A stretch of 64,000 bases of DNA from Promethearchaeota archaeon (GTDB lineage Archaea > Asgardarchaeota > Lokiarchaeia > Sigyniarchaeales > SOKP01): the NCBI GenBank assembly GCA_008080735.1, contig SHMW01000006.1, positions 28,588 through 92,587 on the forward strand. Reading direction: 5' to 3'. Both the position numbers and the translations under genes were made by a program. Shown here piece by piece: positions 1 through 64,000 of this stretch; position 1 is the first letter of the stretch, and each line of letters opens with the position of its first letter. The notes under the pieces are model-generated. The model did not search any database. It saw only the letters and a list, made by a program, of their open reading frames with translations, and was not told the DNA's origin.

Positions 1-468
1 GGCCTTTAATATTGTTTGGACCTCCTCCACATTGGGAGGCATAATCTCGGGTAAGCCAAATTGTTCTCTTCTGCGTTCGATCGCAGATTGCATAGGGATT
101 GCTTTACCTGTCTCAAAAATCGTTGAGGCTTGTGAGTAAAAATATTCTGGGCCTTCTCCTCTTGCGATGCTCTCGTTCTTCAAAAGAGTAAATATCTCCG
201 TTAGCTCTACTTTCTGTGGACATATCTCATCGCACGTATCGCAGATCGTACATCCCCAAATATTAAAGGAATTTTCCTTACCAAAAATCTTTTCTTTTAG
301 TCCTAATAATGAATCTAAAATGAGTCGTCTTGGATTATATCGTCCATTGGTAACTTGGGCGACTGGGCACGCGCCCGAACATGTAGCGCATTGATAACAA
401 TACGCCAAGGTGCTCCCAATATCTTCACCCATCAGTTTATTTCTAAATTCAAAATCTATTGTAGCCAT
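1..468 (-). CDS. hdrC: Heterodisulfide reductase subunit C-like 2x[4Fe-4S] protein (runs off the window edge)
   Basis: Not in the ORF track. Manual translation from ATG at 468: MATIDFEFRNKLMGEDIGSTLAYCYQCATCSGACP...IWGCTICDTCDEICPQKV, with two CxxCxxCxxxCP motifs in HdrC-type context. Confidence 0.85.
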   Translation of the reverse strand, partial: MATIDFEFRNKLMGEDIGSTLAYCYQCATCSGACPVAQVTNGRYNPRRLILDSLLGLKEKIFGKENSFNIWGCTICDTCDEICPQKVELTEIFTLLKNESIARGEGPEYFYSQASTIFETGKAIPMQSAIERRREQFGLPEIMPPNVEEVQTILKA

Positions 469-837
469 TTTTAATAAATTCTCGGGATGTAATTGTACTA
501 TGCAATATAAAATTCTTTTATTAATTAAATTATTTCTTTTCCAAATTAAGTCTAAGATACATTAAGAATCACGTTTGTAAATCTAATTCTTTCAATTTGT
601 ATCTTTTGGACCACTTATGAAAACGTAGTAATGAATTAAAACACACGACTTCTGGGGGATGAGCGTAAAATAATATCTTAATACAGAGAAATTTTCGGTT
701 TTTTGCGATAAGAAAAGCCATCTCTATTTTATAATTTGAAAATATAAAAATTAAATAAGACTAACGATTTGTAATAAATAATAATTTCACCACATAAATT
801 CTATTTGAGAAAAAAACATGAGAAGTGACTGAATAAA

Positions 838-1191
838 ATGAATATTGAGCAACTTAAAGAAGTAAATATTGATGTGACTGATGAGATGAAACAGGGGAAG
901 GTAATCATTGACGTCTATACGGAATGGTGTGGCCCGTGTAAATTTATTGCGCCCGTTCTGCATAAACTACGTGATGAGGGATTAATTTCTCTTAAACAAG
1001 TAGATTTAGACCAGAATCGACCTTTAGGACAAATGTTTAATATCCACGCAATTCCCACGCTGTTATTTTTCAAAGATGGGAAGCTTTTAGACCACCAGAT
1101 CAATATCAATGGTCAAACATTAGTATCTGAAGGGAAGATGGTAGGTGCAGCGGGGGAAGATATCCTGCGCCAGATTATTGACCAAATGTGA
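838..1191 (+). CDS. trxA: Thioredoxin
   Basis: WCGPC active site, IPTLLFFKDG motif, 117 aa. Confidence 0.93.
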   Translation: MNIEQLKEVNIDVTDEMKQGKVIIDVYTEWCGPCKFIAPVLHKLRDEGLISLKQVDLDQNRPLGQMFNIHAIPTLLFFKDGKLLDHQININGQTLVSEGKMVGAAGEDILRQIIDQM

Positions 1192-1372
1192 ATTTTTTTC
1201 CTCTTATTTTTCTTTTACTTATTTATGTTTTCTGAGCTCTCCGATAGGACAGCTGTACTTTTTTATACTCCATAAAGATATCAATAATACTTGTAATTTG
1301 ATTAAAAATTTTAAATATAGTAGATTTTTGCACTTATTATTATCATAATTTTCAAATCGGTAATAAATAATC

Positions 1373-1885
1373 ATGAATTACACTCGAAACGACTTATTAC
1401 TCGCAGATGCAACAATGAATCAGTTGCGTAATGCAATTTATCATCTGGCCCGATTTATGAACAAAAACGGCGTTGATAATTTGAAGGAACGATTGCGTGA
1501 GATGGGGAAGAATATTTCCAAAACATATTTGAAATACTGGAGCCCCACCGAAACCGTAAATTTAGACAACGTTCGGGAAGTAATCGCAACCATTTATAAT
1601 AAAATATTGCAGAGCTCGGTTTCTGTTGAATTAAACGAAGCAGAGAACTTAGTTGTTGTCCATGATTCCAGTTGCCCGTTATGTAAATACCAATACGATG
1701 ATATTCATATCGCGGGATGCGAGATCATCTTAGGAATGATTTCAGAATATATCAATCTGATCAATGGAAATTCCCGGGACAAAACAATCCTTATTACGGA
1801 ACCAGTCAGAGTTCAAGAATCAAGGGCGCTGGGAAATAATTCATGCGTCCAGATTTTTAAATATAGAGTAGGAGGAGATCTATAG
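1373..1885 (+). CDS. V4R/TRAPP (Bet3-like) domain protein
   Basis: RLREMGKNIS helix, CPLC...GCE...ESRALGNNSC V4R-type Cys pattern, 170 aa (Bet3 size). Confidence 0.65.
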   Translation: MNYTRNDLLLADATMNQLRNAIYHLARFMNKNGVDNLKERLREMGKNISKTYLKYWSPTETVNLDNVREVIATIYNKILQSSVSVELNEAENLVVVHDSSCPLCKYQYDDIHIAGCEIILGMISEYINLINGNSRDKTILITEPVRVQESRALGNNSCVQIFKYRVGGDL

Positions 1886-3348
1886 TGGGAGCAGTTAAAT
1901 GGTTGATGAAGAGAATCACAAAAGCGTTCGGGACCAACACAAGTTCCTTATTTTATTCTCTGCTCTACAGAGAAATGTTGAAAGAAGTGAATAATATTAC
2001 AGATGACGAGGAATTATCTATTTTAGTTATGCGAGAAATCGGAAAAAAAGCCGCTACCGAATCTTGCGAACGTCACTCCACTATATTTAAATTTATGCCC
2101 GGAACACCCGAGAAAGTATTAAATTATTTTGAGATTTTATGGGTGGTGGTATTTGGAAAGGAATTGGAAGATCTGGAATATGAAGAAATCCCCAAGGAAG
2201 GCTCAAATTACAACGATTATATCCTCAAGATCCAGAATTGTCCCATCTGCGCGAGTTATGGGACAGATTCCGAAGACTCGTTTGATGTCTCGAAACTTTC
2301 TCCAGAAAGCGAAGGTATGGCATGCGGACTCTGCGGCATGTTGCAGAGTGTTGCAAACTTCATCTTACGTGTCAAACAAAACGATTATCGCATACAGATG
2401 ATCGAACAAAAATGCATGGCGAAAGGTGATGAGTGCCTTCAATTGCTCTGTAAAGTCCATGATTATACGGAATGGCAAGAATATAAAGCGGATCAGAAAA
2501 AGGAGGAACTACTCTCAAAAGTCTTTATGGAAGAGGATAAGGAAGAATTTATGCCGAAGGCCAAATTAGATATGGTTGATAAACTCCAAGATGCCCTTTC
2601 TTTGGATAAATTAGAAGAGATTCTTGACGAGCCCTTAGAAGTCATCAAGCAACGGGTCTCCGATATCATTCGGGATAAGTTGGGGATGGAGCCTGAGCAT
2701 TTTTTTGATTACTTCCGCAATTATGAGGATGATATGATCCGCATTATCGGATACTTATTTATTCATCTGCTCAATGAATTCGGCAACCTCATTGAAAAAA
2801 TATTAGAAAATGATACCATGGCACGCGCGATCGGATATTTATTCAAACAATTGAAAGAGATGGTGTTATTATTCATCCCATTAGATGTGGTCAATGATTA
2901 TCATAACCTCTTGATAAACTTTTTAGAAGGATTAGCCCCCGAAGAGATGGTCGAGAATGTAAAGCAATATTCAGGAAAGGATGATATCAACTTTCTTTTT
3001 GATGGGGCACGGATGGCTTTGGAAGATCTTGGGATTGAATTTGCTGAATTGAAGGAAAATGTATGGGAAGAACTTAAAAAGGAACGGGAGGATGGGTTAA
3101 TCTCTGCCGACCCTTCGATGATGGATAAAACCCAAGAAAAAGCACCGAAAATAATTCAGATCCTCCAAGAGTTGGTAATGCTCATTACTGAGATTCTTAC
3201 ATTACCAATACGTGTAAGTGTTTCTGAGGCTCATTATGGTGTAAAAACTGCGGTGAATTCTGTGGTTTCGGAGGAAGAAGGATTAGCTGGCTCCATTAGA
3301 AATAGGTTTGATAGGATCTTTGACGAAATCCAAGCATTACGACAATAA
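1885..3348 (+). CDS. V4R/TRAPP (Trs31/TRAPPC5-like) N-terminal domain plus acidic helical C-terminal region
   Basis: KVLNYFEILWVVVFGKELEDLE, CPIC, CGLCG and EQKCMAKGDEC motifs. GTG start overlaps the upstream stop (TAGTG), with GGAGG upstream. Confidence 0.65.
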   Translation: MGAVKWLMKRITKAFGTNTSSLFYSLLYREMLKEVNNITDDEELSILVMREIGKKAATESCERHSTIFKFMPGTPEKVLNYFEILWVVVFGKELEDLEYEEIPKEGSNYNDYILKIQNCPICASYGTDSEDSFDVSKLSPESEGMACGLCGMLQSVANFILRVKQNDYRIQMIEQKCMAKGDECLQLLCKVHDYTEWQEYKADQKKEELLSKVFMEEDKEEFMPKAKLDMVDKLQDALSLDKLEEILDEPLEVIKQRVSDIIRDKLGMEPEHFFDYFRNYEDDMIRIIGYLFIHLLNEFGNLIEKILENDTMARAIGYLFKQLKEMVLLFIPLDVVNDYHNLLINFLEGLAPEEMVENVKQYSGKDDINFLFDGARMALEDLGIEFAELKENVWEELKKEREDGLISADPSMMDKTQEKAPKIIQILQELVMLITEILTLPIRVSVSEAHYGVKTAVNSVVSEEEGLAGSIRNRFDRIFDEIQALRQ

Positions 3349-3467
3349 ATTTATCATCTAAAGTTATTTCTTATATTGTTTTTTCAATTCAATTTTTCAA
3401 CAAAATTTCGAAAATTAAAAAAAAGGATAAAAAATTTTGTATTTTACTTTATCTGCTTAATTTTTGC

Positions 3468-4175
3468 CTATGTCTTCAAACCCAAATACATCCATACCGC
3501 AAATGTACTCATTATAATCCTGACAAACCCAATCGCAAGTGGGATTGTTAATATTGAATCTAATGCGCCGCATACTACGAATACTGTAAAACCTATAGAA
3601 AGATAAACAAATTTTTTCCGTAATTCTCCAGTTGCTTGTCTTGCTTTAAGGGCGAATCCGATACTCTCAAAAATTAGAACAGAAATCAAGAATATTGCGA
3701 CGAACCAGAATGTCGGGAACGTGCGTATAAATTCACCATTGATTAAATCTTCACCTGGTACACCATCTCCACCAAGAGGATAATTGAAAGATTGAGTGTT
3801 AAAGAAGATTATTAGAATATCAAATATCACACCTAAAACGGCATAAATCCCAACAATTATTGCTTTTTTATCCGGAACAAGGAGTTCAGCCCCAAGATAC
3901 ATAGCCACGATCACCGCAGGCGCAACCCATATATAGCTAAGAATTCCATATAATATATCTGGGCTTAAATTTGTCTGAAAGAGCAATACCAAAAAAAATT
4001 CTGTGAAAGGCCCCAGCCAGAACAAACCAATGAAAATCATCATTGCTCCCGCATAATATAACAATTTTGCGCCCATTTTTCTTGCGTTATAGAATGATAA
4101 TCCACCGAAAATAACTGATGACAAAATAATAATAGATGCGGTTATTCCGTCTAAAATTCCTATTTCACTTACCAT
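3468..4175 (-). CDS. Polytopic (about 7 TM) membrane protein of unknown function
   Basis: About seven hydrophobic segments, no soluble domain. Confidence 0.7.
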   Translation of the reverse strand: MVSEIGILDGITASIIILSSVIFGGLSFYNARKMGAKLLYYAGAMMIFIGLFWLGPFTEFFLVLLFQTNLSPDILYGILSYIWVAPAVIVAMYLGAELLVPDKKAIIVGIYAVLGVIFDILIIFFNTQSFNYPLGGDGVPGEDLINGEFIRTFPTFWFVAIFLISVLIFESIGFALKARQATGELRKKFVYLSIGFTVFVVCGALDSILTIPLAIGFVRIIMSTFAVWMYLGLKT

Positions 4176-4439
4176 TTTAATCTACTCTTTTATAATTTTT
4201 TTCTATTCCTAATTAAATAAATCAATATTGCTAGTATTGTTTTACAAGATATTTAAATATATAATAGTTTGTATTTTGCTCATATATATATAACTTAGGG
4301 ATCTAGCTTTTTAATTCCATTTTCTACCGATATATCGATATTCCATTTTCATGTCAAGGCTTCATATATAAATACTTAATTAACATAACTAATGATCAAG
4401 TCGATGTATTTAATATTATTTAAATAGAAAATTATTATC

Positions 4440-7016
4440 ATGAATCGTACATCTCAAAGTGTTAAAAAAAATGTTGTTGAATTTTCTGCTGCACTCATTG
4501 CGACTATCGTACTAATTCTTCTTTTTAGCTTACCGCTGGTGTTATTTCCCTTAGGAGATCTTCTATTTCCCGGAAATGGATTATGGACGATGCCCGGAGA
4601 ACCAAATAGCGAAATTCTTTATATTAATGGAATGGATGAGGAGGTCACGGTTATTCGAGACGAATGGGGGATCCCTCATATCTATGCTAAAACAGACAAT
4701 GATTTATTTTTTGCTCAAGGCTATCTCCATGCCCAAGATAGATTTTTCCAAATGGATTTGATTCGCAGACAAGTACGGGGACAATTATCAGAAGTACTTG
4801 GCGAAAGTGCTTTGGAGCAAGATAAATTAAGTCTTGCGATGGGAATGGAATATTGGGCAAAAAAGACTGACAATGAACTCAGAACAAACTATACTGAATT
4901 TCTGGCTCCCTTTGAACGATATGTGGATGGTATAAATTATTATTTGCAGACCAACCAAGATAAACTGCCCTTGGAATATCAATTACTAGGATTTGAACCA
5001 AAACCTTGGAGCAGCGTGGATACGTTATGTCTTGTCCAAGAGATGGCTCGTCAATTGTCTTGGAATTACAATGACTTGTATCGTTCCTCTAATTATGAGG
5101 GATTAGGAAAAGAAAAATACCTTGAACTGTTTAATCCATTCCTGCCATATCAAATCCCTATCTGTCCAAATTATTCCAGCTATGAAACCACTCCCAAGTA
5201 TTCAGCAAGTAGTACTTCATCCATGCCATCGATCAAATCATCCGTTGACGGATTTTTAAGAGAGATTGAAAACATAGCTTCAGAAAAAAAGTTAATTGAG
5301 GCGATTGAATTACAAGGCTCGAATAATTGGGTTGTGAATGGTTCCAAAACGGCTACTGGGAGCCCTATCCTCTGTAATGATATGCATCTCGCATGGATAT
5401 TACCGGGGGTATGGTACGAGCAACACCTTATTTCAGAGGAGACCGATCTCAATTCGTACGGATTTTCAATTCCGGGGATGCCACTCATTGCCGTAGGTCA
5501 TAATCAATATCTCGCGTGGGGCTTCACAAATACGGGTTATGATGTTATGGATTGGTATTACTACCATGAAGAGAATGATACACATTATGTGTACAAAGAA
5601 ACCTTTAAACCCTTTACTACCAGAGACTATACAATCAAAGTTAGCGGGGGAGATGATGTATCTTTCACCGTAAGAGAGACTGATAATGGTCCAGTATTAA
5701 CTGACTTCATAAGTGGTGCAATCCCTAACGATCTGAAAACATCAGACATCATTTTTTCTGCTAAATGGATGGGTAATGATATCTTCTTGAACCTTTTAGC
5801 CGGAGAAGGTTTTAATCGCGCTAAAAATCGGGAAGAATTTAATGAGGCCTCAAAATACTGGGATACTTTAGCACAAAATATCGTCTATGCGGATATTGAT
5901 GGAAATATTGCTATTCGACCTACGGGAAGAGTTCCAATCCGAAACGATACAAATATTCCGGTGGATCATTTAGGAAATGGAACGCTCCCATACAATGGAT
6001 CAAATGGGGAAGGAAAGTGGGTTGGTGAAGTTCCCTTCGATCAATTACCTAATTCTCTTAATCCAGCTCAAGGGTATTTAGTATCAGCAAACCAAATCGT
6101 AGTTGGACCTGATTATAATTTTAGTAAATATTTCCTACAAAACGAATATGCGAATGGATACAGAGCTCGTAGAATAAACGAGCTTCTCAATACCACAGAT
6201 AATATAACTGTTGATAAAATGAAGGAATTTCAATTAGATGTGAACTCTTCCGCTGCCAGAGCATTTATTCCCACATTATTAGATGTGATAGATTATAACT
6301 ATAGCGGAAATATTCCCTCAGAACTTACGGGCGCATATGATCTACTTGAATCTTGGGGGTATATAATGGATAAAGATGAGGCCGCACCAACGATATATCG
6401 TAAATGGCGTGATTTCTTTTATGATCTAACGTTTAACGATGATATCGATTTTTATAATTTAAGTCGTGGACCTCAGCTTGTCATGCTGGAGTATTTAATG
6501 AATAATGAGACTTCTCATTGGTTTAATAATATCTCGAGTGGAACACCAGTACCAATGACACGAAATCATACGATGCTTCTTGCATTTAATCAAACGATTG
6601 ATTGGTTAGAAACCATCTTCGGAACAGATGATCCTAATCAATGGATTTGGGGGGCACTCCATCAATTACAATTTACCCATTTATCGGGATTAGATGCTTT
6701 TAATGTTGGACCGCTCCCAGGAGATGGAGAGGGATATACTGTTAATCCATCTGGAGCCAATATTGATGAGGATGGGGGTATAGCTCAAGGAGGCGCATCG
6801 GAACGCTTAATTGTCGACCTTAGCGATTTAGGAAACTCGATCAGCGTTATTCCATCGGGGCAGTCGGGACATCCCTATCAAAAACATTATTCAGATCAAC
6901 TCACCGAGCTTTTTCTCCAAGGAAAATATCATTCTCAATATTATGATTATACCATATCAGATTTTGAAATGATAGAATCTACATTGATATTTAGACCAGT
7001 AGGAGGTCGTTTTTAA
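4440..7016 (+). CDS. Penicillin acylase family (peptidase S45) Ntn-hydrolase, membrane-anchored
   Basis: RDEWGIPHIYA, AQDRFFQMD, GSNNWVV (autoproteolysis Ser), NDMHL and GQSGHP motifs; N-terminal hydrophobic anchor. Confidence 0.93.
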   Translation: MNRTSQSVKKNVVEFSAALIATIVLILLFSLPLVLFPLGDLLFPGNGLWTMPGEPNSEILYINGMDEEVTVIRDEWGIPHIYAKTDNDLFFAQGYLHAQDRFFQMDLIRRQVRGQLSEVLGESALEQDKLSLAMGMEYWAKKTDNELRTNYTEFLAPFERYVDGINYYLQTNQDKLPLEYQLLGFEPKPWSSVDTLCLVQEMARQLSWNYNDLYRSSNYEGLGKEKYLELFNPFLPYQIPICPNYSSYETTPKYSASSTSSMPSIKSSVDGFLREIENIASEKKLIEAIELQGSNNWVVNGSKTATGSPILCNDMHLAWILPGVWYEQHLISEETDLNSYGFSIPGMPLIAVGHNQYLAWGFTNTGYDVMDWYYYHEENDTHYVYKETFKPFTTRDYTIKVSGGDDVSFTVRETDNGPVLTDFISGAIPNDLKTSDIIFSAKWMGNDIFLNLLAGEGFNRAKNREEFNEASKYWDTLAQNIVYADIDGNIAIRPTGRVPIRNDTNIPVDHLGNGTLPYNGSNGEGKWVGEVPFDQLPNSLNPAQGYLVSANQIVVGPDYNFSKYFLQNEYANGYRARRINELLNTTDNITVDKMKEFQLDVNSSAARAFIPTLLDVIDYNYSGNIPSELTGAYDLLESWGYIMDKDEAAPTIYRKWRDFFYDLTFNDDIDFYNLSRGPQLVMLEYLMNNETSHWFNNISSGTPVPMTRNHTMLLAFNQTIDWLETIFGTDDPNQWIWGALHQLQFTHLSGLDAFNVGPLPGDGEGYTVNPSGANIDEDGGIAQGGASERLIVDLSDLGNSISVIPSGQSGHPYQKHYSDQLTELFLQGKYHSQYYDYTISDFEMIESTLIFRPVGGRF

Positions 7017-7017
7017 A

Positions 7018-7449
7018 ATGGAAAATGAAAAATTTACTCTGCTTATTGGAACTATGATAAGTCTCTGCCTTGCTTCTATTTTATCACTAATTCCCGTGTG
7101 GCAACTGATTTTCATAGCAGGAATTGCGGGAGGGATTATCAATAAAAAACCCAAATTTGGTGCGCTTAGCGGAGCATTAGGGGTCGGATTATTTTGGATA
7201 CTCTATATGATTGATGGAGTTTTCATTAAAGAATTATATGGCCTTTTTGATCTTATCGGAGAACTCATAATAGGCTCTTCGGGAATTGGATGGCTTCTCT
7301 TGCTAATCATCATCATAATGGGATTTTTATTTGGGTTGCTGGGAGGTGTGCTTGGAAGTAGCGGTACGAATTTAGTTCTCTATTTCTATACAACTCACAA
7401 AAGTTCTGGAAGAAAAGTAGAAAATTCAATAAAATCATCCAAATCTTAA
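7018..7449 (+). CDS. Small Gly-rich 4-TM membrane protein, probably co-transcribed with the acylase
   Basis: Starts 2 bp after the acylase stop; GxxxG-rich TM helices. Confidence 0.7.
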   Translation: MENEKFTLLIGTMISLCLASILSLIPVWQLIFIAGIAGGIINKKPKFGALSGALGVGLFWILYMIDGVFIKELYGLFDLIGELIIGSSGIGWLLLLIIIIMGFLFGLLGGVLGSSGTNLVLYFYTTHKSSGRKVENSIKSSKS

Positions 7450-7597
7450 CCCTTTTTTCTTTTTTTACTAAATACTTATAAATTCTAACTGTTTTAGCCC
7501 ATCTTTTTAATTTTAATAAAAATCAACCTTATCTTCATATAGAATTTATCTTATCTAAATTGAGCAAAACATTCTTTTTCTTCTGATTCACAATAAA

Positions 7598-9697
7598 ATG
7601 CATATTTCTCCCGAGATTATTACCAAAAAATATGAAGACGGTGAACTAAATCGAAAATCTACCGTAAATGCGCTAATCTCATTGATAGAACATAATCCAG
7701 ATAATGAAACGAGAAAAGAATGCATAAAAACAATCAGGACGCGAAAGTTTTGTGATAAAAATATCTTCATTCTATTGGAAAACTTGTTAGTTTCCGATTC
7801 TAATCTTGAAATTCGCCAAGAAGCGGCTAAAGCGATTTCTACATGCTTTAATAATATCTCTACAGAACCTATGAAATGGATTATTGAAAATGAAACCTCC
7901 TATGAAATTTTACTCACCGCACTCAAGCTTTTAAAAGAAGTCGAACAAACCAACATAAAATCCTTTTTAATTGAAAAAATAAATGATTTTGATAAATCCT
8001 ATTTTCAATCTGGAGAATTACAATCAGATTTTAACCATTACAGAGTAAATGTTCTAATTGATATTTATCTAAATTATATTACCATCCATCATCTCAAAAG
8101 GAAATTCAAAAAACTAGAATATTCCACTAAGAATGGATATATTATTAAATTAGATTTTTCAAAGATCGATAATCGGATTGTAGGATGGAGATACAAGAAT
8201 ATATTGCGAAATCCATCTGAATTAAAGGGAATTCAATTACTTAAGAAATTGGAAAAATTAAAACCATTTTCTATTCAATGGACTATCCAAAATACCGTTA
8301 CTTTCGATTGTCAAATAAATCTTTTAAACACCATCACAAAGTTAGACAATTCTTTTGCAAGAGAGTTTTTCCTACAAGAAATCAAATCGATTAAGAAAAA
8401 GAAATTTCAACAATCATTTAAACAAATGAAGGAAAAGAGGATACCACTCTCAGAGCAGTCCCTACAATTCTTATCAAATATCCTCATAGCTTATATTTCT
8501 CTACAATTTTTAGAGCAAAAAACCTCCAATCTTCATTATACACTTGAAAAGGGACAAATAATCGAAATGGATTTATCGGGTAATACACTAATTAAAATTC
8601 CCGATTTAATTGGGAATTTTTTAACTCTTAAAGTATTAGACCTAAGCTCTTGTAAAATTTATTCGCTTCCCGAAACCATATTCAATCTCAAAAATCTGGA
8701 AGTATTGAATCTAGAAAAGAACCGATTACAAATACTTGCTGCAGATATTAATAAATTGACCGCATTAAGATATTTAAATGTATCACGAAATTGTTTAGAA
8801 ATGGTCCCGAAATCTCTCTCTCATTTGAAATTCTTACGGGAGCTTGATCTACAGCGAAATGATCTTACACGGCTCCCCGATGAAATTGGTTATCTGAAAA
8901 ATCTAGAATCTCTCGACCTTAGTGGCAATCATCTAAATGAGATCCCCACAACAATTACAAAATTGAGTTCTTTGAAAGTATTAAATCTATATTTAAACAA
9001 TCTCACGAAATTGCCTGAAAGCTGGGACGTATTAACTTCTTTAAATTATTTAAACTTAGATAATAATCAATTAACTCATATCCCAAACTCTATCTGTCTC
9101 TTAAAAAACTTAAAAAAACTTAAAGTGGCAGATAATAAACTGGCCTCTTTACCTGAAGAAATAGGATGTCTTAAGCATTTATGCGAGCTTGATTTGCGAT
9201 GGAATAGATTGGAAGAAATACCTGAGTCAATAGGAACACTTTCTTCACTTCAAAAACTTTATTTAACACATAACCGATTAAAAAATTTACCATACTCAAT
9301 TTCAAATCTTCTCTCTTTACGTTATTTAGACCTCACCTGGAATAATTTAAAATATATTCCCAAAAATATAGGAAAGCTTAATAATCTAGAAATTTTCATT
9401 TTGTCTCATAATAATCTTTTAAACCTTCCCGAGTCGATTGGTAAGTTACAATCATTGAAATATCTGAATTTATGGGGGAATAAATTACAAAAGCTCCCCT
9501 TCTCAATAGGTGGACTGAAAAATTTAGAAGATCTAAAGTTAAACGGAAATAATTTAGATTCTTTACCTGACTCATTTAAGAACTTAAATTCTCTTAAGAA
9601 CTTGGCTCTTAATAATAATCGATTAAGAAAACTTCCTGAAGTTGTTAATGAACTAAATGCTTTAAAAGACCTATCCTATAGATGGAATGAGATCTGA
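7598..9697 (+). CDS. HEAT-repeat + leucine-rich repeat protein
   Basis: N-terminal HEAT-like helices (LENLLVSDSNLEIRQEAA), then 16 full and 1 partial 23-aa LRRs (LxLxxNxLxxLPxxIxxLxxLxx). Confidence 0.9.
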   Translation: MHISPEIITKKYEDGELNRKSTVNALISLIEHNPDNETRKECIKTIRTRKFCDKNIFILLENLLVSDSNLEIRQEAAKAISTCFNNISTEPMKWIIENETSYEILLTALKLLKEVEQTNIKSFLIEKINDFDKSYFQSGELQSDFNHYRVNVLIDIYLNYITIHHLKRKFKKLEYSTKNGYIIKLDFSKIDNRIVGWRYKNILRNPSELKGIQLLKKLEKLKPFSIQWTIQNTVTFDCQINLLNTITKLDNSFAREFFLQEIKSIKKKKFQQSFKQMKEKRIPLSEQSLQFLSNILIAYISLQFLEQKTSNLHYTLEKGQIIEMDLSGNTLIKIPDLIGNFLTLKVLDLSSCKIYSLPETIFNLKNLEVLNLEKNRLQILAADINKLTALRYLNVSRNCLEMVPKSLSHLKFLRELDLQRNDLTRLPDEIGYLKNLESLDLSGNHLNEIPTTITKLSSLKVLNLYLNNLTKLPESWDVLTSLNYLNLDNNQLTHIPNSICLLKNLKKLKVADNKLASLPEEIGCLKHLCELDLRWNRLEEIPESIGTLSSLQKLYLTHNRLKNLPYSISNLLSLRYLDLTWNNLKYIPKNIGKLNNLEIFILSHNNLLNLPESIGKLQSLKYLNLWGNKLQKLPFSIGGLKNLEDLKLNGNNLDSLPDSFKNLNSLKNLALNNNRLRKLPEVVNELNALKDLSYRWNEI

Positions 9698-9745
9698 GCT
9701 GAATTAAATATAGCTATAATACTATGTACTCAGAAGGGATTGAAA

Positions 9746-11917
9746 TTATTTTAATTTATTCTTCTTATATATTTCATAAAACCAGTCTACAATATGTTGA
9801 AAGAAGAAACGCTCCCTTAATACATCATAATGCGATTTTTCCCTGAGACTAGTGAGCTTGGCAATATCTTCTGAATTAATTTTGCCTTCCTTAATCAAAT
9901 TCATTCTCGCTTTAAATTGGTCGACCATATTTATTGGTCTCAGAATCACAGAAATCGCCTCTGAGATAGAATCCATTATTGTTTCAAAATTTTTATTTTT
10001 CATATAATTTTGATGGTGTGTTCTCAGCAAGAATGATTTAATTTGATTAATGAGGATATCTTTCTTATCAAAATTGATAAATTCCTTCTTTTTAATCAAT
10101 TTATCCAGGTATTCGACTACTTCATTGATAACCGCTCTTTCGAGGTTTAGATTTCTCATTTGTCTGCGCAACTTATTCAAAAACTGCCGTTTAAGAAACT
10201 GTTTATATTTTATGATGATTGCTTCATTTTCCCGAATATCAGAACATATTTCCACTACTTCCCCTTTTGGTGTGGCATAAGTGAATCCATGGCCTTGAGG
10301 CCCCAAACCTCCAAGCAAAACCATTGAAAGGCTATGAAATCCATAGGTGTCTGTTGAGATTATTTCTTTTCTGTTATTTACAATATTTTTTGGAGATACT
10401 AAATGTTTTTTGATTTCTCTCTCTTCTCGTTCTTGTAGTGTACCATAATAATTAATTTTATATCGATAGACCATATTAAATTCTAAGAATCCATCTTCGG
10501 TGAGTCCTCCTCTTTCGGGGTTATAGTAATGTTTTTTGAATTCCTTAATGAAATGGAGGCTTGAACCCAAATTTTTAACACTCAATCCATATATAGAGTA
10601 TGTGTTGAAGAAAGAATTCTTAATATAATAAATCAACTGATCAATATCACTATAGAATGAATAGGCATTAGGATAATTTACAAAATACTCATATAGTTCC
10701 CGTGGAAGTTCTCTTGATACGAAATAGATTAAATAATTATTCACATTTCCAAAAAGATCCTCTAAATTCGCGATAAAAAGTTTATCCTTTTTGATTCGAT
10801 TAATCTTGACCATATCATATTCGTTTAATTCCCTAATTAGTAAGCCAAATGTGTTGCAAAATCGTACTATGTCAATAATTTTTCCCAAACTCGAAGTTTG
10901 GTATCCCACGCTCACATCTTGAATACAATCAATAATAAGTTTTGAAATAATCTCAAAACGATCTGGAATTTTTCTGGCGTCTATAAATATATCGAGTTTA
11001 TCGGAATTTTTTACAAGTTGAGCGAATTTTTCAAAATGACTTGCCTCCAAATCTAATGCTAATCCCTTGTAAAAACTCTCTTCAATTTTTTCTTTATTTT
11101 CCACTTTTGAGAGTAATTTAGAGAATTTTAGATTTCCTCCTTCATTAGATATAAGATGGTCAATTGCATATTTAATTTTTTTATATTCTCCCGATTGAAG
11201 AGAATCATTAATCGCATTAATTACTATCTCTTGGATGTTATTCCGCTTAAGTTGATCATGTTGAATATCATTTTTTTCCAGAAAATTATAGAAATATATA
11301 AGATATTGTAAGTTCCCACTTTTTAGAAAATAGTCAAAAGAGTCTCGAAGCAATTGAACGATGAAACTAAATATTTTTTGATTTTCATCTTTTTTGTTAA
11401 ATAATTCTCTTTGTGTTTTTGTATTTTTTTGGATCCAATCTCGTACATACATAAGAAAAATGGGAAGATTTTCGGTGTTATGATATATCTGTACATTTCT
11501 TTGGCATTGGCGACAAAAATAAATCATTCTATTTTCATTAAATGCATAAGAACTCTGGGATATAGAAGAGCTGTTGCATTCCGAGCACCTCTTCTCAAAA
11601 AGAAGTCTTATAATTACATTTTGTAAAAATCTCTCCATTATTATTGAATTAAGAAAATCATATTCCAATAATCCATTTTCTTTCAGAGATATTAGATGGG
11701 TTCCATATTCCTTGAAAATCTTTTTATAATAGAGGTTTTTTTTATGTTTTCCGTCGCTTTTAAATTGCTGCTTAATATTATAGATTTTCTCTGATAGTTC
11801 TATCTCTTTCGAAGCGATTTGTTTTCTTATTTTCTTTAAATCTATCTCGCCTTCTTTAATTACGTCAATGATAGTGATTTTTAGCTTATCAAAAAACTGC
11901 TCTGAGAAGATATGCAT
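9746..11917 (-). CDS. Hypothetical 723-aa protein with CxxC...CxxC zinc ribbon
   Basis: Long ORF with CSEC...CRQC and a Gly-rich motif GGLGPQGHGFTY near the C-terminus. Confidence 0.75.
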   Translation of the reverse strand: MHIFSEQFFDKLKITIIDVIKEGEIDLKKIRKQIASKEIELSEKIYNIKQQFKSDGKHKKNLYYKKIFKEYGTHLISLKENGLLEYDFLNSIIMERFLQNVIIRLLFEKRCSECNSSSISQSSYAFNENRMIYFCRQCQRNVQIYHNTENLPIFLMYVRDWIQKNTKTQRELFNKKDENQKIFSFIVQLLRDSFDYFLKSGNLQYLIYFYNFLEKNDIQHDQLKRNNIQEIVINAINDSLQSGEYKKIKYAIDHLISNEGGNLKFSKLLSKVENKEKIEESFYKGLALDLEASHFEKFAQLVKNSDKLDIFIDARKIPDRFEIISKLIIDCIQDVSVGYQTSSLGKIIDIVRFCNTFGLLIRELNEYDMVKINRIKKDKLFIANLEDLFGNVNNYLIYFVSRELPRELYEYFVNYPNAYSFYSDIDQLIYYIKNSFFNTYSIYGLSVKNLGSSLHFIKEFKKHYYNPERGGLTEDGFLEFNMVYRYKINYYGTLQEREEREIKKHLVSPKNIVNNRKEIISTDTYGFHSLSMVLLGGLGPQGHGFTYATPKGEVVEICSDIRENEAIIIKYKQFLKRQFLNKLRRQMRNLNLERAVINEVVEYLDKLIKKKEFINFDKKDILINQIKSFLLRTHHQNYMKNKNFETIMDSISEAISVILRPINMVDQFKARMNLIKEGKINSEDIAKLTSLREKSHYDVLRERFFFQHIVDWFYEIYKKNKLK

Positions 11918-11989
11918 AGATCCAATTAATTTAAAACAAAATAAGGTAATAAAATTATGGTTGAGATATTATAAGTTGTGATCTAATTT

Positions 11990-12361
11990 TTAATCTAATA
12001 ATCCGGCTATTTTCTGACTGACACTTTGAATGTTTAGAAAAACCATACCTAAACTCGCATCATTCGACGCCAGGACACAGAGTATTGCGTTTTCACCTGC
12101 GCGAGACAATATGATTAATCCATCAAGACCTTCGATGAGAATTCTCTTCAAATCACCGCGCGCAAGCTCCTGAACTGCCCTTTCAGATACGCTAAGAATT
12201 GCAGCTGACATCGCGCTCACGATTCCATCATTAACCTCACCCGACAGAGCAGAACAAATTGGTAAACCTTGAACAGACACGATAGCACTTCCTTGGATAT
12301 CGGAATTAACTGCTTCTAGGTTGCGTAGTATGTCAGTTAGCTCAGCTATATTCTCGCTCAT
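11990..12361 (-). CDS. Roadblock/LC7 domain protein
   Basis: SAIVSVQGLPICS...SAMSAAILSVSER...ILIEGLDGLIIL...LGMVF, a typical roadblock pattern. Confidence 0.92.
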   Translation of the reverse strand: MSENIAELTDILRNLEAVNSDIQGSAIVSVQGLPICSALSGEVNDGIVSAMSAAILSVSERAVQELARGDLKRILIEGLDGLIILSRAGENAILCVLASNDASLGMVFLNIQSVSQKIAGLLD

Positions 12362-12577
12362 TCTCTTTCTTCTTTTTTATTGTTAGAAGGTATAGATGAA
12401 TAATAAAAATAAATTATATCAATATGGTATATTAATATTGATTTTATTATTTAATTTTTTCAAGCTTATACGTTATTATTAAAAATAAATGTATATTAAT
12501 TTTTTGATCTCTATTATTCTTTTTGATGAGAAAGAGATTTAAAAAATATTATTATCCATTCTTCATTATTTTTAGAC

Positions 12578-13531
12578 ATGTCTGCTAAGAAAAATGAATC
12601 AGAGAAATCAGAAAAGGATGAAGAAGATGAGCAGTTGAAATTGGATTCACTCAAAAAAGCTGGCAAAATTGCACAAGAAGTAAAAGAGTTTATAAAACCA
12701 CAAATCAAAGTGGGTACGAAAGGATTAGAGATCGTAACTTCAGCAGAAAAAAAAATATCCGAATTGGGAGGTGCGTGTGCATTTCCCGTTAACTTATCCA
12801 TAAATAATATCGCAGCTCATTATACCTCGCCACTTCGAGATGATGGTTTGACTATAGAAGAAAATGATCTCGTAAAAATAGATCTGGGTGTTCATATTGA
12901 AGGATATATTGTTGACACAGCATTTTCCGTAAATTTTAATCAGGAGAAGTTTTTACAAAATATTATTACCGCGACAGACACAGCAGTAGAAGCAGCAAAA
13001 ATGATGGCAAAACCAGGTGTAAATACAAAAGATATTGGGAAGAAAATTGAAGATATCGTAAAAGGATTTAACTATAATCCAATCAAAGAACTCGGTGGGC
13101 ATCAAATAGAGCGGTGGAGAGTCCATGGTACCAAGGCCCTTCCAGAATTAGGAACCCAAGGTGGAGACGAAATGGAAATAGGAGATGTATTCGCTGTTGA
13201 AATATTCGCTTCGACGGGGAGTGGGTCAGTCCATAGTACCAATAATTGTCATATTTATGCACTCAACCCATATACTGGGCGGGTTCCCTTGAGAAGAAAG
13301 AGTTCGAAGCAAATATTAGGTTTTGTAAATAGGAATTATAAAACATTGCCTTTTGCAGAAAGATGGTTAGGGGAGGAATTTCAAATAGGTGTCGCCTTTG
13401 GACTCCAAGAGCTTATACAGCAAGGAAAATTAAGAGAACACAATGTACTCTCAGAAGAAAAAGATGCCTATGTTGCTCAATCAGAGGAAACAATTTTGAT
13501 CACAGAGGATGGCTATCAACAATTAACATAA
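12578..13531 (+). CDS. map: Methionine aminopeptidase type II
   Basis: AFPVNLSINNIAAHYT, KIDLGVHIEGYIVDTA, GGHQI, AVEIF and AQSEET motifs. Confidence 0.95.
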   Translation: MSAKKNESEKSEKDEEDEQLKLDSLKKAGKIAQEVKEFIKPQIKVGTKGLEIVTSAEKKISELGGACAFPVNLSINNIAAHYTSPLRDDGLTIEENDLVKIDLGVHIEGYIVDTAFSVNFNQEKFLQNIITATDTAVEAAKMMAKPGVNTKDIGKKIEDIVKGFNYNPIKELGGHQIERWRVHGTKALPELGTQGGDEMEIGDVFAVEIFASTGSGSVHSTNNCHIYALNPYTGRVPLRRKSSKQILGFVNRNYKTLPFAERWLGEEFQIGVAFGLQELIQQGKLREHNVLSEEKDAYVAQSEETILITEDGYQQLT

Positions 13532-13582
13532 ATACTCAACTTTATTCTAAAAAATATATCAAAACTTAATTCGCCAATAAAG

Positions 13583-14692
13583 ATGCGAAAATTAAATATC
13601 TGCCTTATCTCCTTTAAAATACCACCTGATTCTATGGATGGAACTGCTAAATTTTTTAGAGGTATTTATGAGTATTTGAAAAAACAAGGACATAATATTA
13701 CCTTACTCACTGGAAAATGGAATTATAAATTACAAGATCCAGATATAAAACAAATCGATATTATACCAAGACGATTTTTTTGGATCTTTCCATTCTATAT
13801 TGGTGTGATAAAATATCTAAGATCTCACAAATTCGATATTATTCATGGAAATAATCCAAAAGGGGCACTTCCTATCATACTAGCAAATAAAAAACAATTT
13901 GGATCCACAATCCATGATCTAGGATTTTTTACTCGAATCCCATTTGAGAAGATTTTAATTAGATTTATTGCAAAAACATCAAGATTTATAACTACATGTT
14001 CAACTCAAATTAAGAAAGATTTGGTGAAAGAATTCCCAGATCTAAGCCCAAATAAGATCTTTAATCTTTATTCAGCAATAGAAGAGAAATTTATGCCCTT
14101 TCCCAAAAAAGCGAGAAAACTTAAAGAAAAGATGGGACTGGAAGGTCCTACCATATTATATATTGGTCGTGTTTCCTATTACAAAGGCGTAGATGATATT
14201 ATTAGAGCTTACTATCTCGCCAAGAAAAAGATTCCGGAATTGAATCTGATTATCGGAGGTCTTCCAGATTTCAGGACTCAAAATCAATATGAATCATGGA
14301 AACAAAAATATAAGGATATATCATTCGTAGGTTATATCCCAGATGATCAAATTCCAATCTACTATAGTTTAGGAGAAATCTTCATAACATATTCATATGC
14401 ATTTGAAGGATTTGGATTAACCCCGATAGAAGCAATCGCATGCGGAACTCCCGTGATATGTTCATCGATTCCTGTATTCAAGGAAGTACTGCAAGATAAT
14501 GCTATTTTTGTGAAACCCAGAAGCCCCAAATCACTTGCAGACGCCATAGTAGATTTAATAACCAATGATAAGAAAAGAGAAAACTTAATTGAAAAAGCTC
14601 GGCGCTTCATCCAACGCTATACTTGGCAAGAAGTTGGAGAAAAATTAGAAAAAGTCTATCAATTATTTCTAAAAATGAAAGAATCGGATTAA
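13583..14692 (+). CDS. Glycosyltransferase family 4 (GT-B)
   Basis: YIGRVSYYKG and EGFGLTPIEAIACGTPVI motifs. Confidence 0.92.
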   Translation: MRKLNICLISFKIPPDSMDGTAKFFRGIYEYLKKQGHNITLLTGKWNYKLQDPDIKQIDIIPRRFFWIFPFYIGVIKYLRSHKFDIIHGNNPKGALPIILANKKQFGSTIHDLGFFTRIPFEKILIRFIAKTSRFITTCSTQIKKDLVKEFPDLSPNKIFNLYSAIEEKFMPFPKKARKLKEKMGLEGPTILYIGRVSYYKGVDDIIRAYYLAKKKIPELNLIIGGLPDFRTQNQYESWKQKYKDISFVGYIPDDQIPIYYSLGEIFITYSYAFEGFGLTPIEAIACGTPVICSSIPVFKEVLQDNAIFVKPRSPKSLADAIVDLITNDKKRENLIEKARRFIQRYTWQEVGEKLEKVYQLFLKMKESD

Positions 14693-14724
14693 AGTGAGTT
14701 TCTACTTTAAAAAAGCGATTTTTT

Positions 14725-15855
14725 TTAATGCAACCATCTTGTTTGCCCGAGAGTGATTAACCGATATCTCAATACTCTGTCATAATCATTCCAAAAACAG
14801 CTATAACATTCTGGGATATTTTCGCGTGAATCGATGAGCAACGATCTAAATTCTCTGTATTTTTTTCCGTTCCAGATTTCATGAAATGAATTTTTATAAA
14901 TGTTTCCCATAACATATTTTTCGCTAGTCAGATAACAGCATGGTAAAACCTTTCCAGTTGCGGTGATATATGTGGAGATCCATGGAGTGAGACATGGGGT
15001 TTCGTTTTTTAAAGTTTTCCTATTTAATAACTCTATTAATTTTTCACGCCAATTGATAAAAAATACTTCTTTCTGTGTTTCCCTTATAGAATCAATATCT
15101 TTACTTATTTTAGCGATTGCTTTTTTTAGTTTTTTATCTGTTGGAACAATTCCTGAATCCACTCCAAAATCAAAGACGGGCTCTAACCTAAATGAATCAA
15201 GTAATTTCCATTTTTTAAGATAATTAAACATTGGTTCATATTCTTCGAGATTTTTAGATTGAAGACAGCAAAGAATTCGAATAATCGTCTTTTTTCTGTT
15301 AATTTTTGCAAGTAACTTCTCAAAATTTTCAAGGCAACGATGAAATGTTGAACTCATGGTTATTTCTTCAAACGACAGGGGATTTGTGCCGTGTAAAGAA
15401 AAAGTTAATATAGTAGGGGGACTTTCGACCAATTTTTTGATATTAATATCATTCATTAACGACATGTTGGTCGGCATGGAGGTAGTTATTTTCTTGCGAT
15501 TACATAATTCCAAGAATTTATAGATTTCCGTGTTCAATAATGGCTCTCCCAGTCCATTTAAAGTAAGATATAAAGGGTTTATATTCTCTACCAACCTTTT
15601 AAATGTTTTGTAGGAAATTATATTATTTAAAGTCCTAATCTTTTGGAGATTATGTCTGTCACACATAATACAATCGAAATTGCATCTGTCTGTAATTTCA
15701 ATTTGAAGCCTGATGGGCCCGTCTTTTGAAGCGAGAGGCGCTCCTAATATTGAATAAAATAGAGCACTGAATGCTTTTTTAATTTTAAATAAGGAGGTGA
15801 ACTGGTTATTTCCAAAAATTAGCAATAAATCCTGAAGCCGTCGTTTTAGTTCCAT
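14725..15855 (-). CDS. Radical SAM protein with SPASM/twitch domain
   Basis: CNFDCIMC, GLGEP, and C-terminal CLTPW...GKVLPCC...GNI...CYSC. Confidence 0.92.
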   Translation of the reverse strand: MELKRRLQDLLLIFGNNQFTSLFKIKKAFSALFYSILGAPLASKDGPIRLQIEITDRCNFDCIMCDRHNLQKIRTLNNIISYKTFKRLVENINPLYLTLNGLGEPLLNTEIYKFLELCNRKKITTSMPTNMSLMNDINIKKLVESPPTILTFSLHGTNPLSFEEITMSSTFHRCLENFEKLLAKINRKKTIIRILCCLQSKNLEEYEPMFNYLKKWKLLDSFRLEPVFDFGVDSGIVPTDKKLKKAIAKISKDIDSIRETQKEVFFINWREKLIELLNRKTLKNETPCLTPWISTYITATGKVLPCCYLTSEKYVMGNIYKNSFHEIWNGKKYREFRSLLIDSRENIPECYSCFWNDYDRVLRYRLITLGQTRWLH

Positions 15856-15955
15856 ATGTCTTTTCTTCCTTATTAAACCGTGGTCTTATAAATATTAAGT
15901 CTTAATCTTCTCAGAAGCGTAATAAAAATATAAAGATTAAGTTTTAAAATCTTCT

Positions 15956-16165
15956 TTAAGCAGGAGAGAATAGCCAAGTAAAAACACCGAGATGGGCTAA
16001 TATAACCACTGCTATAAGGGCTACGGCAGAGATCGCAGTTGCTATAGGACTAATTTTAATACCTATAGAAGAGTCTTCAAAAAATCTCATTAACCCCGCT
16101 CCACCCATAGGCATAGGTGCTGATCCCGATCTTCTTTTCTTTCTCCTTGATTGGCGTTTTGACAT
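15956..16165 (-). CDS. secG: Protein translocase subunit Sec61beta
   Basis: Basic N-terminus, GAGLMRFFED...IKISP, single C-terminal TM. Confidence 0.92.
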   Translation of the reverse strand: MSKRQSRRKKRRSGSAPMPMGGAGLMRFFEDSSIGIKISPIATAISAVALIAVVILAHLGVFTWLFSPA

Positions 16166-16319
16166 CGATTATTTAAAGGTTTTTAATTGTATAAAAAATA
16201 TAATCATCTAAAACTAAAAAACTATTTCTCTCCAATAAAGATGATTCACTTTACCTTAAAAAAGATATTTTAGGCAAAATGTCTTTTATTTTACTAAAAC
16301 AAAGCTTCTTTATACTTCA

Positions 16320-16616
16320 ATGAAAATTAAAGAATTCCAAGATCTCATGCGGGAGCTATATTATCACCAAGATTCTAAGAGAGGTCTTAATAAAACTTTT
16401 TATTGGCTAATAGAAGAAGTAGGGGAACTTTCCAGCGCTCTGAAAGCGAAAGATTTAGATAAGAAGAATATTGGAGAAGAAATAGCAGATATTGTAGCAT
16501 GGATATGTTCACTAGCAAATTTATTGGATGTAGATATTCAATCCGCTATACTTCAGAAGTATCCAAAAAAATGCCCTAAATGTATGAAAAATCCTTGCGA
16601 ATGTGGAACAGAGTAA
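16320..16616 (+). CDS. MazG-like nucleotide pyrophosphohydrolase
   Basis: WLIEEVGEL...EEIADIVAW, with a C-terminal CPKC...PCEC tail. Confidence 0.88.
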   Translation: MKIKEFQDLMRELYYHQDSKRGLNKTFYWLIEEVGELSSALKAKDLDKKNIGEEIADIVAWICSLANLLDVDIQSAILQKYPKKCPKCMKNPCECGTE

Positions 16617-16721
16617 TAAAAAATCGACTGATTATATCAGATTTTTAAAGAAAATAAACCTTAATAAATTTCTAAAATTGATAATATTAATTTAAGTAGT
16701 TAATGAAGAAAGGAAAAATTA

Positions 16722-18566
16722 GTGCCAATGCCGAATAAAAAGAAGTTCTATGTGCTACTATCCATTTTTATCACAACTTTTATTCTAAGCTCTGTGATTC
16801 CAAGATTTTTGAATAAATCTTCTCCATTTTCCGTTTATAATGAACCACTACACTTATCTGGCAATTTAGAGGGGGCATCAGATATTACTATCGCCAATAT
16901 CAATCGAACGATTAGTATAAACGGATATGGTTTAGTCAATATTGAGGATAATCTTACAATTAGAAATGATTTTGAAAACCCCGTATCATCGATTTTTATG
17001 GGGATTCCTACAAATATCTTAGAAGATTTAATATACTATAAAGCAAAGGGAAGTGGGGGTAATACATTGTTAGCTGAGGATACTGGGTTATTAATGGACA
17101 CAGATAAAAATATGATAGAGATCTATTTCGATTCTCCTCTACTGCCCGGACAGAGAAAAACGATAATTTTTTCACAATCCTATAAGGATTTACTTAAATA
17201 TGAACCATCGGGGTCTCAACAGAAAATCTCTTATAGTGGACTTATTTATCCTTCTATACCGTATAAGGGACAAGGAAGCATAATTGCTGTTATAGAATTA
17301 CCTATTGGTGCTGGGAGTATTGAAGATGATTGGGGAACTACACAAGCTAATCATATCACTTTTTCCATAGAAGATTTGCCACAAACATATATAGAACCCT
17401 TTTTAGAAAATTTGGGTGATAATAGAACCATAGATGTTTCAATGGCACATTCTTCAATCACAAACTTAGAAATTCAAGAATCCACAAGACAAATAACAAT
17501 TTCGCCGTGGGGAACCATAAGAGTGGAGGAAGATATACGTATTAAAAATCTTGGTTCTATCTCGGTTCAGAGATTTAATCTTAGGATTCCTGATCCAGCA
17601 ATTAATGTAGAAACAAAAGATAATTTAGGAAATATTGAAGGAACCACGGTAACTGAGTTACCAAACAACCCAAAATCGAAACAGGTTAATTTAGATCTCT
17701 CAAATAATCGAGTAACAATGCAACCAAATTCAAGTTTCCAATTCACATTACGTTACCAGTTAAATTTAGGAATTTATCTAAATTTTGACTGGTTTAGACA
17801 ATCTGTCCAATTAGATGTGATAATGACGAATTTTGATTATTTAGTAAAAAATCAGCTAACCCAGATAAGAATTGAAGGCTCTCTAAATATAGATCAAATC
17901 TCTGATCTTCCAGATATATACGATGAGACTATTAATTCGCAAATTCTCATCTTTGAGTCAGATTATGTGAGTAATCTCGAAGAACGAGAAATTCTGCTCA
18001 CCTATACAATTGATATCTTTGAAATGTTGATGCGACCGATAATTCTTCTTTTAGTAATTGCAGGTGTTTGCTCAGCTCTTATTGTCATAATTAAGAAGAG
18101 AAAGGAATTAGGGATATTACCTAAGATAGAGAAAGAACAACTACCATTAAGGGAAATTAGAGAATTCTGTTCTCTTTATGAGCAGAAGAACGCACTAACA
18201 TTAGAAATTCGGCAAGCAGAAGAAGAATTAAAAAGACGTAAACTTACAAAGAAACAATATCGTAATCTTGTTGATAAAAATGAATCACGAATAAAACAGA
18301 TTGACGAGGAGATCAAGCCATTTAAGAAGGAATTAATGGAAGCAAGTCAAACTTTTGAAAATATCGTACAAAAGCTTGATGTCTTAGAAGCTGAACGTCA
18401 AACTGTTGAAGATGGGTTGAAATTACTTGATTCGAGATATCGTAAAGGTAAATTGCCTTCTCGATCTGCTTATGTAAAACTAACAAATGATTTTCTCAAA
18501 AGGAGAAAAAAGATCGATAGAACGATAAGTCGCTTCATTCAGCAATTACGTTCATATTTACTTTAA
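16722..18566 (+). CDS. Ribophorin I (OST1/RPN1)-like oligosaccharyltransferase subunit
   Basis: Signal/anchor, two repeated lumenal domains (RTISINGYGLVNIEDNL; RQITISPWGTIRVEEDI, resembling RPN1 RxIEVSHWGNIAVEE), one TM, helical cytosolic tail. Confidence 0.8.
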   Translation: MPMPNKKKFYVLLSIFITTFILSSVIPRFLNKSSPFSVYNEPLHLSGNLEGASDITIANINRTISINGYGLVNIEDNLTIRNDFENPVSSIFMGIPTNILEDLIYYKAKGSGGNTLLAEDTGLLMDTDKNMIEIYFDSPLLPGQRKTIIFSQSYKDLLKYEPSGSQQKISYSGLIYPSIPYKGQGSIIAVIELPIGAGSIEDDWGTTQANHITFSIEDLPQTYIEPFLENLGDNRTIDVSMAHSSITNLEIQESTRQITISPWGTIRVEEDIRIKNLGSISVQRFNLRIPDPAINVETKDNLGNIEGTTVTELPNNPKSKQVNLDLSNNRVTMQPNSSFQFTLRYQLNLGIYLNFDWFRQSVQLDVIMTNFDYLVKNQLTQIRIEGSLNIDQISDLPDIYDETINSQILIFESDYVSNLEEREILLTYTIDIFEMLMRPIILLLVIAGVCSALIVIIKKRKELGILPKIEKEQLPLREIREFCSLYEQKNALTLEIRQAEEELKRRKLTKKQYRNLVDKNESRIKQIDEEIKPFKKELMEASQTFENIVQKLDVLEAERQTVEDGLKLLDSRYRKGKLPSRSAYVKLTNDFLKRRKKIDRTISRFIQQLRSYLL

Positions 18567-18587
18567 TACTAATTGGTGGTTTTGATA

Positions 18588-19217
18588 ATGAAATTGTGGT
18601 TATTTGATATCTTGGCTTGTCCGATATGTAAGCATTTTCCACTAAAACTTTTTATCTTTTCCTATCAAACAGAAGAAGAGATATTTAGGTCTTATCTTAG
18701 TAATTATCAAAAAAGTGATAGTGTGAGTTTAAAGTCACAAGACACAATACAGATCGACTATGATAATGAACATCAAATTCTCATAAAAGATAATATCGTG
18801 ATTGAGCCAAAACCACTTGTAGACTATATGGATGCTCTACTCTCTAGTATTAAAGAATTAAATCATATTGAAGATCGCAGCCCTTATGAGACAAGTAAAA
18901 AATGCTTAAATCTTGCAAAAGAATCCATATATAATGATTTGAAGAACCTTTCGCAAAATCTTAATCTGGACGGGTTTCAGGAGCGATTGGCTGAGCTTGA
19001 ATTTCTAAATAAATTGAAAGTTGATGCGGAAATCGATTCTGGACTTCTTTTATGTGAATCGTGTAAACGGTGGTATCCAATTATTGAAACAATTCCTCGC
19101 ATGCTTCCCGATGAATATCGAGATAAAGAATCCGAGCTCCAATTCTTAGAAAGCAAAAAAAATTTATTAGATGAAAAATTTTTCACATTAGATTTAAAAC
19201 CATTTGCTCTCAAATGA
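18588..19217 (+). CDS. trm112: Trm112 family methyltransferase activator with a long insertion
   Basis: MKLWLFDILACPICK...GLLLCESCKRWYPIIETIPRML. ATG 18588 follows a GGTGG SD, so it is preferred over the track's TTG at 18573. Confidence 0.85.
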   Translation: MKLWLFDILACPICKHFPLKLFIFSYQTEEEIFRSYLSNYQKSDSVSLKSQDTIQIDYDNEHQILIKDNIVIEPKPLVDYMDALLSSIKELNHIEDRSPYETSKKCLNLAKESIYNDLKNLSQNLNLDGFQERLAELEFLNKLKVDAEIDSGLLLCESCKRWYPIIETIPRMLPDEYRDKESELQFLESKKNLLDEKFFTLDLKPFALK

Positions 19218-19270
19218 TTTTTTAAATTGTATTGAATTATAATATCATACAACAGCGTCTATAAAACCAT

Positions 19271-19372
19271 AGCCCGGTGGTGTAGAACGATATATGAAAT
19301 TATATCGTGCACAACGGCCAAGCATCCGGGGCTTTGAACCCTGTGACCACAGTTCGAATCTGTGCCGGGCTA
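19271..19372 (+). tRNA. tRNA-Gln(UUG) with a 29-nt intron at position 15/16 (19286-19314)
   Basis: Acceptor stem AGCCCGG/CCGGGCT with the A1-U72 pair typical of archaeal tRNA-Gln; anticodon arm CGGGG-CTTTGAA-CCCTG (TTG at 19334-19336); T arm CACAG-TTCGAAT-CTGTG. Removing 19286-19314 restores GTGGTGTAGCGGCCAAGCAT. Confidence 0.93.
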
Positions 19373-19616
19373 TAATTTCATTTTAAAAAGCTTACTAATT
19401 ATCTTTAGATTAAACAGTGATTTTAGCAATTTTAAAGGAAAAAGTTGCAATATGATCGGATTATCTTTTTTTGAAGAAATATACAATCTTTTCCAAATTT
19501 TAATTTTTTGAAAATATCTTCAACAACTCGCTTAATATAGTTCCCCTACGTACTATTCATGCTAAATTTTAATATGAGAAATAACTATTAAACTCAAAAG
19601 CACATATTATTATAAA

Positions 19617-20711
19617 ATGAGTCTTTCGGGAAGGAATATCTGGATTGATATTGAGCAACCAAAAGCAGCAATCATGTTTAATTCTCTTATAGAACAATTC
19701 CAAGAAGATGGTGTTAATTTACTAATTACTGCAAGAGATTACGATTCTACTTTTCAAATATTAGACGATCATGATGTTGACTATATCAAGGTGGGGAAAC
19801 ATGGTGGAGCGAGCTTAGAAGAGAAATTAAAGACTCATATAAAAAGATTAGAAGAGCTTTTTACTTATGTTGCTGAGTTTAATCCAGACTATCTAGTCAA
19901 CTTTATTTCTGTGGAAGCTATTAGAATTGCTTATGGACTTCAAATTCCTTCAATCGGGTTTAATGATGAGCCGAGAAATGAGCCCGTGTGTAAATTGATT
20001 TTTCCGTTTATAGACAAACTAATTACCCCCAAATGTATTCCCAAGGAATCCTATATAGAATTATATGCGGATCCTAAGAAAATTATTCGATACAATGGAA
20101 TCGATGAAATTGGATGGTTATCAAATTTCAAACCTGATCCATCAGTTTTAGAACACTATGATTTACAAATGGGAAACTACGTGATTATGCGAAGTGAACC
20201 CTCTGCGGCATGCTATTTTATAAACAAATTAAAGCCCGATGAGACGATGCTTAGTGAAATCTTTCCCCAAATATATAAAGAATTTCCCAACCATAAATAT
20301 TTTCTACTGGCACGAAACCGAAATCAAGAAGAATTTTTACGGAAAACTCTAAAGAAATATGAAGATAATCCCAATTTAATAATCACTCGTTATTTACCCA
20401 ATCTAGATGATTATTGTTTTTATAGTGGATTGGTTATTAGCGGGGGTGGAACTATTGTAAGGGAATCGAGTCTCTTGAGCGTGCCGAGTATAGAATTTTT
20501 CCCCGGTCCAACGGCACCGCAAGAAATGTTTTTAAAGAACAATGGATTTCCCTTGGAACATATAGAAGAATTAAATAGAATCATAGACAGATCAATCCAT
20601 GTACTTAATCAAGGATTCGATAATGACAGAATTAAGCATTTTAAAAAAAAAATTCAACAATTTGAAAATCCCGTGAAGATTTGCTATAATTATGTGCGGA
20701 TTCATATATAG
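19617..20711 (+). CDS. DUF354 family GT-B-like protein
   Basis: IWIDI...ITARDY...VGKHGG...SGGGTIVRES..L.VPSI pattern. Confidence 0.8.
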   Translation: MSLSGRNIWIDIEQPKAAIMFNSLIEQFQEDGVNLLITARDYDSTFQILDDHDVDYIKVGKHGGASLEEKLKTHIKRLEELFTYVAEFNPDYLVNFISVEAIRIAYGLQIPSIGFNDEPRNEPVCKLIFPFIDKLITPKCIPKESYIELYADPKKIIRYNGIDEIGWLSNFKPDPSVLEHYDLQMGNYVIMRSEPSAACYFINKLKPDETMLSEIFPQIYKEFPNHKYFLLARNRNQEEFLRKTLKKYEDNPNLIITRYLPNLDDYCFYSGLVISGGGTIVRESSLLSVPSIEFFPGPTAPQEMFLKNNGFPLEHIEELNRIIDRSIHVLNQGFDNDRIKHFKKKIQQFENPVKICYNYVRIHI

Positions 20712-20755
20712 AAACTATACAAAAATTAAATAAAAATTACTTAATACTCTTATAA

Positions 20756-22102
20756 ATGATATATCCAACTAATATACGATGGGATTTTTATAGCATCTTG
20801 TATCTAAGTATCGCAGGGATTATCGGCTTTGTTATAACATATTTGATTATGCCCTACATTATCAAATATATGAAGAAAAAAGGTTATGTTGGAACAGATA
20901 TCCACAAAAATACCCGTCCAGAAGTTGCCGAATCTGGTGGATTAGGAATGATGATCGGATTTATCTTCCCCTCCATTTTTCTGGCAATCATTTTTACCGA
21001 TTATAGAAATATCATCTTAATTGTGTTATTTACTGTCATTATTGCAGGGATTATTGGTTTTATTGATGATAGAGTCAGATTGAGGACCCGCTATAAATTA
21101 CTTTTAACCTTAACGATTGGATCTGCCGTGTTTTTGGCTAATTATCTTGGGCTCATCGCTATTCAGAATCCTGTACTGCCGATTCTGAGTCGTTTACGGC
21201 TTAATATGATTTATCCTATCTTGATCCCTTTGGTAGTAATTGTGTTTGCGAATACCGTAAATATGTTAGAGGGATACAACGGAGAGGGTTCTGGAACGTG
21301 TATTATTGCCATTGGATTTTTATTAGTATGCAGTTTTATCTGGAATACTATGGAAGGATTAATGTTCTCTATAATTTCTCTTTCCGTAATTATCCCTTTT
21401 TATCTCTTTAATAGATATCCTGCTAAAGTATTTCCCGGAGATGTTGGTACCTTATCGATGGGTGTTATGATAGCAAGCATCGCCCTCTTTGGTGGGCTAC
21501 TCGCTGCAGCTTTCTGTACGCTATTAACGCATATATTTAATAGCTTTTACTATATCTCCTCTGTGAGAGGGTTTTTTGAGAGTAAAGAAATTCATGAATT
21601 AAGAGATGATATTGTTTTACTTAAAGATGATAGGATTAAAGCATCTGAACAAAAAAGTGCTTTAATAACAGTGCCTCGGATGATATTAGCAAAAGGGCCC
21701 TTGTCAGAATCACAATTAGTGAAAAAAATTTACTTGATTTCCATTATTAGCGGATTTTTAGGTATATTGACCACACTATTAATGTGTTTGACTTTGGAGA
21801 AAATTAACATTTTTTGGGTTTTTATTTTTTCGCTGCCAAGTCTGGTGATTATTATATTGCTGATGTACTTTTTTCCGAGAATTAGAGATATTGCTATTCA
21901 AATGCTTATCCTATATTTTATTGGAATTATTATATTGTATTTAATTGATATTATAATTATCCCAATTCAAATTACTATTGATCTGTATTTTATTAAAATA
22001 CCTCTCAATATTGTAGTATCTCTTATTGCGGTCTTACCTGGACTTGGTGTGTGGTATATTTTAACAATAATTTATTTAAATAATCAACTAGAGTTAGAAT
22101 AA
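20756..22102 (+). CDS. aglH: UDP-GlcNAc:dolichyl-phosphate GlcNAc-1-phosphotransferase (AglH/ALG7, MraY-like family)
   Basis: GTDIHK...PEVAESGG, GFIDD, NTVNMLEGYNG and FNRYPAKVFPGDVG motifs. Confidence 0.88.
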   Translation: MIYPTNIRWDFYSILYLSIAGIIGFVITYLIMPYIIKYMKKKGYVGTDIHKNTRPEVAESGGLGMMIGFIFPSIFLAIIFTDYRNIILIVLFTVIIAGIIGFIDDRVRLRTRYKLLLTLTIGSAVFLANYLGLIAIQNPVLPILSRLRLNMIYPILIPLVVIVFANTVNMLEGYNGEGSGTCIIAIGFLLVCSFIWNTMEGLMFSIISLSVIIPFYLFNRYPAKVFPGDVGTLSMGVMIASIALFGGLLAAAFCTLLTHIFNSFYYISSVRGFFESKEIHELRDDIVLLKDDRIKASEQKSALITVPRMILAKGPLSESQLVKKIYLISIISGFLGILTTLLMCLTLEKINIFWVFIFSLPSLVIIILLMYFFPRIRDIAIQMLILYFIGIIILYLIDIIIIPIQITIDLYFIKIPLNIVVSLIAVLPGLGVWYILTIIYLNNQLELE

Positions 22103-22177
22103 TCAATAATTCAAGAATAGAGGATTTTATATTCAAATATATAGAAATCTATTAATTAGAAATCATAGGAGATTTAA

Positions 22178-24661
22178 CTGAACAAAAATTATCGACTGGT
22201 TCTCTCTATTATAGTATTATTTAGCTCCATAACAGCCTTTTTCTTAATTAATTGGCTTTTTTCAATTGATATATTTGGTCTTTTTACAAATTGGAGATTC
22301 ATTATCACATTAATTCTATATTTAGTTTGTTTAGAGGAGATTTATATTTGGGTAAAAAATGGTAAACGAAGCGAAATGTCTGATATCATCGCACTTTTGT
22401 TTTTTTTCTTCTTTATCTATTTTATCACTGAAGACTTTCTCACATCTCTTATGGGATCGTTTAGTATTTATCTTTGGATAGGAGTGGCAGAATTAAAAGA
22501 CTATCCCGTGATAAATAAGATTTTGGTAATTTCTTTAGTCACATATAACGTTATTTTTATCTCTGGATTAATTTCAGCATATCTCAACGATCCTTTCCTA
22601 TTGAATACTTCGTTTGCATTTTCATTTTGGATTATTCTAATATTGGGATTCATTCTTTTTGGCAGAAAGTATATCGTAGTCTGGAGATTTATGAGCCCTC
22701 AATATTTAACTCTTTTTCTCTATCTTCTAGGGTGGATTGGAGTTGTTTTTATAAATCAATATACTCCGATCGATTTTTACAGATACATTTATCTAGTGCT
22801 AATTATTGTAAACATTATAATCTATTTCTCTTCTGGATTTTTATTGGATAAACTCCTTGGAATTAAGAGAATTAGAGACGTGACAGTTGAAAAACTTGTG
22901 GAAGAAGTCAAAAGCGATTTAAATATTAAAGGTAGAGTAAAAGTTGGATTTGGACAATATCCAATATTAAACGCTATGGCATATGGTTCCTTTTTCGATA
23001 AGAGAATAGCAATTATAGCAGAAGGCCTTGATAATCTCCCAGAGGATGAAATTAGGGGAATTGTCGCGCATGAATTAGCCCATACTAAGGGAAACCATAC
23101 CTTTATCTTAGCTTTAATCACAATTATGGATCTCATTATTCGATGGATTTTTGGATTTCCCGCCACCTATTATGATTATACTTTTGGATCTCCTCAAATA
23201 CCCTTTATCCTTTTCTTGGTAATCAATTTTGGTATTTATATAATACTATATTTTTTCGTGAGGATTTTGGAAGGATATGCAGATAAGAGGGCTAAAACAG
23301 GAGGCTATGGACAAGAACTTGTGAAAGCATTATATAATCTAGAAAGTTTTTATGCATCTGGAAGAGAAATTGGATTAAATACCATGCTATTATGCGATGA
23401 AAAGATCTCAAGAGAAAACAAAATGCTGGATTATGTTAGTACGGCACAATATATTAATCAATCAATGATTAAACCGTCAAAAATTTCCCTTTTAGGAAAT
23501 TTTCTGAACTCTCATCCACCAACCTACCATAGAATATTGGCGATTTTAAGCGAAGATATTAATCCCTACAAAGAAACATTATTACCTTTATTGTATCTAA
23601 GAAAAAAAAATCAGAAAAAATTTGCTCAAAAATATTATCAAGCAAGAATAAATTTTCAGACTATTGCAAATCAAAAGTTTAAAGAGTTCTTCCGTATTGA
23701 AGATATCTCAAAATTCTTACACGATTTAGAACTCGATGAAAAATATAAATATGACTTTCAAAAGAGCTTCTTATTTAAAAACATAATTAATGGTGATTAT
23801 AAATATGGAAATTTGATATCCTTAAAGATTAAAGATGATATTTCTGATAATTTCTGTTTTAAGATTTTTAATTACAAATCTAAAAAGATTGAGTTTTTAC
23901 CACCTTCCCATTTTACAAAAACGCAAGTAAATATAGGTGAACATTATATTTTCTCAAAAAAAAACGTGCTGAAACTTGAAAATATTCAATTTGATAAGGA
24001 CTCTAAAAGTGGATTTTATATTTTTACCGATAAGAACAATAATCTTATCAAAAAACCCATTAAAAAAACTAAAATTCCTTTTTCCATCGAAAAGATTCAA
24101 AATTTTCTTAATAAAGATGTATTTCTCAAGAGAAAAGGTTTATTAGGATTAGCTGAATGCACGGCTCTTCATAAAAAAGAAAATTTAAAGGAATCGAAAA
24201 TAGAATTAAAAAATTCAATGGGTGAAAATGGTGAAAATGGTGAAGCCATGGTTTTAACCCGTAAATTAAAAGATTTGATAATTAAACCGAAAAATATTCA
24301 ATTTGAAATTATAAAAAATGAGAGCAATTTAGAAAACTCAAAAAAACTTTTAGAATGGATGAGAAACAAACAGATACGAGCATATTTTTATTTGAAAAAA
24401 CCAGTAAATAATATAGAAATAGGGTATGTCGAAAAAGTTAATTATAATCAGACTTCAGAAGAGGACCTTAGAAACAAGCATTTATCAATAGAAATTAGTA
24501 CAATTTTCAATGAATTAAAAATATTACAACAAGATAAAATTGAATTTGTAAGCTTTAGCTACAAAACGGGGATTATCCAATTAAAATCTGAAACAAGTTT
24601 CTTTTCCAAAATTGGGTATTATCTTTTTAAAAAGATAAAGCCTCAAGAGATTTTGATTTAG
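22178..24661 (+). CDS. M48 (HtpX/Ste24-like) membrane zinc protease with extra N-terminal TMs and a large C-terminal extension
   Basis: NAMAYG, HELAH, EGYAD and SHPP motifs. The frame is open from CTG 22178 (AGGAGA 5 nt upstream), 66 codons before the track's ATG at 22376. Confidence 0.8.
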   Translation: MNKNYRLVLSIIVLFSSITAFFLINWLFSIDIFGLFTNWRFIITLILYLVCLEEIYIWVKNGKRSEMSDIIALLFFFFFIYFITEDFLTSLMGSFSIYLWIGVAELKDYPVINKILVISLVTYNVIFISGLISAYLNDPFLLNTSFAFSFWIILILGFILFGRKYIVVWRFMSPQYLTLFLYLLGWIGVVFINQYTPIDFYRYIYLVLIIVNIIIYFSSGFLLDKLLGIKRIRDVTVEKLVEEVKSDLNIKGRVKVGFGQYPILNAMAYGSFFDKRIAIIAEGLDNLPEDEIRGIVAHELAHTKGNHTFILALITIMDLIIRWIFGFPATYYDYTFGSPQIPFILFLVINFGIYIILYFFVRILEGYADKRAKTGGYGQELVKALYNLESFYASGREIGLNTMLLCDEKISRENKMLDYVSTAQYINQSMIKPSKISLLGNFLNSHPPTYHRILAILSEDINPYKETLLPLLYLRKKNQKKFAQKYYQARINFQTIANQKFKEFFRIEDISKFLHDLELDEKYKYDFQKSFLFKNIINGDYKYGNLISLKIKDDISDNFCFKIFNYKSKKIEFLPPSHFTKTQVNIGEHYIFSKKNVLKLENIQFDKDSKSGFYIFTDKNNNLIKKPIKKTKIPFSIEKIQNFLNKDVFLKRKGLLGLAECTALHKKENLKESKIELKNSMGENGENGEAMVLTRKLKDLIIKPKNIQFEIIKNESNLENSKKLLEWMRNKQIRAYFYLKKPVNNIEIGYVEKVNYNQTSEEDLRNKHLSIEISTIFNELKILQQDKIEFVSFSYKTGIIQLKSETSFFSKIGYYLFKKIKPQEILI

Positions 24662-24700
24662 CAATAAAGTTTAATTTTAATAATTTTTTTTAAAATCTAT

Positions 24701-25654
24701 ATGTTTAATCAGATACGAAATATTATACATTTAATCAGAGTAAGGCAATATTATAAAAACGTTTTAATTTTCGTTGGGTTGTTTTTTAGTGTAAATCTAT
24801 TTACGTTTAGCTATTGGTATTTATTAATTATTGGATTTATTTTACTATGTCTTACATCTTCCATCAATTATATTGTAAATGATATATTGGATATTGAAAG
24901 TGATAAAAAACATCCAGAAAAGCTAAAAAAAAAACCTCTTGCTTCAGGTGAGTTATCTATTTCTTTTGCAATTGGTTTATTAGTTTTAATAATTCTCACA
25001 ATTGTAATTTGCTTAATCTTTATCGTTCCAAATATTACTTTTGCTATTTTGCTATTATTAATTATTATCACGGGGCAACTCTATAACCACGTGTTCAAGA
25101 ATTTTGCATTTATCGATATTTTAACCTTATCAACGGGATATTTATGGAGAGCATTAGCGGGATGCGTTTTAATAAATCAATATATTTCCGCGTGGTTATT
25201 TCTTTCTATATTTGAAGTTGCATTATTTTTGGTGATTGCTAAAAGGAAAGGAGATTTAATGATCTTAGGTAATAAGGAAGATGCAATTAAACATAAGAAA
25301 GTGTATAATCAATATTCAATAAAACTGCTCGATCAATTTCATGTTATCACGGCTGGCTCTATTTTTATGACCTATAGTCTGTATTTAATCTTCAAATTTG
25401 ACTTATTCTCCCCTGACCAATTCAATCCCAATGAATACCTTACCATCCTCACAATACCCATTTTATTATTTGTATTAATGCGATATATGTATTTAACATC
25501 AGCAGAGCCAGAGATCGCCAGAAATACAGAAAAGGCGATCACAGATACACAAATATTAATCGCGGGACTCATTTTAGGTGCCGTATTATTTTATTCGTTT
25601 TACTTCAGTCAAATTATTGACATTATTAACCTTATCTTAAATTTTAATCTATAA
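24701..25654 (+). CDS. UbiA-family decaprenyl-phosphate phosphoribosyltransferase (DPPR synthase)-like protein
   Basis: RVRQYYKNVLIF, NYIVNDILDIESDKKHPEK..KPLASG and AKRKGD motifs of the DPPR-synthase subfamily. Confidence 0.82.
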   Translation: MFNQIRNIIHLIRVRQYYKNVLIFVGLFFSVNLFTFSYWYLLIIGFILLCLTSSINYIVNDILDIESDKKHPEKLKKKPLASGELSISFAIGLLVLIILTIVICLIFIVPNITFAILLLLIIITGQLYNHVFKNFAFIDILTLSTGYLWRALAGCVLINQYISAWLFLSIFEVALFLVIAKRKGDLMILGNKEDAIKHKKVYNQYSIKLLDQFHVITAGSIFMTYSLYLIFKFDLFSPDQFNPNEYLTILTIPILLFVLMRYMYLTSAEPEIARNTEKAITDTQILIAGLILGAVLFYSFYFSQIIDIINLILNFNL

Positions 25655-25688
25655 AAAAATAAACCCATTTATAAAAGAGCCGAATATC

Positions 25689-26375
25689 GTGAACAACCTT
25701 CGATTAGATCTCCATGTTCACACCGTTTATTCTGGAGATTCTCTAATTAAACTCCCAGATCTAATAAAGTATGTAAAAAAGAAACAATTAGATGGTATAG
25801 CGATTTGTGACCATAATACAATTAAAGCTTACAAGAAGCTAAAAGATAAGGCTAAGAAGCATGAATTCATTTTAATACCCGGAATGGAGATTGAAACTCA
25901 CATTGGTGAGGTGATCGGACTTTTCCTCGAAGATGAAGTCAGCTGTGAAAATAACAATTTCTTCCACATTGTAAATCAAATAAGAGATTATGGGGGTTTA
26001 GTAATTATTCCCCACCCGTTTGATTTTATAAGACGGAATCATCTTAAAACAGACCTAATTAATGATAAAATTATCAAAAAATATATTGATGGAGTAGAGA
26101 TTATGAATTCAAGGATCATGTTTCATAAATGCATCAAAAAGGCAATAGAGTTTAAAACTAAATATAATCTGTTCGAAACCGCGGGATCCGACGCACATCA
26201 TTATAAGGAAATTGGCAATGGATACACTCTTATCCAAACTCCTCAAGGTAATTCTCTTGAAGAGATTAAACAAGCTCTTCTTTCCAAACTATCAATAAGC
26301 ATGGGTTCCAGATCCTCACCGTTTTATCATTTAATCACGATAATCAATAAAATAAAAATGCGAGAATACCTTTAA
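25689..26375 (+). CDS. PHP domain metal-dependent phosphoesterase
   Basis: DLHVHTVYSGD, ICDHN, PHP and GSDAH motifs. Confidence 0.9.
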   Translation: MNNLRLDLHVHTVYSGDSLIKLPDLIKYVKKKQLDGIAICDHNTIKAYKKLKDKAKKHEFILIPGMEIETHIGEVIGLFLEDEVSCENNNFFHIVNQIRDYGGLVIIPHPFDFIRRNHLKTDLINDKIIKKYIDGVEIMNSRIMFHKCIKKAIEFKTKYNLFETAGSDAHHYKEIGNGYTLIQTPQGNSLEEIKQALLSKLSISMGSRSSPFYHLITIINKIKMREYL

Positions 26376-26381
26376 CCAAAT

Positions 26382-27566
26382 ATGAGCTCGTCTAAAAATC
26401 CTAAAGTTTATGCCATAAAAACAACTCCGGAAACGGTGCTAGAAGATTATGCATGTCTCATGGATATGACAAATTATCAACAGAATTACCCACTAGATCA
26501 GAAAACAATCATTAAATTGAATTTAAGTTGGTCCAAATTTTTTCCTGCGTGCAGTAGCCCACCATGGCAAGTCGAGGGGGTAATAAAAAAGATGATAGAA
26601 GATGGCTATCACCCAGAAAAGATATTCACAGCAGAGAATAGAACGGTGGTCACAAACATAGCAAAAGGCCTCAAGGGAAATAAATGGGGTCCAATAATTG
26701 ATAAATACGGCGTCTGGTTTGTTCCATTAACTCGAGTACCTTTTGTTCCCTATGAATCGCTTCGATCAAAATTTCTCAAATTTAAGGATAAAGAATTACA
26801 TGTGCTCGATTCAGAAATATTTCCTGAAGGCTTTAAAATCCCTGAATTCTATGTGGGAAAACCAATCATTCATTTACCCACCATGAAAACACACGGTCAC
26901 ACAGGAGCAAAGGGCGGATCGTTAAAACACACAGAAGAGGAAGAATTAAAGAATGGAGGAATCACATGCTGTATGAAGAATGCCTTTGGAGGCCTTTTAA
27001 CTAAGAGAAGACATTTTAGCCATCAATTTATGTCCGAAGTCCTTGTAGATTTATTAATTATCCAAAAACAGATCCATCCCGAAATGATGGGTATTGTAGA
27101 TGGGACAGTATGCGGAGATGGTGCGGGGCCACGTACCATGATTCCCCGAATTAAAAATTATCTTATTGCGGGTTACGATCAAGTCGCTGTAGACACGGTT
27201 GTGGCTAAAATGCTCGGCTTTGAACCTATGAAATTACCCGCCATTAAATTAGCGCATGATGAGGGGCTTGGGTGCGGTGATCTTGATCAGATAGAGATAA
27301 TTGGTGAAGATGTTTCAGATGTAAATTGGAATTTTACAGTAAAACGTAGTATGGTTATTTGGGGAGATCAAATGGTTCGCAAGGGATCTCTAAGGTTCTT
27401 AGAGCCGCTGCTACACAATAAGTTGTTTATGACATTACCCATTCTCGGAAGTCTGATATACCATGATCTGCTTTGGTATCCAACTATTGGAAAGAAACGA
27501 ATCAAACAATTTAAGCAAAAAAAATGGGGGAAACTCTTCCAGGATTATCCCGTTGATTCTAAATAA
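26382..27566 (+). CDS. DUF362 family (Fe-S) protein
   Basis: KLNLSW, LPTMKTH, ITCCMKNAFG, IVDGTVCGDGAGP and DQVAVD motifs. Confidence 0.82.
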   Translation: MSSSKNPKVYAIKTTPETVLEDYACLMDMTNYQQNYPLDQKTIIKLNLSWSKFFPACSSPPWQVEGVIKKMIEDGYHPEKIFTAENRTVVTNIAKGLKGNKWGPIIDKYGVWFVPLTRVPFVPYESLRSKFLKFKDKELHVLDSEIFPEGFKIPEFYVGKPIIHLPTMKTHGHTGAKGGSLKHTEEEELKNGGITCCMKNAFGGLLTKRRHFSHQFMSEVLVDLLIIQKQIHPEMMGIVDGTVCGDGAGPRTMIPRIKNYLIAGYDQVAVDTVVAKMLGFEPMKLPAIKLAHDEGLGCGDLDQIEIIGEDVSDVNWNFTVKRSMVIWGDQMVRKGSLRFLEPLLHNKLFMTLPILGSLIYHDLLWYPTIGKKRIKQFKQKKWGKLFQDYPVDSK

Positions 27567-27586
27567 AAAAAAAGAAATGGTAATAT

Positions 27587-28987
27587 TTAGATAACTTCTA
27601 AGGTTTCTTCGGGTATTTTTTTGCATTTTTCTTCCAAATCGATGCCCTTTTTAGCTAACCAATTTTTCCTTACGAAATAATAGATTATAGCAACTAGGTA
27701 TAAAATGGCCACAATTACGACTATATACCATTTAACTCCGATAATCGCTAAAATTGATAGCGAACTATAAGCAACGTTAAAAATCACCAATATCACGAGA
27801 TAAGGTCTCTTGATTTTGAATTTTGACTTTTCTAATAATTCCGGATACTTTTTTCCGAGAAGATATGGAATAAAGGCTAGAATTAGGGATGGGACAGAAA
27901 TAGTGAGAGCATTTAAATATTGAAGATCCTCATAACCAGGTTGAAATACCAGCAAGATAAGGGCGCTCAAACAGAAAAATGAAACAGACCAATGTGGCGT
28001 TCCAAACTTTTTATTCACATCCGAAAGAACGGAAGGAAGCATCCTATCTCTCGCTGCAGAAAAAAGATCTCGTGAATAAGCTAGAATAACCGCGTGGATT
28101 GTTGATGCGATGGCTATTAAAATTAGGATGTTTAGAAAGATTAAAAAGCCCCCCTGTATCCCTATTTGGGTAAAGACATTAATAATTGTTTTATTATCAC
28201 CGGTACTCAATTCTGTATAATTAAAAACGCCTGTAAAGACGAGGGATACCAAGATATAAAGAATTAACACCATTATAAGACTAATGAATATACCCAAAGG
28301 GATATTCCGTTTCGGATTTTTTACTTCTCCTCCTATTTCAATAATCGCTGTAAAACCCGCATAACTAAAACTCAATATGACCGCACCAAGAAAAATACCA
28401 ACAAAACCCGTCGGAAAAAGACCTTGATCACCAATCCCTGCAAGATTCTCAAATGAAACGTTAGGTAATCCGAATATTATAAACAACACCAATATAAGAA
28501 AATCTCCAAAAATGGCCAGAACTATTTGTACCCATCCTGCAATTTTAACTCCGAGTATATTTATCGCATAGAATATTAGAAGGATGATAATTGCCGCGAT
28601 ATATGTGATCCCGGGAAAAAAATCTTCCAAATAGATTCCAAATCCCATGGATATAAACGCTAATGATCCGATGATATGAATCATTAAGGAGGTCAGAACC
28701 AGAAATCCGATGAATGGACTTAATAGACGGGAGGTATATACCCATGCTCCTCCGCTTACGGGAAAGGCAGAAACAATGTAATAAATGATTATTGCGCTCA
28801 CCACGTTTGGAATCCCAGCTATTATAAAAGCTAACCACAATGCGGGTCCCGTTTCTGCGGCAGCTGTTCCCGTCTGTAGCAAAATACCCGCCCCAACAAT
28901 ATATCCGAATAGAAAAAAGACTACTGAACTTAATCCTAGTTCTCTCCGTAATTTTCCTTGTTCTTTTTCTTCGCGTTTTTCTACCAT
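27587..28987 (-). CDS. APC-family amino acid permease
   Basis: LRRELG, IVGAGI, FSYAGF, GGEVKNPKRNIP and FGTP motifs; about 12 TM. Confidence 0.92.
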   Translation of the reverse strand: MVEKREEKEQGKLRRELGLSSVVFFLFGYIVGAGILLQTGTAAAETGPALWLAFIIAGIPNVVSAIIIYYIVSAFPVSGGAWVYTSRLLSPFIGFLVLTSLMIHIIGSLAFISMGFGIYLEDFFPGITYIAAIIILLIFYAINILGVKIAGWVQIVLAIFGDFLILVLFIIFGLPNVSFENLAGIGDQGLFPTGFVGIFLGAVILSFSYAGFTAIIEIGGEVKNPKRNIPLGIFISLIMVLILYILVSLVFTGVFNYTELSTGDNKTIINVFTQIGIQGGFLIFLNILILIAIASTIHAVILAYSRDLFSAARDRMLPSVLSDVNKKFGTPHWSVSFFCLSALILLVFQPGYEDLQYLNALTISVPSLILAFIPYLLGKKYPELLEKSKFKIKRPYLVILVIFNVAYSSLSILAIIGVKWYIVVIVAILYLVAIIYYFVRKNWLAKKGIDLEEKCKKIPEETLEVI

Positions 28988-29175
28988 AATACTTCAGTTA
29001 TTAAGAAATTGTATTATTTCATCTTTCTTTTTATGGTATAAAACCTTTTCTAATTATCCTTTATTATTCTATAAATTCATCTCCCACTTTGAAAAAGGTT
29101 TCTTTCAACAGTTGAGAAGAAATCTTTATAGCAATTTTAAAAAAAGCTATAGGTTAAATAGCCAATAACTCTTTT

Positions 29176-30045
29176 TCATTCGGGATATTGTTTAAGTACT
29201 ATCTCTTGGTTGATTATATCAAATGCTTTATCAATAGTGATTTTACAATCTAATAAGTCGATAATTAATTTTTTTAAGAGATCTATGTTCCGATTTAGAA
29301 AAGAAATTTCATTCAATTCTTGTACCAATTGTTTTTTAAGTGTTTTATCTGACTTTTTCAATTCAAAGAATTTTTGATAGGTGTCTTTATCAACTTTTAC
29401 TCCCTTCCTAAGGGCTAATATTAATGCTGATGCCTCGTGTTTAGACAAACTCTTAAAATTTTTATGCAATTTAAATTTTGAAGATTTTATTTCATTAATC
29501 AAATAGATTCTAATATTTTCTTTTTTGTGAAATATTTGATAAATATTTGTGATGAATTCAAGGATAAAGGGATATGAAACACCTCTACCGATTTTAAATA
29601 TTAATTTAATTTCATTCATGCTCTCTTCTTCAATATTAGTAATACATTTTCTAATATCTATGAGCATATCTTGTTTAGTAAAGAATGTTTTGGAATAAAA
29701 ATACATCCCATCTAAGAAGACAATCATTCCAATTGTTTCACCAGGGTCTATTGAAAAAAGAAGTTTTGAGTATTCTTTAAATCCACATTGATAAATTTTA
29801 AGAAAATCAAAAAGATATTTTTCAAAATTTTCTCCCTCTTTATAGGGAACGAAATTGACCTTTTTTTCGTTGTAATTATTAATATTAAAAACTTCCTTTA
29901 AGGTTGTAAGAACAACAGAATTAATATTGGGAATTCTCTGTCCTATGTTTAAAACTGTGAAAGGAATTCTCAATCTTTTCAATTCCTTATTTAATTTAAA
30001 GAAAAATTTCGAGTTATTTGTTAATATAAATACCTTTTTTCTCAA
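29176..30045 (-). CDS. Hypothetical protein with RNase H-like (YqgF/RuvC-type) IDPG motif
   Basis: LFSIDPGETIGMIV...INEIKSS...HEASALILA pattern. Confidence 0.55.
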   Translation of the reverse strand: MRKKVFILTNNSKFFFKLNKELKRLRIPFTVLNIGQRIPNINSVVLTTLKEVFNINNYNEKKVNFVPYKEGENFEKYLFDFLKIYQCGFKEYSKLLFSIDPGETIGMIVFLDGMYFYSKTFFTKQDMLIDIRKCITNIEEESMNEIKLIFKIGRGVSYPFILEFITNIYQIFHKKENIRIYLINEIKSSKFKLHKNFKSLSKHEASALILALRKGVKVDKDTYQKFFELKKSDKTLKKQLVQELNEISFLNRNIDLLKKLIIDLLDCKITIDKAFDIINQEIVLKQYPE

Positions 30046-30211
30046 ATTATGTAAAGGAATGTAATAAAAATTAAAAATTTTTGAGAAAAAATGTTAATCT
30101 CTGAATAAGGTTTCCAAAAATCAATAAAACATGAAATCTGAAATATACTAAAGATTTTTAATTTTTAAAAATAAGTTTTTTATCATAATCTTAAAATTAA
30201 ATTTAATAATC

Positions 30212-30940
30212 TTGATAAAGATGGTTTTTTCCTCACATAATAGACTTTACGAGATATTTCGGAAATATCAACCGAAAAACGGGTTATATTCAATATATGG
30301 TAATTTCGGTGTAGGAAAAACAACTCTTGCTTTACAACTTTCTCTTTTTTCTGTTTTAAAAGAAAATGACGTAATTTATTTTTATACAAAACCAAATTTT
30401 CCCTATAACAAACTATTTAAGACCACTCAAACACATGAGATTCTAGATATAAACTTTCTGACTTCCCATCTTAACCTACTGCTTATAAATACCTTTTCTC
30501 AACTTTATACATCGATATTAAATTTAGAATTCATATTTCTAAATAAAAATGAGGGGGATATAATTCCGAAGATGTTAGTTATTGATTCTTTAACGGATTT
30601 GTATCGCTTAGAACTTAACAGTAAAGATGTGGAAAGAAATGTGCGTCTTAATTACCAATTAAATCAAATCTTAGCTACATTAGTTTATCTAAAGCAGAAT
30701 TATACTCTCGATATATTAATTATTAATGAATCCAGCAAAAAAACAGCAATAGGAGAAATTAAGGAAGTTCAAGCAGGTGGAAGTGTAATGGAATACTGGG
30801 TCACAAGGTCTATGAAAATCGAACGGACTAACGTGATAAATAAAAGAAAATTAATAATTAAAAAAATTAATGATAAGACACCGATAGAAATCTTTTCAAC
30901 TTTAACTAATAATGGATTTCAATTAGAACCACACACTTGA
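30212..30940 (+). CDS. RecA/RadB-like ATPase paralog
   Basis: Walker A GNFGVGKT, Walker B LVIDS, no N-terminal HhH domain. Confidence 0.78.
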   Translation: MIKMVFSSHNRLYEIFRKYQPKNGLYSIYGNFGVGKTTLALQLSLFSVLKENDVIYFYTKPNFPYNKLFKTTQTHEILDINFLTSHLNLLLINTFSQLYTSILNLEFIFLNKNEGDIIPKMLVIDSLTDLYRLELNSKDVERNVRLNYQLNQILATLVYLKQNYTLDILIINESSKKTAIGEIKEVQAGGSVMEYWVTRSMKIERTNVINKRKLIIKKINDKTPIEIFSTLTNNGFQLEPHT

Positions 30941-31235
30941 TAATCTCTCTCTTCATTATCTCTAATTTTAATTTAGAAGAGTTAATCATTCTTGTATTAA
31001 ATGGTTTATTCATTAAAACATCAGCAACTTCATCAAGAAACATTCTCGTTATGATTTTGCAGTCCTTATTCAAATCTAGAATCGGTTTTGTAATGAGAAT
31101 AGACTGTGTGGTGTCATTTAAGGTATTAATAACCAAATCAACTTTTTCAATTGGTATCTTTCTTAAATTGATGAATTCTTTAGGATCTCTGATATTAACT
31201 TGATGATCCTCTTCAATCATCAAATCTTCAACCAA
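30906..31235 (-). pseudogene. Truncated TrkA-N/RCK-domain fragment
   Basis: DPKE...IEKVDLVI...DLNKDCKIITR resembles the second half of an RCK domain; the GxGxxG start is missing. Confidence 0.45.
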
Positions 31236-31384
31236 TTCCTCATTTTTCTCAATTAAAAAATATTTCGTATCTAAAATTTTTGATTAGAAAATCCGTAATT
31301 TTGTAGGCCTTATTTTTTTCCTTACTAAAATATTTTGAGTTAAGATGAATTAATACTATTATATCACGGAGAGATGTATGATTT

Positions 31385-32398
31385 ATGAAAAAGTCAGTTG
31401 TAAACAAGAAAAATCAAGAGGGTCTCAAATTATCAAAATATTTACAAAAAAACGTCCCAAAATATTTTCCCCGAAGGGGGGAATTGGTGGAATTAATCGA
31501 AACCATCGCAGAAGCCACCATCCCTATACGTGGTTTATTAGAACGCGGAATTACTTCACGAGAAATAAATTACAGGATGCATATAACTGAGAGTCAAGAA
31601 ATCGCAGAAAATATATATGAAGAGGAACAAATTCATGAGGATGTTTTAACACATTCTATTATTATGAAAGCAATTCAGGAGGCAGATGTTGAATATGCAT
31701 ACATCGCAAGTGAAGAGGCTGAACCAGTATTAGGCAATGGAAAATTCGGTATAACAATTGATCCTGTTGACGGATCATCTAATGTCGCTGTTAATAGAAC
31801 CGTTGGAACTATTGTTGGGATTTATGATGAGCAAGAAGGAATAATTTGTGCGTTTTATGTATTATATGGGATATTTACTAACTTAATATTATCAATTAAT
31901 GGAAAAGTCGCTGAATTTATCTTAGATACAACTCCTTATTCAATGACATTTTATCATTTTATATTTTTGGAAGAAATTGAAATGCCTAACCCAAAGGAGG
32001 GAGGTATCCGCTGTTTAGGAGGCGACCCGAAAGATTGGCCGGAAAAATGTCAAAAATACAAACAGAACTTAATTCGAAAGAATTTTAAAGATAGATATTC
32101 TGGGTCTTTTGTTGGAGACTTCCACGCCGTGATTAAATACGGTGGGATTTATGCTTATTTTCCCTCCCCCAAACCAAAACTGCGTCTTTATTATGAATGG
32201 CTTCCTCTAGCATTTATTTGTAAATCTCTTGGAGGAGAATTTTTGATTATTGGGGTTGAACAAGATCTTGACAAAGTCGAAAAAATTGAAAATGTCTCAA
32301 CTTTAACTAAAGAAAATGTTGAAAAGATCCACTCAAGTATATGTGGTGGACTTATTGGAAGCAAATATGCTGTATTGCTTTACAATCAAATAGAATAG
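31385..32398 (+). CDS. fbp: Fructose-1,6-bisphosphatase class I
   Basis: IASEE, IDPVDGSSN...VGTI, RYSGSFVGDFH...GGIYAY and KLRLYYE motifs. Confidence 0.88.
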   Translation: MKKSVVNKKNQEGLKLSKYLQKNVPKYFPRRGELVELIETIAEATIPIRGLLERGITSREINYRMHITESQEIAENIYEEEQIHEDVLTHSIIMKAIQEADVEYAYIASEEAEPVLGNGKFGITIDPVDGSSNVAVNRTVGTIVGIYDEQEGIICAFYVLYGIFTNLILSINGKVAEFILDTTPYSMTFYHFIFLEEIEMPNPKEGGIRCLGGDPKDWPEKCQKYKQNLIRKNFKDRYSGSFVGDFHAVIKYGGIYAYFPSPKPKLRLYYEWLPLAFICKSLGGEFLIIGVEQDLDKVEKIENVSTLTKENVEKIHSSICGGLIGSKYAVLLYNQIE

Positions 32399-32414
32399 AT
32401 ATGGTTTTTTAGAG

Positions 32415-33671
32415 ATGAACTCAGAAAATTCCATCCTTGATACCGATAAACTTAGCATTTTAGAAGAAGGTCAAGCTAAATTCTATCTCTTTAATAAGGA
32501 TTTGAGTTCTATTCCCACAAAATCTATGGAAGTGTTTTATAATAAGGGGATGGAAATAAATCGAGATATAACATGTTTAGCGGTTGAGACCTACAGTGAT
32601 TATTATAATAAAAAAAAATTAATTGTTATTGATTCCATGGCGGGCTCTGGAATTGGATCGATTAGAATACTGAAAGAATGCAAAAATATTGAGAAAATAT
32701 ATATAAACGATATTAATCCCACGGCAAAGCAATTGATTATTAAAAATCTCAGATTAAATGGTATGGAAAATAATCGTATCAAAATAAAAGTATCACGAAA
32801 AGATGCAAATTACCTTTTAAGTGAAATAACCAATAAATATTTAACAAACAACCTTACCGTAGCAAAAAAACCAAATATTATTTCTATTGATCCATTTGGA
32901 ACCCCAAATCTCTATATTGATACCGCATTTAAGGCTATTCAAAAAAAAGGAGGGTTTTTATGCATAACTGCGACCGATACAGCAGTTCTATTTGGGGTCA
33001 AACCAAAAGCATGTCTTAGAAAATATATGGCAAAACCACTTCATAATGAATTTTGTAAGGAAATAGGTGCTCGAATTTTACTGTATTTTCTCTCACGAAT
33101 AGCAAATATAAATGGATTAGGAATTACTCCGTTGTTGACATTTTATCATCGTCACTTTATCAGGATATTCTTAATAACATTCCCAGAAAAAAAGAAAGTG
33201 GCAAATCAAATAGCTTTTTATAAATTTCTTATTTATTGTAAAAAATGTGGACATAGATTTATCGTACAGAACTCTCCCCTGCAGGATAAATTGAAGTGTA
33301 GTCTCTGTGGAGAAAAAACTCATTTGGATTATGCTGGCCCTTTATGGACGGGAAAGATTCATGATGAGAATTTTATTAACAAACTAAAAGAATACAATGC
33401 AATGAGTGCTCTGAATAATAGAAAGAAATTAGCACGCATATTAGAATATTGCGCCCAAGAATTGACCACGCCCATCTCATATTATAATATTCATGAAATC
33501 TGTAAAGTGATTAATTCTAATACTATACCAAAAATGGAAACCATCATAGAAACGATAAGGAAAGAAGGATACAGGGCTTCTCGAACACATTTTGATTTCA
33601 CATCAATTAAAACAGACATGGATATTGATTCTTTAAAAATTATACTTTTACGACTTGAAAAGGAGGTGTAG
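32415..33671 (+). CDS. trm1: tRNA (guanine26-N2)-dimethyltransferase
   Basis: VFYN...NRD, DSMAGSGIGSIR, IDPFGTP, TATD, GPLW and SRTHF motifs. Confidence 0.95.
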   Translation: MNSENSILDTDKLSILEEGQAKFYLFNKDLSSIPTKSMEVFYNKGMEINRDITCLAVETYSDYYNKKKLIVIDSMAGSGIGSIRILKECKNIEKIYINDINPTAKQLIIKNLRLNGMENNRIKIKVSRKDANYLLSEITNKYLTNNLTVAKKPNIISIDPFGTPNLYIDTAFKAIQKKGGFLCITATDTAVLFGVKPKACLRKYMAKPLHNEFCKEIGARILLYFLSRIANINGLGITPLLTFYHRHFIRIFLITFPEKKKVANQIAFYKFLIYCKKCGHRFIVQNSPLQDKLKCSLCGEKTHLDYAGPLWTGKIHDENFINKLKEYNAMSALNNRKKLARILEYCAQELTTPISYYNIHEICKVINSNTIPKMETIIETIRKEGYRASRTHFDFTSIKTDMDIDSLKIILLRLEKEV

Positions 33672-33674
33672 GTT

Positions 33675-34313
33675 ATGACTTCTGATGAGTCCCATCGACA
33701 TAAGCGTGATGAACACTATAAAAAAGCTAAAAAAGAAGGTTATAGAGCTCGTTCGGCATACAAACTCATAGATATTCAGAATAAATTTAATATTTTTAAG
33801 CGCGCATTCTATATCTTAGACATCGGATCTGCTCCTGGCTCATGGATTCAAGTTGCAAAAAAATATGCTGAAGAAAATACCGAAAAGTATAATGACAGAT
33901 ATTATCATCGAGATGAATTTAAGATCCTTGGTGTGGATATTAATAGAGTGTCGCCGATTGAGAATGTGGAAACAGTCAAAATGGATGCGACCAAGCCCGA
34001 GTTTAAGAAAAAAATTGCATCATATTTTGACGATAAATTAGACCTTATATTATCAGATGCGTCAATTAATAAATCGGGCAATAAATTCAGTGACCATATC
34101 AAACAAATACGCTTATGCTATGATATTCTTACTCTGGCAAAAGATTTCTTAAAAAATAAAGGAAATTTAGTGATAAAATGCTTCCAAGGGACCGATTTTA
34201 AAGAATTATATGATCATTTCAAAAAAGAGTTTCGGGTTGGAAAAGCCTATAAACCGCAAGCATCTAAAAAGAAAAGTAATGAGATTTATCTTATTGGATT
34301 GAATAAGAATTAG
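33675..34313 (+). CDS. rlmE: 23S rRNA Um2552 2'-O-methyltransferase (RlmE/FtsJ)
   Basis: GYRARSAYKL, DIGSAPGSW, ILSD and KPQASKKKSNEIY motifs. Confidence 0.95.
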   Translation: MTSDESHRHKRDEHYKKAKKEGYRARSAYKLIDIQNKFNIFKRAFYILDIGSAPGSWIQVAKKYAEENTEKYNDRYYHRDEFKILGVDINRVSPIENVETVKMDATKPEFKKKIASYFDDKLDLILSDASINKSGNKFSDHIKQIRLCYDILTLAKDFLKNKGNLVIKCFQGTDFKELYDHFKKEFRVGKAYKPQASKKKSNEIYLIGLNKN

Positions 34314-34315
34314 AT

Positions 34316-34942
34316 TTATTGTTCTTCATATAATTCTTCTTGATATTCTTCAAAATCGACCGTATATTCTTCTCCTTCTAAAGAAATCTTAATCCAATCA
34401 CTTAGCCAAGGACAATAATGAGGATTATAAACATCTGGATTATCATCTGCGCATTGCTCGGTAAACGGACAAATAAAGCAAGGTTGTCTGTTAAATATAT
34501 CCCATATCCAATCGGGTCTACTTTTATCAACTTTTTTTTCTTGTACTTTAATACCTTCTCTCTCTTCATCTATTTCTTTTATTGCGAAGATATGTTTACT
34601 CCAGCTTGCATCCACTAACTCTCTTCTCACCTTAATCCTCGATTGTAATGCTAAAATATCTACAATCTCATCGAGCTTGTTTCGTTCTATATCAAATCTG
34701 CTCACTAAGTCATTAAAAAAAATCTCCTCTTCCTTATCTATCACATCCAGGACTTGTTTTTCTTGTTTTGTTAAGTTGCGAGTGAGCTCTTTTCTCCGTT
34801 CTTCAATCCTTTCCATCCGCCTTTCCGACGTACTTTTTTCCTCTTCTTGACTCTCCATCCGCTCCTTAACTTTACATTTATGTCTACTTAGATATACAAA
34901 CCACTTACCACAATATGGACATTGTTCCTTCTTTTTACCCAT
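34316..34942 (-). CDS. RPC34/TFE-beta-like transcription factor (winged helix + 4Fe-4S domain) with N-terminal zinc finger
   Basis: Central wH-like region (LTKQEKQVLDVI...), C-terminal PC-x2-C-x5-C-x12-CxWLxDW cluster, N-terminal CPYC...HKC. Confidence 0.75.
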   Translation of the reverse strand: MGKKKEQCPYCGKWFVYLSRHKCKVKERMESQEEEKSTSERRMERIEERRKELTRNLTKQEKQVLDVIDKEEEIFFNDLVSRFDIERNKLDEIVDILALQSRIKVRRELVDASWSKHIFAIKEIDEEREGIKVQEKKVDKSRPDWIWDIFNRQPCFICPFTEQCADDNPDVYNPHYCPWLSDWIKISLEGEEYTVDFEEYQEELYEEQ

Positions 34943-34973
34943 CTGAGAATCTCCTTGATATACTTCTTTCAGC

Positions 34974-35053
34974 TATCATTTTGAAAGGGATATAAATAGA
35001 AGATCATTTCCATCTTATCTTTCGGACGGTATATTGTTGTTTTCAAAATGATA
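34974..35053. repeat. Perfect 13-bp inverted repeat (TATCATTTTGAAA / TTTCAAAATGATA) with an inner hairpin
   Basis: Arms at 34974-34986 and 35041-35053; inner AAGAT...ATCTT stem. Confidence 0.75.
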
Positions 35054-35197
35054 TCTCAAATTTTAATAATAGAACATCTTATTATATATAATTTTAACTT
35101 AACGATCGATCAAAAATTAATTTTGTGTTTTAAAATCTGAGTTGATAATTTAATACAATTTTAAATAATATAGTGAAACTAGTATATTGAGAAAAGG

Positions 35198-36013
35198 ATG
35201 GATCTACCAAGAGTATTAGGTATCGATAGAAAGCAGATCATAGACCTTAAGAAAAAAAAAGAGAAATATCATAACCGGCAAACTGAAACCAGGATTTCAA
35301 TTGGTGCAAATAATTTTGATCTCATCTTAGGAGGGGGTTTGTGTTCTGGGAATGTTTATCTCGTATTTGGTGATCCACGGACAGGAAAAACTCAACTTTG
35401 CCACCAAATCTGCCTTCAAGGTTACAAATTCTTTTCTGATAAATTCAAACCTTTAGATCAACGCGTCATTTTATATTTTGATACAGAGAATACCTTCCGT
35501 CCCGAACGGATAAATCAATTAGCGGAATATGCGAAAATTGCTTCTGATCCGCTTTTAAAATGTATAGTTGTGTCAAATTTACTGAGTAATGCTGCTTTGC
35601 TAAAATCTTTTGAGAATATTGAAGATTTGCTGAGAAAGGAACCCATTAGAATATTTCTCATCGATAGTATTAATAATCATTATCGCTCTGAAAAAAGTTC
35701 TCACGAATCTACCTTTAATAAGGCTAAAAATGAATTAATTTCTATATTAGAAGCCATATGCCATATAACTCATAAATATGACTTGATCACTTTGCTCACC
35801 GCTCAAGTATCGCCGAATTTTATGGAATCTGCCATTATAAAAGAATTGCCCGTTGGCTTGCCTTATCTCAACCATTATTTCTCCGAAGAAATTTATCTTC
35901 AACATAAAGAAGGAAAAAAATGTTATGCACATATAGTAAACTCGCACAAACTCCCAGAGCGTAAACTGCTTTATAAAATTACCAAACAAGGGATTAGAGA
36001 TTTTAAAATATAA
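35198..36013 (+). CDS. RadA/Rad51-like paralog lacking the N-terminal HhH domain
   Basis: DLILGGG, GDPRTGKTQLCHQ, YFDTENTFRPERI and LIDS motifs. Confidence 0.85.
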   Translation: MDLPRVLGIDRKQIIDLKKKKEKYHNRQTETRISIGANNFDLILGGGLCSGNVYLVFGDPRTGKTQLCHQICLQGYKFFSDKFKPLDQRVILYFDTENTFRPERINQLAEYAKIASDPLLKCIVVSNLLSNAALLKSFENIEDLLRKEPIRIFLIDSINNHYRSEKSSHESTFNKAKNELISILEAICHITHKYDLITLLTAQVSPNFMESAIIKELPVGLPYLNHYFSEEIYLQHKEGKKCYAHIVNSHKLPERKLLYKITKQGIRDFKI

Positions 36014-36017
36014 CGCC

Positions 36018-36923
36018 TTAGTGTGTTAACTTCTTCATAAACTCTTTAAAAGCGATATATTCACCATGCTTCGTCTCCGCACCCAAGGTGGAATCTACAA
36101 AATAAATTTCATTATTAATCTTGTCAAAAAGAGCATCTAATAATTTTGTTGCATATTGAAGTTTTTTTCGCTTCACCAAACTTGCCTCTTGGTTCTCTGT
36201 ATAATTCTGTTTTGAATATTTCCCTATTTTTCCATTAAAATCCATCCCTATTAGGTAGAGCTTTTGAGTCGGTAAGAGAACCTCTCTGAGGAAATAGAAA
36301 ATTCTGTCTCCATCCGTGAAGCCTCCTGGATTTAAGATGGGACCTTTTGGCTTAACTTGGGTGGTACCGATCACATTATCTTTCTGAATAATATCTCCCT
36401 GGAACTCATTCAATTTGTTGAGATTATCCCCGTGTCCGTGGACGATTACAAAGTCTGCATAATGGAACTCTTTAGACGTAATTCCGTCTAGGTCAGTAAA
36501 AACTCCCAACACGGGAATATGATTTTCTCTTAATAACACCGCTGCCCCATCTGCAGCTAAATGCACTTGCTTCCTAATATACGAATTTCCAATATTATTT
36601 CGCATTTTCTCCACAGTACGCTCTAAGCTTGGTCCACAACCATAAATCAGAATATTGGAAGAACTCTGGATACGTGTGCTAAATTCCTGTAGAGTATCTG
36701 TGATATGTAAATCTCTTTTGCGTTTTTTGAAAAAATTAAGAAGTAAGTCCCGCGCTTCTCTATCCAAATTTATATCAAACCCAAAATCAGCAATGATCCT
36801 TTCATACCACGGCTTAAATTCATAATATTTATTGATATCAATTATATCCATACTTTTCGCTCTCTGAATGAGGTTAACATCTATCAATCGATTTTGTATT
36901 CTTCTCTCTTTTAAAAAAATCAC
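36018..36923 (-). CDS. mptE: 6-hydroxymethyl-7,8-dihydropterin pyrophosphokinase (DUF115)
   Basis: GCGPSL, AADGA, TDLDG, HGHGDN, GGFTDGDR and GMDF motifs. The true start may be ATG 36851. Confidence 0.88.
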   Translation of the reverse strand: MIFLKERRIQNRLIDVNLIQRAKSMDIIDINKYYEFKPWYERIIADFGFDINLDREARDLLLNFFKKRKRDLHITDTLQEFSTRIQSSSNILIYGCGPSLERTVEKMRNNIGNSYIRKQVHLAADGAAVLLRENHIPVLGVFTDLDGITSKEFHYADFVIVHGHGDNLNKLNEFQGDIIQKDNVIGTTQVKPKGPILNPGGFTDGDRIFYFLREVLLPTQKLYLIGMDFNGKIGKYSKQNYTENQEASLVKRKKLQYATKLLDALFDKINNEIYFVDSTLGAETKHGEYIAFKEFMKKLTH

Positions 36924-37026
36924 CCATCGTGAATTAACCTTTACATTTATATGATTCTCTTACTAATATAATAGATATACAAAATCGTACAATTCCTTTA
37001 AAATTATATCTAAATGGTGAATATAG

Positions 37027-37500
37027 ATGGTTAAATGGCCGAAAGCTTGTATTGGATGTACGGAGTCTGATTCATCGAAATTAAAACATTTCTCATATAC
37101 TCGTAGGAAAAATCTAATGCAAAATTCCCAAGATATCGCAGCTAAAAGACAACCTTATTTCTACGTCGACACCTCTGCATATCTATGTAATAAATGTTTG
37201 CAAAAAACAAGAAATCGATTTTTACTCACATTAATTCTTTCTCTGGCTGGATTCCTTGGAGGCGGATATCTCACATTCGATTTTGATCTTCCCACTGCTG
37301 TAAATATAATCGGGTTCTTTGTAATGATAATATCAATACCGATTCTGATACTCACTATCGTACTACGACGTCATTTTCCAAATTTCTATTGGAAATTTAA
37401 GGTGAAAAATCGAGAAGTACCCATATTTCAGTTTCAAAATCAAGAATTTGCTCAAATCTTTAAACAAGCAAACCCAAATGAACAAATTAAAGGAGTATAA
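37027..37500 (+). CDS. Hypothetical 2-TM protein with split CxxC...CxxC
   Basis: CIGC and CNKC motifs, two TM helices, GGTGA SD. Confidence 0.7.
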   Translation: MVKWPKACIGCTESDSSKLKHFSYTRRKNLMQNSQDIAAKRQPYFYVDTSAYLCNKCLQKTRNRFLLTLILSLAGFLGGGYLTFDFDLPTAVNIIGFFVMIISIPILILTIVLRRHFPNFYWKFKVKNREVPIFQFQNQEFAQIFKQANPNEQIKGV

Positions 37501-37767
37501 ACTCTATCAAAACCTCCACATATCAGTCTCTTCTTTTTTTTTTGAATGATTATTCGCACCTATGGAGAAACGCTGTACCGTTCGGTTTATCATTTCGAAT
37601 CAGAAACAGAAGAATAACGATTATCGACACACCGATGAAGCAAATAAGGAGTGATTAATTTGGTTTTTATAAATTTTTTCCACAATTTTTATATTTTTTC
37701 TAAAATTACTCTGCATTGTCATAAAATTGAATTCAATTTTTCAATAACACAAAAAGAGTTGTATTAA

Positions 37768-38187
37768 ATGTCAGAAGTAAAAGACGGACTTTTTTACACC
37801 AAGACGCACCAATGGTTTGATCCAAGCTCAGGAGCAGTTGGCTTAACTGCTTACGCTGCCGAGCAATTAGGTGAGATCTCTTTCGTAGATGTCGATCCTA
37901 TTGAAGGTTCAGATGTTTCACAACTAGAAATGGATGGCGATGAACCAGCAAGCGATCCATTAGATGCGACAGTTGAATCCAGCAAAGCTGTTGGAGATAT
38001 TTATAGTCCGGTTTCTGGAACTGTTTCCGAAACTAATGGAGATTTATTAGATTATCCTGAAAGAGTAAATGAAGATCCATATGGAGAAGGTTGGCTTTTT
38101 AAGGTAGACCCTTCCAATTGGGATGCTGAAAAGGGTAATTTATTAGACGCTGGAGCCTACAAGGATTATATCGCTGGATTAGAGTAA
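37768..38187 (+). CDS. gcvH: Glycine cleavage system H (lipoyl carrier) protein
   Basis: YTKTHQW, GLTAYA, VESSKAVGDIYSPVSG (lipoyl Lys) and NEDPYGEGW motifs. Confidence 0.93.
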   Translation: MSEVKDGLFYTKTHQWFDPSSGAVGLTAYAAEQLGEISFVDVDPIEGSDVSQLEMDGDEPASDPLDATVESSKAVGDIYSPVSGTVSETNGDLLDYPERVNEDPYGEGWLFKVDPSNWDAEKGNLLDAGAYKDYIAGLE

Positions 38188-38241
38188 ATTTGTTTAGATT
38201 TATTAAATATACCTTTCTTTTTTTTTATATTAACCTCTCTC

Positions 38242-39387
38242 ATGAATGAAACCACTAAATTTACATTAGGTCTGATAGTCAATCCCATCTCTGGTATGGG
38301 TGGGAGCGTAGGACTGAAAGGAACGGATGGAAGGGATACGCTAACCAAGGCGATCTCCCTTGGTGCCGAGCCGAATGCGCTGAATAGAACAAAGGAAGTA
38401 TTAACCGAGTTAAGATCAGTTAAATCCAAGCTGAAATTTGTTACTTGCCCAAAATTTATGGGCGAAAACGCAATCAAAGAATTCGGATTCAATTATGAGA
38501 TTCTCGAGGATCCAATATTTAATGAATATGAAAGCATCTATGATACCACCGCAGAGCATACCAAAATAATGGCAGACAACTTAAAACAACGTTCCGATAT
38601 TGATCTGCTCCTATTTGTTGGAGGGGATGGCACCGCTCGAGACATTCAATCGATTATTGATAAGAAAAAACCGTGCTTAGGCATACCTGCCGGTGTAAAA
38701 ATTTATTCGAGCGTGTTTGCCGTGAATCCAAAAGTCGCCTCTAATTTAATTTTACGTTTCCTCTGGGGTGAGATTCCTCTAAAGGAGGCGGAGGTTTTGG
38801 ATATTGACGAGCAAAAATTTCGAGAGGGAAAACTAGTGTCTGAATTATATGGATACCTTATTGTCCCATATGCGCCAGATTATTCTCAAAGATCAAAGAT
38901 GGGAAGTCCGGACTCAGATTTGGATAATCAAGAGAGAATTGCTAAGAAAATAGTGGAAGAACTGGAGGAGGGAATTAATTATCTTATTGGTCCTGGAACA
39001 ACCACAAAAGCGATTACAGATATGTTAAATCAAGATAAATCGGTACTTGGCGTGGACCTTCTCCGAAACAAAAATATTATCACAATGGATTTAAATGAAT
39101 CAGATATTCTTAATTTCATCACCGAGAAATCCAGTAAAATTATCGTGTCTCCCATCGGACGGCAAGGATTTATTTTTGGGCGAGGCAATTTGCAACTCTC
39201 ACCGAAAGTGATCCGAAAAGTGGGGATAGAAAACATCATTATCATCTCAACCAAATATAAGCTTCAAAATATCCCAAATCAGACCTTGCGAATTGATACG
39301 AGAGACACGACCCTCGATGAGAAGATGAGGGGATTATATCGAGTGGTCGTAGATTACGATGAACTCCGTATTTGTGAAGTGAAATAA
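38242..39387 (+). CDS. ATP-NAD kinase family protein
   Basis: VNPISGMGG..GLKGTDG, GGDGTARD, GIPAGVK and GQGFIFGRGN-like motifs. Confidence 0.85.
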   Translation: MNETTKFTLGLIVNPISGMGGSVGLKGTDGRDTLTKAISLGAEPNALNRTKEVLTELRSVKSKLKFVTCPKFMGENAIKEFGFNYEILEDPIFNEYESIYDTTAEHTKIMADNLKQRSDIDLLLFVGGDGTARDIQSIIDKKKPCLGIPAGVKIYSSVFAVNPKVASNLILRFLWGEIPLKEAEVLDIDEQKFREGKLVSELYGYLIVPYAPDYSQRSKMGSPDSDLDNQERIAKKIVEELEEGINYLIGPGTTTKAITDMLNQDKSVLGVDLLRNKNIITMDLNESDILNFITEKSSKIIVSPIGRQGFIFGRGNLQLSPKVIRKVGIENIIIISTKYKLQNIPNQTLRIDTRDTTLDEKMRGLYRVVVDYDELRICEVK

Positions 39388-39453
39388 GGACTTTTTGGAA
39401 ATATCTATGGCTTTAGGCAAGAAAATGAATTTATTAAATTCAGCTTGATGAGA

Positions 39454-40005
39454 TTAGTAATATCTAATCAAATTCTGCAAAAACTCTCGAATCGCTTGAG
39501 TTTTTATCCCTAGCATGATCTGAAGCGTGACAAAGGAGACAAGAATTAAAATAAATCCAAGAGCCAAGATTTTAATCGCAGTATTTCTGTCATATACATA
39601 TTTTGAGGCTTGATAGAGAAGCAGATACCCTAAGCTCGAGAGAAAAATAACGATACTCGCGATGATACCTTCAATAATGAATTGGTAACTGATGTTAGGA
39701 TACAGAAAGATAGGCTCTCCGTCAGCATTTGCCCCAACCGCGGGGGGTTCCCTATAGATTATATACAGAATTCCTGTTTGGAGGACAAATAAGACGATAA
39801 AGATTAGAATCAATCCAAGATTTTTCGAAGGACTAGGCAGATCGATAGCTCGACGCGCTTTCAAGCTGGGAAACTTAATTTTTGGTTTTCGAAGCGATTC
39901 ACCAAATATCCACGGGGTTTTCGACTTCATTTTTTCGAGTACAGTTTCTGAGCCGCTAACTTCAGATTTTTTTCTCTTTTTGCTAGACTGCGATTTATTA
40001 CTCAT
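39454..40005 (-). CDS. DC2/OSTC-like (OST3/OST6 family) oligosaccharyltransferase subunit
   Basis: TGILYIIYREPPAVG...QFIIEGIIAS...LGY, 3 TM, no thioredoxin domain. Confidence 0.8.
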   Translation of the reverse strand: MSNKSQSSKKRKKSEVSGSETVLEKMKSKTPWIFGESLRKPKIKFPSLKARRAIDLPSPSKNLGLILIFIVLFVLQTGILYIIYREPPAVGANADGEPIFLYPNISYQFIIEGIIASIVIFLSSLGYLLLYQASKYVYDRNTAIKILALGFILILVSFVTLQIMLGIKTQAIREFLQNLIRYY

Positions 40006-40090
40006 ATTCGTGGTCCACTAAAATGATATTGAATTAAATAATTCACTTATAATTAAAAATTTAATTCTATTAAAAAGTATGTCAAAGAAT

Positions 40091-41590
40091 TTATCTAATA
40101 TTTTGCACAAGATCGATAAGAAGAGACCATATTTTTGCTACGCTATTAATTCTCAATTTCTCATCTGGCGAGTGCCCTCCCAGTACGGTCGGACCGAGCG
40201 AAATCATCTCGAGGTTTGGCGCTTTTTCTTTCATAATTCCCGTCTCCAACCCAGCATGAATCGTCTGAACGTTCGGCTCCTCTTTAAAGAGATTTAGATA
40301 GCTATTTTTAGCGATCTTGAGAAGTTCAGAGTCAAAATTTGGTTGCCATCCCGGATATCCTCCTTTATGTGTGATTTCCAAGTCCAAGTCTGCCAATTCG
40401 AATAATGCGATTATTTTTTCTTGAATAATGGTTTTGGAGATCTCATGAAGGCTTCTCTGACTCGTTATAATGGTTAATATATCCGAGTCCATTCGAATTG
40501 ACGCAAGATTCGTGGAAGTATAGACTAAATCCCTATTCTTGGAATGATACGAGATGGGACCATTCGGCATAACATAAAGCAAGTGGAGCAATTTATCTGT
40601 AATTTTCTGGCTAAATATTTTCTGCTTTTGCATATCTTCCACCTCACTAAATTCGATGTTCATATTAGGTTCCACTTTTGAAATACCCAGTTCTATTTCG
40701 GTCTTGGTCTGCTCCAATAAGGAGAATACGTTATCCACGGAATTCTCTTCGACATAAAATAATGCCTCCGCTTCCCTTGGGATCGCATTTGGGAGATTCC
40801 CTCCGGTTAAGGAAGTTAAGTAAATATGATATTGATCATTACCTTTCCACAATATCTTTGAAATTATTTTGATTGCATTGGCCCGCCCTTTATTAATATC
40901 TACTCCAGAATGTCCTCCTTTTAGACCGGATATTGCTAAACGAATTGGGCGGAGCCTTCTAGAATCCTCATTGATTTTTTGATAAGATAAACGAATTAAT
41001 CCCGTCGTATTAATCCCGCCCGCGCATCCGATTGTAAATGTATCATCTTCTTCTGAATCAAGATTTAAAAGATAATCACCCCTAAGAAAGGTGGGATCAA
41101 TGTTAAAAGCGCCAGTCAACCCTTTTTCCTCCTCCACAGTGAAAAGTACTTTTATAATTGGTTTTTGAATGGTTAGGTCATTATTGAATAGGGCTTCTAA
41201 GAGTGCCAGGGAAAAGGCAATTCCTACCCCATTATCCGCCCCTAAGGTCGTTCCTTTAGCAGTGAGCCATTTCTCTCCTCTATACTCGATAATTTCAAGG
41301 TTTAAAGGATCCTTTTGAAAATTATGTGAAATAGCCTTATTTTTCTCACATACCATATCCATATGACTCTGAAGGATTACAATTTTGTTGATCTTCTGGT
41401 CATCTAAGTTTGGAAATGCTATCAGATTTCCCACATCATCTATTTGTGTATGATATCCTAATCGTTCGCATTGCTCCTTTATAAAAGCTCGAATGTGTTC
41501 TTCATTCCCGGAGCATCGTGGAATTTCTGAGATCGCTTGAAAATATTTCCAGAAATGCTCTGGTTTTGAAAGCTCTTCTAAATCGTTCAT
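40091..41590 (-). CDS. pepD: Aminoacyl-histidine dipeptidase (M20C)
   Basis: QSHMDMVCEK, TTLGADNG, EEEKG, NLDSEE, GGHSG and IHAGLE motifs. Confidence 0.93.
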   Translation of the reverse strand: MNDLEELSKPEHFWKYFQAISEIPRCSGNEEHIRAFIKEQCERLGYHTQIDDVGNLIAFPNLDDQKINKIVILQSHMDMVCEKNKAISHNFQKDPLNLEIIEYRGEKWLTAKGTTLGADNGVGIAFSLALLEALFNNDLTIQKPIIKVLFTVEEEKGLTGAFNIDPTFLRGDYLLNLDSEEDDTFTIGCAGGINTTGLIRLSYQKINEDSRRLRPIRLAISGLKGGHSGVDINKGRANAIKIISKILWKGNDQYHIYLTSLTGGNLPNAIPREAEALFYVEENSVDNVFSLLEQTKTEIELGISKVEPNMNIEFSEVEDMQKQKIFSQKITDKLLHLLYVMPNGPISYHSKNRDLVYTSTNLASIRMDSDILTIITSQRSLHEISKTIIQEKIIALFELADLDLEITHKGGYPGWQPNFDSELLKIAKNSYLNLFKEEPNVQTIHAGLETGIMKEKAPNLEMISLGPTVLGGHSPDEKLRINSVAKIWSLLIDLVQNIR

Positions 41591-41702
41591 AAATGTTTTC
41601 TGCTCTATAAATATTTATAGTCAAATTTTTTTATACTTAATAATAAGCTGAATTCTATTTAATTTTAATTTGAATATATTTTAAGGGGCTTGGAAAACTA
41701 AA

Positions 41703-42857
41703 ATGGGAGATTGGAAAGACCTTTACAGTGAAGTAAGAAAACGTAAAATGGAAGCACTCAACAAAAAGGATGTCGTGAAAGCAGTTGAGAAACATGGAAA
41801 GATTCTGGCAATTGAGGGTGAATATGAGAAACCAGATAAAGTCTTAGAGCACATGTATGCCGCGGAAAAAGAATTTATCAAACGCAAACATATAGATAAA
41901 AAAATCAGAAAGCTCGACTTTAATCACTTCGATCTCGTCTTAATTGGATGTAGTGGCAGGAAAATCCCCGCTGCTGTCTTTTCGAAAATAAAGGATTATG
42001 TCGCAAACGGAGGCTGGCTGCTTACAACTGATTGGGCCATCGAAAGTATTGTAGAAGCTATCTTTCCGGGTTATATTCGCTGGAATAGAGAGAAGACGGA
42101 TGATGCGGTAGTTTCTTGCCAAATTATAGAGCAAAATCACCCTTTTTTAGATGGACTCTCAGGCGAGCTGGAACAAAGTAAATGGGTCTCCAAAAACTCA
42201 AAAAAAGATGAATTTCGATGGTGGCTTGAAAATAAAAGCTTTCCCATTCAAGTAGTAAATTACGATGCGGTAAAAGTTCTCCTTAACTCATGGGAAATAA
42301 AAAAAAAATGGGGAGAGGGTCCAGTGTTAGTGTATTTTGATTATGGCAAACGAGGTGGACGTGTGATCCATATGATCTCTCATACACATCTCCAAAAAGG
42401 AGGCAAAAAAGGAAAGTATGCCTCCGCTATGATTCTTACTAATATCTTAGATGAGAAGGTCTCCCAAAAAATGGGAATACAGAAAAGTTCGGGGTATACT
42501 AGCAATTGGGAATCCCCGCAGACCAGTAGTCCTCAATATAGAACAAATCAAACACCGTTAGAAGAGCAATGGGTGCAACCACAATCGCAAGATAATTATA
42601 TCACCCCCTCTAACGTGAAGACGGGCGGGGGAGGTGAAATGGGTCTCACCACAACTTCTCAGATCGTTGAAGTGAACCCGCAAGATCCTAATTTTTCCTA
42701 CGGAAGTAAATGCGCGGTCTGTGGCTATGACTTCGGTGAATACACCAATAAGATTTATAGGTGCAAAGAATGTGGTGCCCCATATCATGAAAATTGTCTT
42801 AATCAGCAAATAAATAAAGGTACATGCAAAAACTGCGGGAGGATCCTCCTCTGGTGA
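41703..42857 (+). CDS. GATase-like/DUF4159-like domain + low-complexity linker + C-terminal C4HC3 (RING-variant/PHD-like) finger
   Basis: IKDYVANGGWLLTTDWA region; C-x2-C-x13-C-x2-C-x4-H-x2-C-x9-C-x2-C at the C-terminus. Confidence 0.65.
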   Translation: MGDWKDLYSEVRKRKMEALNKKDVVKAVEKHGKILAIEGEYEKPDKVLEHMYAAEKEFIKRKHIDKKIRKLDFNHFDLVLIGCSGRKIPAAVFSKIKDYVANGGWLLTTDWAIESIVEAIFPGYIRWNREKTDDAVVSCQIIEQNHPFLDGLSGELEQSKWVSKNSKKDEFRWWLENKSFPIQVVNYDAVKVLLNSWEIKKKWGEGPVLVYFDYGKRGGRVIHMISHTHLQKGGKKGKYASAMILTNILDEKVSQKMGIQKSSGYTSNWESPQTSSPQYRTNQTPLEEQWVQPQSQDNYITPSNVKTGGGGEMGLTTTSQIVEVNPQDPNFSYGSKCAVCGYDFGEYTNKIYRCKECGAPYHENCLNQQINKGTCKNCGRILLW

Positions 42858-42882
42858 GAAAAGAAACTCTTTTATGGCTATC

Positions 42883-42920
42883 ACTTTTCAAAATAATTTT
42901 AGTTACCTAGTTTGAAAAGT
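42883..42920. terminator. Possible terminator hairpin (ACTTTTCAAA / TTTGAAAAGT)
   Basis: 10-bp perfect inverted repeat starting 26 nt after the stop of 41703..42857. Confidence 0.35.
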
Positions 42921-43001
42921 CTTAATTAAAGCAGAAAGCTCTTTTTACCCCCATACTTTTATTTATGTACTAAGCACTATTTAATTAGGCTGACGAGTAA
43001 T

Positions 43002-44291
43002 ATGGTCGATTTAGAGCAAATATATGATGAAGTTGATAATTTAGATCCTGATACCATTTTAAAGGTTTTAAATGATTTGATTTCCGTTAAAACCGTTATT
43101 CCTCCCGCAGATAATTATCGGGAGTATGTAGATATGATTACACCATATTTTGAGGAATTAGGCTTTGAAAATAAAGAGATCGTCCAACCTGGAGAGCTTA
43201 TCGAAGAAATTCCCTATCCCTTAAACGGACCGCGGATTAATCTAGTGTCAGAAAAGGATTTTGACAAGGATAAGTGGGTAACTTTCTACGGACATATGGA
43301 TGTAGTGCCCGCTCCAACAGAGGAGGAGCGAGAATGGAGATTTGATCCATTTAAAGCTACGATAATCAAGAGTGGTAAAATCTATGGACGCGGTGTGGCA
43401 GATATGAAAGGTTCGATGGCGTGTGTAATCCTTGCTCTGAGAGTCATGGAAAAACTAAATCTCACCCCGAATTACAATCTCAATGTGGTGAATTGTACTG
43501 ATGAAGAGATCGGCATTTATCCAGGTGTTCGATACCTCGCGGAAGAGGGGTACGTCAAGGGTATAATATATTGTATGGAGGGGGTCATTGATCCGATCAT
43601 TGTCGTTGGGTGCGCGGGCGCGCTTAATGTCGACGTAGAGACTGTCGGACGTAGCTGCCATTCCGGCATGAATTTTATGGGAGTCAACGCTCTGGAAGAG
43701 ATGGTACCGATTTTGGTTGAACTGATGAAACTTAAAAAGGTGGTCGAGGAGCGCGAAAGCGATGATATTCCTGGGCTGCCACGCTTCGGATCTGGAGAAG
43801 ATCGCAATATGACTCCGATGTTCAATCTTGATGTGATTAGAGCAGGAGAGAAGCCGAATATTGTCCCAGGTACTTGTACACTCACGATCAACAGACGCCT
43901 TATCCCCGAAGAAAATATCGAAGATGTCAAACAAGAAATCTTGGACGCGATCAATGCGGGAAAAGAACGAAGTAAAGCATTGGACGTGAAAATCACCTTT
44001 AAATATGATTATCCCGCCGTCAGAATGGATCCAAACGCTCCCGGTGTAAAACGAATGAAAAAAGTGATCGAGACGGTTCAAAATATTTCAGAAGAAAAGA
44101 TGAGAATGATTGGAATGGGAGGAAGCACTGATATGGGATTTGTATCCGAAATTTTAGGGACTAATGATATTATCTTTCGAGGAGTAGGAAATGTCGGCTC
44201 GAATGCACACGGAGTTAATGAAACCATCAAACTCAAAGATATCCGCACCTTTATCAAAGAATTAATCGTCTTTCTCTGCGCTGATCTTTAA
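43002..44291 (+). CDS. M20 family metallopeptidase (ArgE/DapE-like)
   Basis: GHMDVVP, YGRGVADMKG, DEEIG, GRSCH and NAHGVNE motifs. Confidence 0.92.
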   Translation: MVDLEQIYDEVDNLDPDTILKVLNDLISVKTVIPPADNYREYVDMITPYFEELGFENKEIVQPGELIEEIPYPLNGPRINLVSEKDFDKDKWVTFYGHMDVVPAPTEEEREWRFDPFKATIIKSGKIYGRGVADMKGSMACVILALRVMEKLNLTPNYNLNVVNCTDEEIGIYPGVRYLAEEGYVKGIIYCMEGVIDPIIVVGCAGALNVDVETVGRSCHSGMNFMGVNALEEMVPILVELMKLKKVVEERESDDIPGLPRFGSGEDRNMTPMFNLDVIRAGEKPNIVPGTCTLTINRRLIPEENIEDVKQEILDAINAGKERSKALDVKITFKYDYPAVRMDPNAPGVKRMKKVIETVQNISEEKMRMIGMGGSTDMGFVSEILGTNDIIFRGVGNVGSNAHGVNETIKLKDIRTFIKELIVFLCADL

Positions 44292-44872
44292 ATACCATTC
44301 TCTGTTCTCTCCTTTTTTTTACTTTTTAGAATAAGACTTATTTATAAAACTTAAGATTTGCAAATTGTTTAATATTTCTGAATATCATTCTAATTTTATT
44401 AAATTATTCTTATTCCTTTCTGAACACTTTATCGAAAAAATGAATAAAGAATGAACGCTATTTAATAAAGCAAACATTTAAATAATTAGAATTTTAACTA
44501 TATAATGGGTTTCCATACCCAATTGGAAATCTTTTATTATGTAAATGTATAAAAGGTGATGAAAAAAACAGGATAAAAAGTAGGTTGGATTAATTTCTAC
44601 CCAGGAAGATTAATCAACACTTTTTATTTTTTACTTATTTTATTAAATTCACTATTATTTAAAATTTTTTTTCTTTTCTCCTAAAAACTTCCTTATACTA
44701 AACTCCTTTTCCCATTTCTTACCCATCATGCTTTAATCCACAAATTAAATTTGATGATATGGAATGATATATCTGCAATTTTACATCTATTTTGGGGTTC
44801 TTGGTTCTTAGAGAATGCTAATGCGAAACCTTTTTATCGATGGGATCTGTTAGATCTATTAGGGTGAGAATT

Positions 44873-45082
44873 ATGACTGACTTAAGTTATGAAGAAAAGT
44901 TTATTCTGGAAAAATTGAAAGAAAATGGTGGTAATTTGGGTTACAAGCAATTACAAGAATTATGCGCTAATGAATTTGAAGGGGTACGCTTAGTCTTGAA
45001 GAAGATGAAAGAAAAAGGGCTTGTGGAGTTTGATGGGATGATCCCGGGATTTTCGGCTGATATTACACTTACAATACAATAA
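44873..45082 (+). CDS. Small winged-helix protein
   Basis: ATG 44873 with a GGTGA SD; LSYEEKFILEKL...VLKKMKEKGLV pattern. Confidence 0.7.
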   Translation: MTDLSYEEKFILEKLKENGGNLGYKQLQELCANEFEGVRLVLKKMKEKGLVEFDGMIPGFSADITLTIQ

Positions 45083-45236
45083 TTGTTTAAATTCAAAACC
45101 ATAATCTTCCCATATTCCTCCCATACCAGCTTTTTTTAATTAAGAATACATAATAAAGGCTATTTCCTACACGAGAATGATATATATTTCATCTCCTATT
45201 TAAATTTATTATGATAATACAATTTTTATCCCAAAA

Positions 45237-45717
45237 ATGAACGAGTTAGCTAATAAAGTTAAAAAAATTTTCCAAGACAATATGTAGCTGGTGATCAGCA
45301 CTGGCGATGAACATACCAGACCCCACAGCTCTGTGGTCGTATATCAGAGTGATGGAGAAGATCTTTATATTCAAACGGGAGCAAGGACCTTGAAAGCTAG
45401 AAATATTACGTAAAACAAGAAGGTCGCGATTATGATTCCTTTCAGAAAAAACTTTTTTCATAAACTTTTTCCCACCCCTCCTGCTGAAGTCCATTTCACC
45501 GCGACAGCTCAAATTATCTCGAAAGAGGATGAAAAGGCACGAAAAATTCTCAAGAAATTTATTAAAGCAGCAGAAAACGTGCAAAATGAGGATGAGAAGA
45601 TTTGGATTAAAATTACACCATCTAAAACGATCTCAACCTATGGGGTAGGGGGTTTCTCTCCTCTCTATGAGAAAACCAGATAAAGTGAGAAACATAATCT
45701 TTCTTGATGAGAAATAA
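45237..45717 (+). pseudogene. Pyridoxamine 5'-phosphate oxidase-like (split-barrel flavin-binding) pseudogene
   Basis: Reads MNELANK...DNM*LVIST...RPH...T...TLKARNIT*NKKVA..., with in-frame TAG (45285-87), TAA (45411-13) and a likely frameshift in the G-run near 45650. Confidence 0.75.
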
Positions 45718-46091
45718 TCTTCCGATATACGAGGTTATTTTGATTCTCTTGCTTCCAAATACATCAACTCGAGATTATGTACCGAATCTTTAAGCTCTTT
45801 TATTTTTTTTAGTCTTTCCTCTTACATTGATATTGAGTTGCTTAACCTCCTTTATCAAATTTGCAATCGTTGCATTTTTCTCTTGAATAAGTCCTTCTAA
45901 GTCCTCATTATTTTGTTGGAGTTTTTGGATTACCAAATTTTTTTTTGAGATGTTATACCCATCAAGGACGCAAGAGAGTAGCCTAAATCATGGAAAAAAA
46001 ATAAAAAAAAGATGAAAATGAAAAAGGTTTAATCTTATTAAGCAAATGGTCTGATATGTTTTATTGAAGTAATTTATTAGAAATATCTTAT

Positions 46092-46289
46092 CTAAACTTC
46101 TTCGATAATGATACATTCTTCGGGGCATTGAGTCTCGCACGCCCGACAGCCTACACAATCTTCTCGATTATCCTCAATAATGACTACCTTTCCTCCTTCA
46201 GGTTCGTCAAAACATTCACTAGGACAGACTTCATAACAAGTCCCGCAACCTGTACACGCATCCATATCAATTTCAATTTCAAATGACAA
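46092..46289 (-). CDS. 2x[4Fe-4S] ferredoxin
   Basis: CTGCGTCYEVCP and CVGCRACETQCP motifs. Confidence 0.93.
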   Translation of the reverse strand: MSFEIEIDMDACTGCGTCYEVCPSECFDEPEGGKVVIIEDNREDCVGCRACETQCPEECIIIEEV

Positions 46290-46623
46290 TTTTGTAATTC
46301 ACCAAAAACTTTTTTTTCTAATTATATAATATTTTTTCTAATTATATAAAAAATAAAAACTTCGTGATTAACTGGAAAATTAAAAATAGAGCTTTTCACT
46401 TCGGGTAATAATCCAAACATTTAATAGCAAAAAAAAACCTCTTTCGCGCACGATAGAGCGTATGAAAGTATGCAAGAGTTATAATACACAGATTAAAATT
46501 ACAAATTAGGTTTTACTAATTATAAAAAAGACTCAAGTAACACCAAGCTGCTTAACGATGAAAAAGATGTAAATACCAAATATCAGAATTAAAAGACATT
46601 GTATAATACTTCCAGAGTTTAAT

Positions 46624-47751
46624 ATGATATCTTTGAAGAAAATTTGGACATATAAGGTTTCCAGTCCTATATTAGAGTTGTTATGCCAAGATATAAATGG
46701 AGATGGTAAGACTGAAATTATAGCCTTTAATCAAGAAGGAGATATCATTATCTTAAATGCAGAAGGTACATTACTCTTCAGCGATGATATAACAAACAAA
46801 TCTGCAATCTATGCTACTAAAATAGGGAATATTAATTCAGATGGACATTTGGAGCTGATTGTCGGCGCGATGGATGGGCTTCTACGGGTATTCCGATTCC
46901 GACCAGATTTAACCTTAGAAGCCTTATGGGCGCATTCATTTGGGGCAAACATCAACGGACTAATTTTGGATGATATTACTGGGGATTCGCAAACAGATTT
47001 GCTAGCCTACTCATTAGATAACTCTTTGCGTGTGTTAAACAGTAAAACAGGAGATTTAATTTGGGGTCAGATGTTTGAGGAAGGGATTGGAGATGCCATC
47101 ATTATGAAAGATTTCGAATCACCTCACAAAAAGCAGGTGGCTGCGTGTGGGAATGATGGAACCCTCAGGATTTTTGACGGATGTAATGGGAAATTGCGCT
47201 GGTTTAAACGATATCCTAATAAACTACGTAGTTTAGCCGAGATCCGTGTTGCGAATACATCTCTGTTGATTTGTGGTGGGGATGATAAAAAGTTATATTA
47301 TATCGATAAGAAATATCAAGAGCAAGTGGCGCAATTATCTTTTTCTGATTATATATGGAACATACAACATCTCTCCAATCTTTCTACTTCCAACCTTCTG
47401 GTTTATACTTATTCCTTTGCGTTTCTATACCAAATTCCTTCTAAAGAATCAGTAGCATTTACTTCGCAACTTCTTTTTTTTAATCAGAACAGCCAATCTA
47501 CGTGGCAGATCAAAGGTATTAACCTAGAATGTGTCGACACATTTATGAAAGATGAAAACAGTTATATTCTATTAGGTACGACTACGGGTAAAATGCTAAT
47601 AATCGAAGAAACTTCCGGCATTATCATATGCGGTATTAAATGCTCATCCTCAATAAATTGTGTAGAATTCCTTTCTGGGGTTAATCTTGTACTTTCGGGA
47701 AATGATAACGGAGAGATCAATGCCTATGAGTTCAAAAATGGAAGAACTTAA
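46624..47751 (+). CDS. FG-GAP/WD40-like beta-propeller protein
   Basis: Repeated DxNGDGxxE(I/L)(I/V)xxxxDxxLR blades; no signal peptide. Confidence 0.8.
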   Translation: MISLKKIWTYKVSSPILELLCQDINGDGKTEIIAFNQEGDIIILNAEGTLLFSDDITNKSAIYATKIGNINSDGHLELIVGAMDGLLRVFRFRPDLTLEALWAHSFGANINGLILDDITGDSQTDLLAYSLDNSLRVLNSKTGDLIWGQMFEEGIGDAIIMKDFESPHKKQVAACGNDGTLRIFDGCNGKLRWFKRYPNKLRSLAEIRVANTSLLICGGDDKKLYYIDKKYQEQVAQLSFSDYIWNIQHLSNLSTSNLLVYTYSFAFLYQIPSKESVAFTSQLLFFNQNSQSTWQIKGINLECVDTFMKDENSYILLGTTTGKMLIIEETSGIIICGIKCSSSINCVEFLSGVNLVLSGNDNGEINAYEFKNGRT

Positions 47752-47932
47752 TAGACCGAAATTTCAGTCTCTTTTCCTAATATAATAATCATTATCTCTA
47801 TAACAATCAATTCAAAAATCTCTTTCTCATAATTCTGAAATATGAGAGAAATGAGGACCACGACCGAAATACCTACGAATATCATCAATACGATGATATT
47901 GCCGAAAAAAGGCTCCTTTTGAATACTCGATA

Positions 47933-49837
47933 TTACTCAAAAATCTTCTCAATTATTTTCCCTTGGGCTGTTTGTGGTTTGGGAATCTCTAATAATTGGG
48001 ATAATGTAGGCACGATATCAATTAAATCGACGATCTCGGGTAATTGAATGCCCGATTTCACGCCAGGACCGGAAAAGATCATCGGCACGCTGATACTATA
48101 GTCGCCAACCGTCTCATCGGGAAGATAATAGGCGTGTGCTCCGAAACAGACGCTCGCGTCATATGCGGCAGGCTTTTTATATTGCCGTTTTTTTTTCCGC
48201 GCCGCGTTGAGGTCTCCTAAGCGACCATCAAAACACTGATACGGGGGATTCAAGAAAAAGACTACATCGCCAATTCTCTCGCCATTTTGTCCTAAAGGTT
48301 CGGCATCTTCTCTTCTTAACGCATATTTAACGATTTTCTCCCCGGTGTCCTGGTCTCGGAAATTTTCGAGTGCCTCAATTGTTTGGTCTCGGACGGACTC
48401 ATATTCTGAACTGCGAACGATACCGTTCGGATCTCGTCCTTTCTTATTTACCCATATGTAAGGTGGCTCCATATAGGGAAATACTTTCGTTTCATCCCAA
48501 TCTATTACATATTCTTTCTGCTGTTGATTCCATTCATATGTTAAAAGCCCAGCTTCTTCTAAAGCTAACGGAATATTCGCATTCTTCCACACAGGGATTG
48601 CCCCGTGGTCTGCGACAAAAAGAACGAGTGTCTCATTATCTACGCAATGTTCCAGAAGCTTGCCTACTAATTCATCGACGATCTGATAGGCAACCTCGAT
48701 CTGCTGATTTGCCGCAGAAGCATCTTCTTCGTTATAATCGGGGTATTTAGGGTATGAAGGGGCCAATGCTCTGTGATTCACGCTGTCAAGATGGTGGATA
48801 TGAAAAAAGCAAAAATCCCAATTCAAGCTTTTTTTTGCATAGATGATGGCATCTCCGAGAGAAAGGCTTTCGCTTCTTGCGTATTCCAGATATGGCGCGA
48901 TATCCCCCGATATCATATACTCGACTTCATGCTTTTGCTTCTCCTTCTGCCCTAATATACCCTGTCTGATAAGCTCTTCTCCAAACGAGTCGGGGACTGA
49001 CCATCCTTTGGTATTATATACAGTACTCCGCGTTAATTCTATACAGCTCCCATCTTTTTCGATATTTTTGATGTGCAGTTGGAAAAGACAGGGTAATAGG
49101 CCGTGCTCAGTTTCTAAATTTATTGAGATCCATTTACTGAGTTCATCGGGTTTAATCTCGTGGAGTATATCCCTCTCCTTGTCAATGTATATAAATGTGT
49201 CATAACCAATCCCCTTGGTATCAATGATATATCCGTTTAATGTTTTTGGAGTGGTTATCTCCCCATGCTTCAACTCAAAACTGATCTTTAATATCTCTGC
49301 CTCGCTCTTGATATTTATTGGGTGCTCGTTCGCTTTAGTGATTTTGCGTGCCTCATTTTCGGCATCTTTTTTGAATCTGAGGGTGGATTTTCTGGTTATT
49401 TTTTGGGGTAATGATTCAGGAATTGGCCAGGTAAACAAGCTCATGGCGCCCTCCTTAAATTCAGTTGGCCATCCTGCGGGATAATTAATTACGAAGGGTG
49501 TGTATCCGTTCTTATCCGCAGTATTCCAGAAATATTCCGCTCCCGCATACCGAGATAATTGGGTGCGAGAACGATTTTTAAGACTCATCTCAAAGGGCTC
49601 TCCTGGGAGATGAAGATAAAAACTCGTGGCTCCGTGAACTGCTGTAGTGGCTCCCGTTGCTAAAGTAGCCCAATTGGTAGGGGTATCACAAGGTGGGCAC
49701 GAATATGCCTTTCCCTTCACCCCCTCTTGGATAAGGGAATTAATATGCGGTAGTGTTCCTTGAGCGACAAATTTATCAATAAGACAAGGGATTGCTTGAT
49801 CTACTCCTATCACTAAGAGTTTTCTTTTTAGGTTTAT
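47933..49837 (-). CDS. Alkaline phosphatase superfamily (type I phosphodiesterase/nucleotide pyrophosphatase)
   Basis: KLLVIGVD, DTPTNWATLATG, LDSVNH, ADHG and DIVPT motifs. The start is probably upstream of the track's GTG at 49813 (ATA 49837 after GGTGA). Confidence 0.88.
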   Translation of the reverse strand: MNLKRKLLVIGVDQAIPCLIDKFVAQGTLPHINSLIQEGVKGKAYSCPPCDTPTNWATLATGATTAVHGATSFYLHLPGEPFEMSLKNRSRTQLSRYAGAEYFWNTADKNGYTPFVINYPAGWPTEFKEGAMSLFTWPIPESLPQKITRKSTLRFKKDAENEARKITKANEHPINIKSEAEILKISFELKHGEITTPKTLNGYIIDTKGIGYDTFIYIDKERDILHEIKPDELSKWISINLETEHGLLPCLFQLHIKNIEKDGSCIELTRSTVYNTKGWSVPDSFGEELIRQGILGQKEKQKHEVEYMISGDIAPYLEYARSESLSLGDAIIYAKKSLNWDFCFFHIHHLDSVNHRALAPSYPKYPDYNEEDASAANQQIEVAYQIVDELVGKLLEHCVDNETLVLFVADHGAIPVWKNANIPLALEEAGLLTYEWNQQQKEYVIDWDETKVFPYMEPPYIWVNKKGRDPNGIVRSSEYESVRDQTIEALENFRDQDTGEKIVKYALRREDAEPLGQNGERIGDVVFFLNPPYQCFDGRLGDLNAARKKKRQYKKPAAYDASVCFGAHAYYLPDETVGDYSISVPMIFSGPGVKSGIQLPEIVDLIDIVPTLSQLLEIPKPQTAQGKIIEKIFE

Positions 49838-50001
49838 TCTAACTCACCAACGAATATGAAATATGTTAATTGGAATAATCTTTGGTTCTTAAAGAATCTG
49901 AGAATTATAATTTTATCGTGGAATCATAGAATAGAAATAAATCTCTACAACTAAGAAATCAATAAAAATTGAAATAAAAAAAAGAAAATATTGGGTTTAA
50001 G

Positions 50002-50358
50002 TTATTCTTCATCCTCTTCGTCTTCTATGGAAAGTTCTTCCTCTTCGGCTGCTAGTTCCTCTTCGAGCTCCTCTAAAGGTACTGGAGCGGGAGTGGTAAG
50101 CATACTATAACCAATCCATACGGCGATAATAGCCACTAACACAACAACGAGAGTCATTGGGGCTACGACAAATAATCGCCAATCGAAGAGATCGACACCT
50201 AACCAAGAAGAGGTGATATCAAAACCGTTTTCTAGACCGCCAAAAAGTGAGGTGGTCATGAGGAAATCCACGAGAGAACCTAATACGTAAATAATTCCGA
50301 GGAGCGCGCCTACAACGACAATAATTGCTCCGATTAATTTATCTTTTGCGATAAGCAA
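50002..50358 (-). CDS. Small 2-TM archaeal membrane protein with acidic tail
   Basis: Two TMs, WIGYSMLTTPAP motif, Glu-rich C-terminus. Confidence 0.75.
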   Translation of the reverse strand: MLIAKDKLIGAIIVVVGALLGIIYVLGSLVDFLMTTSLFGGLENGFDITSSWLGVDLFDWRLFVVAPMTLVVVLVAIIAVWIGYSMLTTPAPVPLEELEEELAAEEEELSIEDEEDEE

Positions 50359-50565
50359 TCACCTTTCAAATTTTAATTTTTGATTTTGTTTATGATAATT
50401 TTTAGTTGATATTTCTAGTATATTTCAAAACATCTTTAAATAAAAACCATTCGCTCTGATGAGGTAAGTTAAGTCAATTCTTCTTGATTAATAAATAAAA
50501 TTAAATTAAGTATCTTATATCATTCTGTTAAATAGGATATAATTATCGTATAAAAGGCAATTTAT

Positions 50566-51558
50566 ATGGACAAATCAACCCCAGAGAATGAGTATGTGCT
50601 CATCATCGGCTCGAGTAATATGGATCTTAATATTTATTCGGAACGCTTACCCTCACCCGGGGAAACTGTGACGGGTGGGATCTTTCGGCAATCTTTAGGC
50701 GGGAAAGGGGCAAATCAAGCGGTTGCCGCTGCTCGCGCAGGCTCAGAAGTGGTATTTATCGCAAAGATCGGGCGGGATGATTTTGGATCACAGATGAGTA
50801 CCAAATTATCCCAAGAAGGGATAAATACAAACTTTATGCTCCAAGATCCAGAGGAACATAGCGGAGTTGCATTTATTATGATCGATAAGAATGGAGAAAA
50901 TATGATAAGTGTTGCTCCTGGAGCAAATGCTACACTGAGCGTTGAGGAGATAGAAAAGCATGGAAGTATTTTACGAAATGCAACTTCCTTGGTGGTGCAG
51001 ATGGAGATTCCAATGGAGACTATCAATAAGATTTACGAGATAGCATCAGAAGGGCATTGTATTAAAATTTTGAACCCGGCACCTCTAAAACCGATTCCAC
51101 CTGATCTTTTAAAAAATATTGATATTATCGTGCCAAATGAGGGTGAACTTTTCCGATTACATTCTCTTCTCGGATTTTCGAATCCACAGACGAAGGAATC
51201 GATTAGTCGGTCAGATAATATTATCATGGCATCCAAAGATATCGCGAGTTTGGGGGTAGACTATATTATCACCACGTTGGGAGCCGATGGTTCACTCATC
51301 TACTATGCGGATTCCGATAAAATAACACGCGTTCCGGCCTTTAAAGTGAATGCAGTAGACACGGTTGGCGCGGGAGACTGTTTTAATGGAGTATTCGTTT
51401 CATATCTTACTAAAAGTTTCTCAATGATCGAGGCGGTCAAAGCTGCTACCGCAGCAGCATCTATCGCAGTCACTCGAAAGGGGGCACAAGAGTCTATGCC
51501 GAACGAAAGTGAAATTCGTCAACGTATAGAAGAATACAATAAAATTATAAATTTATGA
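50566..51558 (+). CDS. rbsK: Ribokinase (PfkB family)
   Basis: GSSNMDL, GGKGANQAVAAAR, NPAP, PNEGE and DTVGAGDCF motifs. Confidence 0.93.
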   Translation: MDKSTPENEYVLIIGSSNMDLNIYSERLPSPGETVTGGIFRQSLGGKGANQAVAAARAGSEVVFIAKIGRDDFGSQMSTKLSQEGINTNFMLQDPEEHSGVAFIMIDKNGENMISVAPGANATLSVEEIEKHGSILRNATSLVVQMEIPMETINKIYEIASEGHCIKILNPAPLKPIPPDLLKNIDIIVPNEGELFRLHSLLGFSNPQTKESISRSDNIIMASKDIASLGVDYIITTLGADGSLIYYADSDKITRVPAFKVNAVDTVGAGDCFNGVFVSYLTKSFSMIEAVKAATAAASIAVTRKGAQESMPNESEIRQRIEEYNKIINL

Positions 51559-51565
51559 ATTATTA

Positions 51566-52255
51566 ATGGTAAATAAGATGAATTCTGAGGATTTAAAACC
51601 CAACAGAGGAACTAAGCTGCGGAAAAACGGCTCCAAACCGCTTAAAATTGATATTGAAAAACTATACTTCACCTCCCTTATGGTCATCAATGAACATGAA
51701 TTTCTTACAGACAATATTACCTCTGCCGATCTTATAATCTCTGTGGGGGATCATTATATGATTATCAACAAATCAGAGCGACCTATTCATATTGAATATA
51801 ATACAGATATAACCCATCACGAGGTGATATACGACCCCTACAAATACGAACACACACAAAAAAAGAAGATAGATCCAGACAAGTTCCAAACAGAGCATGA
51901 TGTGCTGGAGGGTTTTATCGATATCTTGCCCAAATGGTACAGCATAAAATTTACATATCCGGAATACAATCTTATTTTCATCAAACCCGAAATGGGAATA
52001 TCGTTTCAAACCCATCAAGAGCGTTCGGAAACATGGGAAATCCTCTCTGGACAACCCATTGTATTAAATGATAATCATGTGTATTATTATGTGAACTCAG
52101 GAACACGATTTACGACTCCAAAACAGTCATATCATTCCATTATCAACCCTAATGAGAAAGGAGGGGAATATGTGGTATTTAAAGAACAATGGAATGGAAA
52201 TTTTGATGAACAAGATATCACACGGGTGTTTAATCCGAACCATTACAGTGATTAA
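51566..52255 (+). CDS. Cupin protein (type II mannose-6-phosphate isomerase C-terminal-like)
   Basis: SFQTHQERSETW...HSIIN...DEQDITR resembles the SLQxHxxRSEHW...EDDIxR cupin. Confidence 0.65.
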   Translation: MVNKMNSEDLKPNRGTKLRKNGSKPLKIDIEKLYFTSLMVINEHEFLTDNITSADLIISVGDHYMIINKSERPIHIEYNTDITHHEVIYDPYKYEHTQKKKIDPDKFQTEHDVLEGFIDILPKWYSIKFTYPEYNLIFIKPEMGISFQTHQERSETWEILSGQPIVLNDNHVYYYVNSGTRFTTPKQSYHSIINPNEKGGEYVVFKEQWNGNFDEQDITRVFNPNHYSD

Positions 52256-52317
52256 GAGGATCGATTTTACTCAAAGAAAAAGAGAGAAAAAAAATTCCCA
52301 AAACATACGTATCTCCT

Positions 52318-52803
52318 TTATGATTCGTAAAGTGTAATACATTTTTCCTTTAAGACACCTTTTTTAACCCAGATCGGAGCGTTCGCCCGTTCAATGAGTT
52401 CTTCACAAGGCAAGTCTATACGCGTTCGCCCGAGTTCAAGAGCTTCCTTAATAGACACACTATATACTATTCCTTGTATTCTCGCCCAGATAAGCGCAGT
52501 GGTACACATTGGGCATGGCTCGTGGGTAGAAAAAAGAATACTTTCGCTTAGATCCTTCCCAAATTTCTTGCTGGCAATCCGTATTGCATTTAATTCTGCG
52601 TGAGCGGTCGGATCAGAGTCTACATTCTCGGTGTCATGGGCTTTCGCAATAATTTCCCTCTTCTTGACAATTACCACAACCGCACCAAATCCGTTATTAC
52701 CCTCCTTCAGCGATTTATAGGCTTCTTCGAGTGCTATATGCATATATCGTTCATACTCTTTTTCCAACTGTTTTTCCGCATCTCTTATTTCAGCATCTTC
52801 CAT
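52318..52803 (-). CDS. Nucleoside/nucleobase deaminase (CDA/TadA/GuaD-like)
   Basis: FGAVVV, DPTAHAE and EPCPMC motifs. Confidence 0.9.
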   Translation of the reverse strand: MEDAEIRDAEKQLEKEYERYMHIALEEAYKSLKEGNNGFGAVVVIVKKREIIAKAHDTENVDSDPTAHAELNAIRIASKKFGKDLSESILFSTHEPCPMCTTALIWARIQGIVYSVSIKEALELGRTRIDLPCEELIERANAPIWVKKGVLKEKCITLYES

Positions 52804-53071
52804 TTTTATTTAAACCATAATTATCTATAATCCTAATAAAGTAACGATTATTATTTATTCCACTAGGCAATACAAAAATTGATAAACAGCAAGACAAATT
52901 ACTCCTTATAAAGTTTATCTTTTGTGTGCTTCTTTTCGGTTCTCCCATAATTTTTTCATCGTTTTTCAATTAAATTAAAAAATTATAGAATACTAAATAG
53001 AGTTACAATACAATTAAATTTGTATTATCTAACGAAATAAAACTTATCGGAACAAACGGATTTGAACAATA

Positions 53072-53575
53072 ATGACTCCAGATGAAGAAATGGATGAGGA
53101 AGAGCTTGAAGAATCAGAGGAAATAGAAGAAGAAACAGTTGATGATGAAGAAGAGGAGGAAGAAGAACTTGATCGATTAAAGTTCCATTATCGGGGATAC
53201 ACACTCGAAGAACTTAAGCGTATGAGCATGGATAAGTTTATTCAATTATTACCTGCTCGAGCTCGGCGTTCTTTAAAGCGAGGGTTACCGCCACGTCAGA
53301 AGAAATTGTTAGAACGATTACGAAGGTCGTATCGTGCCAAGAAACGAGGTAAAGATTTAATTACCCGAACTCATGTGCGGGATATGCTCATCTTTCCTGA
53401 GATGGTTGGACTTAAAATCGGTGTATATAACGGTCATAGCTATGAAATCGTTGAAATTAAACCGGATATGATCGGTCACTATCTCGGCGAGTTTGCCCTT
53501 ACGAGGAGGCGAGTCACACACGGAAGTCCGGGAATCGGAGCTACCAGAAGTTCAAAATATGTTCCACTAAAGTAA
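53072..53575 (+). CDS. rps19: 30S ribosomal protein uS19 with acidic N-terminal extension
   Basis: [27 protein letters not shown] and [12 protein letters not shown] motifs. Confidence 0.97.
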
Positions 53576-53607
53576 ATACATCTATATAATCAATGAGTTG
53601 AATAAAT

Positions 53608-54087
53608 ATGCCAAATTGGGGATACTCGTTTTCAGAAGAGAAATACGATTCAGAGCGGTTAGCAAAAGCAGCAGGAAGAGACTTGCGAATTAAACCGAAG
53701 CAAGCACGAGAGATTTGCGCAGTCATTAAAGGAATGCGTCTTGACGAGGCAAAATCGTATTTAGAAAAAGTGATTAGAATGGAGCAATCAGTCCCATTTC
53801 GAAGACATAATAAGAAACAATCACACCGAAAAGATCTGAAGCAATTTAAATGGGATGCGGGACGTTATCCGCGCAAAGCAGCCGCCCGAATCTATGAAAT
53901 CCTCACGCAAGTAGAATCCAACGCAGAATATCAAGGGTTAGACATTGATTTATGTAGAATTATTCATGCGGCAACTCATCGAGGGAGGAAAATAAAACGT
54001 TATATTGAACGTGCCTATGGTCGTTCTACCGCGTATTTTAAACATCTTTCACATATTGAAATTGTCGTATATGAATTCCCAAGTTAG
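53608..54087 (+). CDS. rpl22: 50S ribosomal protein uL22
   Basis: VPFRRHNKK, GRYPRKAA and RAYGRST motifs. Confidence 0.97.
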   Translation: MPNWGYSFSEEKYDSERLAKAAGRDLRIKPKQAREICAVIKGMRLDEAKSYLEKVIRMEQSVPFRRHNKKQSHRKDLKQFKWDAGRYPRKAAARIYEILTQVESNAEYQGLDIDLCRIIHAATHRGRKIKRYIERAYGRSTAYFKHLSHIEIVVYEFPS

Positions 54088-54132
54088 GTAAATTAAAAAT
54101 ACAATACAAAAAATATTAAAGAATCAAGGAGA

Positions 54133-54936
54133 TTGATGGAAACATTGCCACTGGCTAAACATTTTATAGAGCAAGGTATTAAATTGATGCAAATTAACGA
54201 GTATTTACGCAATGAATTATCCCGTGCTGGATTTGCAGGTATCGATTTACAAAAAACCCCGCTTGGAGTACGCATCACTTTAAAAACGTCTCGACCGGGA
54301 TTAGTAATCGGGAAAGGAGGAAAGAGAATCCGTGAAATTACAGAAGAACTAGAAGAGCGGTTCGAATTGGAAATGCCTCAAATTGAGGTTGAAGAGGTCC
54401 AAAATCCCAGTCTCGATGCACAAATAATGGCAGAACGATTAGCGTATTCATTAGATCGTGGACGGCATTATAGGCGTGCGGGATATTATATTCTCCGACG
54501 TATTATGGATGCGGGGGCTAAAGGTTGTGAAATCCGCATCGCGGGAAAAATCACTTCACAGAGAGCACGAGCACAGATTTTTCGTGCTGGGACTATGAAA
54601 AAAAGCGGGCAGCCTGCTCAAGAAGCTGTTGACAAAGGAGTGGCTCAATGTATTCAGAAATCGGGTACATTGGGAATTATTGTAAAAATATTCCACGCCA
54701 ACTATGATACCGGAGATGAGGTAATCATCAAGCGAGACTTATTACAGAAAACACAAAAAGAAATCGAATCGAAGAAACCCAAAACTAAAGCGGAAAAGCT
54801 AAAAGCTGGAGAATATTTAGTTGAAGAGAGCGAAGCAGAACTGACCGAGGAGGAGAAGGAGCTTATCGATGAAGTAGATGAGGAAGAAGTCGCAGAAGCT
54901 TCTATTGAAACAGAAGAAGAGAGTGAAGAGGAATAA
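54133..54936 (+). CDS. rps3: 30S ribosomal protein uS3 with acidic C-terminal tail
   Basis: KH domain RPGLVIGKGG, and GAKGCEIRIAGK. Confidence 0.97.
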   Translation: MMETLPLAKHFIEQGIKLMQINEYLRNELSRAGFAGIDLQKTPLGVRITLKTSRPGLVIGKGGKRIREITEELEERFELEMPQIEVEEVQNPSLDAQIMAERLAYSLDRGRHYRRAGYYILRRIMDAGAKGCEIRIAGKITSQRARAQIFRAGTMKKSGQPAQEAVDKGVAQCIQKSGTLGIIVKIFHANYDTGDEVIIKRDLLQKTQKEIESKKPKTKAEKLKAGEYLVEESEAELTEEEKELIDEVDEEEVAEASIETEEESEEE

Positions 54937-54963
54937 ATATAAAATATATAAAAACCGTGATGG

Positions 54964-55185
54964 ATGAAAATGGTATTAAAAGCGTCTGATATTAGGCAAA
55001 TGGATGAGCGAGAACGCATGAGAAAACTTACAGATTTACGGGAGGAAATGATGCTCCTTTATAGTATGCAGACTGGCGGAGGTCTCTCAGACAACCCTGC
55101 GAAAGCAAAAATGCTCAGAAAACAGATCGCACGGATCCTTACAGTAATGAACGAAGAAAAGCAAAAAAATGAAGATCAATCCTAA
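54964..55185 (+). CDS. rpl29: 50S ribosomal protein uL29
   Basis: NPAKAKMLRKQIARILT motif; operon position. Confidence 0.93.
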   Translation: MKMVLKASDIRQMDERERMRKLTDLREEMMLLYSMQTGGGLSDNPAKAKMLRKQIARILTVMNEEKQKNEDQS

Positions 55186-55483
55186 ATATCTAATCTATCA
55201 TGATCTTATTGGACTCGATGCCTACGCCAAACCTAAATCGCACCCGCGAGCGGAGTTCTCGTATCTCGGCTCTGTGATCGACGATACGGAAAACATGTTA
55301 ATTACAGAAAACTACAATGATCGAAAAAAATATATAAAAAAAAAATATATCTTTCGGATTCTCATTCCAAATCAATCCCAAGATATGAAAAAGCGGTGGT
55401 TGGAGTTCGATGGCGAAAAGATTGTCGGTCGTCCTGAAAACCGCCTACGAAGTTTGAAGAAAAAAAGAAGATTGAAGAAATAA
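55169..55483 (+). CDS. rnp1: Ribonuclease P protein Rpp29/POP4
   Basis: HDLIGL...GSVIDDTENM...GRPENRL; position between L29 and S17. Confidence 0.88.
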   Translation: MKINPKYLIYHDLIGLDAYAKPKSHPRAEFSYLGSVIDDTENMLITENYNDRKKYIKKKYIFRILIPNQSQDMKKRWLEFDGEKIVGRPENRLRSLKKKRRLKK

Positions 55484-55513
55484 CACCTAATTGAAAAGGA
55501 AAAGGTTTAGAAA

Positions 55514-55870
55514 ATGAGCAGAAATATTGGAGTTCCAAACGTAAGCCCTCCGAAAATGAAGGCAGAAGAATGTGATGATAAATACTGCCCGTTTCATGGA
55601 ACTACACGAATAAGAGGGAAGATTACAAAAGGAACCGTAGTAAGTAAACGATCACGTAATACAGTTGTTATTAGATTTGATTATGTTCAATTCATTAAAA
55701 AATATCAAAGATATGAACGACGTAATTCGCGGCTTATATGCCATTTACCCAGCTGTTTAAATGATGAGGTTGATTTAGGTGATTTAGTGCTGGTGGGCGA
55801 GAGTCGCAAAATTTCAAAAACAAAATCATTTATTGTATTAAATAAAATTAAGAAAGTAGGTGAAGAGTAG
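55514..55870 (+). CDS. rps17: 30S ribosomal protein uS17
   Basis: CDDKYCPFHG, KKYQRYERR and SRKISKTKSF motifs. Confidence 0.97.
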   Translation: MSRNIGVPNVSPPKMKAEECDDKYCPFHGTTRIRGKITKGTVVSKRSRNTVVIRFDYVQFIKKYQRYERRNSRLICHLPSCLNDEVDLGDLVLVGESRKISKTKSFIVLNKIKKVGEE

Positions 55871-56295
55871 TGGGAACACGCCGAAAGCTTGGAAGAAAAA
55901 AAATCGTAAAACCCCGAACAAGTTATGGTCTTGCTAACGGATCTAAAGTTGTGATCGCTGATAATTCAGGAGCAAAAATCGCAAAAATTATCAATGTCGA
56001 TCATACAAAAACGAGACAAAGACGATTACCCCAAGCCACTGTTGGAGATCTCTGTACGGTTTCTATCAAGAAAGGAAAGCCTGAGTTGAGAGGGAATGTT
56101 TTGAAATGTGTTATCGTACGGCAAAGGCGAATCTATCGGCGTGTGGATGGTACCAGGCTCTGTTTCGAAGACAATGCTGGTGTAATCGTGACTGCCGAAG
56201 GAGAGCCAAAAGGCACAGAAATTCGAGGCCCTATCGCACGAGAAGCCGCAGAAACCTTTCCACGACTCGCCTCAATATCATCATTAATTATTTAA
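55870..56295 (+). CDS. rpl14: 50S ribosomal protein uL14
   Basis: ADNSGAK, FEDNAGVI and GPIAREAA motifs. Confidence 0.97.
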   Translation: MGTRRKLGRKKIVKPRTSYGLANGSKVVIADNSGAKIAKIINVDHTKTRQRRLPQATVGDLCTVSIKKGKPELRGNVLKCVIVRQRRIYRRVDGTRLCFEDNAGVIVTAEGEPKGTEIRGPIAREAAETFPRLASISSLII

Positions 56296-56317
56296 GTAAA
56301 ATTATAAAGTGTTTATT

Positions 56318-56755
56318 ATGAAGATAAAATCTCAAAAACCAAAAAAACAGCGGAAGGCTCTATATAATTATAAAAACCATCAGAGATCGAAGTTATTACG
56401 ATGTCGCTTAGCCGATTTTCTCCAAGAAGAATATGGTGTCCAGACACTACCCTTGCGTGTAGGTGACCAAGTGCGTATCACAAGAGGGGAATTTAGGGAC
56501 TTCGAAGGAGAAGTCACAGAAATCGATAAAAACCTCCGGGTAAAAATTAAGGAAGCTGCCTTTGAAAAAGCTGATGGGACGGAGTTTCACCCTGGTATTC
56601 ATGTTTCAAATTTAATTATAACCAAATTTCAGAAAGAAGGAAAAGATATGGACCCTTGGCGCGCGCATATGATCGATAGAAAGTCTATATTCGGGTTTGA
56701 TTGGGAAGAAGAACTCAAAGGGCCGAAAAAAGAAAAGATGGAGGAAATAGAATAA
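56318..56755 (+). CDS. rpl24: 50S ribosomal protein uL24
   Basis: SQKPKKQRK, RVGDQVRITRG (KOW), HVSNL; ATG 56318 preferred as start. Confidence 0.95.
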   Translation: MKIKSQKPKKQRKALYNYKNHQRSKLLRCRLADFLQEEYGVQTLPLRVGDQVRITRGEFRDFEGEVTEIDKNLRVKIKEAAFEKADGTEFHPGIHVSNLIITKFQKEGKDMDPWRAHMIDRKSIFGFDWEEELKGPKKEKMEEIE

Positions 56756-56756
56756 A

Positions 56757-57512
56757 ATGACTAAACACGGCGATTCAAAAACCTTAAAAAGATTAAATAC
56801 TCCTAAGTTTCTCCAAATTAAGAGGAAACACGGCAAATTTTTCGTATCACCTTCACCTGGACCTCATCCAAAACGATTTTGCTTACCATTATTGCATATT
56901 GTACGCGATTTACTTCAGATAATGGATAATCATCGTGAAGCAAAGAAGCTAATCGGGAGAGGGTATTTTAAGGTGGATGGAAAAGTAGTTCGCGACGAGC
57001 GTTTCCCTGTTGGATTAATGGATGTCTTATCAATCGATCAGATCGATACTCATTACCGAATCATTCCTGATTCCCATTATGGACTAATGCTTCATGAAAT
57101 CTCAAAAGAAGAGAGTGAATTTAAGCTTTGTCGGATAAATGGAAAAAAGACCATTCAAGGTGGCCATATCCAGTTGAACCTACATGATGGTCGAAATATC
57201 CTTATTCGCCTAGATGATCCTACTAATCCGGAAGAAGATAAATACAGACGGATGGATGTGTTGAAGATTTCCCTTCCCGAACAGGATATCATCAAAAATT
57301 TGGAATTTGCTGAGAATAAACTTGCATTGATCATTGACGGGACTAATATCGGTCAAATTGGAAAAATAATTAGTGTCCAAAAGCGATTTGGTCCAAACGC
57401 AAGCACTGTGTCCATCGAGCAAGATGGAGAACAAATTGAAACCTCATATGATTATACGTTTATCGTGGGTGTTGATGAACCCGAAATTGATTTGCCTGAA
57501 GGTATGCAATAA
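56757..57512 (+). CDS. rps4e: 30S ribosomal protein eS4
   Basis: PSPGPH, FPVGLMDV and QLNLHDGRNI motifs. Confidence 0.97.
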   Translation: MTKHGDSKTLKRLNTPKFLQIKRKHGKFFVSPSPGPHPKRFCLPLLHIVRDLLQIMDNHREAKKLIGRGYFKVDGKVVRDERFPVGLMDVLSIDQIDTHYRIIPDSHYGLMLHEISKEESEFKLCRINGKKTIQGGHIQLNLHDGRNILIRLDDPTNPEEDKYRRMDVLKISLPEQDIIKNLEFAENKLALIIDGTNIGQIGKIISVQKRFGPNASTVSIEQDGEQIETSYDYTFIVGVDEPEIDLPEGMQ

Positions 57513-57530
57513 TAAAAATCAACAAAAAAA

Positions 57531-58127
57531 GTGAAAAAAATGGTATCAAATAGCACAAAAAACGAGTCGCAGAATATCAACATATTCGAAGAAAATTGGA
57601 AAAATCCAATGAAAAAACCCTATTTGGAGAAAATTGTTCTGAATATTGGAGTTGGTTCTGGCGGAGAAGAGCTCGAACGCGCCGCTACCGTATTGGAAAC
57701 GATTTCTGGGAAACAACCCAAAAAAACTCTTTCACGCAAGAACATTAAGGAATTCAATCTTCGGAAAGGGCGTCCTATTGGGGTTAAAGTCACCGTGCGA
57801 GGAAAGGAGGCTGAGGAGTTGCTTAAACGTTTATTGATTGTCCATAATAATAGAATTAAACGAACGAGTTTTGATGATTATGGTAATTTCGGATTCGGCA
57901 TTACCGAACACATCGCAATTCCCAGAGTAGAATATGATACATTAATCGGGATCTGGGGTTTGGATGTGACGGGCCGAATTGTTCGTCCTGGTATGCGTGT
58001 AAAATATCGCCGCGTACATAAAGCAAAAATTCCTCAGGATCATTACGTGTCTCGAGAAGAAGCGAAATATTTTCTTGAAAAGTTTTTCGATGTGCGGATA
58101 GTGGAGCAATTACAAGAAGAATATTAA
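57531..58127 (+). CDS. rpl5: 50S ribosomal protein uL5
   Basis: NPM...KIVLNIGVG, IGVKVTVRG and GNFGFGITEHI motifs. Confidence 0.97.
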   Translation: MKKMVSNSTKNESQNINIFEENWKNPMKKPYLEKIVLNIGVGSGGEELERAATVLETISGKQPKKTLSRKNIKEFNLRKGRPIGVKVTVRGKEAEELLKRLLIVHNNRIKRTSFDDYGNFGFGITEHIAIPRVEYDTLIGIWGLDVTGRIVRPGMRVKYRRVHKAKIPQDHYVSREEAKYFLEKFFDVRIVEQLQEEY

Positions 58128-58206
58128 TACTTAATACTAAATCTATCATTAATTTCAATTCCATTAAAAAAAAAATAAAAAAAAGAGTAAATAGGTGAGA
58201 ACAAAA

Positions 58207-58356
58207 TTGCCTCAAGGAGGAGATCATGGCAAAGGAAGTAGAGTGTGTCGACGCTGCGGCACCCATCGTGGCATTATTCGTAGATATGGGTTAAATATTT
58301 GTCGACGCTGCTTCTACGAAATCGCAGACCAAATCGGCTTTAAGCGATATCAATAA
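58207..58356 (+). CDS. rps14: 30S ribosomal protein uS14 (zinc-binding)
   Basis: Below the track's size cutoff. TTG start after GGTGA: [49 protein letters not shown]. Confidence 0.95.
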
Positions 58357-58784
58357 ATTCCCTTAAAATAAGATCATTTGGATTTTTGATTTATAGAATT
58401 ACTCATTTTCCATCAAATTTAGGTTCTTTATACCCGTTTTCAAAAATAAAAATGTTCGTTCTGTTTGATTTTTTTGTGTTATATAGAATTTTTTAACTCC
58501 TACAGTACTCACCATAATTGGAAAGTGTATAAAATTATACTTTTTTAAATACATTTCACAAAAAAGATATAATTATTTAAGTGAATTTTCGGTCGATAAG
58601 ATTATTGTTTTTCTCGTATCTCGCCATCTGGAGCGATTTTATTTTTGCTTATAAAGTTTTTGGTTTCTGGCTGTTCTAAAGGAATCTATTATAATAAAAT
58701 TAAAATTAAATCTTTAACTACTACCATTTACATACACATTTACAAATCTATTATAAAAATTAACGAAACGAAGAAGTAATAATT

Positions 58785-59168
58785 ATGGTAAATACACTCG
58801 CAGACGCCCTTAATGTGATTAAAAACGCAGAAAGAGCACGTCAAAAAGAAGTTATTGTGAGCCCTGCGTCTAAGTTGATCCAACGCGTACTTCGGATCTT
58901 TCAACAGCACGCCTATATTGGCGAATTTGAGCGCTATGATGATGGACGTCAAGGAAAATTCAAGGTCGCATTATTGGGAAGGATAAACCAATGTGAAGCA
59001 TTGTTACGATTAAATTACAAGTTTGAACAATATGAGGAACTAGAGCGACGTCTTTTACCGGCTCCTGGACTTGGAATTATCATCCTAACAACTAATGAAG
59101 GTATTATGACGATGAGTGAAGCCGATGAGAAAGGAATCGGAGGCATCACGCTCGCGTATGTATATTAA
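58785..59168 (+). CDS. rps8: 30S ribosomal protein uS8
   Basis: LADALNVIKNAE, DDGRQGK and TTNEGIM motifs. Confidence 0.97.
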   Translation: MVNTLADALNVIKNAERARQKEVIVSPASKLIQRVLRIFQQHAYIGEFERYDDGRQGKFKVALLGRINQCEALLRLNYKFEQYEELERRLLPAPGLGIIILTTNEGIMTMSEADEKGIGGITLAYVY

Positions 59169-59177
59169 CAACTAGAG

Positions 59178-59771
59178 GTGAATAAAATGGTAAAACAAGC
59201 ATTTTTTCGAGAAGAACTCGAGATTCCCGAAGATGTCGAGGTAGACTTAACGGGAGATCATCATATTAGAGTAAAAGGCCCCAACGGAGGACCTATTACC
59301 AAAGATTTCTCACATATTCGGGGAATTCATGTGGCAAAAGAAGATAATAAACTTGTCTTTACTGCGAATTTCCCACGCGGCTCAACTGTCGCACTGGCAA
59401 ATACCATAATTAATATTGTGAAGAATTTAATTGAAGGTGTGCGAACCAATTATTCGTATGTGTCCAAAGTATGCTACAGCCACTTCCCATTTAACGTGGA
59501 AGCAAAGCCGAGGAAGAAGGAGCTACATGTGGTAAATTTTCTTGGAGAACGTGCACCGAGAGTGATAAAATATAATCCCTCGAAAGTAAGTGTGGATGTA
59601 AAAGATGATGATGTATTTTTATCTGGTCCTGATAAAGAGATATTGGGACAAACAGCGGCAGATCTAAAAAAAATCTGTCGTATAAAGAAGAAAGATCCTC
59701 GTGTGTTTCAAGATGGGGTATATTTATATAAGATTTTGCACGGGGACGAAATTTTATGGCAAATCAAATAA
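59178..59771 (+). CDS. rpl6: 50S ribosomal protein uL6
   Basis: YSHFP, NFLGERAPR and KDPRVFQDGVY motifs. Confidence 0.97.
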   Translation: MNKMVKQAFFREELEIPEDVEVDLTGDHHIRVKGPNGGPITKDFSHIRGIHVAKEDNKLVFTANFPRGSTVALANTIINIVKNLIEGVRTNYSYVSKVCYSHFPFNVEAKPRKKELHVVNFLGERAPRVIKYNPSKVSVDVKDDDVFLSGPDKEILGQTAADLKKICRIKKKDPRVFQDGVYLYKILHGDEILWQIK

Positions 59772-59805
59772 TTAATATTATTTATGCTAATTAGGTTGAC
59801 GAAAA

Positions 59806-60303
59806 ATGACACGCAAAAAAGAAAGTCTCATAGAACTACGGAAAAAAATGAAGAAAAAGCGTCCTGATTTTAAACGAGTCGAATCATGGCGTTATAAACG
59901 AGTGAAAGATTCGTGGAGAAAAGCGAGAGGGATTGATTCCCAAACACGAAAGAAAACGAAATCTGGGGTAAAATCTCCGAATGTTGGCTATCGAACACCA
60001 AAAAAAATTCGTGGATTGCACCCATCTGGATATGAGGAAGTAAGAATAATTACTAAGGATGATTTAGAGGGGTTAAACCCCAAAAAACATGCCTTAAAAA
60101 TTTCCAGCAGATTAGGGGCTCGGAAACGCATTCCTTTGATTGATTATGCCCAAAAGAGAGGATTTAAGATCTTGAATCTGGGTATTTCTCAGAGAGAATT
60201 AGAAGAGCTGGAAAAAATGTTAGAGACCAGCGTGCCCGAATTAGCAGATGAAGATTTATTGGATGAGGACGAATTAGAAGAATTAGAAGATTTTGATTAT
60301 TAA
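59806..60303 (+). CDS. rpl32e: 50S ribosomal protein eL32 with acidic C-terminal tail
   Basis: WRKARGIDS and GYRTPKKIRGLHPSG motifs. Confidence 0.97.
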   Translation: MTRKKESLIELRKKMKKKRPDFKRVESWRYKRVKDSWRKARGIDSQTRKKTKSGVKSPNVGYRTPKKIRGLHPSGYEEVRIITKDDLEGLNPKKHALKISSRLGARKRIPLIDYAQKRGFKILNLGISQRELEELEKMLETSVPELADEDLLDEDELEELEDFDY

Positions 60304-60342
60304 TAGCATTATAAAATTAAAATAGAAACAAAGTGAATAGCT

Positions 60343-60798
60343 ATGAATCTTGATGCTCAAAAGCGTATGGCCGCAGAAATTTTAGGCTGCGGAGAAAATC
60401 GTGTCTATCTTGATCCCTATTTAATTGACGAGATTAAGATGGCGATTACCCGTGAGGATATACGTAATTTAATTAATGAGGGTGTAATTAAAAAGAAATA
60501 CGAAAAAGGTATTTCAAATTACCGGAAAAAAGTTAGACAAAAAAGGAAGAAGAAGGGCAGAGCTCGAGGTTTAGGTAAGCGAAAAGGTAAAAAAGGAGCA
60601 CGTACCCCGAAAAAACAAGCATGGATTAAAAAAATCAGGCCTATAAGACGGGAACTTAAGAAATTACGAGATCGAAAATTAATAACAAAATCTACTTATC
60701 GCAAACTATATAAAAATGCGAAGGGTGGAATGTTTGATTCCGTCGCGCATTTGAATCGATATATAAAAGAAAATGATTTAATAAGGAGAGGACGCTAA
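60343..60798 (+). CDS. rpl19e: 50S ribosomal protein eL19
   Basis: QKRMAAEILGCGENRV and YRKLYKNAKGG motifs. Confidence 0.97.
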   Translation: MNLDAQKRMAAEILGCGENRVYLDPYLIDEIKMAITREDIRNLINEGVIKKKYEKGISNYRKKVRQKRKKKGRARGLGKRKGKKGARTPKKQAWIKKIRPIRRELKKLRDRKLITKSTYRKLYKNAKGGMFDSVAHLNRYIKENDLIRRGR

Positions 60799-61388
60799 TG
60801 GCAAAAGGACCACGATATCGAAGACCATTAAGAAGGAGAGCTGAGGGAAAGACTAACTATCACAGGCGCCTAAGATTAATCAAATCTAGAAAATTACGTG
60901 CGATTATCCGCGCCTCTGAAAATCACATCACTGTTCAGATCATAAAATCGAAACGTGGTGGAGATGAAATACTAGCCTCTGCTCATTCCAAAGAATTACC
61001 TAAGAATTTTGATTGGGAAGCAAATACAGGCAACATTCCCGCAGCATATTTAACTGGATATCTCGCTGGATTACGGGCAAAAAAGGAGGGAATCGAAGAG
61101 GCGATTCTCGATTTAGGATTATTTTATCATCGAAATCGAGTTCTTGCTGCATTTAGGGGGATCCTTGATGCGGAGATTGAGATTCCACATCGTGAAGAAT
61201 TTTTCACAGGGAGCCTAGAGGAACGAATTAACGGCTCCCATATAGAAGATTATGCTCAATTATTAAAAAAAGAAGATCCAGAAGCGTATGAACAAGTCTT
61301 TTCTGGATATTTACAATCTAAAATAAAACCAGAAAAATTTACTAAAGTAGTAGAAAATACTCGAAATAAAATCGAGAGCAATGTTTAA
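60798..61388 (+). CDS. rpl18: 50S ribosomal protein uL18
   Basis: RRRAEGKTNY and NIPAAYLTG motifs. Confidence 0.97.
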   Translation: MAKGPRYRRPLRRRAEGKTNYHRRLRLIKSRKLRAIIRASENHITVQIIKSKRGGDEILASAHSKELPKNFDWEANTGNIPAAYLTGYLAGLRAKKEGIEEAILDLGLFYHRNRVLAAFRGILDAEIEIPHREEFFTGSLEERINGSHIEDYAQLLKKEDPEAYEQVFSGYLQSKIKPEKFTKVVENTRNKIESNV

Positions 61389-61399
61389 GGTGAATAAGT

Positions 61400-62014
61400 G
61401 TGCCGAGAAGAAGAGATGACGAGGAGCCATGGGTTCCAAGAACTAAATTAGGAGAACTCGTGCAACAAGGATTAATCACATTAGATAAGATCTTCCAACA
61501 AAATCTCGTCGTAAAAGAACAAGAAATAATAGACGAATTACTTCCACAATTGCAAGAAGACGTAATCACTATTCGGATGGTTCAGCAAATGACCCAGAGC
61601 GGGCAAAAATCCCGATTTAAAGCCGTCGTGATTGTTGGTGCTGAAGGATTTTTAGGTGTTGCTTCTGCAAAGAGTAAAGAAGTTGGACCTGCGATCCGAA
61701 AAGCAATCGGGAAAGCGAAACTGAATGTCTTTCCTGTATTACGAGGATGTGGAAGTAGAGAATGTGGTTGCGGAGGTACGCACACCATACCATTTAGAAT
61801 CGAGGGAAAGACGGGATCTGTCAAGATACAATTAATTCCGGCACCCCAAGGAGTAGGTCTTGCCTGCGCAGATACCGTTAAACAAGTATTACGTTTAGCG
61901 GGTATCGAAGATATTTGGAGTAAAACTTTTGGAGATACGAGAACCAGTGAGAATCTGGTCAAGGCAACAATTAATGCCTTAAAAAACGCACATAAATATG
62001 CCTTTAATATTTAA
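61400..62014 (+). CDS. rps5: 30S ribosomal protein uS5
   Basis: WVPRTKLG, GCGSRECGCG and PAPQGVGL motifs. Confidence 0.97.
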   Translation: MPRRRDDEEPWVPRTKLGELVQQGLITLDKIFQQNLVVKEQEIIDELLPQLQEDVITIRMVQQMTQSGQKSRFKAVVIVGAEGFLGVASAKSKEVGPAIRKAIGKAKLNVFPVLRGCGSRECGCGGTHTIPFRIEGKTGSVKIQLIPAPQGVGLACADTVKQVLRLAGIEDIWSKTFGDTRTSENLVKATINALKNAHKYAFNI

Positions 62015-62018
62015 ATGA

Positions 62019-62561
62019 GTGGTGGATATGGTTATGGCAAAAATGAGCAAAAAGAAATTAAAATTAAAACAAGTTGAGATTGAACCGAAACTATTCTTTG
62101 CAGTCCGGATAAGAGGAAGTCCCGGAATGAGCACAAAAACAGAAGATACGCTGAAGATGCTTCGATTGCACAAAGTGAATCATGGTGTTTTAATATGGGG
62201 CACCAAAAGTATGTTAGGGATGCTGAAAAAAGTTAAAGACTTTATCGCATTTGGTGAAATTGATGAAAAAACTTTGGTACGACTATTACGAGTTCGAGGC
62301 AGATTAGAAGGAGACAAACCACTCAACGATGAACATATTCAATTCCTAACAGACTATAAAACGATAAAGGAATTCGCAAAAGATTTACATCAAGGAAAGA
62401 TTAAGTACAGTTCAGAGTATTTGTATAAAGTTAAACCGGTATTTAGGTTGCACCCACCTATCAAAGGGCATCGTGGCTCAATTAAAAAAGCGTTCAATGA
62501 AGGCGGAACCTTAGGATATGTGGGAGATTATATCAATCAACTTATTCATAAAATGATTTAG
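62019..62561 (+). CDS. rpl30: 50S ribosomal protein uL30
   Basis: AVRIRG, LRLHKVNH and FRLHPP motifs; start uncertain. Confidence 0.95.
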   Translation: MVDMVMAKMSKKKLKLKQVEIEPKLFFAVRIRGSPGMSTKTEDTLKMLRLHKVNHGVLIWGTKSMLGMLKKVKDFIAFGEIDEKTLVRLLRVRGRLEGDKPLNDEHIQFLTDYKTIKEFAKDLHQGKIKYSSEYLYKVKPVFRLHPPIKGHRGSIKKAFNEGGTLGYVGDYINQLIHKMI

Positions 62562-62574
62562 AGAGTGAGAGTTA

Positions 62575-63063
62575 ATGACAAGAAAGCATAAAAAGAAGAC
62601 TAAAAAACAAAGAGGAAAACGTACTTTTGGGTATGGTCGTGTTGGTCAGCATCGAAAAACCGGACAACGTGCTGGGAGAGGTAAAACTACCCAATGGAAA
62701 AAAAGTAAGAAAAGTTATTATCTCAAACAAAAAGAACTCGGATTTCCTGATCCTGATTGGAAAGTGGGAAAACACGGATTCAAGCGACCCCAAGATATGG
62801 TGCGATTGTCGAAGGTAAATACGATAAATGTGAAGGATCTCGATTTAACTCTCGAAAAATTAGTACAGCAAGAAAAAGCCACCAAGTCTGGAGATACTTA
62901 TACGATTAATTTAGATAAGATAAATATCCAGAAGGTACTCGGTAAGGGAGAGATTAATAAAAAAGTAAATATTACTGTTAAAAAGGCTTCAAAAGGAGCA
63001 ATCGAGAAGATCGAACAGGCTGGCGGCCAAGTAAATTTTCTCTTTCCCGAAGATCACCAATAA
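62575..63063 (+). CDS. rpl15: 50S ribosomal protein uL15
   Basis: RGKRTFGYG, GKHGF, KVLGKG and AIEKIEQAGG motifs. Confidence 0.95.
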   Translation: MTRKHKKKTKKQRGKRTFGYGRVGQHRKTGQRAGRGKTTQWKKSKKSYYLKQKELGFPDPDWKVGKHGFKRPQDMVRLSKVNTINVKDLDLTLEKLVQQEKATKSGDTYTINLDKINIQKVLGKGEINKKVNITVKKASKGAIEKIEQAGGQVNFLFPEDHQ

Positions 63064-63179
63064 TTCATTTCTATTTTTCAATATCGTTATTAATAACTTC
63101 CATTAGCTTAATTCAATAAGGCTATTTTTAGAATTTAATTAACTCATCTAAATATTAGAGCTATATCGTGGAAGAGTCG

Positions 63180-63851
63180 TTAATATAGTATTTTATACAC
63201 AAGCTGAATCAAACTCGGCAAGATAAATATAAAACCAAGCGTATTTCCAACCTCATGGATAATAGTAAAAACAATTCCGCTAAGGATATACAAGAAAAAC
63301 GCATCCAATGTTCCATATGCAATGATGACACCAATCAAAGATGTAATTACATCAAAAGAGAGAGTAATAATTAATCCGATGAATCCAAATAAACTCATCA
63401 TTGGCAATTTGTATAAATCGTTTTCTGGTCTAAAATAGGACTTCTCTTTTAAAAAATCATGGGTCAATGCTCCTGCTAATCCTGTAAGAGCATAATGTAA
63501 TAATTGGTACATCATCAAAGGAAGTGGAGATACTCCCCATGGATTGAAAAATACAAAAATCACGGCACTTAATGAACCAATCACTAATCCTTCTTTCTTT
63601 CCCATTATAAATCCTCCTAAAAAGATTGAAAGAGTGAAAAGTTCAATATTTGGGATTGACGCTAACGCATATGCTAATACAACACTAACTGCGATGAACA
63701 TACTTAGTAAAGCAACTCTAAATGAATATTTTTCTAACCATATTGAATGAACATGATTCTCATCTTCGCGTTTTTCTTGTTTCGTTAGAATATTCTCGTC
63801 CATTCCTATTGAACCTAAATTATCTCTTAAATTTCCATTTCTAATTTTCAT
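63180..63851 (-). CDS. ECF transporter S component-like membrane protein
   Basis: IPNIEL...GFIMGKKEG motif; about 6 TM. Confidence 0.75.
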   Translation of the reverse strand: MKIRNGNLRDNLGSIGMDENILTKQEKREDENHVHSIWLEKYSFRVALLSMFIAVSVVLAYALASIPNIELFTLSIFLGGFIMGKKEGLVIGSLSAVIFVFFNPWGVSPLPLMMYQLLHYALTGLAGALTHDFLKEKSYFRPENDLYKLPMMSLFGFIGLIITLSFDVITSLIGVIIAYGTLDAFFLYILSGIVFTIIHEVGNTLGFIFILPSLIQLVYKILY

Positions 63852-64000
63852 TTTTTTATCGTTTATTTCATTAAAGATTCTCTTTTGAAGTTAATAGTAT
63901 AGGATAAGTTGACCGATCATATATATATATATTAAAAATTAAAAAAGTTTTAAATTTATTTATTTTAGCTTAATAATTAAAAGAATATGCTGAGAGGATT

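Follow-up and report, generated by a model that had tools for sequence, protein, structure and literature searches.

The window analyzed here is a 64,000-nucleotide stretch of DNA from a Promethearchaeota archaeon (positions 28,588 to 92,587 of contig SHMW01000006.1, assembly GCA_008080735.1). It carries a gene for a ribophorin I/OST1 protein (hereafter RPN1) in the company of genes linked to protein translocation and glycosylation. The elements of the gene, in order along the forward strand, are:

16722..18566, + strand: ribophorin I/OST1 gene, 614 aa (open reading frame list and translation)
16722..16826, + strand: N-terminal helix (residues 6-28) acting as signal peptide or anchor, then a linker of low confidence (AF2 model)
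16827..18014, + strand: extracytoplasmic all-beta region, the counterpart of the RPN1 luminal domains (AF2 strands within 55-430; alignment to human RPN1 89-457; Foldseek matches)
18015..18092, + strand: single transmembrane (TM) helix with a hydrophobic core at residues 436-457 (sequence and AF2 model, in which the helix spans 432-462)
18147..18560, + strand: cytosolic basic four-helix bundle, residues 476-613
18234..18260, + strand: turn motif of hairpin 1, RRKLTKKQY, residues 505-513, between helices H1 and H2 (consensus R-G/K-K-I-x-K-K/R-x-Y)
18444..18473, + strand: turn motif of hairpin 2, KGKLPSRSAY, residues 575-584, between helices H3 and H4 (consensus over 574-584, R-x-G-K-I/L-(P)-S-K-x-A-Y)

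The other genes of the window that enter the argument are:

15956..16165, - strand: Sec61beta, divergent and 556 bp upstream of RPN1 (Pfam PF03911, E=4.8e-11)
16320..16616, + strand: MazG-like gene between Sec61beta and RPN1 (Pfam PF03819, E=1.4e-10)
18573..19217, + strand: Trm112-like gene, starting 7 bp past the RPN1 stop codon (Pfam PF03966, E=1e-10)
19617..22102, + strand: DUF354 gene (PF04007, E=5.3e-42) and gene for a GT4 polyprenyl-phosphate HexNAc-1-P transferase of the AglH/ALG7 type (PF00953, E=2.2e-30)
39454..40005, - strand: OSTC/DC2-like small OST subunit, a membrane protein of 183 aa (Pfam OST3_OST6; phmmer against human OSTC)

The RPN1 gene can be read from a GTG at 16722 or, equally plausibly, from an ATG two codons further on at 16728. 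Its identification as a ribophorin I homolog, first made in an initial annotation from the nucleotide sequence, is borne out by profile and structure searches alike. The Pfam model PF04597 (Ribophorin_I) matches the protein with 55.6 bits against a curated cutoff of 25 (E=6.3e-15) and also finds it in a whole-genome scan; Sulfolobus acidocaldarius, one of the named control genomes, gave no PF04597 match. A profile built from 45 full-length Asgard homologs aligns to the luminal domains and the TM helix of human RPN1 with E=6.1e-9, and to luminal residues only of yeast Ost1 with E=0.049. Among PDB structures, the full-length AF2 model (45 homologs in the alignment, pLDDT 84.3) is best matched by the human RPN1 chain 8b6l_O of the Sec61-TRAP-OST-A translocon (Foldseek E=1.6e-32, 606 columns); human OST-A and OST-B chains come next and yeast Ost1 after them, the top matches spanning E=1.6e-32 to 1e-20. 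The gene is present in a single copy in the source genome (4.1 Mb, 93% complete), and STT3 is encoded on another contig of that genome (C9) as a frame of 1199 aa. More than 160 full-length homologs of about 600-625 aa were collected, and those with a named source come from Promethearchaeota, Lokiarchaeota and other Asgard lineages.

The AF2 model and the Foldseek matches together give the protein a type I topology: a signal sequence with a hydrophobic helix at residues 6-28, extracytoplasmic beta-sandwich domains and one TM helix. A signal peptide has been predicted for the orthologous protein of strain MK-D1 by Carilo et al. (PMC11417166). Beyond the membrane, a short flexible linker separates the TM helix from the helices of a 157-residue cytosolic tail, namely H1 (476-504), H2 (510-541), H3 (543-574) and H4 (581-613), and the same four helices return when the tail is modeled on its own (pLDDT 82.5). 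Thus, the roughly 150 helical residues that had been noted after the TM segment form, in both models, an up-down four-helix bundle directly C-terminal to the TM helix. It is strongly basic, with a net charge of +11 and a pI of 9.8.

Conservation peaks in the tail, where column identity across the 45 sequences averages 0.78, compared with 0.63 for the TM helix and 0.58 for the luminal part, and strong purifying selection acts on the gene. Tail length is almost invariant (160 residues in 43 of the 45 sequences), and the family medians for charge and pI are +8 and 9.6. When 1.8 billion cluster representatives were searched exhaustively, 264 clusters proved to contain the tail domain; of the 128 representative proteins with near-full matches, 126 have it at their extreme C-terminus, and Ribophorin_I scores above the Pfam cutoff in seven of ten distant tail proteins that were checked. 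Within the phylum of the window, the domain was found in 291 of 301 sampled genomes, in 68 of 70 genera, and in every one of the 90 genomes with a completeness of 90% or more and a contamination of no more than 5%.

Many non-Lokiarchaeial genomes contain between 2 and 7 matches to the tail profile, suggesting paralogs that share the cytosolic bundle, and the source genome encodes one clear copy. A separate elaboration is seen in one large Asgard family, represented by the 975-aa protein P0265 and by the frames of about 985 aa of family f9 in the phylum scan. In these, a ribophorin I homolog bears an N-terminal extension of about 430 residues comprising an FKBP-type prolyl isomerase domain and an Ig-like domain, and hhalign pairs residues 432-970 of P0265 with the whole of RPN1, tail included (probability 99.6%). 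Such an extension would place a folding catalyst on an OST subunit.

Among experimentally characterized proteins, the tail is closest to the cytoplasmic domain of MK-D1 OST1 (Candidatus Prometheoarchaeum syntrophicum; PDB entry 8WHN), whose crystal structure was described in 2024 by Carilo, Senju, Yokoyama and Robinson in J Biol Chem (PMC11417166). The window tail retrieves it with E=1.3e-32 as a single phmmer query, at about 41% identity, and the family profile does so with E=1.1e-51. The window bundle is an ortholog of the MK-D1 OST1 cytoplasmic domain, and it is next to certain that the gene as a whole is an OST1 ortholog bearing an 8WHN-type bundle. The two differ in the kind of knowledge available for them, the MK-D1 domain having been crystallized and used in ribosome pull-downs, whereas the window tail is known from its sequence and model.

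The relationship to the human tail is more distant. Two tail profiles were used, A2 from 45 Lokiarchaeial and A3 from 91 diverse sequences. In a search of all PDB sequences both recovered 8WHN, the remaining matches being weak or to coiled-coil proteins (tropomyosin, Get1, keratin), and neither reached the human RPN1 tail at E<=10. At the level of structure, the direct Foldseek comparison of the tail model with human RPN1, a check that the initial annotation had proposed, returned a weak match (E=0.6, TMq 0.54, rmsd 8.1 Å), and superposition of the bundles on the human one is generally poor, with rmsd values of 6.2-8.1 Å. A likeness to a human GKLKKDTY segment had also been put forward there: the sequence alignment shows GKL at positions 575-577 of human RPN1, and the remaining letters of the motif are presumably as given. 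The human protein, a component of OST-A seen in the Sec61-TRAP-OST translocon (PDB 6S7O, 8B6L), thus has a tail without detectable sequence similarity to the Asgard one, and Carilo et al. describe slightly different helix angles in the human and MK-D1 bundles (PMC11417166). The window bundle nevertheless corresponds to the human bundle in position and in topology.

Among structures outside the OST, the nearest look-alikes of the tail are generic bundles and hairpins of the ESCRT or CdvA type. One of the four-helix bundles resembling it, that of S. pombe Rex1BD (PDB 8J0H), is a soluble domain from an unrelated context with 13% identity, a warning that the four-helix fold alone is not diagnostic. 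Yeast Ost1p (PDB 6C26, 6EZN) presents the converse situation: its luminal domains and TM helix are homologous (Foldseek E=1e-21 to 4e-24), but at 476 aa it has no cytosolic bundle, as the initial annotation had stated and as our alignment over luminal residues agrees. The absence of the bundle in yeast has been reported previously, along with the lack of direct coupling of the yeast OST to the translocon (PMC6761772).

These observations bear on whether the archaeal and metazoan tails share a common origin. Four-helix bundles evolve easily, and the undetectable sequence similarity, the poor superposition and the missing yeast tail would all fit a scenario in which Asgard archaea and metazoans added tails independently to a ribophorin I core, the ancestral OST1 having resembled tail-less yeast Ost1. 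We regard this scenario as very improbable, given that both tails follow the TM helix, are about 150 residues long, basic and of up-down topology, that both carry a GKL...Y turn in the H3-H4 loop (the human GKL being seen in the alignment and the rest of the human turn presumably following it), and that the full-length model and human RPN1 can be aligned over the 606 columns noted above. Moreover, the phylum-wide presence of the tail in Asgard archaea makes its loss in fungi the more parsimonious account. Because the tails occupy the same position in a homologous protein and agree in size, topology, basic character and the G-K-L...Y turn between H3 and H4, we infer that they are very likely homologous rather than convergent.

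The turn motifs further suggest how the bundle itself may have been built. RRKLTKKQY and KGKLPSRSAY occupy equivalent places in the two hairpins, and Y573, just N-terminal of the latter, is shared by at least 90% of family members. The initial annotation had read the two motifs as an internal repeat. In the window protein alone no repeat is detectable: BLASTP of one half of its tail against the other gave no alignment, and hhalign of the halves of the Lokiarchaeial profile scored a non-significant 11.7-11.9, the signal in the lineage of the window being weak (11.7-15.9). It emerges with diverse sequences, and at the family level the repeat clearly exceeds its controls. With A3, the H1-H2 half aligns in register to the H3-H4 half over 53 columns with a score of 42.8 and an hhalign probability of 96%, as against 14.5-25.7 for reversed-profile controls, a maximum of 14.6 in 100 column shuffles, and 100 heptad-block shuffles that average 16.0 (sd 4.5) and peak at 29.1. 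The signal was replicated in the same register in two disjoint subsets of the sequences (36.3 and 35.8). Single-helix comparisons follow the order expected of two like hairpins, with H2~H4 at 24.9 and H1~H3 at 14.9, the four cross pairs scoring 9.7-11.9; hence, in the family as a whole the hairpins resemble each other, through H1~H3 plus H2~H4, beyond the controls.

With a family score well above the shuffle maximum (42.8 versus 29.1), the earlier suggestion that the bundle originated by duplication of a helical hairpin gains support. Two basic hairpins of equal length could also have converged on the same pattern, and the duplication signal is weak in the lineage of the window; still, the repeat pattern of the family is the one expected of a tandem hairpin duplication, which we consider fairly likely. 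The bundle, then, probably arose by tandem duplication of one hairpin with an R-G-K-[IL]-x-[KS]-[KR]-x-x-Y turn, a possibility that Carilo et al. (2024; PMC11417166) do not mention. The basic turn motifs of the duplicated hairpin are obvious targets for mutagenesis.

A further kinship was considered for H3-turn-H4 (residues 552-614; 18375-18563), which weakly matches every repeat of designed pentatricopeptide proteins with the pattern L..L......G..P....Y..L. These hits exist only as sums, each repeat having an i-Evalue >200, and the PPR relationship was rejected as probably a generic helix-turn-helix resemblance.

As to function, the mammalian RPN1 bundle contacts eL28 and the rRNA helices H25 and H19/20 (PMC6761772), in agreement with the large-subunit contact cited in the initial annotation. 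From this contact the annotation had reasoned that ribosome-coupled OST may predate eukaryotes, a conclusion that Carilo et al. (2024; PMC11417166) have published; the idea of a ribosome-binding Asgard tail is thus correct but was already in print. In that study, His-tagged C-terminal domains of both MK-D1 and human proteins pulled down human ribosomes from lysate and from semi-pure and pure preparations, and the MK-D1 N-terminal domain did not (PMC11417166). A search of the source genome for eL28 (PF01778) gave no match, and as the control genomes were likewise silent it is uninformative.

The mechanism that we propose runs as follows. OST1 is a type I protein with a signal sequence, two beta-sandwich domains outside the cell, a TM helix and a basic cytosolic four-helix bundle. 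The bundle would dock on the large ribosomal subunit beside the Sec61 channel, mainly by way of conserved basic surfaces that contact rRNA, and docking may in turn position the STT3-containing OST to scan nascent chains co-translationally, as in mammalian OST-A. That the domain docks on the organism's own ribosomes, thereby coupling glycosylation to translocation, appears likely, the one direct line of support being a pull-down in which a very basic domain was presented with heterologous ribosomes.

A domain of this charge and pI, assayed with human rather than archaeal ribosomes (PMC11417166), might bind by non-specific electrostatic attraction to rRNA, and the tail would then have another role, such as OST oligomerization, binding of the SRP receptor or a chaperone, or service as a membrane-proximal scaffold. 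The generic bundles and ESCRT or CdvA-type hairpins among its closest non-OST look-alikes, and the coiled-coil proteins that dominate its weak sequence matches, are in keeping with such a role. Nonetheless, we hold it to be unlikely: the human RPN1 tail, in the same position of the same family, contacts the ribosome in solved translocon structures (PMC6761772), the MK-D1 binding was seen with highly purified 80S ribosomes and was negative for the N-terminal control (PMC11417166), and a tail conserved almost universally across the phylum points to a core function. Taking ribosome docking together with the identity of the gene, we place good confidence in the overall account of the window protein as the OST1/ribophorin I subunit of a Lokiarchaeia-type Asgard OST that would contain STT3.

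The gene neighborhood provides a second link to the translocon. Sec61beta, which had been placed about 550 bp from the gene, lies 556 bp upstream, and the synteny was followed in four further loci: three Lokiarchaeial homologs with 43-44% identity (L001-L003, two of which encode the same protein) and one distant homolog with 26% tail identity (L004). In each of L001-L003, Sec61beta is directly upstream and divergent, with MazG, DUF354 and GT1-family glycosyltransferase genes beyond it, and a Trm112-like (Trm112p) gene is immediately downstream of RPN1. In two of the loci the sequence reaches far enough to show the AglH/ALG7-type GT4 transferase next, L001 and L002 having both DUF354 and GT4. 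The window has the same gene set with local rearrangement, MazG being located between Sec61beta and RPN1, and DUF354 downstream. The Sec61beta neighborhood is absent from L004, so that the proposed synteny stands among the Lokiarchaeial loci and does not extend to the distant homolog. Thus, the Sec61beta linkage is a conserved feature, at the level of the lineage, of a glycosylation/translocon cluster; it hints at co-regulation but provides no evidence of physical contact.

The broader neighborhood at 13583-22102 contains genes for a GT1-family transferase, a radical SAM/SPASM protein, Sec61beta, the MazG-like protein, RPN1, the Trm112-like protein, DUF354 and the AglH/ALG7-type GT4 transferase. 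Most of these recur near RPN1 on other Lokiarchaeial contigs, together with Roblocked/LC7 (Robl_LC7) and Peptidase_M24 genes. The Trm112-like match itself has a 40-position model stretched over residues 10-171, with the zinc-knuckle halves split by a long insert. ARAGORN detected no tRNA at 19150-19650, although an intron-containing tRNA may escape this program.

A further candidate OST component is encoded 21 kb downstream of the RPN1 gene. The 183-aa protein matches human OSTC (6s7o_H) with a phmmer E-value of 2.2e-11 over residues 12-142 of 149, its Pfam OST3_OST6 match is confined to the TM part, and it has a basic N-terminal extension. Judged from these sequence matches, it looks like a short subunit of the DC2 type and not a thioredoxin-bearing OST3/6. 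In mammals, DC2 is an OST-A subunit that contacts Sec61 (PMC6761772). A DC2-like identity of the Asgard 'OST3/6' gene is not given by Carilo et al. (2024; PMC11417166). The presence of a DC2/OSTC-like subunit bears on whether co-translational coupling of the OST-A kind is ancestral.

The window adds another ortholog rather than a discovery, the point about a pre-assembled translocon having been made and partly tested in 2024. Its increments are the conservation of the tail, which exceeds that of any other part of the protein, and its near-universality in the phylum, the duplication detected at the family level, the linkage in Lokiarchaeia to Sec61beta and dolichol-pathway genes, and the DC2/OSTC-like subunit. 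Combining them, we put forward, tentatively and at slightly less than even chances, that the bundle arose by hairpin duplication before the Asgard radiation and left the GKL...Y turn in the human H3-H4 loop as a remnant, and that the co-occurrence in Asgard archaea of the RPN1 bundle and an OSTC/DC2-like protein marks coupling of the OST-A type as ancestral, the yeast/OST-B mode being derived. The ribosome-docking tail contributes to the argument that eukaryotes received their ribosome-Sec61-OST translocon, for the most part already assembled, from an Asgard ancestor. If both OST-A determinants are indeed present in Asgard archaea, glycosylation coupled to the translocon would be the ancestral condition, and the uncoupled mode of yeast and OST-B would be a derived one.
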